DNA of 64,000 nucleotides from Guillardia theta CCMP2712 (Eukaryota; Protista; Cryptophyta): positions 562,968-626,967 of the forward strand of contig NW_005434649.1 of NCBI RefSeq assembly GCF_000315625.1, in the 5' to 3' direction. The translations under genes and the position numbers were made by a program. Shown here in pieces: positions 1-64,000 of this stretch (the stretch's first letter is position 1; each line of letters starts with the position of its first letter). The notes beneath the pieces were generated by a model. It did not search any database, was not told the origin of the DNA, and was given only the letters and a program-made list of their open reading frames with translations.

Positions 1-27
1 TTAAATCATACTCTACTGCTGAGATTA

Positions 28-98
28 ATCATCATCATCATCATCATCTTCATCATCTTCGTCTTCATCATCATAATCATCAGCAGCAGCAGCAACAG

Positions 99-156
<58 letters not shown>

Positions 157-157
157 T
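28..157. repeat. (CAT)n/(CAG)n microsatellite, probably intronic in fabG
   Basis: Seen directly. Confidence 0.9.
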
Positions 158-187
158 CCATCGTCCCCCCTATCATCGTGTTCTCAC

Positions 188-1062
188 AGGCTCGTCAAAG
201 GACTCAGCGATGGCCTTGAACATGGCGTCCACTTGAGCAGGGTCGGAGGTGTCGGCCTTGACTGCCATGGCCTTCACGCCCATTCCCTCGAGCTCCTTCA
301 CCACGCCCTCTGCTGCCTGCTGCGATCCGGCGTAGTTGACAATGACGTTGGATCCTCTGGGAGGAACGTGGGTAAGCAGACTACAACAGTCGGGGAGACA
401 GGAGGAGTGGGAGGAGGAGGAGAGGAGGAGCGAGATTCGCAAGGTCGTCAAGGGAAGAATATCACAAGCACATGATGAGGAGGGAGAGAGAGAAGTCTTC
501 GCTCTCCTCTGTCCCTCACCTTTTGCCGAGTTCAAGCGCAATGGACTTGCCGATCCCGCGGCTTCACGGAGGAAACGTCAGCCATGGGCACAACGTCTCT
601 ATGACTAAGTGATTCGATCCATCACTCCTTCATTCTTGACCTCCACAATGAGAGCTTCTCTTGCTCATGCTTGTCTTTGGCACAGACTATATCTCCCTTC
701 CGTAGTCTCATCGTCCTGTCACCGCAAAAACTTGCGGATTCGCTTCAAACTGCATCAATACCTATCCTACCACCATACACGAGAATCTGAAGTATTCATC
801 TTAATAGTTTTATCATCATCTCACATCCTCTTCTCTTAGAACGCACATTGAACCTCCAAAACAGCGAATCTCACCTGGCTCCAGTGACAAGGGCAAGAGC
901 CATGGTGGGCCCACGCGCCTCAGCAGATCGTGCTGTCTCAGCAGATCTGAGCTGCAATGATCGTCCTCTCATCATGCTTCCCAGAGGAGTTGGTCCTGCC
1001 ATGAAGGCGCTAGCGTTCGCCGCCATCGCCGCCGCCATCGCAATCGCAATCGTTGCCCGCAT
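188..1062 (-). CDS. fabG: Plastid-targeted 3-oxoacyl-ACP reductase (SDR family); 5' exons only, gene runs off the left edge
   Basis: Signal peptide ending in ASAF plus transit peptide. Spliced exons give ALVTGAS|RGIGKSIALELGK|GSNVIVNYAGSQQAAE...AVKADTSD, i.e. the TGxxxGIG Rossmann motif. Confidence 0.85.
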
Positions 1063-1082
1063 TATGCTCTTTCTCGCGGCCT

Positions 1083-1520
1083 CTGCCCCACCCCCTACCC
1101 CATAAACTCATTTGCTACCTTGATTTTTCACAGACTACCCTGTTTTTCTCTAATCAAAATACCCACCCTCACTAGAGACAGTTGTACCCCCACCCCATCA
1201 TATTAGGTACCCACCAGACCATTTTACCCACCCATTGCTTGCGGATCGTTTAGAACATTTGCGCCCCCCTCTTGCTACAGGGGGTCAGGGGGTAGGGGTA
1301 GTTCACCCCAAGGGTAGTCGAAATTATGGGTAGGGCTCCCCAAAGGATAAACAGAACCCCAGCGATATAGGTACAAAAAGGGGGTAATAGATCGATTGGG
1401 TGGGGTGGCTAGTATCAGCCGTGGTTTACACATACAAATCCTGGTGGACGGGTGAGGTTGACTGTATCACGTACCCCCTTCAAAGGTACCCCTCTCTGGG
1501 ACCTTGGTAGGACCCCATAG
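1083..1520. promoter_or_regulatory. TACCCC/GGGGTA motif cluster upstream of fabG
   Basis: Many TACCC/GGGTA/GTACC words; similar clusters occur upstream of other genes in the window. Confidence 0.45.
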
Positions 1521-1623
1521 TATACTCTGTCATGGAATTTACTGCGGCGGGCCCGGAAAACCTCAGTAACTAATTTTTAACTTAACTTTGCCAGAAGACC
1601 GCAGGCTTCAGGGTCCGGGAGGC

Positions 1624-3085
1624 TCACTGCCGGCTGTGGAGACGAGAACTCTTGGCATCGATCACTTCTCTAAGCAATCTGATCTCATTGCCCAACTAAC
1701 AAAAACAAAGTCTCAGACAAGGAACCGGACGGCCACACGGGCAAGCGGAAGTTGTAAATGTCGGATCGCCATAAATGACACTTAGGTTACCGTAGTAATC
1801 TCGTTCGACTTCGAGTTGATGGCTGCCTTGAATTCATACCTCAAATCTGTCAACGCAGAGTTAAACAACCAATCTGCCTGATGAAGGAAAGTGTTGGGCG
1901 TTAAGACCGTAGGCCGGTACGTACCTTCATTCTTGGCTTGCTCGAGCTTCTTCGACAGATCAGTGATCTCGGACATCGCCTCTGCTATCTCCTTCTCCTT
2001 CGCTTGGATCTGCCGGACCTCCTGCACCTCAAAGCTCCTCCTGCACATGCCCCCTCCCGTCATCCTACCGAGCGGCACTGCATGCAAGCACACAACAGTC
2101 TCACATTGTGGGCTTGAGCTTGACTTGCTCTGACAGGACGGTGGCGTTGCGGTTGATGAGAGTCTGTCTGAGGAAGGCCACTCGCTCTCGCTGCTCGGAT
2201 ATCTTGGAGGCCGTCGGAGTGAGCAGGGCAGCCCGACATGACGCATGCTCATGCCGTACCTGAGCCTTGTACTCGTCGACCTTGCGCCTGGAGCAGTTGG
2301 AGTCCGAGAGCTTGTGGAGGTGCGCGGCCATCTGCTGGAGAGTCTCGCTGTTGCGCCTGTGATGGTCCCGCACCCTGACAGCGCATCGGGCATGAGAGGA
2401 GCGAGAGGAGGGAGGAGAGATGAGCGTACTCTTCGGTTTTCCAGGGGTCTGCTGGGGGAGGAGCGATTGATTGACTGACGGAGCTTGATCTTGCGGATCT
2501 GTGCTGATTGGGAGGGAGCTGGAGGACGGGCTGAGAGCCGCGACGAGGGCGAGGAGCATCAGACTTGTTGGGGGCACTGGCGTCGGAGCTGTCAGCGGTT
2601 GCGGGAGGTTTCATGGGCAGGATCTTGACATTTGGATCATTGAGTAGGGGCTTGTTGTTCCTGATAGCTCTCGATCGCTTTGGTTCACATATGCCGCATC
2701 CTGCCAGCAGCTGATCGATCATCTTGCTTTCCTGCTGCAAATCGTCACTCAGGTGTCAAGTTGTGTCAGAAAGCTTGTAGTAGGTAGATGGTCATCATCA
2801 GGTTCGTGTATCGTTATCTATTTCCATATTTTTGTTGAAGCCAAAGCAATGTTTTCACTCAAACTTAATGTTGCTATGATTCAAAGTTTCAAACTCAACT
2901 TCTTGTCACTTTGAATCATGTCATGTCAGTCTGGTTCATCCGCTGAACGTCACGGCAAAATCTACGAGTTTGTTCTAGGGCTCTAACCTTCCTATTAGAG
3001 CTTTCCCTTCATTCATCTCTCGGTCTCGTTTTTCAATCTGTGCTCTCCTCTCAGAGCACTTCTGCAGAACGACTCCTGCCTCCAT
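1624..3085 (-). CDS. Multi-exon coiled-coil hypothetical protein, paralog A of an inverted pair
   Basis: GT-AG splicing joins QESKMIDQLL...PWKTEE|VRDHHRRNSETLQQM...|ISEQRERV...|RSFEVQEVRQIQAKEKEIAE...|DLRYEFKAAINS|NEIRLLREVIDAK. Start codon is approximate. Confidence 0.6.
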
Positions 3086-4675
3086 GGCGGCAGCGGACCC
3101 TTGTAGCCATGGATAGCGCACGTTAGTTCTAGTCCGGGCCTTGCGAGTTGGTGCCGGTCTTGTAAGGGTAGGGGTACCACCAATGTTTCCTGCACCGGTA
3201 CATAGATGCCGTGAGCTGTGGGTGCCACTTAGCCTGTCGGTGTGGGTGGGGTAGGGTGGAGGTGCGGAATCGGTACCGTCCGGTAGGTGGAGTCAAACTA
3301 GTAAAAAAGAGACTTTGAAAAATCGAGCGTTACATGGGAGATTAGGTGAAAATCAGCCCTAACGAATCTTATCGCGGTGATTCCCTACCAGGTGCTCCGA
3401 GTACCCCTACCCCCCCATATGAAATCAAGTAAACTTTTGTTAGTTCAGCCCTACCCCACCACCATAGCAAAGCACCACCATCCTGAAATTCACCCCAACT
3501 TGTGATATAAAGTGTACCGGTCATGGCAGAACCCACCCCCCTCTTTCAAAGTTACCAAACGAGAAAGTTACCTTTTTGGCGACCCACCCCTACTTTGGCT
3601 CCACCCTCACCGGCACTGCCGTCTCAGAAGATGCTTGACAGATGCGAATGAAACATACGATGGCTCGGGGGAGGAAGGAGACCAGAGGAAGAGAAGAGGC
3701 GAATGGGAGCGAGTTCGAACCCTTCATAGAGGCACAGGGTCTTGAGCAGAAGAAGAAAATTCGATCAACGAAGCAGGAATGACGAGAGCAGGCTCAACAG
3801 AGCAGAACAAACCTGTATTGCCACGAATGTTCCCAGAGCCATTCGAGAACAGCAATGAATGAAATTTCTGGCGCTTTACTGAATGTTTGTTGCAGGAAAG
3901 CAACATGATCGATCAGCTCTTGGACATATGCAGATCTTATCGAAGGGAACGCATAAGTCAGCCCAACGAACAGGAATACTCGATCATTTCGAAACTTCCT
4001 CGCTCCACCTCCGACAGCTCCGACGCCAGTGCCCCCAACAAGTCTGATGCTCCTCGCCCTCGTCGCGGCTCTCAGCCCGTCCTCCAGCTCCCTCCCGATC
4101 AGCACAGATCCGCAAGATCAAGCTCCGTCAGTCAATCAATCGCTCCTCCCCCAGCAGACCCCTGGAAAACCGAAGAGTACGCTCACCTCTCCTCCCTCCT
4201 CTCGCTCCTCTCATGCCCGACGCGCTGTCAGGGTGCGGGACCATCACAGGCGCAACAGCGAGACTCTCCAGCAGATGGCCGCGCACCTCCACAAGCTCTC
4301 GGACTCCAACTGCTCCAGGCGCAAGGTCGACGAGTACAAGGCTCAGGTACGGCATGAGCATGCGTCATGTCGGGCTGCCCTGCTCACTCCGACGGCCTCC
4401 AAGATATCCGAGCAGCGAGAGCGAGTGGCCTTCCTCAGACAGACTCTCATCAACCGCAACGCCACCGTCCTGTCAGAGCAAGTCAAGCTCAAGCCCACAG
4501 TGTGAGACTGTTGTGTGCTTGCATGCAGTGCCGCTCGGTAGGATGACGGGAGGGGGCATGTGCAGGAGGAGCTTTGAGGTGCAGGAGGTCCGGCAGATCC
4601 AAGCGAAGGAGAAGGAGATAGCGGAGGCGATGTCCGAGATCACTGATCTGTCGAAGAAGCTCGAGCAAGCCAAGA
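1931..4675. repeat. Inverted repeat: arms 1931-2593 and 4013-4675 (663 bp, about 5 mismatches), spacer about 1.4 kb
   Basis: Direct reverse-complement comparison; near-identical ORF translations on opposite strands. Confidence 0.92.
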
Positions 4676-4731
4676 GTAGAGGTGGTTGACTACGTTCTTC
4701 ACCCCGCCCCTTATGCTACTCGTTCTGTTGT

Positions 4732-4766
<35 letters not shown>

Positions 4767-5043
4767 CTCTCCCGTTTCTGATAACTCTGAGTCAAACATG
4801 TCATGTGCTCGGCATCGTGAACTCGGAACAGATATCAAAGAAAGGCTTAAAACTGAAGTGTACATCAGGACCGATGATATCATGAAGGTAACTTGAATTT
4901 GCATACAAGTTGCCCTGTAACTCACTGTTCTATGCTAATTTTCCATTCTTCGTTCGTAGCTGCAAGGTGAGATTCAATTTCTGAAAGAAGTAATCAAGGT
5001 AAAGGCTAGACGTCATAAACTAAAACCCCAGCTCAAAATGTAG
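3648..5043 (+). CDS. Multi-exon coiled-coil hypothetical protein, paralog B of the inverted pair
   Basis: Same exon structure as paralog A; last exons read IKERLKTEVYIRTDDIMK|LQGEIQFLKEVIK. Start codon is approximate. Confidence 0.6.
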
Positions 5044-5797
5044 CTGGTACGCGAGTCAGCGCAACTTCGGAACTGAGTACAAACTCACCGTCACTGTCGC
5101 TGATATCCGGCAGAGGTCGAAACTTGACAGATCGGAAACTTGAAGTCACTAGTAAACGGTGAATTGCTTGCCAGTGCCTTGACATGATGAACCTTTCAAC
5201 CGTCGCAATTGCTCTTTGTAACGGTCGTTTGACCGTTGAGGCCAAAAATGCGGACCCTGCGAGACTATTCCAACCCTACCTACCCCACAAACCACCCTAC
5301 TCAATATAGCAGTACCGGTGATTTCAATTATCAAGATAACCCCTACGACCCCATCTTTGGTACCCCCACACCCATCGTTTTCTGAGGCAACGACTCGTAC
5401 GAAAGGGTTGGGTTGTGAATTGGGTCCTTTCAGCATGTGGTGGGGTCCAGTATCAATGACAGGGTGGGGTGGTCACATTCACCCTGGTCCATGACTGGTT
5501 ATGCAGGGGTATGCATGACAAGTGCTGTGGCAATGGGGGGTACACAAGAATCAAAATTGGGGGTCATACGCTAGGCAGTTCGACATTTTAGGGGGTGGGG
5601 GTGGGATGACTGGGATTTCAACGCACGAAATCCATGCTGGCAGTGCGGGGCCAGCAACGAGGGAGCGGAGGAGGAGAGGGAGCAGGAGGAGTGAACTCCG
5701 AGCGAAGGACATGAAGGAAACTTTTGGATTACAACAGCTAGACAAGGTGCTGAGGCCATGAGCATCAAGATGTTCGTGGCATGCAGGTAACAGAACC

Positions 5798-6748
5798 ATG
5801 GAAACTGACGACGAAGCTGGAGGCTCGTTAGACGCCGGGCCATCATGCAGGCCTGAGCGTCTCAAGGATGTTGATAGCTGCGGAATCGAAAGCAGGGCGA
5901 GGTTCGGCTGCGTTCATAGATGGATCGTGGTGGCAGCTGGTGTATCGGTACTTGTTTGCGGATTTTTCGCGTGCGCCGCAAGCATGAAGGCGTCTAGTTC
6001 GTTGAGAAGAATGTCGCGCATTCATCTGTGCAAACGAGTCCGGGACGTCAGCATGAAGTGTTCCAGCCATTCTCTTCCGTCTGCTGATGTGACATCAGCC
6101 TTGGTCCACCAATATCCGAGCACTGTAGGGGGTGTGGGTTTCGAAGAATGTGTGCAGGCACTCGACCATGACGTGAACAGGAAACGATCTTCTCCTCCTC
6201 TTGATCGCTTGTTCTCGATGATTCTCACCACCAGCCTCTCTCTTCATCTCGCCATCTCCCTCCCTCTTCTTGCCGTCGGCTCTGGCTGGTTGCTACCAAG
6301 GTATGCTCTGAGCTCCCACAAGTTCCGCACGGTTGACCCGCCAACCGTTCTCTGGTACTGCTCTATCATATCCAGCGGGATCTCGGGACTAGTTTGTCTC
6401 CTCCTCGGCCTTTCGTTGTGCTCCGTTGCATTCACGATTCAGACGATGCTGCGAGGAGGAGGGAGGATGAGTAGCTGGCAGGACTGGATGTCACCGGCAC
6501 TGGGACAGCTGCAGCTGAGCACTTTTTGGAGCTGTTCAGGAAGAGATCAGTCATGTGTGGATGAAGCAGCATGCAAGTTTCTTGTTGACTGTGCGGCCGA
6601 TGGAGCGCAGAGTCTGCTAGGGGTTGGCGTTCCTCTGGTGATGACCGGAGTGGTGGCGTTCCTGGCGACCTGTTTCATGGCTCTGACCCGACGCTCGCTC
6701 GCAGGAAAGGCATCCTTTGACCAGGGCGCTCAGAGCTGTTTGCGGTGA
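5798..6748 (+). CDS. Multi-pass membrane protein with a Cys-rich loop before the last TM (loosely tetraspanin-like)
   Basis: 316-aa ORF with about 5 hydrophobic segments. Confidence 0.6.
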   Translation: METDDEAGGSLDAGPSCRPERLKDVDSCGIESRARFGCVHRWIVVAAGVSVLVCGFFACAASMKASSSLRRMSRIHLCKRVRDVSMKCSSHSLPSADVTSALVHQYPSTVGGVGFEECVQALDHDVNRKRSSPPLDRLFSMILTTSLSLHLAISLPLLAVGSGWLLPRYALSSHKFRTVDPPTVLWYCSIISSGISGLVCLLLGLSLCSVAFTIQTMLRGGGRMSSWQDWMSPALGQLQLSTFWSCSGRDQSCVDEAACKFLVDCAADGAQSLLGVGVPLVMTGVVAFLATCFMALTRRSLAGKASFDQGAQSCLR

Positions 6749-6931
6749 CGAGTAGCAAGTGGGTTGGGATAGAAGGGCCCGTACAACGTCGATGTGCATA
6801 GAGGAAGGCAAGCTGGCGATGGAGCATAACAAGGTTTAAGACATGTAAATGATATCAATGTTGAAGGTTGATAAAGTGAAAAGTGAAACTATACATGGAC
6901 GACTACATGCAAGGGGAGGCTGCCAGCAGCG

Positions 6932-9900
6932 TCAGCGGAAGTGCCATCTGTTCTGCCATGTCTGAGACATCGATTTGATGCCCTTCTCCTTCGCCACCTC
7001 GATCACCAGACTGTCAAGCACGTGCATCGCCTTCAGCATAAAGCTCGCCTCTGCGAACGGCTCCAAACTTTGTCTCCTCCTCTTCCCCTCTATCTCCAGC
7101 ATCTTGGTCCATTCTTCATCCTGCGGGAGAGACGTCTCCTGCTCAGCCTCCCATGCTGAAATCACCTCGACCAGCCGCTCCCGGCTCGGAGTACCTCCCT
7201 CCTCCATCCCTTTCAGTTTTCTCTGCGCGCTGATCGGGATCCGCCGGAACAGGCTGTGCAGCTCCACCCGTGACGCATCTTGCCACCTGCGCGGCAGGGC
7301 ATGCGGGGAGGAGATGGGAGCATAGAGTCCAATCCTGCGCTCTGCTTCCTCCGCCTCCTCTCCCGCAGCGCTAGAGATCAGGCTCACGACTCCACTGCCC
7401 ACCTCGTGGTTCACCAGCTCCCCCTGCTCGTTGACCAGCTCTGTGAAGACGATGATCTCAGCTCGCAGGAACTCCTCTCTTTCCTTGATGGCTTCCAAGA
7501 TGAGCTCTCGGCTCCTGCTGGACAAGGACGAGGAGGTTGAGAGCTTCTGGGTGTGGTTGACGACATAGGCATGATCGGAACTGGAGAAGGGGATGGAAGC
7601 GCTGCCTACCTGCAACAGATCTGCGAGCGTGACGATCCCAGAGCGGTACTGCTGCATGAAGTCGACGGCAACGATGATCTCCCTCCCCTCCATGCTCGTC
7701 CCGTTGGTCGGAGGGCAGGAGATACTCTTAACCGTCAGCACGATGGCTTCCTTGTCCTTGGTCTGCGACTTGCGGCCGAAGAGAGCAGAAGAGAACTCTT
7801 CGATGTCGATGTTGCCGTCCCCGTCGACGTCCATGTAGCTGTGCAACTTCTCTCGATCGCCGTAACGCAGCGAGAAAGGAGGAGCCTGGAGGGCAGCGTG
7901 GAATTCGGCCTTGGACAGCCACCCGTTGTCGTGCTTGTCGTATGACTTGAAGATGGAGAAGATGTCCGCTCCTACTCCCTCCCCTCCTCGGGCCTTGGCT
8001 TTCGAGTCCCTGCCCTCCATGATCTTGAGGAGTCCCCGAGCAAGCAGCAGGAACTCTGAGCTCTTGACGTTAGAGTGCTGCTCTCGTTTCCTCACGTTCT
8101 CGTTCGCCATGGCGAGGTTGGTCGCGTCCTTCAGCTCCTTGTTCGCATTTTTCTTGCTGGAGTCCAGGCTGAGCTCTAGAGCCAGGTGGAGGTCGTTGGT
8201 CCGCAGCAGCACGTTGCACTCTGCTGCGATCAACGCAGAGATCACAGACTGGCTGTCATACCTCGCAGCAACGTGGATAGGGGCCCATCCGAGGTTGGAA
8301 GGGGCGTCGATGTCAGCCTGCATCTTGATCAGCAGTCTTGCCGTCTTTGCATCGTCAACGGCTGCTGCCGCATGCAAGGGTGTCCATCCAGCCTTGTCCC
8401 GCACGTTCAGCCTCGCCTTCCTCTCTACCAGCATCTTGCATGCCTCGTGCCCAGCGGAGTGCAGAGGAGACTTGCCGTTGCTGTCTTGAATGTTCACCTT
8501 GGCTCCATGCTTGAGTAGAAATTCGAGCATGTCAGTGCGAGCATAGAAAGCAGCGTAATGGAGGGCGGCTGCCCCATTCTTGTCTTGTCTGTTGACAATA
8601 CCCGAGTTCCCGAAATCCTTCGTCTCTCCCATGTGTATGAGCTGCTTCGCAAACTCCGTACTGCCATCTCTGGCGGCGACATGGAGCTGTGTCAGGTATC
8701 TCTCCTCCTCCCGCCGCTTCTGGTGTGTTTCTGAGGAGTTGGGCTCGAACATCTGACTATCCTCCTCGCTGACAACCGCCGCGTGCAGAGCCCCATCGCC
8801 CACCCCGAAGGACCATGACCGCTGCACGTCGTCGATTGCAGCTCTCCAGTCGTCTTCACTCTTGACGTAGCAGACCTGCGTGCGGCACAACCATCAGAGC
8901 GTCTCCCGTCTCCCTCCAATGAGAGACAACCTGCCCTGAGTTCTTCGAGAAGCAGAGGGCAACGTGATCTCCAAAGATTTTGTTCAGCTTCGCCTTGCAC
9001 TCCACCCACTGCGAGTTGATCTGCAAGAATGTTACACCCTCTGGACGAGGATGATCGACCTCCGTCACCTGCATCCTGAGCCGGATCGGATCCTCGTCAC
9101 CCTCGTAGCACATGAGCAGGAAGGCGGTGAGGGGCTCGCGCTTGACTGCGGCATCGGATTCCAGCATGCTCCTCAAATTCTGCTCAGCTTGTCGCTGTTT
9201 GGACGCAAGATCTTCGTGAGTCCCAGAGGACCTCAGCAGGATCAAGAAACATTTCCCGTCGAAGAAGTGGTCGTCTAAGACAAGCTTCTTGAAGTCTTCC
9301 CAGTCTTTCTGGTTGCTGATCTCCTTCACCTTGTTCTGTGGAGGTGCTCCGAACGAGAGGAACGATCGGAACCCAGCCCTGCTGCGGCTGTTCAGGACCC
9401 AAGGGATCTGACGGACCTTGTTGCAGATCGCGCTCCACTTCTCATCAGTGTTGACAGCGAACGAGCCGATCAACGGCAGGTTGTCAATGTCCATGTCACT
9501 CACTTTCTCCTCCTCGTACCCTTGGAGGTGCAGCCCCGAGAGGCAGTTCACCTCCCAGCTCAGCTGCCCGTCCTGTCTGCCGTCGTTCGACTCCTCCTCC
9601 GCCGAGTTCAAGTCGAGTTGACAGAAGGACGAGGAAGGGACTAGAAGGAGGTGAGCCTCGAACCGGCTGTCTTCATCGAAGAGCGAGTCCACGACCTGGT
9701 CAAAAGCGCTCTCGGTCGTGATGAAGGCGCCGCCTGTTGTGTCTCCGCGCTCAAGGGGTCTGACGTTGAAGTCTTTCCCGATGGAGAACCTGATCTCGCT
9801 CTTCAGCTTGCTCCAGCTCAGCTCGTTAGCGTCGATCTCCAACTTCCGCACGTCACTCTCCCCTTCCCTGTGCAGGATAAGCTTGCAGACGGGGACCAGG

Positions 9901-10289
9901 TCGATGTCGAGGGTGTACATGACAGGGAAAGAGTCCTCCATGTACTCCAAGCATGCGTTGAATGACTTGTTGTCCTCCACCACAACGGTCGCCTCCCTTG
10001 CTCCCTCGTACCTCCTGTACTCAAACCTCCTGCACACCAGCCCTGCCATGGCGCTCAGCCGCTGCATCAGCACTTCAAACATCCCCTTCCTGAGATCCCC
10101 TCCTGCATCTCCATCCTGACCCGCGAACAACTCTTCTGCTGTCACCTCCATGACGCCGATCTCCATGTTCCTCCTCCTGAACGTCTGCGGTCGCTGCATG
10201 AGATGGGCGCTGAACCGGTAAGTCTCAGGTGTGGAGGCGAGAGGGGCTGCCGCATCCTCGTCATCAGAGAGAAGGTCTCCTGTCAACAT
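6932..10289 (-). CDS. About 1100-aa protein: tandem PB1-like modules + ankyrin repeats + EF-hand pair + C2-like region
   Basis: Two ORFs joined by a GT-AG intron at 8876-8930. Ankyrin motifs GAAALHYAA, GKSPLHSA, GWTPLHAAA, GWAPIHVAA; EF loops DKHDNGWLSKAE and DVDGDGNIDIEE. Confidence 0.85.
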
Positions 10290-10389
10290 GGCGAGGACAG
10301 GAGGGCTGTCTCCCGAATAGAAGAGGGTGAAGGAGCTGGCGGTGATGTCAGGGCAAGAGAGAAGGCTCCTGGTATGGGAAGATCGATAT

Positions 10390-11130
10390 GAGAGGAGGGG
10401 GAGGAGGGGGAGGGAGAAAGGGAGTAGGAGCGAGAGAGGGAGTCAGAGAGGGAGGGAGTAAGCAGGAGCAGGAGACGATACGAAAGAGAGACGGAGAGAC
10501 GGAGGGAGGAGAATGAGAGAGGATCGGAGGGATGCAGTTAGGGAGGAGAGGGAGGAGAGGAAGGAGAGGGAGGAGAGGGAGTAGAGGGAGGGGAGGGAGG
10601 AGAGGGAGAAGAGGGAGAAGAGGGAGGAGAGGGAGGGGAGGGAGGTGAGGAGGGGGAGGGAAGGGAGGGTAGGGAGGGGGAGGGAGAGAGGGAAGGGAAG
10701 AAGGGGAGGGTAGGGACGGTAGGGAAGGGGANNNNNNNNNNNNNNNNNNNNNNNNNNNNNNNNNNNNNNNNNNNNNNNNNNNNNNNNNNNNNNNNNNNNN
10801 NNNNNNNNNNNNNNNNNNNNNNNNNNNNNNNNNNNNNNNNNNNNNNNNNNNNNNNNNNNNNNNNNNNNNNNNNNNNNNNNNNNNNNNNNNNNNNNNNNNN
10901 NNNNNNNNNNNNNNNNNNNNNNNNNNNNNNNNNNNNNNNNNNNNNNNNNNNNNNNNNNNNNNNNNNNNNNNNNNNNNNNNNNNNNNNNNNNNNNGGAGGA
11001 GAGGGAGGGGAGGGAGGGGAGGGTAGGGAGGGTAGGGAGGGGAGGGAGGAGAGGGAGGAGAGGGAGGAGAAGGTGACGCGGGACGGCGCGGGAGGGGAGG
11101 GGAGGGGAAGAGAAGGAGCGGGAGGCGGGA
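10390..11130. repeat. Polypurine (G/A) low-complexity tract containing an assembly gap (10732-10994)
   Basis: Seen directly. Confidence 0.9.
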
Positions 11131-11265
11131 GGAGCTCCTTTCCCTTTCCGAAGCCTGGCAATAAATAAACAATAAAATATGAAAAATACAATAAATAAAT
11201 GAAAGACTTTTCTTGAAGGGAACCATAGCCAATAAACCCACAATAGGATACGGCGTTGAGAGGTT

Positions 11266-11941
11266 ATGCTGGCGTCGCTCGTCGAAGGATACAGCTCGGA
11301 GGAGGAGGAGGAGGAGGAGGAGGCGAAGGGGAAGGAGGAGAAGGCAGGGAAGGGTAAGGACACTAAGGAGAATGCTGCAGAGGGGAAGGACAAGGAAGGG
11401 GCGGAGGGATCAGGTGAGCCAGCCATCCTAGGCCCCCTCTGCTCCCTAACGCTGTGAAATGTCCAGGAGCGAAGAAAAGGAAGCTACCGAGCGCTTCGCA
11501 GATGATGGCCTCGACAAGTAGCTGGGCAAGGGACGACGATGAGCAGACCGAGGAGAAGAGCGTCGATCGGATCGGCAAGGAGTACCACAACGTTCCTCCC
11601 CCCACTGGCGTGAGGGCTAGTGATACCATCGGGGAACGAGCGGACTACATCAAGCCAGCGGTCGGAACGTCTGTGGATGCAAACAAGGTCATCACACTGT
11701 CATCAATCACTACGAGGAGGTCGCCTGTCATCCTGAGCTCCTTGCGCAGGTGTACACTGGCCAGAGGATGCTGGCGAATAGCTCCTTGGTACCTCCGCAG
11801 CTGAAAGGGAGGAAGAACGTGAACACGGAGGACGTTGGGTGAGTCATGCAGCATACTTGTGTGTGGAGCATGTGCTGAGGAGAACTTTCCTTCAGGTCCT
11901 GGACGACAGAGAAGAGATACAAGTCGAAAACATCCGAGTAA
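11266..11941 (+). CDS. Small multi-exon hypothetical protein, possibly nuclear
   Basis: MLASLVEGYSSEEE..., a KKRK NLS-like motif and LVPPQLKGRKNVNTED, joined through GT-AG introns. Confidence 0.6.
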
Positions 11942-12165
11942 CGCTGCACAGCTCTTATGCTCAGAGTGTTTGTTTGCGGGCAGACACAGTGAACAAGGGG
12001 TCTTTCTAGCATTTTCACCCCTTAGTTACATCCTCCTTGCCCAAGGGATCGGGCCTGCCCCTTCCCTCCCTCCTCGCCTCCCTCCTCCCTCCTCGCCCTT
12101 CCCATTCCTCGCTATCTCTTCCTCCTTTCATGCCCCCCTCGATCCCTCTTCTCTGCTTCCGTTCT

Positions 12166-14207
12166 TCACTTCCCTTTCCGCCTGCGCATCAGGTCCTGCT
12201 GCAGGTCAGCGGCGGCCCTCTCCTCCTTCCCCTTCCTACCTTGACGTACCAGTCGTCTGCGTCCAAGTACGGATCGTACGATCCTTCATCTTGGGTGATG
12301 TCGGCCCTGCCGGGAAGGTTCAGGAGCTTTTAGCGCTACCAACAGCTCACCGTCCCATCGTGATCACTTCCAGTTCCTCCTGCAGCTCCGCAGCCTCGTA
12401 GTATCTCTCCTCCCGCACTGCCTCGACGATCGCTGCCGCTATCCTCCCCCTCCGTGACTGCGGACTTTAGCTCAACCACCTACTCCTCCTCCTCTGCGCT
12501 GCCCTCACCTGGTTGGCAGCCAGCTGTGAAGCCGTCCCGTAATCCTCACGCTCCACGGCTCGTTGGATCATGACGATGCTGTAAAAGTATCTCACAATCC
12601 TCCTCTCCCTCCCCTTGTCGTCACCGTCTCTCGACTTCATCCATGCCCGGCAGCACCAGGTCCTCCAGCTCCTCCTTGGTCGCCTTGCTGGAAGAAGGAA
12701 CTCCCTGCTCTGCGAGGATGAACCGGAGCTGCTCGACGCTCATTGCCAGCAGGTCGGAAGCCTTCATCTCCCACGTCTTCTTCCTCAACGCCTGCCCGAG
12801 CACACCAAGATCACCCGCTGCAGTTTTCCCAGGGGAACCAACTGAGTCTCACCTCCTCCCTTATCTTGGCGTTCTTCTGCGATTCTCGCACTCTAAACAT
12901 GAACTTCTCGGCCGTCTTGGGCGTCCGCCATGCAACAGGCTGAGATCCGTCGATTGAAAACTTATTGCTGCAGGAACAAGTCAGAGGCCCGAGCCCTTCC
13001 CCCCTCCTCCCTCTACCGCTCCCCCTCGTCGCCCAGGTTGACGATTCTGCAGCACGTTTCCTTGTAGATGTCCTTCCTGATGTAGACTGGGCTGCCGAAC
13101 TTGGTCGCAAAAGCAACGGACGCGGCAGGACTGGCGACCATCCTCATCGGCTGGTCCGTCCCCTCCAACTCGCCCCTTCCGAAGAGGATGCTTCCTCCCA
13201 GTGTGATGGAGCTCCCATCATAGAGCGAAGGAACCTGCCCGACGCTCTCACTTTCTCCTCTAGCAAGAATGGCCAACCTCATCGATCATCACTCGGTACG
13301 GCGAGCAGGCGGCAGCTTCCCACAGCCTCTGGATGACCTGCGAGGGTTCAGCAAAGGAAAGCAAGATCCACGACGTTGACGCACGTCAAGAGGACTGCGG
13401 AGGTTCGTCTCGCGATTGATCATCTCTACCGCCGATCGTCGCGCTTCAGGGCCCAAGTCTTCGAAGGGGAGAGCGTCCCAGAGGGGCCTGGGAAGGGCTA
13501 AGGAAAGGAAAGTGCGCGACATGTTTAAGCTGAACCAACTTTGTGGCGACGACAGCCTGAGACTTTTCGAGCAGAGACAGGCACCGATTTGACACCTTGT
13601 TTGAAATGACCTCCTCGAAAGAACGAAGACCTCCTAGCAACGTGACCTCCTCTGCCAGTCAACACTCTTCATCAGTCAAACTTGCCATGCCCACATCATC
13701 ATCCTCACCCTTCGATGCCACAGGGATCGGGACTGCTCTGCGTTGCCCTGAGACGGTGAAGCTGTCTGATGTCGCTATGCGTGACTGCAGACCAAAACCA
13801 TCCTCCCCGAACTCCAAGGTCGGAGCGAGGAAGACCAGCGGGTCGTTCCTGTCTATAAGGAGGTTGGAACCAACAAGACTGACGGCCAAGAAGTCCTTCA
13901 TGTCCTCATTGAAGCTTGCAGTGATCTTCGTTGCGCTGCATGCTCGATGAATCCTCGTCCAGGCACGAGGTTGAGTCGAGAGCCTCTGCTGAGGGAGCGC
14001 GACTGGGGCCAGGAAAGAGCATGAGGGTTGGAGGCAGGCAGCGAAGACGATCAGCGACCAGCAGACAGACGAGGGAGCTGAAGAAGCGTGTTGACAACAG
14101 GCAGGTAGAGATGTTGATGACGAAGCAAGGTCTCCCCTATCACTCCTCCTTCTCCTCCTCCTCCTCCGCTCGGTGAGCGTTGCCGCCTTCCCCGCAACCC
14201 CTTCCAT
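12166..14207 (-). CDS. Probable plastid-targeted bifunctional-nuclease (DUF151)-like + UVR-domain protein
   Basis: Hydrophobic stretch ending SCSF-LAP; ASVAFATKFGSPVYIRK resembles the DUF151 C-terminal motif; AVREERYYEAAELQEEL is a UVR motif; tail reads DITQDEGSYDPYLDADDWY. Confidence 0.6.
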
Positions 14208-14524
14208 GGCGCAAACAATCTTGCGCCTGTAGTACCCCCTTTCTTTACCATGAAATTACCCCCACCCCCACGAGAACCAGATCTCCGCCGAGTTCACTTT
14301 TTCGCTAGTTCACTAGTAGTGACTCGATCAGCAGTAGATGCGCACGCGGCAAGGGATATCCCTTGTGTCGGATATCTGTTAATGTATCACTTGACGTTGT
14401 TTATCTCTATTGATGTGCGTTGTTTATCTCTTGATGTGCCATTTCGCGTTATGTATCAATTAGTATATCATTTCATTGTTGTTTACCTACTAGTCACAGT
14501 GTATCATCTAGGCTTCAGCAGGTG

Positions 14525-16810
14525 TCACTCACCACGCAGGTTCCTCCAGGTGACATACTTGCGATGTCCAGATCCGATCTTGATGTCATGCATGTCCTTG
14601 GGGATGAGGAGAAGCTCACAGACATGCCCCTCAAGACCGAGGTTGTAGGCCTCCTGGCATACGAGGCACAGGTGGATGGCGACGTCCCGATAGCCTGCCG
14701 TGCTCCATGGGTCTAGGTCGGGATCGAGACGGTTCTTGATCCGCTTGACGGAGATATCCTGGTCGAGCTTGATGCACCTTACCGCGACTATGATGTCTTG
14801 TATATGCTCGTAGACGATGCTCTCTCGACAGACGTCGACTAGACGAGACGAGTCTCCGTCGTAGCACCGCACGACCTTCTCGACGCCTCGGGACGTTGAC
14901 TTCTGCTTGCTCCACTCCACCTCTGCGTACTGCAGGACGTTGCCAGCTTCGAGCTCGCACTCGATAGTCCCACCGTCAGAGGCCGACCGCCTTAGCTTTC
15001 GAAGACTTCGGTCATTGCCGGGCTTTCGCTTCAGAAGCCCATTGGATCTCCGAGCGATCTCGTACACTTTCCTTCGGAACACGTTTTGTATGATAGTCGC
15101 ATGCAGGTAGATCTGATCGAGACTTGTGACTGGAGTGATCCAGTCATCTTGACTTGTTGCTGATCCAAGCCTCAGCATCGTTGAGATCGAAGTGCGTGCT
15201 GTTCCTGATGGCTGATTCTTGTCTGTTGCTGCAGATCGCTTGGTCGGGATCCCGGCAATGAGAGCGCTAGGTAGCCAGGAAGAGACCGAGCTCTTGCTAC
15301 CTTCTTTCTGCAAAGGCTCATCAGGAAGTCTACGTCTAGTATGACGTGGAGGATCCTGTGAGCTCCATGTGAAGTGCTGAATGAATCCAAGCTCCTTGCT
15401 CAAGGCTTCGAGGTCTGCAGGAAGGAAGTTGCTCTTGTAGACGCTCTCATACCTCTCGAAGTCTGCCTTCATCATGCTACGGCTCCTTGACCGAACTGAT
15501 ATGAGCCATAGCTTCGCCAACCCAGCGATGACAAGCGGCAAAAGTCCCTGAAAGATGAGGTTGGTAAGTACAAAATCCCTGATCCCAAAGACAAGATTGC
15601 AGATCTGATTGACAGAGTTTCCGAGGCCGATGAGAGACAAACCCAACAGAAGTCGCGTCTCCTGATGTAGCAAGACGACAGAGAGGGTGCCAGTGATCAA
15701 TTGAAACACTCGGGTCGCACAGATCACTGCTCTGGAAGTGACAGTATCACCAGGGCTCATCTCAAGAAAGATGGAGGGCACAATCGCGATGTACAAGACG
15801 TAATATCCCGCGATCAAGCTGTACTTGGCGATGACATAATGCTGCGAGACCAACGCCACAAGCACTGCGACGAAAAACAACAGAGAGACGCAGTTGGTAG
15901 ACAACCAGATCTGATCGTAGATTCCTCCGTCCTGCGTCGGACCTCTCTGCATGCAATACAAGGCTCGGGACCGTGAGACTCGCTCCAGCTCTCCGCTCCA
16001 GCTCTGAGCAACCCACCCGTCTCCTCGGTCCGTCTCGAGGACAAACTCCGTCCACAGCATGTCGCTGTCGGCAAGGCCGGGGGAAGCCACGAAGTAGATG
16101 CCATTCCAACGCACGTCCTCGCTGCAGCTCAAGCGCATGGCCTCTGCTGTGGTCGTCAAGTTACAAGGCACCCACGTCAGAAGCCTCTCGTTCATCATCA
16201 GCCCCGCAGACTGGACCTGAAAAGCTACTGAGCGACCATGATGCGACTCTCTGACGTTGAAGTGCGACAGTCGGAGCATCGACCAGTCGTAACCTTTCTG
16301 CATCGAAGAAATGCGTGTTGCCAACCTGCTGGTCTGGAAGCCAAAAAGAGCAATGTCTAGCAGAACAAAAATAATCATCTGCCATTTGGTGAGAGCTGCA
16401 AGGAAAGGCTTGACAGTGAACAGAACGCTCAAGTTAGGCGAATTTTCAAGGCCTTCGATCATGTTCTTCACTTTGATGTCCAACGATTGCAGCGACTGGA
16501 CAGATGCCTTCTTGCATATCCCCTCCAAGTCCAACACTCGCTGCTGGAGGAGCGAGATCGTTTCCTCGAGCTGGGAAGGCTGAACTTCACCGCCGACGAA
16601 GTCATCCAGCTGAGACGAGGAGGAGGATGGCCGGTTAGAGGCCTCGCATTGATGGAGGGGGGGATGAGCTTGTACGTGGAGGGGCTTGCGGTCTGTGGGA
16701 GGCCCTTGAAACTGAGGAAACGTAATACTCGATTCAGACAACAGGTCAACGTCGTAAATCTTCAAACAACATTCGGCTGAATGAAGGCACTTGTCTCGGT
16801 CCATCGTCAT
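14525..16810 (-). CDS. Intronless multi-TM membrane protein with a C-terminal RelA/SpoT-synthetase-like nucleotidyltransferase domain
   Basis: 761-aa ORF with 1+5 hydrophobic helices. C-terminal motifs KSTSRGVEK..Y.GD..RL.D..R, RIKNR, GYRD and HVCELLL. Confidence 0.8.
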   Translation of the reverse strand: MTMDRDKCLHSAECCLKIYDVDLLSESSITFPQFQGPPTDRKPLHVQAHPPLHQCEASNRPSSSSSQLDDFVGGEVQPSQLEETISLLQQRVLDLEGICKKASVQSLQSLDIKVKNMIEGLENSPNLSVLFTVKPFLAALTKWQMIIFVLLDIALFGFQTSRLATRISSMQKGYDWSMLRLSHFNVRESHHGRSVAFQVQSAGLMMNERLLTWVPCNLTTTAEAMRLSCSEDVRWNGIYFVASPGLADSDMLWTEFVLETDRGDGWVAQSWSGELERVSRSRALYCMQRGPTQDGGIYDQIWLSTNCVSLLFFVAVLVALVSQHYVIAKYSLIAGYYVLYIAIVPSIFLEMSPGDTVTSRAVICATRVFQLITGTLSVVLLHQETRLLLGLSLIGLGNSVNQICNLVFGIRDFVLTNLIFQGLLPLVIAGLAKLWLISVRSRSRSMMKADFERYESVYKSNFLPADLEALSKELGFIQHFTWSSQDPPRHTRRRLPDEPLQKEGSKSSVSSWLPSALIAGIPTKRSAATDKNQPSGTARTSISTMLRLGSATSQDDWITPVTSLDQIYLHATIIQNVFRRKVYEIARRSNGLLKRKPGNDRSLRKLRRSASDGGTIECELEAGNVLQYAEVEWSKQKSTSRGVEKVVRCYDGDSSRLVDVCRESIVYEHIQDIIVAVRCIKLDQDISVKRIKNRLDPDLDPWSTAGYRDVAIHLCLVCQEAYNLGLEGHVCELLLIPKDMHDIKIGSGHRKYVTWRNLRGE

Positions 16811-17563
16811 ACCGTACCGGGACTAGCTTACCTTGACATCCTCCTCCTCCTCCTCCTCCTCCTCCTCCTCCTCCTTGAAGCTGCTTCACGGCTCTCTAGC
16901 TCGCTGGTGATAAGACCCTTGCCAGTCAAACATCCAGAAATACAACCACGGGTCCTAGCAAGTTCATAGGAAGAAATCTTCCTTTCATAGCACTACTCTC
17001 TTAGTAAGGTCCTAGCAGACATTCTATCATCGAAGTAGGACCTCTTCCTAAGACCCTGTCATAGTAGCATATCCGAGTCATCTCTTGTGCTCCGGGGCGG
17101 GCCCGGAGAGCGAGCTGTTGATGAGGCGGACTTGCCGATTGAAATGTTGAGTATCGTCCATCGCGACCTCCACAATGCATCTCCTTCGTTGCTGCAGCGT
17201 TGCCGCTCAATGTTGGGGAGCATGGGAGTCACGATCCGTCGATTCCATGCTCCATGCTCCATGCTCCTTACCCCATGCTCAATCATCCATCATCCGTCCT
17301 CGCTTCCCTCCTTCCACTCGTATTCTACTGTTGTATCCTCATTTTTCTTGTATTTCTTGCCTTGTCAACCTCTCTCCTTCTCTCCCTATTGGCTGAGTGG
17401 ATCTGCTGCACATCCTTTTCCTCATGAGGTCTCAGGGTTGGGGATCTTAGAGTTTTATTATTTCCCTTCTCCTTTGGGATTCAGGTCTTTGAAAGAATCT
17501 TCCTTGCCCGTTGATGCCTAGTATCTGGTGTGCTTGCTTCTCACTCCTTCATTTACAGGAGGA

Positions 17564-19487
17564 ATGATGTCCTCTCTCCTCGTCGCCGACATCAAATCGT
17601 TCCTGAACAAGCACCGCACGAAGATTATTGCTTGCGCAGTAGGGGGGACCATGTTGTTGTTGTGGAACTCAGGGCGGCTCTTTCCGAGTGATGACGATCT
17701 TGTGAAGTTTGTGAGACGAGAAATGGAGGAGGAGAAGCAGAAGAAGGAGAAAGAGGAAGGGAAGGAGGAGAAGGAGGAGAAGTACACAGAGGAGGAGGAC
17801 GATGATTTCGAGTTCCTCAGCAGATCCTTGATAGATGGAGACGGGCATGCAGCGTTCTGCCTGGAGCTGAAGAGGATCCGATCGAAGTTGACGCAGTTCT
17901 TCGACCTTGAAAGCCTCAGGGTGAAAGTTCAGGAGGCAGACAAGCTCCACCACCAGAATCGCTTCCTCTTCAGAAGGATGCTTGTCACCAGCAGCATCGC
18001 CAGGACCATCGCTGCTGTCTACTGCGTATGCGTAGCGAGAACCCTGATGCACTGCAAGCTCCTGCTCCTGCGGAGAGAGCACAACCTCACTCAGACGTCC
18101 TTGTCCTCCTTTCTTGGGCTGGACCAGGACAGCAATCACTTCCTGTCTATCCGCTGGGCCGACTCGATCTGCCAGGTGGTGCAGGAGGGAGTAGAGACTG
18201 CGTTCAAGGGTCTCTCAGACGAGCGTCTCCTCAAGTCGAGCATGGATGTGCAGGAGGTAGTGGGCAAGGTGAAGCAGTCCATCCTTGTGGCGGCCGAGCG
18301 GAAGGGATGGGGGACCGGGCTGATCCGAACTCCGTCCCCCCTCGAGAGGGAGCTGGGAGGAGGATGGCTGGGGCGACTACTGCTGGCGGACAACCGGTGG
18401 AGGATGAAGGAAGGCGAGCGGGGAGCTGGAGTATGCGACTTGGAGTGCTGGATTGTGGAGGAGCAAGTCGAGCAGCTTAACTCAAACCTTGCCCTGGTAG
18501 CTTAACTCTAACCTTGTTCTGCTCTTCCTCTCCCCGTTCATTCTCCCTCCCTCTTTCCTCCCTGAATAATCTTCAGGGCGCTCCATCTCCTTCTTCCTCT
18601 GTGTGTTCCTTCGCATTCCTCCCTCCGCACTGTTCCCGGTTGTCGCCTTCTTCCTTCCTTTCTCCTTCCCCATTTCTTCTCTCCTCTGACTTCCAAGACC
18701 ATCAGATGATAGGAGGGCATGGCTTTGACAGTTCGGCGAGTGGGGCGATCGACGTGGGGCTGGACTTGCTGACGAAGCAGGTGAGTGGATTTGAGGGTCG
18801 AGCAAGGAGGGAGCTGACGAGGCGACAGATTTCAACTCGGTTGAGCGCTGGGCATCCTGCTAGGGATATGAAGGGAGAGGAAGCCACACCGGTACCTGCC
18901 TCACCATTCTTCATGTTTGCCTCAGTCTTTCGACCTCCGTCCCCTCCTCCCTTCCTCCTCCTCCTCCCCATTCTGTTCCTCATCCTAACCCTCCTGCTTT
19001 AGTCGAGATCCTCCGACTCAGTCCCGTCAACGCCACAGGGCCACTTCTCCCTGCCTCCTTCGGTGAGCAGCCGGGCCTGGGAGGAGGAGGTGTTGACTTT
19101 CTGACGCAAGAACTCCTCCTCGTCGCTCGCCCATCCTATCACAAAGATCGTCCCAGTGATCTCAAACCAGTTTCTTGCCATTCTTTGCACCCGTAAGTTA
19201 CGATCCCTTCACTGTTCCTCCATTCTCACGCAGTCGGTCCCATCAGCATCGGAAAAATCTCCTTTCAGCAAGATTTTTTGCCCTCCTCCGCGGTATTTAC
19301 TCATCCTCTCACGCTGCCTCCCCAGCATCTTTGCGTTCTCAGCTTCATAACTTCGCTCCTCGATTCCTCCTTCCTCTCTGCACCAATTCGTTTTCTTCGC
19401 CTCTCCTCCGATGCCCTCCCTCCCGCTTTTTGGAGCTTAGATTTCAGCAGGAACATTCGCAATGCAATGTACAAGATCGAGATCTGA
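17564..19487 (+). CDS. PEX3: Peroxin-3
   Basis: N-terminal FLNKHRTK followed by a TM helix; RTIAAVYCVCVARTLMHCKLLLL and ITKIVPVISNQ match Pex3 conserved helices. 3' exons are approximate. Confidence 0.75.
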
Positions 19488-19590
19488 TGTACATAGACCG
19501 ACGAGACTCCTGGGTCTCTCCTTATCATGAGCTTGTGCCACTGCCTCCCACACCTTTCTCCTTCCCTGCCTGAATTCCTGCAATCTCCTC

Positions 19591-19722
19591 CCTTCCTTGC
19601 CCTTCCCTTCCCTTCCCTTCCCTTCCCTTCCCTTCTCGTCCCTTCCCTTCCCTTCCCTTCCCGTCCCGTCCCTTCCCTTCCCTTCCCGTCCCTTCCCGTC
19701 TCCGCTCGGCTCGGCTCGGCTC
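19591..19722. repeat. (CCCTT)n / (CTCGG)n pentamer microsatellite
   Basis: Seen directly. Confidence 0.9.
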
Positions 19723-20005
19723 GACTTCTCTTCAAAAGAAAATGCAAAGTTGCAAGTTAAGATCTACAGTCTCAATTGGTTGAACATCAGCAAACATTCG
19801 TGAATGGATGGTTCGACTCAAGGAGACATCTTTTTTTTTTACGCATGCTTCGCTCCTTCACACATGAACCAACAAGATCTTGAACTCTCAACATGTCTTG
19901 GTGACATGCTAGAAACAGATCATTACACCCACGAGGGACCGGATGTTGCCGGGCAATGAGATGATGCAGATGCGACGAGGGCTTTCAATTCATTCCATCA
20001 ACTCA

Positions 20006-21229
20006 TCAACTCTCCTTCGGCGTTCTTTGCTTCCTGTTCTTCTTTTTCAGCGACAGTCCTTCTCCTTTCACTGATGTTTTCTCCTTTAGTTTCCCCTCCT
20101 TCTTGCCAAGAGATTTCTTCTCAAGTCTGTTGGTGGTAGCGACGTCAGCAGCATGTTCCGAAAGTTTCTCTCCCCTGTCGTCTCCTTCCTCAACCATTCC
20201 TTCTTCTGCATCTCCCTCACTTTCTCCTCCCTCCCTGCCGTCTCCTTGATCCGCACCATGAAGAACTTGCATGCTCAATTCAACGTAGCTCGTCGTGTTC
20301 CCGTCAATCACTGTCACGTTTCTCTTCATCAGCTCGCTGTAGTCTGCGAAGACAGTGCCCGAGTCTCCTCCGTCCTCCTCCTCCCCCCTCTTGCCTCCCT
20401 CCTGCTACCGGGGAAGCACATCAGCGTAACGGCCCTGCCCACAAGCATGCTCCTTCACCGTGTCTTCCCAAGCAGCCGCCTTCAACTTGAGGAACTCGTC
20501 GATGGTCACTAGCTCATCATGATCGCTGGAGTAAAGAGGAACGTCTGACGTAGTGGGACTGATAGCAAGCTTTCAGAACCTCCACGGACTCTTCGCTTCT
20601 CAACAGCCTCACCCTCTTGCCTTCCTGAACAGGTACGACCTGAAGAGCTCTTGGGGAAGTGCGTCCCCCTCGAAGTCCATGCCGTCTGGAGGAAGACGCG
20701 TCATCCTCTCTTTCCTGATCTCCTACGACACGATGAGAGGTTGGGAGGAGGACAGAGCTGTCGACCTCGAGGAGGAGAGGGTCGAAGAGGCCATGGCGCT
20801 CTTTCCAGGCCGCTCTCTGCCTGTCAACACTCCTCACTTGCAGAGCAACTCTCAACATGCACCTCATCCTCACACCTGCAGAACTCGAGATCACCTGCTT
20901 CACAGCTTAGGTCCTGAACAAGAGACGAGGAGGGTTGCCAACGAACTTGGATGGAACGGGGGAGGGTGCGCGGGGTATGTCGGGAAGCCATTCGGATCGA
21001 TCTTCTTGGAGGTGTACACGCGGAACCCGAGCTCGTCCCTCCAGTACCTCAGCTTCAATCTCCTCTTGTTCTGGCCTTTGTTCTCCCCTGAATCCGCCCC
21101 TCCTCTCAAGCGCAGGCATTCGTTTCCTGCTACCCCTCCAGCCTCTGAGTGCACTGGGCTACAGACTGTGCTCGCCCCGAGCACAGCACAACAAGCGAGC
21201 AACACGAGTCGTACACGCATGTCACGCAT
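20006..21229 (-). CDS. Nop10 (H/ACA RNP subunit 3)-domain protein with signal peptide, LRLRGG motif and C-terminal extension
   Basis: LRYWRDELGFRVYTSKKIDPNGFPTYPAHPPPFHPS|DLEFCR|QRAAWKERHGLF matches the Nop10 pattern L.YY....G.RVYTLKK.DP.G..T.SAHPARFSPDD..SR.R...KKRFGL. N-terminus is MRVRLVLLACCAVLGASTVCS. 3' end is approximate. Confidence 0.8.
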
Positions 21230-21611
21230 TCTCCTTCTTCCCCTCCTCCTCCTCCTCCCCTCCTACTGGAACGCCGCCATGCTGCACTAGTCGCATCAGA
21301 GAGGCATTTCAAGTCCCCCTCAGTTCAAGAGGTCATCAAAAACAAGAGACAGCAGCTGGGACTTCGGTCTTGTTGCTGGTGCAGAACCATAGCGGGTCAA
21401 GTTCGCTGACTTCAGTGACTTGTAGTTAGCTCCAGCGAGGCCGGCCCGCAATGTCGAAGCTCCGAAACCGCCATAATCGGGGACCCCTATCCCCCTAGCC
21501 TAGCAGCACTTTTTCCACCTTGCTTGCCCTGGGCTTTTCTGCAGTCGGTAGGTGGGGTAGTCAATGCCATGATGGGACAAGAGGGGGTACCGTACTCCTG
21601 TCCGCGCCGCG

Positions 21612-23237
21612 ATGGCTACACCGCCAGGAAGCAAGCATGAAAGAAAGATTGACAATGAGCAGGACTTGAAGGATACAATGGACAGAGAGATCAATCTCGA
21701 CATCGCTGACAGCCTCCTCCAGACGTTGAGAAAGCAAGAAGACGGGCCTGCAAAGCCACTGGTGCTGTCGTCGTACAACAACAAGGGTGGGGTCTTGAAG
21801 ACAACCACTTGCGTCGAGGTAGGCTTTGCTCTGGCAGAGATGGGATTCAACATTCTGCTGGTGGATCTTGACTCTCAAGGCTCTCTCACAAAGTCCTTGT
21901 TGTACCTGGAGGATCCTGAGAAGGAAATAACATTCTCCAAGAGAATACGTGTCGGCGGCCCGAATGGAGATCGCTTGCCAGTGGAGGATGACAACGGCTT
22001 GCCGATCATCAGAGAGGTCTTGAACGGTCTGACTGAGATAGTCAACCCAGAGGATACCGACACTATGCCCAAGAAGCTGACTCCAGTCCTCATACAGGAA
22101 CAAGGGCAGCCTGAATTCCTAAACCCTGATCCCTCGATGCGAGAATCCAATCCCACCCTGATGAAGAAGTTCGAGAAGCGTCGATTCGATAAGGCCTGCA
22201 AGATACAGCACATCATCTCCAAGAAGCGCGGCAAGGCTCAGGGATCTGTACACCTTGTGATCGGGCACCACAACACCTCACAGATATCGAATCGAATTGC
22301 TGTCGCAAATCAGTTCGAGAACGACGCTAGCTACCAGAGGATTCATGGGAGCGTCAATTGGCTGATCAGACAGGCAGCACAGGATGTCAAGGCAGACATC
22401 GTGATGGTCGACTTGAATCCGGACTCAAGCCAACTCAATCAATGCGTCATCATGCAGTCCGATTACCTTCTGTTGTCCACCTGGCCGGATCCTGACGGCA
22501 TCGAGTGCATGGTTGACCTCAATTGCCGGCTGATTCAAGGATTGAGGTCACAAAAAGATGACAACTATGATTCCCAGGACGAATACTATATGAAGAATCG
22601 ACAAGCTTGGATCCAGATGCAGCAAGACCTGTACCATCGCACCAGAGAGAGGATTAAAGATGTCAACGCTCATCTGAGGGTTGGGCCGAACATGCCGACT
22701 CTTCTTGGAGTTGCTGTTCACTCCAAAGAGCCATACCGACACCTCCGGGAGTCCGAGCAAATCCTCTCTGACAAGATCTTCAAGAAATACAGAACCCTGC
22801 AGGAAGACCTTCAAGAGAACGTATGGGTATTTGTCAAGCATGGGTCGATCCACACCATACGCAAGCTGACGGCTCGTTCAGGAACTTCAGGTGGTGGCTG
22901 CGAGATGACTATCAACCATCCCAAGGCACAGCACTGCCTTGGAGGAATATGGAACCATCAGACGCTCAAGTCACTGAGCAAATCGCTGAGAAAGCCGATC
23001 GCCAACATTAACATCCGAGACCTTGCTGGCCGTGAGCCCTCGGAGGAGGAAGTGATTCTCAAGGAGGAGTACTCTTCTAAGAACATCGACGACGCCATGA
23101 TGCATATCGCTGAGCACAGAATTCGGATGCATCGCATCGCCCGGGCGATTCTTCACAACATCTCCTTGAGCTTGACCCAGATCAGGCCTGAATTCCGACA
23201 CGACTGGACCAGCCCGGAACTGCTGACCGTTGACTGA
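21612..23237 (+). CDS. Intronless ParA/Soj/MinD-family (SIMIBI) ATPase
   Basis: Deviant Walker A NNKGGVLKTT, Walker A' LLVDLDSQGSLT, Walker B VMVDLNP, followed by QSDYLLL. Confidence 0.85.
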   Translation: MATPPGSKHERKIDNEQDLKDTMDREINLDIADSLLQTLRKQEDGPAKPLVLSSYNNKGGVLKTTTCVEVGFALAEMGFNILLVDLDSQGSLTKSLLYLEDPEKEITFSKRIRVGGPNGDRLPVEDDNGLPIIREVLNGLTEIVNPEDTDTMPKKLTPVLIQEQGQPEFLNPDPSMRESNPTLMKKFEKRRFDKACKIQHIISKKRGKAQGSVHLVIGHHNTSQISNRIAVANQFENDASYQRIHGSVNWLIRQAAQDVKADIVMVDLNPDSSQLNQCVIMQSDYLLLSTWPDPDGIECMVDLNCRLIQGLRSQKDDNYDSQDEYYMKNRQAWIQMQQDLYHRTRERIKDVNAHLRVGPNMPTLLGVAVHSKEPYRHLRESEQILSDKIFKKYRTLQEDLQENVWVFVKHGSIHTIRKLTARSGTSGGGCEMTINHPKAQHCLGGIWNHQTLKSLSKSLRKPIANINIRDLAGREPSEEEVILKEEYSSKNIDDAMMHIAEHRIRMHRIARAILHNISLSLTQIRPEFRHDWTSPELLTVD

Positions 23238-23551
23238 CTGCGAAGGAGCCTGGCAGTCAGCCCGGCCGCGTGACACGCGGGGGGCCCGGCCCAAACCGTT
23301 GAAGTCGGGCTGATTAAATTTTTAGTTAAAATTTTAAGTAAAACTTTAATTTTCGAGCGAAACATGAGCCCGTCGGGGAAATGGCGGGAGGGAGGGAGGT
23401 GGCGGGAGGGAGGGAGGAGTTAGCAGGGAGGAGTTACGGATGGTATGAGGGGCAAGTAGGGAGGCGATTAACATCACTGACGCTGTGGGCCAGTCGCAAG
23501 GAGCGCACGAGCAGCTAGAGCGATGCCAGAGCTTGCGAGTCGGCGGTAGGG

Positions 23552-25964
23552 ATGGTCTACCACGAGGTGCTGTTTGCCCTGCTCGGGCATCCTGGATCGA
23601 TAGTCTGTGAAGCAGAGGTGCTTGACTTGCCATGTCCGACCGAGAATCGTCCTGAGTGGTTGACGCAGGATGAGAGCAACAAGGGCTACGTGGTCAACAA
23701 GCACGCCAAGTTCCTGGCGGACAGTGAAAAGGTGAAATGGGTAAGGACGAGAGGGGGGAAGGAGTTGACAGCTGGTGTGACAGGAGCTGCTCACTCGTAT
23801 CGCTGCGATAGGATACAACTACTCGGTGATCAACTCCTTCATCAAAGATGTACAGCAAAACATGGAGGAGGAAAAGCCCAAGGACGCGAATCACAAAGGG
23901 CTCTACTTGAGGGCGTTTGTTTCAGGGCTGAACGAGGTCTGGAGATGTCCGAGAGGGTCGGGGCAGTGCTGATGTTCGTGTACAGATGTTGGACGTGTAC
24001 CGGTCGACAGTGCTGCGGGTGGAGCAGGCCTTGATCGAGGACCCTGGCCTGTCGCTGACCTACTTGCTGTCGGAGGCTGCAGACTTTGAGATCTTGTTTC
24101 CCTACGTCAAGACGCTGATCCAAGACATCGGCAAGCTCAAATCCCACGGCTGCCAGATGCTCGACCTTGTCTCGAAGCACTCCTGCAGCGGCATCTCGGT
24201 TGTCCAGTATGCGCTGGAGAAGGTCCTTGGGAGGATGAACATCGTGCTCTACAGCCAAGTCAGCGCCTGGATGATCTATGGGATCCTCAGCGATCCCCAT
24301 GGGGAGTTTTTCATCTCCCCGAGGCAGAGGAGGGTGGAGGAGAGGCAGCTAACGGGAGGCACGAGCCACCAGAGGATGTCGGGGAAGCACCACGAGGACC
24401 AGCTGTTCGAGCTGAACCTCAGAATGAAGCCTGGAATCCTGTCAGCCGTCATGCTCGAGAAGATCTTGTTCTGTGGGGTGGCGATGAGGGTCCTGATGCA
24501 GCCCAACACTCGCCCCGAGGATCGGCCTGAGGCCGAGCAGATCGGCAGGTTCAACGGTCAGATGAAGGCGATCAGCAAGGAAGGCTCATTTCACCGTAAT
24601 AAGTTCGAGTCGCTAGTCGACGAGGTTCACCAGTACCTCTCCAAGCGCCTGTGGCGGCTGGTGGTGGAGCGGGCTCGGCTGCCGCTGCACTTCAAGGCCT
24701 TGAAGGACTACTTCTTGCTCGCCCGCGGGGACCTCTACCAGGCCTTCATCGAGAACACTAGGGGCCTCCTGTCCCTCCCTGCCTCTGACACCGCCGAGCA
24801 TGACGTGAACGAGCCGTTTAGGCGAGCAGCGCTGCTGAGCTATGCGGATGAGGACGAGATGTTTGCTCGAACGCGGCTGGTCATCGGGACCTTGCAAGAA
24901 CAAGAGAAGGTACAAGGGGACAAGGGGGAGCAAGGGGAAGAGGAAGGGCTTGACAAGCTGCGAATGGCCTACGATATGGAGTGGCCTCTCTCGACTCTGC
25001 TCTTCACACCGGAGGTCATGAAGCAGTATAACATCCTGTTCTCCTTCCTCCTCCGCGTCAAGCGCGCGCAGGCTGAACTGCAGTTCGCATGGCACCAGAC
25101 GCAGAGCGGGAGGTACGGGAGAGCCATCAGCAGCGTGCTACACAAGGCGTCGAGCTCGGGAAGACACATGGTGAACCTGTGGACGGTGAGAGCGGAGATG
25201 GCGTTTCTGGTCAACAACTTGCTCTACTACCTGCAGTGCGACGTGCTCGACGCGCAGTTCGAGATCGCAAGGAACGTGATCAGGTCCAGTGACGACTTCG
25301 AGACCATCCGAGCGGCGCACGTGACGTTCCTCGAGAGGATATCCTCTGACTGTCTGACGCGGAACAAGCTCGCATGGCAGACTGTCAACATCCTCCTGAA
25401 GATTGCGCTGAACTTCGCCCGACGTATGTCGCAGTGGAAGACGGTAGAGAAGGGGATCGTGTCTAGCGCAGAGAGCAGGCAGAAGTTCACACTGGGAGAG
25501 GCAGGAGTAGGAGGAGCTGAAGGTAATGGTGGGGTTGGGATAGGTGGGCTGTCCTACTTGGGATGTCCGATCACGGTGAATGGGGAGCTTAACGTCATCA
25601 CAAACTTCAGCGAGGAGGACAGGGAAGTGACTGTGTACAAGCCGCTCAAGACTTCAGTGTCAGGGGACATGGAGCCTTGTGCCGAGGACCTCATCGGAGC
25701 CCGATACTCCATCGAGGCTCCTTCAGTGACAGGAGAGGAGCTGTCGGAGATCAGGCTGAGGTTCCAACGCAACGCCCTCCTCCTTTTCACCGTCTTGAAG
25801 ACTTCACAAGCGCACACGACGCCAGTCCTCTCCCAGGTAAGATTCTGCGCTCTGCCCTCCACCTCCTTCGTGACTTTCCACCACTCCAGCTGCTCCTGCG
25901 GATGGACTACAATGGGTTCTTCGAGCAGAGCAAGGCCAAGTGGCAACAAACAACTTCCAGATGA
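23552..25964 (+). CDS. TUBGCP4: Gamma-tubulin complex component 4
   Basis: MVYHEVLFALLGHPG N-terminus; WMIYGIL.DPHGEFFI, LKDYFLLARGDLYQAF, NNLLYYLQCDVLDAQF; C-terminal LLLRMDYNGFF. Confidence 0.92.
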
Positions 25965-26050
25965 AGATTTACTGTAGATGATATAAATCTGTTCCATTCC
26001 ACCATCCACATTCCCCAACCCCCTGCCCTCCTCCAGCCCTTCAACAAACT

Positions 26051-26846
26051 TCAAGTACTCGAGACTCGATTCCATCTTCGCTGCAGGCTCACATTCACAA
26101 CCTTCAGAGCTCCGCCGTTGATTGCACCCCTCTCGAACGATAATTCCACCCAGCTGCCCTGCGGGCCCTGACAGCGCGTCAGCATCGACCGACGGCTCCT
26201 GCTCCTTCTCACCAGGATGTAGGGGGCGATCTCAGCTCCTGTCATCCCTCTCACTGACCTCCCGTCGATGGAAATCAGCACGTCTCCTTCCTGCTCCTGC
26301 CAGTCACCCGAGCCCTTCAAGAGTCGCTAAGCAGGGCCCACCTCGATCTGCCCGCTGTGGAAGGCAGGAGATTCGATTGCGAGGGACTTGACGGCTAACT
26401 TAGGACGGGGATCTTGATTCAGCGCTACCATCTGCTGGAAGGCGATCCCCAGCCCCACTTTCTCTGCGTCCGTTCCTATCACGCGCGGGGAGTACTTGGC
26501 GAGGCCTGTGGGAGGAGGAGCAGGTTCAGCCTTAATTGAGGACGGAAGGGGGAACGAGCGACTGCCCAGAGGGCAAGGGGAGGCAGTCATAACCTGAGGA
26601 CTCAACGTGTCGGGTGCCAGGATCCCTGGGAGTGGCAGGGTCGTTCCGGTGCGCCCCATCAGATCGCCTCCTCAGGTTGGATTCTTGAAAGTCTTCCTCC
26701 ATCCTCACTGCATCGTCTCTCATCGGGTTGATGACCTTAGCCGAGCAGCATCCTGTTGTTCCCACATGCATCAATCTGTTCAGAGCTCTCACACTCCTCC
26801 TCCTCATCTCACCCTCCAGCCAACCGAAGAAGGATCCCCCCGCCAT
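26051..26846 (-). CDS. PDZ-domain protein
   Basis: GLGIAF...SPAFHSGQIE|EGDVLISIDGRSVRG...IL|GPQGSWVELSFER. Confidence 0.8.
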
Positions 26847-27628
26847 GCCTGCTCACAACATTCAGCGGTCGGCAGTTTCATCCTACCGCTGAGGAGCAAG
26901 AGAACTTCAGATCTCTTATGACCCATGTGCCATGTCTTTCTTCTCCCTCATCTACTTTGTCGTGTAGCGAGGTGCTCCCTCCTCTCCTCCCTCCCTCCTC
27001 CCTAGCCACGGGATCTACATCGGCGGCGTTTCGGCCACGACCGAAACAAATCTTCACCGGCTCGTCAAATTTGAAATATTTCCCTGGATGAATTGAATTT
27101 TCTTTTCAAATTTGAAGTCAAAGAGGCAAACGTGGTAAAAAGAGTCAAAACTAGTCGAACCTTGAAGGTGTCAGAGAAGGGAAAGCGAAATAGAAGGCAA
27201 GGAGGGTGGGAGAATGAGAAGTGTTCGAGAAGAGCAGGAGATAGGAAGGAGAAGGAGAAGGAAAAGGAGATGGGGAAGAAAAGGGGAGGAGAAGAGGATG
27301 GAACGAGAAGTGTTAGAGAATGGAAGGAGATGGGAAGGAGAAGTGTTCGAGAAGGGAAGGGAAAGAGAGGACGGAAATCATGAGATGAGAATGGAAGGAA
27401 GTAACAGAGCGAGACTGTGAATCTATCGATGTAAGGGGAGGGACAGAAGATTGTCCCAAGGAAGGGATGACGAAACAAGATGAATATCAAGTAGATGACA
27501 TTCTGCAGCAAGCACAGGACGAGCCATCACTAATTGAAATACACAATCCAATTTATTGCAATCTTACGATATCCAATGATTAGTAGATGAATCATATTTT
27601 AGCGCTTCAGTCAAAACAGTTCAAAAGT

Positions 27629-30056
27629 TCACTTGATCCAGCTTACAATCTTGAACATGTGGCAGAAGATCCTCATACAAAGATGTGATGTGAAGACCTT
27701 GTAGATGTTGGGTTGAGCCCCCGAAATCAGTTCGTAAGCCATCCACGTTCTGGATGTGGAGTCACGTGATGTTGAAAGAATACTCAAGAAATGACTAACC
27801 TGAGCAATTATGAAGTCCTCGAGACTTCCGTGCATGCATTCACAGAAAATCATTGCCTCCATTCCAATTTGCATTGCAAGACCATCCCTTGTCTTTGCTG
27901 ACTCCAAATATTGGGCTTGTTTCAAAGCTTGCACAACTAGCTTTGTAAGTATTCCTTCTTTAGCACGTAGTTCATCCTGGAATTCAATGATCATGCATCG
28001 TTGTCAAAGAATTCTTGCAGCTTACATCAATCGATTTCATATGGTTGATTTGTACTTGCAAAGAGCCTTTGCTGCCCCAAGCATTTTGAATTGTCTTAAG
28101 AATATCTGACTTCTGCTGTGTCAATGCGTGATATCTGTTGAATTGTCGTCGGAGCCGTTCTCGATCCTTGCCCCAACAAATTAGAATGCAAATATGTTAT
28201 GAGAAACATTGGATATTTACCTCCAAGGGATGAAAATCGAGCACTAAATTTGAGTTCTTCCTTGCAATTATCCAGTGAAAAGCGTGATTTGCATCGCTGA
28301 CGGTATCGAATTCGATCAAAGCATAGTCATTCTGATGGACTACAATTGACGAAATTCCTGAAAAATTTCGCCTATTTGTTCAAATGAATAACGTCAGTCC
28401 CTGGCTGGTAATATTGTGAGATGCAAAGAGGATTACATCTCAATCTTGATGTCATCAACAAGTGCTTGGGTGCTTGACTTTGATTTTTGATGTGCATAGA
28501 TGAGACACGTAGATTTTTGGTGGGTGTAGGATGCAATCAAAGATTTCTCGTCTGCAAGCACTCTTACTGCTTCCTCAGCATCGCATTCTGACGCAACTCA
28601 AGTCAATATAAGATACATCCCAATGGAAACTTACTGTACTTGAATGTTACGATTGCATGACGGAACTGCGAATCCACTATCAGGTTCTTAATCGTTCCGA
28701 ACGGCTGTAGCGCTGTCAAAACTTCTTGCTCAACAGTAAGTGCTGATGATGAATTGAGCCCAACAAATATCGGATTTGAACGTAAGGCAGGAATATGTCT
28801 CCTTGGAAGAGTTAAATCTCTGTTTAGTTCAGTATTCGAGGCGTAAGGTGACATTGTGACTCTTTTGGCAAATTGGATCTTGCAATACCAAAACGAATTC
28901 CTGTCATTTATGTCAAATTGTAACAGTAATATGGAGTAATGAAGAAAACTTACTTATCTTCATTTAGGGTCTGTTTTGCGTGTAGCGCTTGTTTCTCAGT
29001 CGCAAATGACACAAAGGCATATCTGTAGTGTAGAAAAAATCAGCCAGCTGCAAAAGCAACAAGAATTGGGTCACCTCAAACGTATTCCGGAGGAAAGAAG
29101 AGAACTTGTTTGGCAGATGTTGATACTTGTGATGGTGCCAAACTTCCGGAACTCCTGCAAGCATTTAAAGCATTTAAAACACTTGCATTTGTTTGGCATA
29201 ATCATTTCAACCTGAGTCAGGGTAGATTCTGTTGAATCTTCCGGAATCATTGCCAAATGTAATGTCTGCAATCAAGCTCGTATCAGAACAAGTAATTCTC
29301 AACGAAGTTTTGATTTTATAGCACCAATTGCTGTCTTGGACAAATCACCTCTTGATCAGAACCTTTCAAGGCAATGATACCCGTTTCACTGATGACTGCC
29401 GGATTATGATCTTTTCGGCAAGTTGGACCGAATGCACATCTTCCAGTATCATAGAAAAAAGAGCAAGGCTCATGGCCAGGCTGTCGTGGGTAAACACCTT
29501 TCACAATCTTTGCCTCCAACTGAAGTCGTGACTGCATGTATTGGCATCAGTCTTACAAAGATGTTCATGATTTCCCAAAATGATACCCGATTTCCCGGTC
29601 TCTCGATAACAATGTTCTGTTTGTCGGAGACTGCAACTAGTTTTCCCTCAAATATGGTCCACAGACCATGAAATTGAGGAACAGTCTGAACTTTCTCTGA
29701 TGTGACAACGACGACCTGAAGAAGATAAGCCGAAAACGCAATCGATTCATAATCCAATTCACCATGGTATTCATCAAGCGAGCAAGATCTCTTCGAGCAA
29801 AATTTTGCGGAAGTTGGGGAGCGTTTGTCTTAGTTTTCATGTTCACTTGAGAATCTACAAATGCTTCGACATTTGTTGGCGATCCCGATGCTCTCATTTC
29901 CATATCAGGCTTTTCGACCGAAATTTTAGGACTGTTCCAAAAAAAATCATCAATGCTGAGAACCGTGTTGTACATTTGGGTTGCCTACCTAAGCGGCTCG
30001 TCATAGCCAATCAGGTTCTGAATTTGTTCCCCAAGGTCAAAAATACTTTTCACCAT
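27629..30056 (-). CDS. Multi-exon CCCH zinc-finger + RRM RNA-binding protein (AT-rich); ends approximate
   Basis: CSFFYDTGRCAFGPTCRKDH (CCCH); IFVGL...LQPFGTIKNLIVDSQFRHAIVTF and EFRKFGTITSINI (RRMs). Confidence 0.65.
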
Positions 30057-31178
30057 GCTGATGAATATAGCTTGAGAAATAGAGACGAGTCCTCGGATGA
30101 AGGAGGATAACAGAGAATTCGTTCTGGACCACGAGAAAGATTTCGTCGGCAGGCAGTGAGGCGAGGACAGTGAGAGCTAGGAATCAAAGAAGAAAGAAGA
30201 AGGGCGAGGAGGAGGACGACGAGGTGGTGGAAGCAGCGCGCGCGCGTCAGGTTTGTGGGTTCGAGGGCGGGAAGCGAGTTTATAAACTGTGGGGAGGGAA
30301 AAAAAAAGTCAGGTACCGTAGCAAGGGTGCGATTGTGGGGGGTACGGTTGTCTTCATACCCCTGTAGAGGAACACAAATGGACCGGTCTGGTGTACCCCA
30401 GATTGTATCCAAGGGAGGGTGATGATAAATTCCATATCCCCGTGTTCCCTGTCATTCAAGGGGGTCGGGTGGATCAAGTCTGGGGTCGCAATTCTCAGGG
30501 ATTGCGCGGGAAACTCTCCGTTCTACCAGTCTGAGAGCTGCTCGAGAGAGAAAAGTCATCTTAACAGTTCCAAGGGCCTCATCAAAAAAGAATGTGGACC
30601 GTAGCCCCACCCGTCCATTCCTTCGGTCTTCAACAACTGTCCATGCAACCCCCTACCCACGTCTTTCCCTTGGGCAACTCATGGAATATGGGTGGGGTAG
30701 TCCAGTACACCAGCAAAGGAAAAAAGACACCATTTTTTTGGCGGGAAGGATGACCCCACCCCCTCTCTTGAGCTGCTTCAGTGATCCCAAGAGGGAGTTG
30801 GTAGGGGTGATCGCATCCTGCAAAGACACGATCAGCTCCCCCTACCCCACCCTCCTTAAAACCAGCCAATGACCCGACCCCGAAACCCTGGCCCCTCTTC
30901 CTCTTCCTCTTCCTCTTCCTCTTCTTCCCCCCGCCCCCGCCCTGCCCCTCTCCCTCTCGCTCTCTCCCTCCCTCTCCCTCTTCGTACGTGTCATCTTCTT
31001 CACCTTCCGTCCTTCTGTCAACTGTTCGCCCTCCTGCTGCACCAATTTCGTCTCCGTTTCATCTCCCCAGTCAATCACTGTCTTTCCCTCTTGTTGCTGG
31101 ATTCTTTCATACACTGCAAATCTTCTCCTTCCATTTGCTCTTGTCAAATCAGCCGGTGCCGAAATCTGCAAGCCAAGC

Positions 31179-31935
31179 ATGTCTGTTTCACAACCCATGA
31201 TTGAGAGCAATGCGATCAACCAACAGTTGGATAGCAGCTTCATCTGTTCATCGATTGGCATTTTTGAATCAGAACAGACGCGTTGTGGGGAAGATTTGAA
31301 ACACGCGGTAAAGAATACATTCAGTAGCGAATATCCGTAGAATCTCAAAGTTTGATGCTTTTGACTAGAGATATGCTACCGTAGGTTCTACCCAAATTCG
31401 AGTCCTGGTATGCAGATGAAGACATCAGTGGTCAAAATAGGTATCTACCAAATATATACAAGGTAAGCATTCTCCGTATTGGATGTTGAAATGATGGCAC
31501 AGTTTGCAGGACGTGGTTCGATATGCTATGTCACGTTCTCCTAATCAAAGTGTGAAATCCAAATCTTCATCGTTCATCAACATTTAAACACTTGAGGAGA
31601 TGAACCTGTGCAATTGTAAGCTGATGAAAATGCGTGTAATTTGGCAATCCTCGTTGTCATTTTCACGATGAAAGAGAATCAGCTAGTCGTCCCAACCATG
31701 ATTTGATTGCAAGAAGAGAAAATAGAAATCAATAAAGCGATGGTCCATCTTTAGATCTTTTTGCTCTTTGAAGAATTCCTCAGACTGTATACTTCGAGGA
31801 TGATCCCCCTTCTGCAAAATCAGAATCTTTTGAAAGCTTCATGAAAGCATTTAAGTTTCTTTCTTTTATCGAGATGTGCATATTGAGCATCGAGAGAAGA
31901 AAGCAAAACACAAGCCAAACTGCGTTGACCTTGGT
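31179..31935 (+). CDS. Possible small multi-exon hypothetical gene
   Basis: ATG-initiated exon MSVSQPMIESN...LKHA followed by a gtaag donor and further donor/acceptor pairs; no recognisable domain. Confidence 0.3.
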
Positions 31936-31978
31936 AAGAATCAAATCTAGTGGAAACCAGAAAACTACAAAATCTACG

Positions 31979-33101
31979 CTACTGCCCCCTTCTTCACCTT
32001 GTAACGATCCAGAGGTGGGCCAGTGTAGGCTCGCCTTACAGTGTAAAATTCGTGCGGAGCTTCACATGCAAGCAACCACATATCCTGCAAGGAAACAAGC
32101 GAATCAGTCTAATAATCCAACTGAATAAAGTTCTCACACTTACGTCACCAGGTTTGGACTCAGGATCCAAATTCATTTTTACATCTGCTATCTTGCTGGG
32201 ATCTGGCTTTTGTTTGCCATGCCCAACAATGCGATAGTAATTGCATGGTCGTCCACAATCGTAATTATACGGAGGAGCAAGCACATCAAGGACTGCGCAA
32301 TCCGTTTCTGCATAGAACTGAAAATACGGGTATTATGCAGGTGCATGCAGAGGAATTTCATACACGCCTCATGTAAGTTGCCGTTGGAGGTTGCAAGTAG
32401 CATCTGACAGCCATCTGACTCTTTCACTGGTTTCAAGACATCACGTATCTTCAAAAAAATCACATTTGGGAAACATTATCAGTTGTGCGTACAGTTACAG
32501 GTATTGGTTCTTGAAAGTTTGCTTCTGTCGTTGGAGTTGAATAATCTTGTTTGTCGTAGCTACTTACTAGCATTGTTCCATACAGTACTTTGCTGAAGAC
32601 AGTCATATCTGGATGATCTGAATTTGGAACGCAACAGTTAGTTGAAAACATTCAAGGCTTCGCACCTACCATGCAATGGCAGTCTATTTCCTTTGGGCAA
32701 TACGAATATTCCGATAGTAAAAGCTTTGAGTAATCTTGAGCAGATTAAATTTCAAAAACAAGTCGTTCAAACCTTCGTCTTCAAGAACATCGATAAATTC
32801 AATCTCATCGGTCCTGCAGGATTCTGGTTTGTACTTAGTTTCAACGGAAAAGGAAACCAGCTAGACAAACCATCGAGCCCAAGATCCTTGCACTGTATCC
32901 TATGCATGATTTCTTTTAGTCTTGTCAAATCAGCTTTCCTAAATAACAATAAAATTAGTCCACATGTAAAGCAATCAGCGGGGTTCATGACTACCCCTCG
33001 GTTGAGAACGACTTGATGCATTCCTCTACAAGATTGTAAAGGAAACAATCGTGTAAATTCAGATCTTCATCTGTGCACTTCTTGACTGTGTTGTTCCCCA
33101 T
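31979..33101 (-). CDS. Plant cysteine oxidase / 2-aminoethanethiol dioxygenase (PCO_ADO family)
   Basis: Spliced product: FTIGIFVLPKGNRLPLH|DHPDMTVFSKVLYGTMLVSSYD...GNLHE|FYAETDCAVLDVLAPPYNYDCGRPCNYY...WLLACEAPHEFYTVRRAYTGP. HxH...H iron triad present. Start is approximate. Confidence 0.9.
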
Positions 33102-34274
33102 ACTTTCACTCTTTAGGTCTGTCATTCAAAACTGCCAACATGACATCAGCCACACAAATTGCCGAAGAGATGCAATTACCAAATCACAAGTAAGGCCTTA
33201 TACGAAGGGTATCATTGCGGCTGTCAATGAAACAAATATCAAATATGCAAATCTATCAGGAAAGGAGAACATAAATGCTCTAGAGGAAAATTGAGCCATT
33301 ATTCCGATAATGATCGGAATACATCATGCTGAAGGGTCAAGTTTACTTGATTTGAAGAACAAAATGAAAGAAAGCATAAGATCGGAGGACAAAGAATACT
33401 GGGAATCCAGAGGAGGAGAAATTCAATACGACAATGGTGAGGATGGAGTAGTTTCTGAACGAGCATGATGCGAGGTCCAAAACTTGATGTGTATATTTGT
33501 GTAATGCGACTGGTGAAAGAATCGGGAGAAGGTACAGAGGATAGAAGAATCTCATTAACAGCAGTATTATGTGCGCATCAAGGAGAAGACAATGAGATAG
33601 AAAATGCCAATGCAGGGACGGAGGCAGGGTTGAGGGGATGGAAAAACTGGTGAGGGCAGCTCCCTGGGGGATTCAAAGGCAACGCTACAATAGAGGTGGC
33701 AGAAGAAGGTGCAAGAGGACGTGAAGAATGAGTAGAGGAACATTGAGGAGGGAGACTTTAATCAAGTGTGGAAGGTTGTAGGGGACGAAGAGGAGGAGGA
33801 GGAGGAGGAGGAGGAGGAGGAGGAACGGGGGTCGGGTGTAGCATGGGGGACGATGCGGACAGTTTTAGAGGTAGAGTAGAGTACCCCCGGAAAACGCAAT
33901 TTGTTGCGGTGGTCGGTCGGAAGTACCCCCTTGTACTACTTGTGAAGGAGGGGTACAGATGACCCACCCTACCATCCCGATGGAGGCTGGGAGACTTTTG
34001 TAAGGGTTGCCGCTTCGTTGACTTTTTACTCTTTTACTGTAGTAAACCAGATCCGCCTCAACATGAGATGAGTCCCGGCCAAGTTGAGGGTTTAGGCTCA
34101 GTGGCCCGGCCCGGCCCGGCCCGGCCCGGCCACAGACTGTACAACCTGCCCCAGCCTGATTAGATAGGAGAGGGACGGGGCAGTGATGATAAATTAGCCG
34201 CTGAGGTTGATGGAAGGGAAAGCGACGTCACCGCACCTCATGGAAGCGAGAAGATTTCGATGAACAGAACGCCT

Positions 34275-34411
<137 letters not shown>

Positions 34412-34566
34412 ACAACGGTTGTGATGATTCAAGCCTGACCATGTTTGTTACTTTGTGGGAACACAAAAAAGATGATAGGTAGAAAATAGATGGTTGAGAC
34501 AAGAACATCCACAAATCTGTAGCACAAGGGGAGGAGGAAGAGGGGGAGGGAACTTGGTTATGCCTG

Positions 34567-35318
34567 ATGGCATCGATGTCCATGAGGTATTAGAGAAGAG
34601 AGAAGCGTGGAAGCTCTCAATCTCATCTGCAACAGCACAAGAATGGTCGTTTGTTGAACATCTAATATCGATTGGCAGGAGGAGCGGTTCTCTGCCCCTG
34701 GACAGCATGCCAGCGCTGACGTATGTCTATGGGGCCACCATTGCCATCGGCGGGATCTTCACCTACCAGGCTAAGTGAGGAGAGGACGGAGAGAGGAGGA
34801 TGTGATGAGCTCGCAGGGGAAGCAAAGGTGCGCTAGGGTGGGGTCTCTTGTTCGGAACTCTTCTGTGCTGGGCTGCTCTGAGGATGAAAGAGAGGTCATG
34901 CTTGCTACCGCTGCGCAAGCTCGCTCCTTCCTTCCTCGCGAGTCCTTGTCCTCCCCTTCGTCTTCCCCGTCTCCTGCCATCTGCTCCATATCTCCTCGTG
35001 CTCGCATTCTTGCTCCCTCGTGAACGTCGACATGGTGTCGGCCTACCTTGCCACTGACGCCTCCTGGAGCAGGGGCCCGGGGGTTCGCGGTTATCCCTTC
35101 GTGATTGCGCTCCTTGTGTCGGTGATCATGTTCGGGATGACGGTGAGACATCAGCTGAGCAGGAGGAGGCTGAGAGTTGCTCATGGCAGGCCGCGCGAGT
35201 GCACAGGACGGGGAAGATTTGGCCGATGGGAGCGCTAGCGGCGCTGAGCCTGATCATGGGGATGCGATATGCGTCACACTTCACGATCTATGGCGACCTG
35301 TACGAGTACGAAATCTGA
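34567..35318 (+). CDS. TMEM14/FAX-family small membrane protein
   Basis: YVYGATIAIGGIFTYQAK...ALGWGLLFGTLLCWAA...KIWPMGALAALSLIM. Confidence 0.7.
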
Positions 35319-35636
35319 TGGAGGGGAAGGGAGGGGACAGGCGTGTGATGGGCATCTGATGTTGGGAAGTGTTTGTGAGGAAGGAGGGTGTAAGGTAGAA
35401 GGGACATGCAGGCATGTGAGATTGATGTGATGCTGTAAGGAGAATGAAGCATCTGAGTCAACGTTGCTTCCACCGACACTCTCCAAGCTCCTCCTTCCTC
35501 TTCCTCTCCCCCTCCTCTCCTCTCACTTCGTCGCTCCTCCCCTTCTGTCCTCGATCAAACTTCTGCTGCCGCCGCCAGGAGCTCATCCTTGGAAGCGAAG
35601 CTGAGGGATGCCATGGGTGCGATGGGGACGCACTTG

Positions 35637-38544
35637 TTAGCTTGCAGCTGCTGGCTGGCCTGTAGCATGCGATTCAGAGGGGGGCTGGAGGGCAAGAAAA
35701 GAGGGAGAGAGGACGACAGGATGGGAGGGAGAAAGGATGGGAAGCGGCGCTGGCAGAGGGAAAGAGGACGAGGGAGGAAGGAGGACTTACCCAGAGGAAT
35801 TCAGACGCTGCTCGCTCCCTGTCCTCCTCCTCCCCGAGCTTGTTTGCCACCATGGCTTTCAGATGGCAGCTCTGCATCACCTCCTGATACGCATCGAGTC
35901 GCCGGTAGCCGTCCACCGCCTTGCTCAGGTGTGTGCTGGCGAGTAGCAGGATCGCGCACGGATCCTGGAAGGGTCAAGTGTGAGAGGAAGAGGAGGAGAG
36001 GCCTGTCTGCTTGCCGTGATCGTTGAGCCCTCGGGGGAGGACGCGGAGGCTCCGTCTAGCAAGCAGCGGGCCACGAGGTGGTGGGCCTGTGCTCGCTCAA
36101 GGATGCTGCCGGAGGACATGACGAGGGGGAAGACGGACTGGACGAGGTTGAGGGCCTTGGTGGGAAGACCTCTGGCCGACAGGCGCGTCAGGACAAGTGA
36201 AGATCATGATGATCGCGGTCAACTCACTTGTACAGGTGGAGGGTGGCGAGGAGGACGATGGCGCTTGCCTGCTCGACATGGTCAGGAGGAGCAGGAGAAG
36301 TGAGCCAGTAGCGAGTCGAGCTGGAGAAGAAAGACAGGCCCGTGCTGATCAGGGAGGAAGAGGAGGAGGAGAGGAGGAGGAGAGGAGGGTATGATGACCT
36401 TGAGGCTGTCGAGGTTGAGCTGCTCGCACTTGGAGATGCACGCGAGGGCGACAGGGAAGGCTGCGTCATGAGCTCCCATCTTCTCCAGGGAGCAGGCAAG
36501 AGACAACTGAACCATGGCATCCTCTAGCTCCAGCTTCCTTGCCACACAGCTAGAGAAGGAGGAGGAGGAGGAGGAGGAGGTTAGCAAGAAAGAAGGATGG
36601 CAACAAAGCAGGTACCAATCATGTAGGCGGTTCAAGATCTGGACGGCACGAACAGGATCGTTGGTCCGGAGAAAGATCTCAGCTCTGGCCACATTCTCGT
36701 TAGCTATTCTCCTCCTCCTCCTCCTCCTCCTTCCTGTCCTCCAGCTCCCTCTTTCCTGTCCCCCGCACCCTCCCCCTCTCCTCGCATGCACCATTGGCTC
36801 TGGTCCTTCACCTGGCTCTCTCCGCCGCCACGAGCCCCGCCGACTCAGCAGCGGAGATGAGCATGGAACCCATCTGGAGGGCGATAACCTGCGCCCGGTG
36901 CAGCTGATTCCTGTACAAGGAGCGAGCGAACAGGAGGGTCCATGCCGACTGCAGCCAGAGGTGGAAGTGAGCGAGGGGGAAGCCCTCTTTGACCCCGCAG
37001 ATGTCCCGCAGCGCCCTCCTGGGATCCACGAAAGCTCCTTCATGGCATGCCGAGGAGCAGAAGGAGGTGCAGGCGTGATCGGCTGCTGGGCTGGAGGAGG
37101 AGAAGGCAAGCGGCTGCCGGCCGTGCGCGTGCGCAAGCTCGAAGTGACCGTAGCTGGACCAGATGCCGGACTCCAGCAGGGAGAGCGAGTTGGTGAGCTC
37201 GTCTGCGTCTGCGTCCGTCTCGAGGAGGAGGGTCTTGCAGGCCACCAGAGCGTCCCAGACGGACGTCGGGATGGTTCCAACTGCCCGCCCATGTCATCAG
37301 TCTTGGAGGAAGCCGGAGATGGGAAGGGGGGAGATCGGAGCGAGGAGCGAGGAGAGAGTAAGGGAAGGAGGGGAGGGCAAGGGGAGGGAGGGAAGACATG
37401 ACGAGGGGAGGGAGGAGTGGAGGAAGGTTACACTCTCACCTGCTCCAGCATCTGCTGAAGGCTTTCCGAGCGCGTTGTCCTTCCTGGTGGTGCTCTGCAG
37501 GCGATATTTGAGGAGGGCCAGAACGGCCTCACCCTGCAGCTTCGTCATGCGGAGCTGGCAGGCGCGGAGGATGCAGCGACGGATCAGCTGTCCTTCGAGC
37601 TGGCGCTCGCCAGCGACTCCAACGAGGCGGACGAGCCAGAGGAGCGCGTGAGCGAGGCAGTGATGGTCTGACGTGTGCTGGGCCAGCCTCACACACTCCT
37701 CCAGGGCCTGCAGGGCCATTGCCATGTTGCCGAAGCGGAAGTGGAGGGCCGCGAGGTTGAGGAGGGCCCAGTGGAAGACGGGCTTGTCGCGATGTTCCGC
37801 CTTGTCCGCCTTGAGCGCCTTGCCGTACATGCCGTAATCGAAGTAGCGGTGAAGGTGGTCAATGGCCGCAGTGATGTCTCCTTCCTGCATGGCGTAGAGG
37901 TACCGCAGGTAGGAGGCGCCGGGAGGGTCTCCTGCCTTGCTCAGCGCCTTCTCCAGCTCAGGGTCGATGTGCAGGCGCTGAGAAGATCGCTCGATGAGGC
38001 TGGCATGGCTGTGGATGAAGTGCGAGAGGTCCTGGGGGGTACTAAGCTTTTCCTCTCTCATCTTCTCCTGCGACTCCAGCGAGAAGTCCTCCAGGTACCT
38101 CTGCATCTTGGAGTACAGGTCCGACAACCCGTCGAACATGGTCGTGTGGAACGTCAGCAGGACTTTGCGCACGAAGATGCCGAGGGCTGAGCTCGAGTTG
38201 AGGTTTGGGGCCGAGTCTTCACAGGTCACATTGAGCTGGAGGACGAGCTCGAGAGACTGCAGCGTGTCGAAGAGAGCGTCCGGGGAGTCCACCTTCCTCA
38301 TGGACCGCACTAGCTGGTGGGCAAGAGCATGGCCCAGCGGCGGGTGGAGCTGAGACAGGGCAGAGCACAGCTGGCTGAGCGTCATTTCACGGAAGTCGTC
38401 GACCGGCCGGACATGCTCAAGGAGGAAGAGGGAGAGGACGGGCCGCGCGTTGGGGGGGATGTTCTCCGGTGTGCAGAGATCCTGGATCAGTACTGACAGC
38501 GCGACCTTGTGCGGGCTGAGGGCGAAGTGAACCTTGCTGTTCAT
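35637..38544 (-). CDS. ANAPC5: Anaphase-promoting complex subunit 5
   Basis: LSPHKVALSVLI, SSALGIFVRK, AIDHLHRYFDY, ALLNLAALHFRFG, ECVRLAQ...CLAHALLWL. Confidence 0.92.
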
Positions 38545-39235
38545 GGTGAAGAGAGGGAGTAAAGCCGTCTCTTGTTGCGATGTTCCTGATCCTTCTTGTT
38601 CAAGTCATCGATGGCGCTCGGGGGTCCTGCAAGTCCGTGGTCAACATGGGATTATGGGACAACTGGGGAACAAGAATACAGCGGAGAGCGGGGATCAGGA
38701 CAAGAGGCAGAGAACGTGCGGGCAGTGATGAACAGATAGCATGAAGAGGAGGAAGTTGACGATGAGGTGCTGGAAGAGGAAAGGTCGGGGCGGAGGGAAG
38801 GAGGGAAGGGGGGAGGTGGTACGAGCTTCGTTTGTTTGTATAGATGTAGCTCGAGGCGAAACACTACCATCTGAAGATGACAATCAAGGATCGGAAGGAG
38901 GGTAGTACAAGTTGACATGTGGATATGGGCGAGGAGGGAGGGAGAGAGAGAGAAAAGCAAGGAGGGAGGGAGGTCGGCAGGGAGGCAGGGAGGGAGGGAG
39001 GGAGGGAGGGAGGCAGGCATGGAGGGAGGGAGGCAGGCAGGGAGGCAGGGAGGGAGGGGAAAGTATTCAAGACAGCATTGCGGGTTGACTGCATCACAAC
39101 AGGATCCCAGTTATTCTTTACCAACATTGGGCTATTTTAACTAAATTCTCTTTAATTTAGACGAAAAGCTCTATGTTTTGAAGTTTTCTTGTTATTTCAA
39201 ATAACCGTTACTTTTCTCGTTATGACAATGCAGAG

Positions 39236-39430
39236 CAGAGCAGGGCAGGGCAGGGCAGGGCAGGGCAGGGGAGAGGAGGGCAGGGCAGGGCAGGGCAGGG
39301 CAGGGCAGGGCAGGGCAGGGCAGGGCAGGGCAGGGCAGGGCAGGGCAGGGCAGGGCAGGGCAGGGCAGGGCAGGCAGGGCAGGGCAGGGCAGGGCAGGGC
39401 AGGGCAGGGCAGGGCAGGGCAGGGCAGGGC
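39236..39430. repeat. (GGGCA)n pentamer microsatellite
   Basis: Seen directly. Confidence 0.95.
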
Positions 39431-40266
39431 AACATTCTGGCATGGAGAGCACAACAGGAGTGCCAGACCGAGTTCAGGTCAAGGCAGAGTTGACTCACAG
39501 AGCACAAGACTTGACTTGCAGCCTTCGCATATGTGAGGTGTGTTGAGAGGGATGGAGAGGTTGTCGCAGTTGTATGTTGCATCATTACAGAATGTACGAG
39601 AAATCCCAAATTTATCGTTGAATCGAAACTGCGTTCAAGTGATTCTAGAAAAACTTAGTTGCAGAGATATCCACAATGAAGTGTTTGTATAAAAAGGGGG
39701 TGGATGGATTTTGATATGATCATGATTGCGTTCTATGGTTCCAATTCCTGGAAATAACAAAAAATGCAAAAAGTCAAGATGCTCTGTTGACGAAATGATA
39801 ACTCAGATAGTTAACAGAGCTGTAGGCAGATCTCGAAATAAAAACCACATTACTCTGCCAGCACAGCATCGTTTCAGGAGGACTGTCTTCTTGCACCAGT
39901 ACCGAGTGCTCCCGAATAGGACATCAATATTAGTTGGCCGTAATAGTGGTTTTTTCAGCTTCATATGGCGCATAGTGCGAGGTGATGAACGTGCAAGGTG
40001 AACAAGCTTGAGTGTTGTGTGCTTCATTCAAGACTTCGCAATCATCCTGGGAGCAAACACTTATGAGATTTACGTCAGGCTCATGCCATTCACTTTCCCC
40101 TATAACCTTCTAGTTCAACAAGCAATATACCAACTATGGCCTGATCCACAGATCGTATCTAATGGACTCCAAACCTCGCCAGGTCTTCATCCGTAGGAGA
40201 TTCGGTTGCATATCATATTGTTACGAGGGATCACGATGCCTCCATATGGGCTGGCAACCATGATCT

Positions 40267-41698
40267 TTAGATGAGATCAGCCACGTTCATGGGCATCTCC
40301 TCAATCTGAGTGTTGTAAAATTGTTCGATGTCACGCATGTTGCGAACGTCATCCCCAGTCACAAAGTTGATGGCCACACCCTTACGACCGAAACGTCCAG
40401 AGCGACCAATCCTGTGGATGTAGTTCTCGCGGTTCGATGGCAGATCATAGTTGATAACCAAGGAAACCTGCTGCACGTCGATACCACGAGCAAGCAAGTC
40501 GGTGGTGATAAGCACACGGCTGGAACCGGAACGGAACTCCCTCATGATGAGCTCACGGCCCTTCTGGTCCATATCACCGTGCAATGCAGACACAGTAAAG
40601 TCACGGCTGGTCATCTTCTCGAGCAACCAGTCAACCTTGCGCCTGGTGTTCACGTAGATGATGGCTTGGGTGATGGTGAGAGTTTCGTAAAGATCGCAGA
40701 GAGTGTCCAGCTTCCAGTCCTCACGATCGATTGCGATGTAGAACTGCTTGATACCCTCAAGAGTAAGCTCATCCTTCTTCACGAGAATCCTGACTGGGTC
40801 CCTCATGAAGTGACGGGTGATCTCCAAAACCTCGATGGGCATGGTGGCAGAGAAGAGGCCAACTTGCACCTTGGAGGGGAGGAACTTGAAGACATCGTAG
40901 ATCTGATCCTTGAAACTGCCCACCGGTTAGCGTCATGCTCGTACACAAGGGATCTTCCTTACCCACGAGAAAGCATCTCATCGGCCTCATCAAGAACGAA
41001 GATCTTCATGCCATCAGTACGGAGAGCACGTCTGTTGATCATGTCGTGCACACGTCCTGGAGTTCCAACGACGACCTGCTGACCAGCTTCGACCTTGCGG
41101 ATATCGTCTCGCACATTGGTTCCTCCAATGCAAGCATGGCAAGTGATCCCCATGTAATCTCCGAGGGCGAGAACAACCTTCTGGATCTGCTGAGCAAGCT
41201 CACGCGTGGGTGCAAGAAGCAGAGCCTGGCAGTCCTTCTCGTTGAGGTCAATGCGCTGCCTGAAAGAGCAAAAGAAAGTGACCAACGGATAAATGCTATG
41301 CAGGCATCGACTTACAAGCACCCAATGGAGAAAGCAGCGGTCTTGCCAGTACCGGACTGAGCCTGGGCAATGGTGTCCCTGCCCTTGATGAGAGGCATGG
41401 TTCCTCTTTGCCTACATGCGTATGTAAGATGAGATCAGGATCAGCATTTAGGGCACGCACTGGATAGCAGATGGCTTCTCGAAACCATAGGCGAAGATAC
41501 CACGAAGAAGGTTCTCATCGAGACCCATGTCATCGAAGGTTTCGCAGACCTAAGCACAGCATCAGCACACATAATCATATCACTTCCACCAGTAGGCGCA
41601 ACACGTACATGGTCCCAGTTGGACTCGATATCCGCGTCAGTGAGAGTTGTGTCGAGGCCGGGACCACGGTCACCTCCGGGAGCACCGTCGTCAGCCAT
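40267..41698 (-). CDS. eIF4A: Translation initiation factor eIF4A (DEAD-box helicase)
   Basis: [40 protein letters not shown] and [13 protein letters not shown] motifs; C-terminus [11 protein letters not shown]. Confidence 0.97.
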
Positions 41699-44169
41699 TG
41701 CCTCTGTCTTGCTTGTTTTCAACTAAGCCTTTCCAATGCGTGCCCTTCAGAAACTGAAGGGTAAACTGAGAAGAAAGTCAGCAATCAAGTAACACGTGAG
41801 AGGAGGGAAGGTGGCAGTGAGAACATTCAACAGCATCGGGGCATGATCATTTGGGGTGCAGCTTTGAAAACTGTGCTAGCTGAGGTGACAGAGAATATCC
41901 AGAAAGAACGGGAAGTACAAAATATTCAATTAAAACAAGAACAGTAGAGAAGGAAGGATATCAGCAATCATTGACATTGGTGACGTAAGCAGGGTCAGAC
42001 TGAAGCAAAATGATATAAATAACTTGCAGAAAGATAAACAAAATAAGGATCTTTTGATAGTCAGCATAGCATCAAGTTTTTCACAACAAGCACATGAAAG
42101 CCGGGGATGCATGACACCGAGCAACAAGGCTGCGCAGGCTCTTTTTTTGCTACAGGGGACTCAGATTGTTTGTGCACTATAACACGAAATCCATCACGAG
42201 CATGGTATGAGATGGTCCACTCTAAAGAATGACTCAAAACCAAAACCATCAATATCTGTGAAACATGCTAACATCCTCTTGGTTCAATACTTGCATCTTG
42301 CACGAGAAGGCTCTACCTCGACCAAAAATGCACAGGGGAAAGAAAATACAGTTCAACCAATGTGAGAGGGAAGAAGAAGGTAGAAAAGAGTTGAAGATTG
42401 AGGATAGAAACAAGATGCGAGCACAACAAGGAACAGGAGGGGGGGGGGGGAGGACGTGGGCAACAAGGAGCGTTGGGGGGAGGACGGACATGCGGCGGAG
42501 GAGGCGTGTCTACGCGGGCGCCACGTGAGGTGAAAGAAAAACTTCTTCTTCCGGTAGGGGCACTCAGTTATTCACAATTTTCGATAGATTGGATCAAATT
42601 TTTGAGATAATTTCTATGAAAATTGAAATATGAGTCGGGTTTAAGATGACGATTGTTACACAAATTTAGGTATGCTCATTGAATTACCTAGGGCTGGACC
42701 CCTCACCCCTCACCCCCACCCCTCCTTGAAAAAAAAATAATTCAGTCAACCAACACAACTTTTTGAAGAAATGGATTAAATTATTCATTTAATTTTCAAA
42801 ATAAAAATGGAGCAGTTCAAAGAGAAATGCCACCCCACACGACGGGCTCGCCCCAATCCCAATACTATTCGAAACTGGTCTCGTCATAATTCAATTTGCA
42901 TAGAATAATTTCATGGGTAACTTCAATTATTCTCTCTACCTTCCCTGAACTGAGTTAAAAGCTGACATCGAATTCTATTATTTAATTTGAAAAGTTTACA
43001 ATAAATCTTCAAATTAATTTGCCGTTCATATAAACGACTGCGACCTATTTACAATCACATCTAATTTTCAACTTCTCCTCACAATCTTGAAATGTGAGAT
43101 ACAAATCTTGAAAAATCATGAGGCAGATCTGTTTGACAAAAAAATTCCAAAAATAGATCCCAAGGGTAGGGGTGTGGCATATGGTTCCTACATGTCTCTA
43201 TCAAATATAAAACATATATTTTATTTTCTACTGAGTTATAATTACTCAAACATTATTGCTACCAAATGGAACAATAGGAACAGTTGCCACTACCATTGGT
43301 GGTCGGAAGGAGTATGGACGTGGGAGGAGTGTTTATGGAGGGTGGGGGTAGTAAAATAACCGGTATTATCATGAGAAAAAAGGGTGGATAAGGGAAGGTG
43401 GGTGATTATTTTACTGCTGTGGAGGGGGGGTGAAAGGGGTAGTACCTCAGTTACAGAAAATTCCCGAAAACTCCTTGCCGTGGAATCTATGAACGCATGT
43501 AGTGACAAGGACGCCAAGGAAGGGAAAGGAGAGAGGAGAGGAGAGGAGAGGAGGGATGAAAGAGGAGGAGAGAGGACGATAGATCAAGAAAGAAGCATGC
43601 CAGTTGACGAAGATGCAAGCTCAAACAATGTAGGATGTTATCATTCAGTAGAAAAGTTCGCCATGCTCGCTTCAGGTTTCCGGTGCACACGAGCACTCTT
43701 CCCCATGTTGCGACCTTCCCCTTCCATCCCTCACCTAGCGACCCTTTCCCTTCCCCTGCACTCACTCTTTCTGCACTTCGCTCCCACCATGTACCCTGCC
43801 CACTCGGCATCCTGTTGGACAACAAGCCCCCCGGTGCATGAAAGCTCGGTGTCGGACGATAGCAAGTGCGGTAAAGCCAGAGGCTGGTTTTGATTGACAA
43901 GGCGGTAGTGTCAGGAAGTGATCACAACGCTATTCCAGACTGCTAGTATCGCGTGAAAACAACTGAAATCTTTAGGCAGGATCTCGACGGACTACTGGAA
44001 GGCAAGAAAGCAAACTGAAAGATATTTTATTAGTTCCGTGGTACTGTGAACGAAATTCATGATCAGTGCGTTTGCTCTATGAACTAGAACCGCTGCAGTG
44101 AAGGGAGCATCGTCCTAATCTTTATCGAGGGATCGGCAGCCGACAGAGCATCCTTAGCATCCGAGGGCC

Positions 44170-45963
44170 ATGGCTTTTGGCAAGTTGTCAGGGAAGGGGC
44201 ATTCAGAGTGGAACTACCGGCCTGTCATCCTCTCCATCCTGCTGGTGCTGATCTCGTTAGACCTGGCGTTGTCTCAAACGGTCTTCATCCACTGGGACGA
44301 GGTGTCTCGCGGCAACTATGAGCCAAGGTTGGAAGGGTTTGGTGAACCTCCCCAGCGGAAAAGGGAAGCAGCAGCTGCTTCTCACGCCCCGTCCCAGCAG
44401 GAAGTGCCGTCGTCCTCTCCCGTAGAGTACGTGACCAGTGATGTGGACGAGGACGTGAGCCCGTCGCTACAGGAGAAGAACTTCATCGATACCTGCAGCG
44501 CATCCAGACTGCGGGAAGTGGTGAAGCAGCTCAACATTCGCTGCCTGGCATGCAGCGACAAGTCGCACTTCAAGGACGCGATCACTGAGTTTGTGTCCTC
44601 CCTGTCGATCCGGAGCCTCAAGAACATGCTGGCGGAGAGGGGGAGGATGTGTATCAGGTGCAAGACCAGGGCGGACCTGCTCTCCTCTGTGTTGCAGGTG
44701 GTCCACCTTCCCGCGGCCAACGTCACGTTCCCCGTCATCGTCTCATTCGTGACTGTGCTCTTCCCCCGCGGGATCGCAGAGTTTGTCACGCAGGATGTCA
44801 AGGTCATCAGGCTACTCCGAGACCTCCAGTCCTCCAACAAGAAGTTCGCCGTCTCTTCCGGAACCAGGGTGGCGACGGTCGCCAAAGTGTTGAGCATACA
44901 GGACTTGTCAGAGGGGACGGTGAAGGCTAAGCTGAAGGGGGGGCAGAGGATAAAGATTAACCAGACGTGGACTGATGTGAAGAGTGACTTCACTTACATC
45001 AACGGGACGCTGTTCAGCGATGAGGCGATCAAGTCGACGAGGACGGACGAGATGAAGGAGCTCCACAAGCAGACGAGGAGAATTTTCTTCTCCCTCGATC
45101 ACGATGCTGCAGCTGACGCTCGTTCCTCGTCCATCGGGAACCCTCCGGCCGAGGCCGAGGGGCCGGAAGCCTTCCTCAACTGGCTGTGCATGGCACTGGC
45201 ATACAACGTGTTCTGGAGGAGTCAGACGAATCCTTTCACTATGGTGACCCGACAGGCCCTCCTGCAGTCCACCGACACCGTTGCCAAGATGACGACTGTG
45301 CGCGATATCCTCATTCGCCATAGCGAGAGTGCGTTATCCTCCTCCTCCTCCCCCTTCCCCTCTACCGTGTTCTTCCTACCCCTTTCTTCACCCCCCAGGG
45401 TCTCCTCCCCGAGTCTTCTCAACGCCCCTCCTAATAGTTCTGCAGGGCTACACACCCACGGCGAGGCTGCAGCTCACCAGGCGACCAGCGAGAAGAAACG
45501 TGAGGAGGGAAAAAGAAGTTCTGCTCCTCCCCACGCGCAGCAGAATCAGGACGGACCCAAGATGCCGAGACGTGTGGAGGAGCTGCTGACCGCGCTGGAG
45601 AAGCGAGGGCTTCCGTTGCGGGGCAGGAAGGACTCCAAGAGCTCTCTAGTGGAAGCGTTGAGGCAAGAGATGCGCGCAAGGGGCTTCGAGCTGAATGGAG
45701 GAGGAAGAGGAGGAGGAGGAGGAATCGAGAATCTGGAGGCTCTCTTGGAGGAAGCTCTGCGTACCATGGACATTGCACAAAGATTGAAACGTCAAGAGAT
45801 CAAGAAAGGAAGGAAGCACAGCGGGTTCAAGGCAGATCCAAGACATCGGATGGAAGAGGAGGACGAAGAGGAGGAGGATGGCAATCCTCTTCCTAGAGTG
45901 CAGGAGAAGAGGGAGAAGGCAGCAGTAGGGAGGCAGTTTGAGCCTCGGAAGAAGACCATATAA
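44170..45963 (+). CDS. Signal-anchor protein with two ARMET_C(MANF)-like SAP-CxxC modules, a Lon-N substrate-binding-like domain and a SAP-like motif
   Basis: LREVVKQLNIRCLACSDKSHF and LSIRSLKNMLAERGRMCIRCKTRADLL; VLFPRG...GGQRIKI...RQALLQSTDT; VEELLTALEKRGLPLRG..KSSLVEAL. Confidence 0.65.
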   Translation: MAFGKLSGKGHSEWNYRPVILSILLVLISLDLALSQTVFIHWDEVSRGNYEPRLEGFGEPPQRKREAAAASHAPSQQEVPSSSPVEYVTSDVDEDVSPSLQEKNFIDTCSASRLREVVKQLNIRCLACSDKSHFKDAITEFVSSLSIRSLKNMLAERGRMCIRCKTRADLLSSVLQVVHLPAANVTFPVIVSFVTVLFPRGIAEFVTQDVKVIRLLRDLQSSNKKFAVSSGTRVATVAKVLSIQDLSEGTVKAKLKGGQRIKINQTWTDVKSDFTYINGTLFSDEAIKSTRTDEMKELHKQTRRIFFSLDHDAAADARSSSIGNPPAEAEGPEAFLNWLCMALAYNVFWRSQTNPFTMVTRQALLQSTDTVAKMTTVRDILIRHSESALSSSSSPFPSTVFFLPLSSPPRVSSPSLLNAPPNSSAGLHTHGEAAAHQATSEKKREEGKRSSAPPHAQQNQDGPKMPRRVEELLTALEKRGLPLRGRKDSKSSLVEALRQEMRARGFELNGGGRGGGGGIENLEALLEEALRTMDIAQRLKRQEIKKGRKHSGFKADPRHRMEEEDEEEEDGNPLPRVQEKREKAAVGRQFEPRKKTI

Positions 45964-45981
45964 ACCTTGCCCTCCCTTCCT

Positions 45982-46954
45982 TCAGATGATACGAAACACG
46001 CTACGAGGAACGTCCTCGAGGTCTTTCTCGCCCTCGTCCCACTCCTCCTCCATCTTTCCCTCCTTGGGCTTCTCGTGCAGCTTCCTCCTCCTTCGGATGA
46101 AGGCTCGGTAGAGGGTCCGACCGGATCCGCTGATGACGCTGACGTCCATCCTGTCTGGCCCGATCCTGTGCGCCATGAAGCCGTTCTCAATCGTTCCGAA
46201 GAGGCTCTCAGCCAGTGGCGTGTACTCCCCCTGGAGGGCCCCGGCCCCGGACACGAAGTAGTCGATCCCGTCGGACCTCAGGTGCTGCAGCGTGTGGTCA
46301 TGGCCGCATAGGTACGCATCCACCTTGTATCGTTCCAGCAGAGGCTTCACCACCTCCTGCAGCTCGGGAGTGTTCCCATGCTCTCCGCCAGAGAAGATGG
46401 GGTAGTGACCGGCCACCACGATCCAGTCCGCCTTACTGCTGTTGAGCGTGTGCTCGAGCCACTGCAGCTGGAGCTTCGCCATCACTCGCCGCTGCTCCGC
46501 CCAGCTCTCCCACTTCTTGAGGTCGTCGTTGGAGAGCTGACCCAGGCTCGCCTTCTCCCGCGCGATGTCGGCGGAGGAGCCCTCGGCGATGATGACGGTG
46601 TCGAGGAATACGAAGAGCGCGCTGAACGACCTCTGGGAGGAGGAGAGGAGCTTGCTGTACCAGTACCTCGGCAGGATCCACCTGCTCGGGCAGTGCTTGA
46701 AGACCTTGCAATCTCTGTCTTCTCTTGCAAAGTCAATCTGCGCCTCAGGGTTCCCGTAGTGGTCATGGTTGCCCAGGATGGCATACCAGGGCGTCCGCAG
46801 ACTTTCCTGCTGGAACCGATCCTCCCACACGGACTTCCAGAGAGGATCGTCAACCGACTGCACTCCCCGCCAGTAGAAGTTGTCCCCCAGCGCTAACACG
46901 AACTTGCTCGCGATGTTCTAGGATACCATCTGTCAGAAGTAGAGTAGGAGCAGG

Positions 46955-47005
<51 letters not shown>

Positions 47006-47180
47006 GGATACCAGCAAGAAGTATAAGAGAGGGACGAGAGGGATCTTGTAGTGCAGAAGGAAAGGAAATTCAATCACCTTTGCCGTTGTTGCCATGGCCT
47101 CAGAGACTTTGAGCTGGTGCTCGCTGCCATGATGGAACCCCTGCCCTCCACATTAGTGCAAAACGGTGCCGTCTTCCTCG

Positions 47181-47252
<72 letters not shown>

Positions 47253-47844
47253 ACTTTCTCCACTCATTCGCGCCCTCCGTACCTGCGGCGCAGCCTTTGG
47301 AACATTGCAGTTGTCAGGTCCACAACCCCAGTCACCGATGGTGACCTGTACCATGCCTCAGGACTCCTCTCAGCTTCCCCCCTCCCCGCCTCCACCCCCC
47401 CGGCTTTCTCCCCTCCTCCTCACCAACCTCCCTATCCCTCCTCCTCCTCCTCCTCAGACTCACGAAGGAGATGTCATCAGGGGCCGATCGGATGTACACA
47501 TACGCAAGCAGAGCACCCACAGCGATCGCCACGATCCCACCCAGCAGCGCACACATGAACCTGCGGAATCTCTTGGCCATACGGACGGCTACGAGGAGTC
47601 AGCGCATCAGCTACCCAGCTTCTCCCCACCTGTGCTCGGGATGTTGTCCTCTGGATCCTCCTCGCCCTCAGCCTTGCGCATGACGTTGTCATACTCGTCC
47701 TCGTCGTCGACTGCTCCATAGTTCTTCCCGTAGTTGGCAGGCCTCCCTGATCTGAACCAGCGTCACCACGCGCCCGGCAGTCAGCAACGAGCTACTTTCT
47801 CAGCCACGAGCGCAGCCGCTTGTCCGCCGCTTCAACCTCGGACA
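45982..47844 (-). CDS. Membrane-anchored purple (tartrate-resistant) acid phosphatase; 5' end uncertain
   Basis: GDWG, GDNFY, GNHD, GHYP and GHDH metallophosphoesterase motifs; N-terminal TM FMCALLGGIVAIAVGALLAYVYI. Confidence 0.9.
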
Positions 47845-47921
47845 TGGCAGGCGAGGCTCAAAGAAAGCCTGCGAGCTGATAGAGTTACCATAAGCCACAG
47901 ACAGGTCTGCGTCTGCTCTAT

Positions 47922-47953
<32 letters not shown>

Positions 47954-48520
47954 AGAGGAGGAGGAGGCAGTGGCGGAGGGAAGGGAGGAGGACCAGGAGG
48001 GCTGTAGAGGTTGAGGCGGAGCATTTCGTCCAGGATTCGATGGGAACAAGGAAGGCAAGAACCAGCAAGCATTACATGACAATCAAGACATGAGAGAGAT
48101 AACGTTGCAGAAAGGTCTGCAAGGAAGGAGAAGTGGAAGTACGGGATGAGGAGACCCTGATAATCGGAGGGAGTCGCCGCCGCCACCACCACATCATCAT
48201 CATCATGGTCATCATCATCATCATCATGCTCCTCCTCCTCCTCCTCCTCCTCCTCCTTCTCATGCTACTGCTGCTGGTGCATGCCCCCCCGACCCTTCGC
48301 CTCCCATGCTCTCCTTCAAGTTTCCTCCCCGCTCATCGTCATCATCTTTGTCCTGTTCGTCGTAGGTTTCTCTGAGGCGAGCTTGATATGCGGAGGACGG
48401 AACATGCACAGGCATGATGCACAGGGCGCAAAAGACGGGGAGGGAGCAGGGAGCCAGCGAGAGGAAGAAGGAAGAGGAACGAGGACGGAGACGACAGGCA
48501 AAGTAGATCGAGGCCGTAAG

Positions 48521-48807
48521 GTCGGCATGAGAGGGTCAGTTTACTCAAGCATATTCTACAAGTTGGCATGAGAGGGTCAGTTTACTCAAGCATATTCTAC
48601 AAGTTGGCATGAGAGGGTCAGTTTACTCAAGCATATTCTACAAGTCGGCATGAGAGGGTCAGTTTACTCAAGCATATTCTACAAGTTGGCATGAGAGGGT
48701 CAGTTTACTCAAGCATATTCTACAAGTCGGCATGAGAGGGTCAGTTTACTCAAGCATATTCTACAAGTCGGCATGAGAGGGTCAGTTTACTCAAGCATAT
48801 TCTACAA
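48521..48807. repeat. 41-bp minisatellite, 7 tandem copies (GTYGGCATGAGAGGGTCAGTTTACTCAAGCATATTCTACAA)
   Basis: GGCATG recurs every 41 bp from 48524 to 48770; only one C/T position varies. Confidence 0.97.
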
Positions 48808-48899
48808 GGGAAATGCAAGTCTAGCACAAGAGAAAAAACTGGACATGCTGGAAAATTTTCAAGCTGATCTTGTGGGACAGCATGCGATCTCGGCATGCT

Positions 48900-50333
48900 C
48901 TAAACCGCTCTGCTTCTTCGCTCGTCACCGAGGAAGGCCTCCTTCCACGCGTCGATGAGATACTCTGTCGTCTCCTCATCCCTCACTGCGATTCGCACGT
49001 AGGTGGGGAGCTTGTAGCCTGGCTTTCCCCATCGCACAGGAGTGCCATGCTGGAGAGACCAAGTCAGAGGAGAGCACAAGTCACTTCCTCTCTTCACGAG
49101 GGCAGACCTGCTTCGCGACTTCCACAGCCTTGGCAGCAACAAGCTCATCCCCGGTGTCGATCCAGACCCATGAAAGGAAGGGCTCGCCTGACGCACCACG
49201 TTACTCACAGGGATCACCGCTCGTCCGCCTACCGATGCACTGCCATGAAGGGAAGTACTTATTCAGCTCCTTCACCACATTCTTGCGCCACAAGGCGGTG
49301 TTCCTCCAGGTGGTCCTGGAGGAAACGTTAGGCCCAACAAGGCAAGGCAGGGCGGGTGCTCACTCGAGGTATTCCTGGTCCTTGACAGCAGCAGAGAGAA
49401 ACGCTAGGGCAACGCAGTTGACAGACCAAGGAACTTGCTTCGCTTTGATCATTTCCATGTGCCCCGCTGTTGGAGCAATCACGCTCCCCAGGCGCACCCC
49501 CGTGCATGCCCAGATCTTAGTCCAGCTGTGCATGACGAACACCTCGACGCCCTTCTCGATGCTCATCGCCTGCCTCCACTTGCCTTGGCTGACGAGACTA
49601 TCTTCCCTCCAGTGTGGCCCCACCCATGGCTGCATGCTCTCGTCCACGATGACAACCGAACCAGCCTTGCAGTTGTTCTCGATGTAAGCCTTGAGCTCTT
49701 CGACCTTCATGTAGTCTCCCGTTGGATTCGTTGGGTTCACCATGCACAGAAGGTTCGCAGAGTTGTCATTGGCCGCAACACGATAAAATCCAGCCGCCTG
49801 AGCAAACGTCCATCAGGCAACCCACCAACGAGGAGGGCTGGCCGTTTCCGGATCCTCACCTCTGACGATCGCTTGTACTCCTCGTACTGAGCCATGGTCG
49901 GGCCAGGACGCCATGCTCCAACAACAGCACAAGAGCGGACGACGAGGTCGATCAGCTCCGACGCCCCGTTGCCCAGCTGCAAACAATTCTTGTACAGGTC
50001 GGCTTCCTCGCCCCATAGAAACTCGGCAAGGTGTGAGAGGTGGGGCTCGAAGTTGGCGGGGGGATAATGGTCGATGCTTTCAACCTGCGAACGAGACGTC
50101 AGCTTGATTGATCTTCAGCTTCACTACACTTACAGCTGCCTTGGCTGCTGCCAGAGCCTTTTCTGGCGGTCCCATACCATTGGTAGTGACGGAAAAATCT
50201 TCAATGAAATTCTTGCATTGCCTCCACTCCTTGAGTCGAAACAGTCAGATACTCAAGCAGCAGCACCGCGACTTACTTGTCCTCCATGTGGTGTAGTCAC
50301 ACCATCATCAGCTACTTGTGTCTCCACAACCAT
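48900..50333 (-). CDS. PLP-dependent class I/II aminotransferase (HisC/CobD-like)
   Basis: HGG..DFSVTTN.MGPP, GNGASELI, VNPTNPTG, VDES, and SWTKIWACTGVRLG carrying the PLP lysine. Confidence 0.85.
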
Positions 50334-51662
50334 TCCAACAGCAGACATCTACAGGTCCAGGGTAAGTTCAACTTTGTCCTGCCTCCATCAGGCATGCCAG
50401 TGTGAGAGAGTCTCTGATAGGGACAAGATGGAGCTGGATCAAATCATCTTATACCACTGGAATTCTAAGCCATCCTCCCTCGAGGACAATAAAATGAACT
50501 GAAGTCACTGAATGGAGACTATTCAAAAATCCTTCTAAATCCTCAAGGCTTGCAGGCATATTCATGGCAACTACATGAGCTCTCAAACGATATTACTCTT
50601 GATAGCACTGTCTCTCGTTGTGGGAAGTATCGAAATCTGGCTGAGATCCTGCCTGCCTCTCCTCTTCTTCTTCCAGCTGCTCCGCATCCCTCCATTCGCT
50701 GTCCGCATTCTCCGATCTCCAATCCACCACCCCCACCTCCATGTGATTTTGTATTCCTACCCCCACCCCACCCCGACCCCACCCCGACCCAGAAAAGGTT
50801 GTACTCTACGGGATTTCAAGTTTTGTGCTGACGCAGAGGACCCTCCATAATGCAGTCAAGGATAGGGGTGTGGGTAGATTGGTCCTCCACCCACCCTGAA
50901 AATGAACTTTAGACCGAATGGAACAAAAAATTAAATAAATTCTTGATATTTCAAATTAGAGTACATACTTTCAAGAAGTCATCCGATTTTTGTGGACAAA
51001 ATCTGAGATACCCCACTGGCGAGAACACACACTTCACAACCTATGGTTATAAGAAATGACCCTTACCTACTCAAATTACGATCGAGAAGGGGGTGATAAC
51101 AGGGGAAAAATTATATCTTATAGATATTATGTATAATTGCAAGACCACCCCACCATGGGAACCACCCAGAAGTCCGTCTTCACCACCCACCCCCCGTTAG
51201 AACTCATGACCGCTGCAGTCATCAGACTGAACCACCGGTAGTTGGACCTCCCCCACCCGCACGAGCCTGTTGCACTCCCCATCCCCGTGCGGCCTAAAAC
51301 CAATTGTTGATTGATTAAACTATTTTAGTTGGGACCCAATTTTCGGAGATTAAATCTAGTTTTAGAAAAATTGCTACTAATTACAGTACCATGTAATACA
51401 TTTATTACTCTAAAATATCAAAGGGATTCGTTTTCATGCCAATGATTCCACCTGGTCCCAATGGTCCACCACCCCCACCCCCCCCCGTGGTTCTTCCATG
51501 TGCAAATGACGACCCTGGTCCCCCCCTGGATGAGCTGTTAACCCAGTACCCCTACCCCATCTCTTCATTTTAACCCCTTGATTCCCCTCATTTTACCCCT
51601 TGCTTTCACTTTACCCCACCACCCCATCATTAGAGGTCGCACCCAGACCTGGAATACCCTTG

Positions 51663-51744
51663 CGGATACTTTCACGGATACTTTCGCGGATACTTTCGCG
51701 GATACTTTCACAGATACTTTCGCGGATACTTTCACGGATACTTT
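51663..51744. repeat. 12-bp tandem repeat CGGATACTTTCR, 7 copies
   Basis: Seen directly. Confidence 0.95.
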
Positions 51745-51963
51745 GGGGGATGCTTGTTGGGGCGCAATGGTGGATCGGGCGATAGGGTGATAGGAGGGGG
51801 AGGAGCAGGTGAGGTTGCTAGCGAAGGAAGAGAAGCAGGAGGATGGAGGGGGAGGATAGAGGAGTAGCAGATGAAGGAAGGAGATAGGTCAAAGTGTTTG
51901 AGAGATAGAAATTCTTCCTCGTCCCATTCCTCCATCACCTCACAGGGTCCGATAGAGCTTGCC

Positions 51964-53759
51964 ATGTCCAAGGCCGTGCTGGAACTGAACTCGCTGGAGC
52001 GTCTCGAGGAGATGGTCAGTCGCTCCCAGCCGTTTGTCGTGAGATCCGAGAAGACGCTCATGGCATGGCCTGCATGTCGGAAGTGGGTGGGGGGTGATGG
52101 TACCTTGTACCTCACTGAACGATGTGGTGAGGTGGTAGTGGACGTAGCTGTGTCAGACGATCTTAAGTTCTCGGGAGACGTTCGACATGCTCAGACCGTC
52201 TCGATCCCTTTCAAATCCTTCTTGGAGCATGAGGGCGACCCCAACGTCTACCTAGCGCAATGCCCGCTGTCTTCCTCCAGCGCAGACGCTCCTTCCGGGC
52301 TGGCGGCGTTGCTGGGTGACATCAAGGTTCCCGCGAGCCTCGGAGGAGAGTGCGGTCGACTATGCTCCATCAACCTCTGGATGAATCGTTCAAGGCCCGT
52401 GCGGTCGACCCTCCACTACGATGCACACAACAATCTGCTGTGCTGCCTGAGCGGGACCAAGGAGGTCACGCTTCTTCCTCCCGATCATCAGCTCTGCATG
52501 GGGACCCTGCACTCCGTGTACGTGACAGGCTGCAACCACTCGACGGTATTGCTGGACGACGAGACGTGGCAGGAGATGATAGCAGAGGGGAACTACATGA
52601 AGGCGAGGATCGGAGCAGGGGACTGCCTGTTCCTCCCTGAGGGATGGATGCATCAGGTGGGGGTTGCGCTTCCATTCGAGGGGATGAGGATGTGACTCAG
52701 GTTGACTCCTCGGAGTGGACAACTGCTGTGAACATGTGGTGGCCAGGCAAGGTGAGGAGGAGGAGGAGGAGGAGGAGGAGGAGGAGGAGGAGGAGGAGGA
52801 GGAGGAGGAGGAGGAGGAGGAGGAGGAGGAGGCNNNNNNNNNNNNNNNNNNNNNNNNNNNNNNNNNNNNNNNNNNNNNNNNNNNNNNNNNNNNNNNNNNN
52901 NNNNNNNNNNNNNNNNNNNNNNNNNNNNNNNNNAACCAGTTCGCCAGGAGGAGGAGGAGGAGGAGGAGGAGGAGGAAAACAAGGAAGACAAGAAGTTTCA
53001 AAACGTTTTTCACCTCGCGGGTCTTGAGGAACTTATCGGAGGGTGAAGTCTGACTTCTCCTACTCTTAGCAGCTGAAAAAATTCCTGAAACCCAAAATTT
53101 CAACAGCCTCCCTCCCCATCCCCTCAACTGAATCTTCAAATCCCCCACCACCACAAGCAGCCGCTCATCGACCGACATGACCATCACCAGTCCCTTTCCC
53201 CCTCTCTCCCCTCCTCCTTCCCCTCCTCCTTCCCCTCCTCCTTCCCCTCCTCCTTCCCCTCCTCCTTCCCCTCCTCTTCGTCAACTTGCCTGGTGTGGAT
53301 GGGTACGCGTCTCTGGTCTGCAGCAGCTCTCGTTCAGGCAGGCTGCTCGAACTCTGGACCATCTTCTCCTCCCCCATCACATCCCCGCTGTTGTTGAGCA
53401 GATAGGAGATCAGGCCTGACAAGCAATGAGAAAAGCTCTCTTCCTCCAACTTTCTCCTTTTTCTTCCCTTCTCCATTCCTCTTCGTCTTTCTGCTTCTCC
53501 TCCTTCTCCTCCTTCTCCTCCTCAATACTGATCCTTACCCAGAATCTTGTTATCGTTGGATGCTCTCTTCTCCCTTCACTTCAGGTCAGCGAATCGCAAC
53601 GAAGAGCAGGAGAACAAGAGAGCAAGGCATTCGCGCATGTGCCGCTCAACTCACACATCGCTCCTTGCGCTCTCGGTGAACTCAAGAGCTTGGATGAGTG
53701 CGTTCCTGCTTCTCACTCAAACGAGTTGCAATTTGACAAGTAATCCCTCAATGATCTAG
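51964..53759 (+). CDS. JmjC (cupin_8-type) 2OG/Fe dioxygenase; interrupted by a gap at 52834-52933, 3' end approximate
   Basis: YLAQ, NLWMN, TLHYDAHNNL (HxD), GTKEVTLLPP, GDCLFLPEGWMHQV|DS...AVNMWW. Confidence 0.88.
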
Positions 53760-53874
53760 TGCCCTCCTTCTTTTCCGTCCACTGCTCCTTCTCCCCCGCC
53801 CCCCTCTCTTTCTCTTCTTCATTCTTGTTCAACAGATCTTCCCTCATCCTCCTCCCTCACCTCAATTTCTCTAC

Positions 53875-55516
53875 TTCCTTTCGGAGACCTCCAGCCTGTT
53901 GAGATCTGAGTCGATCGAAAGAAAGGAGAGGACGCTACCTCTGCTGCCTGCGTTGTTGCCTCATCGAGCTTCTGTCTAGCCACTGAATGGGTCCGCTGAT
54001 GCAATGAAGAAGGTGAGGAAGAGCTGAGAGATGTGAAATGGAGATGAAAAGGAAAGAGAGCATGACCATACGAAGGAGGAGGAGGAAGAGGGGGGGGGGC
54101 GAAGCAACATATCGGCACTTAGCTAGTCCTCACCTTGAGCTGCTCATAGTTTTCTTCGACGGCCCTCAAACTCTTTTGCAGCTGTCAAACTTATCAGAAA
54201 AATGGAGAGAGGAACGTGGGCAGGAGCAGAACACTATGATAGAGTAGACAGCAGGTAGGTTAAAGGAGGTAAGGGATCGAGTAAGGGAGATAAAATGACC
54301 TCCTCAAAACGAACATCAGCCTGTTGTTTCTCAGAACGTAGCTCTTGGATAGTCTTGGAGGACTACGAAGACATTTCAGATGAGAATTGAGGAGAGAAAG
54401 TGGGAAGGATTGCTTCTGTGAAAGAAAGAAATATGACCATGCAGATGCTGGATCCAATAGAAGATGATAGAAGGAGTGGAGAGGAAGAAGAAGTGAATGC
54501 CAGAGGGAGCTAAAGGATTACCTCTTTTTCCTTCTCATTCGCTTCCTTCTGCATTTTCTGGCTTATCGCGTAAGAGATAAAAGCTCGCATTTATGTTCTA
54601 CTTCATTTGTCTCTTCGAGCTCTCTGCAGAAATCTTCCAGTTCTTGACATCGAGCAATCAACTTCTGCAGAAACAAGTTGGACAAGGAAACAACAAGACC
54701 AAGCTGAGTCAACAAAGGGTAGAATCTGCAGAACCTGGTTGTTATTTTGCAGACGAACAAGGTACTCGTTGAGTCGCTGTTTCTCAGACTGAAAGGACAT
54801 AAATATTACGATACCATCAATGATTGTCAGAGTCAGACAAGATCCCTTCAGTGAGATCTAGAAACAAGCATTGTCGACTACTCGCCTGCTCGTTAGAATC
54901 CGACGCAGACAATTTCTGTTCCCAAGTCTGAAGATTGTGACATGTTACATGGAGATGGGGATAGGCAATGAGACGAACCTTGAGCAGAACAATCTCTTCC
55001 TGCTGCCTCTTGATAGTCTCTTCCTTCTCCCGCACGCTTCCTTTTGTCTGAGCAATGAAGAATTAATAGATGAGCCGAAGACTCTGAGGAAGAGCGAGGA
55101 TGAGGGAGCTTTAAATACGAGTTGTATAGGATGAAAAGAAAGAACATGATTAAGGAGCTTGATATTTCCGACCTCGTTCAAATCTGCAGAAAGAGAAGAC
55201 GCCGTCTGTGTCATTTCTTCCATCTGCAAACGATGGTGAGGAGAACGAAATTGCTACATGGGAGGAGTAGAGGGCAAGAGTAAGATCGGTTGAGATGAAA
55301 GCAGGCGATCACAGATGACAGCAGGCGATCATAGAATGTGAAGGGAAAGGAAAGTAAGTTCAAAGAAGTCTTAGTAACAAGCAAGGATTGATGAAGGGGA
55401 AGGAGAACACTTGAAGTTGCGGACCTTTTGGTAAGCCTCCTCAAGGGCGTCCCTTAGCGTCGAGATTTCATCCTGCAACGACCGATCAAGAATTTGAACA
55501 AAATCAAGATCAAATA

Positions 55517-55549
<33 letters not shown>

Positions 55550-55568
55550 AAGCAACAGCAACAGCAAA

Positions 55569-55603
<35 letters not shown>

Positions 55604-55628
55604 AAGCAACAGCAACAGCAACAGCAAA

Positions 55629-55663
<35 letters not shown>

Positions 55664-57373
55664 AAGCAACAGCAACAGCAAAAGCAACAGCAAAAGCAAC
55701 AGCAACAGAGAGTACCTTCTGCGACTCAAAGGCTCCGCTGATTGAGATATAGCTCCTCTCATACTCTTCAAGTTTCACCAGACGCTCCCTTGCATGATCC
55801 AACCTGTAAAGATTTTGTCAGGTTAACCTCATCAGAGGTAGCTGTCTCAACTTCAGCATCAGCAAAAACATTCACAGAATTACTCTCATCAATTTCCCAC
55901 GTTACATTATTATCAGTTTGATTCGTATCAGAACATGTTCAACACCCTCATTTCCCTCTTGCAGTATCATAATTTCCTCAAAATCGTCTTTTCCATCTTC
56001 TTTCCTTGCTCTTTTTAAGCTTTCGGAAATCACATGGCAAAACATGCAGACATGACAAAAAAGGTCCCAAAAAGGTCCAAAACATCGTACTTGTGAGTAA
56101 GAAGTGATACTTCTGACTGCAACTCGAAGCAATGTTTTTCCTTTGACCTCAGCTCCAGCTGATGTCAACATGTCAGTATGAAACTTTCAGTGCCTCACAT
56201 TGCTGTCCCTTCACCTGTAGAGATTGGTCGACACTATCACGAGAGCTGATCTTGTTGTGCAGTTGGTCGATCTCATTTTTCAGCCGCTGACATTCTTGCT
56301 GGTAGATTTCTTCTTTCAACTTGCTTTCTTGCGCCTGCGGGCAGTCAGTCAACGAGCAACGTTATGCAAAGTTGCACCTTCAGTTTTGTGCTCTCGAGCT
56401 CATTCCGTGCCTTAAGGACTCATTCTTAGTACCAAAGCTTGAATGTCAAAATGAGATGAATCAATCACCAACTGCAGCTCTCGATTTGATTCTGAAATCC
56501 TCGAGTCTGATCTCTCTGAAAGCTCTTGTTCCCTTCCCTTCGCCAACTTAAGCTCTTCTTTAACCTTCAGCAAGGAAAGCTGTCAGTGCTATCTCAAAAA
56601 TTGCAACTTGATACCTGCAGAGCCGTCTGCTCCAGCACTTTCTTTGTTTCTTGCATCAGCAGACACTCCTTCTGAGATTGTATCAATTGTTCGTGCATGC
56701 GAGCAAGCTGAGATTCAATCGACTCCACATTTTGCTGGTTCATGTTCCTTTCGGACTCAATCTGATTGATGAGCTTGACGTTCAGCTCTTTCAACTCCTC
56801 GATCGTTTCTTTTGTCATCTCTTCACTCTCGGTCAGCTTCTCCAGCGCTTCATCTCTCTCACTTTCCGCTCTCTCTTTCGCACTGTTTGCAGCGGCCAAC
56901 GAGGCAGCAAGAGCTTGACAATTCTGTGAGTCGGCCTCTGCTTTTGCAGCAATCTTTTGCAGCAGCTCGTTCACTTCTTCTCGTGCATCAAAATGAAGCT
57001 TCGAGACATGCTTGTGAAGCTGTTCACTCTCTTGCAGCTGAGCGTGCAAAGCATCGTTCTCCTCTGTCAGGTGTGTTATGCGGTCAAGGCAGTCAGACAA
57101 TCTTTCTCGAAGAACTTCTTCCACCCTTGACGATGAAGCAGTCTTCCTCCCTCCTGAGTTTCCAGGTGAGTCCAGTTCCTTCCCTGCATTGCTCGACATG
57201 GACATTCTTCTCGTCCCGTGACTAGGTGAATCCTTCAAAGAAGACTTTGACGTGTTGAATTCCCCAGAATGCAGCTGAGACAAGAGCTTTGGTGTGTGCG
57301 CCTGATCCCCTCTATCTGATGATTTCTTCTGGCGAACCCTTGTGGAGGTTGGCGTCAGCCTCCGGGAAGACAT
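53875..57373 (-). CDS. Large multi-exon coiled-coil protein; 3' end approximate
   Basis: Heptad-rich E/K/Q/L exons separated by GT-AG introns. Confidence 0.65.
55516..55707. repeat. (AGCAAC/AGCAAA)n hexamer microsatellite, intronic
   Basis: Seen directly. Confidence 0.92.
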
Positions 57374-58099
57374 GTACCTTTTTCACAACTTGAACTTTTA
57401 TTTGCTTGTCCTTCGATTGCTCTCGTCGACGAGGGATTGTTATCTCCTGCTTGATTGCTTGTTTTGTCACTGTTCCGCGCTCTCGATTTCTGTACCCTTT
57501 TTCTTTCTCTTCCTCTCCCTCTCCTCCTTTCCTCAAGTTCTTCCTCTTGTCTCACGCATGAGATCCTCCTTTTACTTCAAACGGTCTCTGCACTACCCAC
57601 CCTTTCATGCTGGATCCCCCAGCCTCCCAGCCACCCACAGGGAAAGTGGTACTTATTATTACATGACTGTCCGATGGTCTCCTCTACCACCCCTACCCCA
57701 GCATCTATGGACCCCCGGAAAAAAAAGTCAAGACAGACAAAAACATCACTTTTATCCAGTGATTGCGTGAGCTCTTGTTGAGAGATTACCTGAACTCTGT
57801 GGCAAAACATGCCGGGGAGAGGAGAGTGCAGGAGAAGAGGAAGAAGAGCAGAGGTGAGGAGAACAGGAGGGGAGCAAGACAAAGAGCGAGACATCAGGGT
57901 AGGAATTGAGACATGAATTTGAAAAGCAAAGACATGTAGAATTTCAGAGTATTAGAGTCAAGAGATGGTCAAGTCTGATGGAACAAACAATGAAGCACAG
58001 TGAAAGATAACGGAGAATCCAGACAAGGAGAAAAAGGAGCAAACTTAGACGGAGGAGCAGGTGTGTCGAATGAAAGAATCTAAACAAGAGTAATGTCAA

Positions 58100-59047
58100 C
58101 TCAAAGTTTATAATAAAGTCTAGTCAAATTTCAAGACTATCGCTTCAAGGAGGTCTCCGTTTGCGATCTTTGAAAGCGTGCTGACTTTTCAGCACTTCTC
58201 CACCTTTGCTGGCGGCTGGTCAGACGAATTGTCGACCTCCTCGCATTTTCTCTTTTTCGGAGAGTTGTTCTTGTTTGGAGTGGCTTGTCCTGACTTCTGC
58301 ATTTCCTGTTAAGAAAAAGTTGAGTTTCAAGAAGTTTTCTGATTAAGAAGATATACTTCTGCTTTGAAGCCTTCTTCCTTTTCCTTATCCTCTTCAGCAC
58401 CTTGTTCTTGGATCTCCGAGATCGCCTCAACCTGAGGGGGGAGGGGATCAGAATTCTCTTTTGCGGTAAATCTCACTTGAATCATTTTTTACCTTTTCGG
58501 TTGCGTTGGAGTCCTCAATCGTTGAATTCTGAAGGAATGTATTCAGTTGAACATCAAGATTTAACCAATTTGACAGATCATCAATGATGGAGATAGATGT
58601 ACCTCAGAGGTCTTCTCTTGAGTTGGTGACTGATTGTTGTCAACTGATTTCTCAACACATACTTCCTCCGACTTCTCCGTATCCTTCTTTTCTTCATCAT
58701 TCATCTTGTCATTAACTTCTTCGGTTTTATCGTTGTTATTGAGCTGGAAAGGTTGTGAGGACTCCCAAATAAAATCTCTCTAACAAAAAGAGAACAAGAC
58801 CTCATTAGACGTATCATTCTTGGCATCCGGCGCGTTAGAGTTGTCGGGTTGATCGGCTTGAGGCTTATCATCTCCTTTGAGCTCGGGGGTATTGTCTTCC
58901 TTGACTTCGGGAGCGACCTCTCCTTCATTCACTTGCTGGAGAAAGAATCTATCATAAGCCGGCATTACAGAGAGTGCAGTTCACCTTCTCCACCTCATTG
59001 TCAGAGATTTGAGGAGCGATGTCAGTCTGATTCGTCTGCGTGGCCAT
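58100..59047 (-). CDS. Charged low-complexity multi-exon hypothetical protein
   Basis: MATQTNQTDIAPQISDNEVEK|VNEGEVAPEVKEDN... with donor/acceptor sites; 3' end approximate. Confidence 0.55.
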
Positions 59048-59599
59048 GGCAGTGGGCAGGGCTCGAGGGTGGCAGGAGGCAGGGCTCGAGCAGCTTAAGT
59101 AGGGAGGGAGGGGCCGCAAGGGGGAGGGCGGGAAGGCGGGAAGGCGGGAAATGTTTGTTGAGCCACAAACCTGGTACCCACCCCTATTTTCCCACATAAA
59201 CATGGGTAGTCAGACTTCGGAAGAATTGTTTTGTACCAGAGTTGCAGGGATGTTTGATTTTTGTACTGTGAGAGAAAATTATTTGTATATGATTTTCAAT
59301 TAGATCTTGAATTAGTACCAAGAAAATATCGATGGAATGTACCACAAAAATTATGAATTTCTAAAAAAGAAAGATTTGTAGGGACTTCACTCTACACTTT
59401 GTACCAAAAGGTTGCAATGGGTAATGATGTTTGGGTTCCTGTGGTACAATCTTGGTACAAATAAGTTGAAACTCAGTACTAAAGTTTGTGGGATTTTCAA
59501 AATTCAATTTGAAGGTCCTAGCGTGTAGGGACAACATCTGGTAGTGAGATGGGGTGGTGTCAGAGAGTAGAACAGCAGGGGGGTAGACCAGCCGTACGG

Positions 59600-59785
59600 G
59601 GACGAGGACGACGAGGGGGTCGAGGATAAGGACGAGGACGAGGACGAGGACGGGGTAAAGGTTGAGGACGAGGACGAGATTGAGGACAAGGACGAGGACG
59701 AGGACGAGGACGAGGTCGAGGTCGAGGTCGAGGTCGAGGTCGAGGTCGAGGTCGAGGTCGAGGTCGAGGTCGAGGTCGAGGTCGA
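59600..59785. repeat. (GAGGAC)n grading into (GAGGTC)n hexamer repeat
   Basis: Seen directly. Confidence 0.9.
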
Positions 59786-59879
59786 AGTCGATTACCATCA
59801 AGACTGCCAGGAAGATCAAGGTTGTTCTACGTTTTGGACAGGGCGGAAGGGAAAAAACCCTGAGTCTGCATCTAGACTG

Positions 59880-61215
59880 ATGGAATACTCTGTAAACATG
59901 CTCTCGGAAGGGGAGGATCATGAAGTCGAAATGAAAGTTGGGTCAGCTATCTATATCGAAGAAGACATGGAAGTCGATGTCAACCACCAACCCTGCCATG
60001 GATCTATGAATTTATTGGAAGCTTATAAAGATCTTCAACTGAGGGCATTACAGGAAGTGCAGAAAGAAATCGAAGAGCATGAACTCAAAGCTGCTTCATT
60101 GAAGCAGAAGTTAAAAAAATTCAAAGATGAGCTGAAAAGAATGTACCCTGAACATGAACAATTTATAGATCATCTTGAACAAGGGTATATATCAGAGATT
60201 TGTGATGGTCTGACTGAACGACAAGCTAGGGATGCAACTCTAAAGAACGTAACAGAGGAATCAAGTACCCAAGGTGGACAGGCTGCAATGAAAACAATCG
60301 ATAGCAATCTAAGTAAAGACCATCTGAGCATTGAAAAATCTGTGAGTGACTGTGACGACGGTACTTCGTGCTTTTCAAGGTCAATCTCCCTGCGATCTGG
60401 CAAATGTTCGAGAACAAGACCGTTGTGTTTGCTCACGGACCCTGGCTTTGTCTCAGAATATAATTTATGTGACAAGTCCCATGCACCTGGTCAAACTCGA
60501 GAATTGGATCAATGCAGGGGGCAAGAAGAAATGAATTCGGAAGGTCAGAACAAAGAAGTTGACTCAGACGGTGTCGAAGAGCAATTTTGTGAAAGTCTAG
60601 ACGATGTGGAAAATTCATGCGATCTCTTATCTTCACAATCACCATCCGACTCTAAAACAATTGATTCTGACAAGGAAGAATATTCTAAACCAGCAGGAAG
60701 GAGAAAATCAGCTTCGAGTACAGCTATACCAAAACGTATCAATCCTAAAAAATCTCATCATGGCTCTAGGGTGCGGCTGCTGATCGAATCAATCATGAAA
60801 TTGGAGGAGACAGGAGCCGTAAAAGTCTGGAAGGTTACAGCACAAAAAGCAAAATCAACAAGAATGTACCTACCATTTACAAAAATGGAGGTGCAAAACA
60901 TGGAAGCCTTCATTCAAGAGGTAAGCTGTGAAGAAAAGTTTGATTTTTGAATGCCTAATCCCCATGCAGATCAATACAGTGTTTCGGCAACGATCAAGAT
61001 CCTCTCGAAGTCGAGTGTCCAAGACAATGTGTGAAAATGCACGACAGGCGTTCCGTTACGCAAGCTTCTTGCCCTTCCAGCCACTTGAAGAGCAGAAGGT
61101 CAATTCTTGGGACGGTCAGGTCTATCAGTACTACGAGAGCTTCCGCAAGCTCAGGTTGGACAAGGCTAAGATGAACACGCTGAGAAGCAAGGCTCGGCTA
61201 AAAGAAAAGCAGTGA
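59880..61215 (+). CDS. Hypothetical protein with coiled-coil N-terminus and basic C-terminal domain
   Basis: 356-aa ORF, then an intron (gtaag...catgcag), then the last exon INTVFRQRSR...KEKQ*. Confidence 0.6.
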
Positions 61216-61310
61216 ATGGTATTTAATCAAATCGAACTATTTGAAAAGATAAGTGAAAGTGACAATAAACCTCTTCATGAATATTTCAATGAACATGAAC
61301 AGGTTTATCG

Positions 61311-62498
61311 TTATTGACCACGCAGGTTCCTCCAGGTGACATACTTACGATGTCTAGATCCGATCTTGATGTCATGCATGTCCTTGGGGATGAGAAGAAG
61401 CTCACAGACATGCCCCTCAAGACCGAGGTTGTAGGCCTCCTGGCATACGAGGCACAGGTGGATGGCGACGTCCCGATAGCCTGCCGTGCTCCATGGGTCT
61501 AGGTCGGGATCGAGACGGTTCTTGATCCGCTTGACGGAGATATCCTGGTCGAGCTTGATGCACCTTACCGCGACTATGATGTCTTGTATGTGCTCGTAGA
61601 CGATGCTTTCTCGACAGACGTCGACTAGACGCGACGAGTCTCCGTCGTAGCACCGCACGACCTTCTCGACGCCTCGGGACGTTGACTTCTGCTTGCTCCA
61701 CTCCACCTCTGCGTACTGCAGGACGTTGCCAGCTTCGAGCTCGCACTCGACAGTCCCACTCACGGAGGCCGACCGTCTTAGCTTTCGAAGACTTCGGTCA
61801 TTGCCGGGCTTTCGCTTCAAAAGCCCATTGGATCTTCGAGCGATCTCGTACACTTTCCTTCGGAACACGTTTTGTATGATAGTCGCATGCAGGTAGATCT
61901 GATCGAGACTTGTGACTGGAGTGATCCAGTCATCTTGACTTGTTGCTGATCCAAGCCTCAGCATCGTCGAGATCGAAGTGCTGCGTGTTGTTCCTAATGG
62001 CTGATTCTTGTCTGTTGCTGCTGATCGCTTAGTCGGGATCCCGGCAATGAGAGCGCTATGTAGCCAGGAAGAGACCGAGCTCTTGCTACCTTCTTTCTGC
62101 AAAGGCTCATCAGGAAGTCTACGTCTAGTATGACGTGGAGGATCCTGTGAGCTCCATGTGAAGTGCTGAATGAATCCAAGCTCCTGAGTTGTTGAAGGAA
62201 TTGTATTCTTTTCAGGTACGCGAATGCAAACGTCCGTTGATGGGGTGGAGCTCGGCGGAACAGGTGACACTTGGTTGTGCAGTATGGCCGCTATACATGC
62301 TATCTCAGTTTCTGACCATGAGCGCGCGCCATGGTTTCCTGGCCATCTTTCCCTAGGGAGATTGGACTTAAAAAAAGAGGAAAGCGACCGGCAGCATTCT
62401 TTTTTCAAGAAAAAAAGAACTGTAAAATGGAATTTCAGGTTGTACATCATGGCAGGGCAGTAGGAAGGAATGTCTGCTGATGCCGGCAGAGAGTTCAA
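61311..62498 (-). CDS. Second copy of the RelA/SpoT-like C-terminal region, without the TM region; possibly a truncated gene or pseudogene
   Basis: 61317-62185 is near-identical to 14531-15396 (one 3-nt insertion); sequence further upstream is unrelated. Confidence 0.6.
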   Translation of the reverse strand: MNSLPASADIPSYCPAMMYNLKFHFTVLFFLKKECCRSLSSFFKSNLPRERWPGNHGARSWSETEIACIAAILHNQVSPVPPSSTPSTDVCIRVPEKNTIPSTTQELGFIQHFTWSSQDPPRHTRRRLPDEPLQKEGSKSSVSSWLHSALIAGIPTKRSAATDKNQPLGTTRSTSISTMLRLGSATSQDDWITPVTSLDQIYLHATIIQNVFRRKVYEIARRSNGLLKRKPGNDRSLRKLRRSASVSGTVECELEAGNVLQYAEVEWSKQKSTSRGVEKVVRCYDGDSSRLVDVCRESIVYEHIQDIIVAVRCIKLDQDISVKRIKNRLDPDLDPWSTAGYRDVAIHLCLVCQEAYNLGLEGHVCELLLIPKDMHDIKIGSRHRKYVTWRNLRGQ

Positions 62499-62505
62499 GA
62501 GTCCG

Positions 62506-64000
62506 ATGCTTCTGCTCCCTCTCCTCCTCTCCCTTCTCTCTTGTACATCTGTCCTTCACTCTACCGCCGCCTTCGTCTCCCCTTCCCCCGCCATGCCAAG
62601 TGGATTATCGATCAGGGCAACGAGGCCTTCGTGGAGAACCGCAGGAAGGTGTCCCTCCCGTCCTGTGTGGATGAGCTTAGCTGATCAACCGAGCCATGGC
62701 AAACGCAATCTCAGGAATGAGAAAAAGGATAATGCGACTGTTTCGCAGCTGATCAATCAAGGGATTCTTAGAGCAGAGCTGGGGGATTTCCTGAAAGCCA
62801 GCCATGTGACCGAGTCGATCTTAGAAGAATCGGTTCTTCCCGAGGAAGATGCTAGTGTTACAGTTGTGAACTTGGCCCTCCAGCGCGCCCTGTCCTCTTC
62901 GCTGAACCTCACTCTCTGGAACGAGATCGCCAGTGATCCATTTGTGAGCGACTAGACGCTAATCTCGAAAACCCAACGGGGCATGACTTTTCTTGCAGCT
63001 GCAATCACGTTGGAGAAATCAAGAGACCTTCAAGTCTATCCTCTATGGATATGACAGGATCTTCAGTTCTATTCCTGTTGAGAGCTTGCCGCGAAAAGAC
63101 CTTTCAAAGGCGATCTCAACGCTAGCAGATCTCACCGTTACTGTTGTGCTGCACAACAACCTTGAAGAGCGCGAGGTGATGGTGAGACTGATCTCTCAGA
63201 CAAGAGAGAGAATCTTGCGACATGACGTGTCCTCCTCGTCCCTTTACGTTTCCGAGTTCATGTCGAAACTGAAGAGGCTGCAGAAACTTGGTCGTCGCAG
63301 CTGCTCTTTTGTGTGTGTGACCTGATCACCTTGCAACAGAGACCAAGGAAGGCATCATGCTCCTCTTGACCATGTTGGATGCGGTCTATAACTTCCTGCA
63401 TCTTCCATGTCGTGATGGTGAGCAGATGTTGGTCGCCAATCAAGAGACTTCCAGCTGCTTCGCCATGGTATGGTGCTGAAAACTACAAGTACTGGTAGCT
63501 GAGGCTGAAGACGCAGACGAGGATCGTGAGGGAGGAGCTCGAAGAGTTGGATGGGTGTTTGCATGAAATGATTCTACCTTCTGCCATCACACTGACTGCA
63601 AGTCCATAGACAAACATTTGCAAGTGAAAGCAATCAAGTCCTGCAACTGATCTTCAAAGTTGCCTCCTTACCTAGAGACACCGACCAAGTCGTCTCAGTG
63701 CGCACGACCCAAGAATTGTCTCAGAAGATCAACAAGATCGAAGCACTCAAAGAGGTAGAAAGACAGATGGATACAAGTCTTGGAGACTGACGGTCCCCCT
63801 GCTCCGTCAGGGAAACGATCTCCTGCGGAACATGCTCCGTCGCAACGTGCATGTCGACACCAAGAGTGAAGAATCGATGTGCGAGGCCTTTCTTGCCTGT
63901 GATTATCGTGCGAGCGAGGCTCTAGAGGTTTCTGGGCCCATGAGATGGTGAGGAGAGGATAACGCGCATGCAGATCGCCTTGGGAGCGATGGAGGAGTTC
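62506..64000 (+). CDS. Plastid-targeted helical protein of unknown function, runs off the right edge
   Basis: MLLLPLLLSLLSCTSVLHSTAAF-VSPSP: signal peptide with AF cleavage motif and an S/R-rich transit peptide. Confidence 0.6.

Follow-up and report, generated by a model that had tools for sequence, protein, structure and literature searches.

The window, a 64,000-nucleotide stretch of the Guillardia theta CCMP2712 assembly (C25:562968-626967), carries a Nop10-like gene on the minus strand, whose initiator ATG was read from the sequence at 21229. The features of the gene are, in 5' to 3' order:

21158..21229, minus strand: signal-peptide-like N terminus (residues 1 to 24), with a basic n-region, a 12-residue hydrophobic core, and small residues last
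21116..21157, minus strand: variable leader spacer of 14 residues (25 to 38), with no aromatic residue at the likely cut
21098..21115, minus strand: LRLRGG box, equal to the last six residues of ubiquitin; its conserved core is LRGG
21059..21097, minus strand: post-box linker of 13 residues (45 to 57), ending in the basic cluster KRRLK
20947..21058, minus strand: Nop10 N-terminal domain (Pfam PF04135; LRYW..RVYT..DPNG..AHPPPFHP); exon 1 ends in phase 1 at 20947
20837..20946, minus strand: GT..AG intron 1 of 110 nt, matched in position and phase by the intron of two relatives (L005 and L006); acceptor AG at 20838-37
20766..20836, minus strand: exon 2, minimal extent, with the Nop10 C-terminal helix (RQRAAWKERHGL) and the beginning of an acidic tail
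20006..20765, minus strand: 3' part, with three readings that are based on frame and phase arithmetic and codon-usage scores

The signal peptide was predicted by a rule of thumb (charge, core, and c-region) and reaches a peak hydrophobicity of 3.22 over 10 residues; by this rule it would be cleavable, as in a periplastid-type leader. The residue following the predicted signal peptide would be Thr or Pro, and none is aromatic at any plausible cut. A preliminary description of this DNA had proposed a signal peptide with no Phe at its cleavage site, followed by a short spacer and LRLRGG, and these elements stand. The spacer is poorly conserved, even in comparison with Hanusia phi. The KRRLK cluster after the box is possibly a nuclear import signal that would help entry into the nucleomorph.

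The Pfam Nop10p match covers the N-terminal two thirds of the family model, at 21058-20948, and exon 1 scored alone, as a single exon, reached 23.5 and 24.1 bits against a gathering cutoff of 27.2. An in-frame stop lies just 5' of the ATG at 21229, the stretch from leader to domain contains no Met at all, and a Leu occupies the position at which canonical Nop10 has its initiator Met; therefore, the Nop10 domain is not translatable without the leader. The upstream region of about 380 bp is common to this gene and to its divergent neighbor, an intronless gene for a ParA/MinD-type ATPase of 541 residues (21612-23237, plus strand).

Exon 1 ends at a GT donor at 20946-45. The contigs of three relatives (L005 to L007) have a clear second exon for the Nop10 C-terminal helix, and an HMM was built from the second exons of the relatives and the C termini of canonical Nop10. 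When run against all 45 frame pieces of 19900-21300, it picked a single one, the minus-strand frame 1 stretch RQRAAWKERHGL, with an E value of 0.003. The acceptor at 20838-37 turns the split codon into Met, and the exon beginning at 20836 aligns without gaps to exon 2 of the relatives and to canonical Nop10 (alignment A3). R, K, and R are invariant in this alignment, and the exon has the SRxRxxxKKRFG-like basic helix with which the family ends. In G. theta and the relatives alike, exactly five residues separate the FxP motif from RQR, and the exon 2 frame has its codon-usage peak at 20820-20790. Given the ungapped exon 2, the helix, and the FxP-RQR spacing, the Nop10 domain is complete in two exons; thus, the completeness claimed in the preliminary description was upheld, while its three exons were reduced to two. 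An alternative exon 2 starting at 20685 in frame 2 was rejected, since the HMM based on the relatives chose the frame 1 stretch at 20836.

Downstream of exon 2, three readings fit equally well. The exon 2 frame may run on to a stop at 20519-20517, which would give a two-exon gene; further splicing may lead into frame 2 exons at about 20685-20613, 20525-20409, and 20336-20009; or these frame 2 exons may constitute a separate downstream gene. Frame 2 has the higher codon-usage score at 20550-20300 and can be reached via several phase-compatible splices. The long charged extension to 20006, as first proposed, is thus unsupported as stated; it would need putative splices, and the sequence fits equally well if the gene stops at 20517 after two exons or if another gene lies downstream. 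No Pfam families were found in the frames downstream of exon 2, an Atlas look-up of 20408-20572 gave matches at chance level only, and no Rfam RNA families were found within 17000-24000. A second HGLRGG is present at 20675 on the minus strand in the exon 2 frame; it is probably due to chance and matters only under the two-exon model. An imperfect (CCCTT)n microsatellite is located at 19590-19700, just past the possible 3' end of the gene.

The host Nop10 and the leader-bearing relatives

A search of the 87-Mb assembly of 669 contigs recovered a second Nop10 on contig C93, which has two exons, scores above the Pfam cutoff, begins directly at Met, and is leaderless. The Nop10-like gene in the window is therefore an extra, divergent paralogue.

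The closest named relative, found by word search, is a transcript fragment of the sister genus Hanusia (Hanusia phi) that is 63% identical and contains part of the leader, the LRGG, and the domain together, with intron 1 retained. A profile search of 1.84 billion representatives and a second word search yielded about 13 more relatives from metagenomes and public run assemblies, and the relatives carry precomputed PF04135 matches. Those with a complete N terminus share the same order of elements, a hydrophobic start followed by a variable region, [LI][RK]GG, and a Nop10 domain of the LRY[WY] subtype. Among these complete members, the box reads LRGG except for one LKGG and one IRGG, and its distance to the domain ranges from 4 to 31 residues. 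In the family alignment (A2), the conserved columns are confined to the box and the Nop10 motifs, with RVYT, DPxGxPT, and the HPxxFSP-like linker invariant or nearly so. The canonical HPxRFSP linker has a conserved arginine that G. theta and Hanusia replace by Pro; several relatives carry Arg or Lys at this position, and others carry Asn, Asp, or Ser. The weaker matches of the leader-bearing family profile are canonical Nop10 proteins of animals and fungi.

On the contig of one group of relatives, the Rpn9 protein is 69% identical to that of Hemiselmis rufescens, 60% to that of Goniomonas avonlea, and <50% to all others, and the relative on this contig is therefore a cryptophyte. In the cryptophyte relative at L007:3710-3775 and L008, the conserved donor position has no GT, and FSPDD is restored only via a GC-AG intron.

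These comparisons bear on whether the gene is a decaying Nop10 duplicate preceded by a chance open frame. The 3' end, with its several models, and the G. theta copy, which is among the most derived, are what could be expected of such a remnant. However, the frame is intact, the splice sites are intact at a conserved position, the identity to the Hanusia transcript includes the leader, and the leader-bearing form is conserved family-wide across cryptophytes, so that we regard decay as highly improbable. The Nop10 family provides clean comparative evidence of constraint on LRGG within periplastid leaders.

The LRLRGG box across the genome

A degenerate DNA pattern for LRLRGG occurs 353 times in the genome, versus 255 times for the backwards DNA control and 193 times for the reversed peptide, and a lone occurrence is unremarkable. 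A true LRLRGG is encoded at 44 of the first 60 pattern matches, and GGRLRL is surely encoded at 20 of 100 matches of the reversed pattern. For 40 true sites and 20 reversed controls, we searched for a Met and a hydrophobic start located 15 to 90 residues upstream. Both shared an open frame with the motif at 25 of the 40 LRLRGG sites and at none of the 20 GGRLRL sites (Fisher test, 8e-7); with a stricter threshold the numbers were 19 of 40 and 0 of 20. The preliminary description had suggested that RLRGG-type motifs recur in such leaders and had proposed counting LRLRGG together with signal peptides; the recurrence is supported both by the family-wide box and by this genome-wide link. Kept across the whole family and tied to signal-peptide-like starts throughout the genome, the LRGG box goes beyond chance. 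The residues that follow GG are unconstrained at the LRLRGG sites.

One of the other genes is of the eEF1A type (C3:1064834-1065750, minus strand); it has a signal peptide and a spacer, and its LRLRGG abuts the conserved N terminus, GKEK. At this site (C3:1065284) the Pfam GTP_EFTU match begins at profile position 1. An RPS12-like paralogue (C9:685865-688969, match at C9:687365-687469, plus strand) is preceded by an open frame that encodes a clear signal peptide together with LILRGG and an acidic stretch rich in Glu and Gly, and the host RPS12 on C160 is without such a leader. Signal peptide and LRLRGG also occur together in a gene with a weak match to Rad54_N (L044, C6:598994-599910) and in another with a weak match to the starch-binding module CBM_20 (L058, C12:493205-494121), cryptophyte starch being located in the periplastid compartment. 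One more LRLRGG gene has a methyltransferase domain. The other box-bearing genes, including the eEF1A, RPS12-like, and Nhp2-like (see below) genes, are of the nucleo-cytosolic housekeeping kind, and the leader of the Nop10 paralogue is of a type present on translation and DNA-metabolism proteins. We read the LRGG-ended leader as a bipartite targeting signal in a new form. In an incomplete literature collection, no paper was found that pairs LRGG or RLRGG with periplastid, cryptophyte, Guillardia, transit peptide, or nucleomorph.

Candidate H/ACA partners and predicted destination

Cbf5 is encoded by each of the four cryptophyte nucleomorph genomes sequenced, and Nop10, Nhp2, and Gar1 by none of them (PMC6461891), so that the check on a nucleomorph nop10 proposed at the outset gives absence, with Cbf5 as the sole H/ACA protein there. 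The same study, published in 2019 and devoted to nucleomorph small RNAs, judged it uncertain whether pseudouridylation takes place in the cryptophyte nucleomorph; no H/ACA guide RNAs were known from nucleomorphs, and the Nhp2, Gar1, and Nop10 genes then known from the G. theta nucleus were without targeting peptides. A single DKCLD locus was found in the assembly, which does not include the nucleomorph Cbf5 sequence.

A candidate for a second imported H/ACA subunit is a gene on C40 with a divergent Nhp2-like exon (C40:369398-372496, match at C40:370898-370996, plus strand), which scores 117 with the host Nhp2 on C52 versus 63 with Snu13. It has ARLRGG some 880 nt upstream, within an open frame, with a weak, Ala/Met-rich hydrophobic start, and the host Nhp2 on C52 is leaderless. 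A second, leader-bearing Gar1 was not found in the G. theta genome. A further Gar1-domain locus (C9:930419, L011, C9:928919-932107) was considered for this role and set aside; with an acidic, serine-rich upstream region, it looks Naf1-like (an H/ACA assembly factor). With no leader-bearing Gar1 and no known guide RNAs, the nucleomorph particle could lack some of its parts, work without guides, or depend on imported RNAs.

We consider it likely that this is a nuclear G. theta gene for a divergent Nop10 paralogue with a bipartite leader, which is imported into the nucleomorph and partners the Cbf5 encoded there. That the host nucleus supplies Nop10 for a secretory or periplastid route, as the preliminary description had it, gains indirect support from the separate leaderless Nop10, from the nucleomorphs with Cbf5 only, and from a domain that is untranslatable without its leader. 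Targeting to the periplastid compartment or the nucleomorph is well supported, if indirectly. The paralogue would enter the ER via its signal peptide, cross into the periplastid compartment (the relict cytoplasm of the endosymbiont) by the ERAD-derived SELMA route, shed its leader at the LRGG box or close by, and then enter the nucleomorph, where it would join Cbf5 in an H/ACA-type particle for pseudouridine synthesis and rRNA processing. So placed, the leader-bearing Nop10 is best seen as a member of a known family that would fill an expected, previously empty role.

A different destination would have the protein act in the secretory pathway, the ER, or the plastid stroma, with a Nop10-like fold reused for a task unrelated to H/ACA particles. 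The divergence of the paralogue, with exon 1 below the Pfam cutoff and the linker arginine lost, is compatible with such a change of function, as is the missing leader-bearing Gar1 partner. However, conservation within the family is highest in the motifs that face Cbf5 (RVYT, DPxGxPT, HPxxFxP, and RQRxxxKxRHG), the same leader type is found on eEF1A and a ribosomal protein, neither of which has a role in the ER or stroma, and the aromatic residue of stromal proteins is missing after the signal peptide. We consider this destination improbable. Under the preferred reading, import into the nucleomorph, a Nop10 with a leader conserved across cryptophytes, together with a candidate Nhp2 partner, argues that the nucleomorph Cbf5 is no orphan, and the two proteins make the question of nucleomorph pseudouridylation testable.

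Possible leader processing and comparison with known systems

Some cleavage at or adjacent to the LRGG box is probable, and it is plausible, if a little short of probable, that a ubiquitin-type protease makes a cut after GG. Both deubiquitinases and viral papain-like proteases cleave LxGG, and the tail that a deubiquitinase substrate presents is found here as LRLRGG at 21115-21098 and family-wide. Most deubiquitinases need the ubiquitin fold for binding; only about 14 residues separate the signal peptide from the box, and no ubiquitin-like fold precedes the tail. Judging from the eEF1A case, the mature protein would begin after GG.

Two proteins come into consideration as ubiquitin-type proteases for the right compartment, with a putative role in leader removal. 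One is the diatom periplastid deubiquitinase ptDUP, which is reported to be absent from cryptophytes (PMC12412216). The other is a nucleomorph-encoded zinc-finger protein with a Ufm1-specific-peptidase domain and no assigned role (Gt2_270 and its orthologues), which each of the four cryptophyte nucleomorph genomes sequenced has retained (PMC6559170). A ubiquitin-type cysteine protease would be the simplest guess for the leader peptidase.

The targeting may be right and the box may still serve another purpose, either as a SELMA recognition or hand-over signal that mimics a ubiquitin tail for Cdc48 cofactors or a ligase, or as the site of an unrelated peptidase. Conservation of the box at a variable distance from the domain is what any short linear motif would give, and the lack of a ubiquitin fold before it and the reported loss of ptDUP in cryptophytes point the same way. 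A cut site, however, fits best with the conserved N terminus of eEF1A immediately after GG, and the unconstrained residues that follow GG resemble those at ubiquitin-fusion cut sites. We hold this alternative use of the box to be rather unlikely.

Returning to a cut after GG, the most far-reaching proposal is that LRGG is the long-missing processing site of cryptophyte periplastid-resident proteins, where a cysteine protease of the ubiquitin type that resides in the endosymbiont compartment makes the cut (the nucleomorph protein with the Ufm1-specific-peptidase domain being a candidate), and that the nucleomorph runs an H/ACA particle made of its own Cbf5 and imported subunits. We put this forward as tentative and, taken as a whole, doubtful. 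If it were true, ubiquitin-dependent import and leader removal would share one chemistry, and the Nop10 paralogue and the Nhp2-like protein on C40 would show a nucleomorph particle for H/ACA pseudouridylation and rRNA processing, against the view in the literature that it has no such machinery.

Compared with Nop10 (PF04135), the paralogue has the same two-part domain of about 55 residues, with the N-terminal ribbon motifs, the HPxxFxP linker, and the basic C-terminal helix. It differs in about 57 extra N-terminal residues and some C-terminal tail, in a KRRLK cluster that canonical Nop10 does not have, and in the replacement of the HPxRFSP linker arginine by proline; unlike in the host copy on C93, its intron lies five codons further downstream. 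The box invites comparison with the tails of ubiquitin (LRLRGG) and NEDD8 (LALRGG), as the G. theta hexapeptide is identical to that of ubiquitin and the relatives have ALRGG, RLRGG, and SLRGG; in contrast to those tails, the motif is internal to a targeting leader and follows no ubiquitin fold. The bipartite signals of cryptophyte periplastid proteins combine a signal peptide with a transit-peptide-like region that has no aromatic residue at +1 (Gould et al. 2006, cited in PMC6461891). With them the leader shares a signal peptide, a short variable region, no Phe at the junction, and a passenger whose function belongs in the endosymbiont cytoplasm or nucleus, while, unlike them, it ends in a conserved LRGG box.
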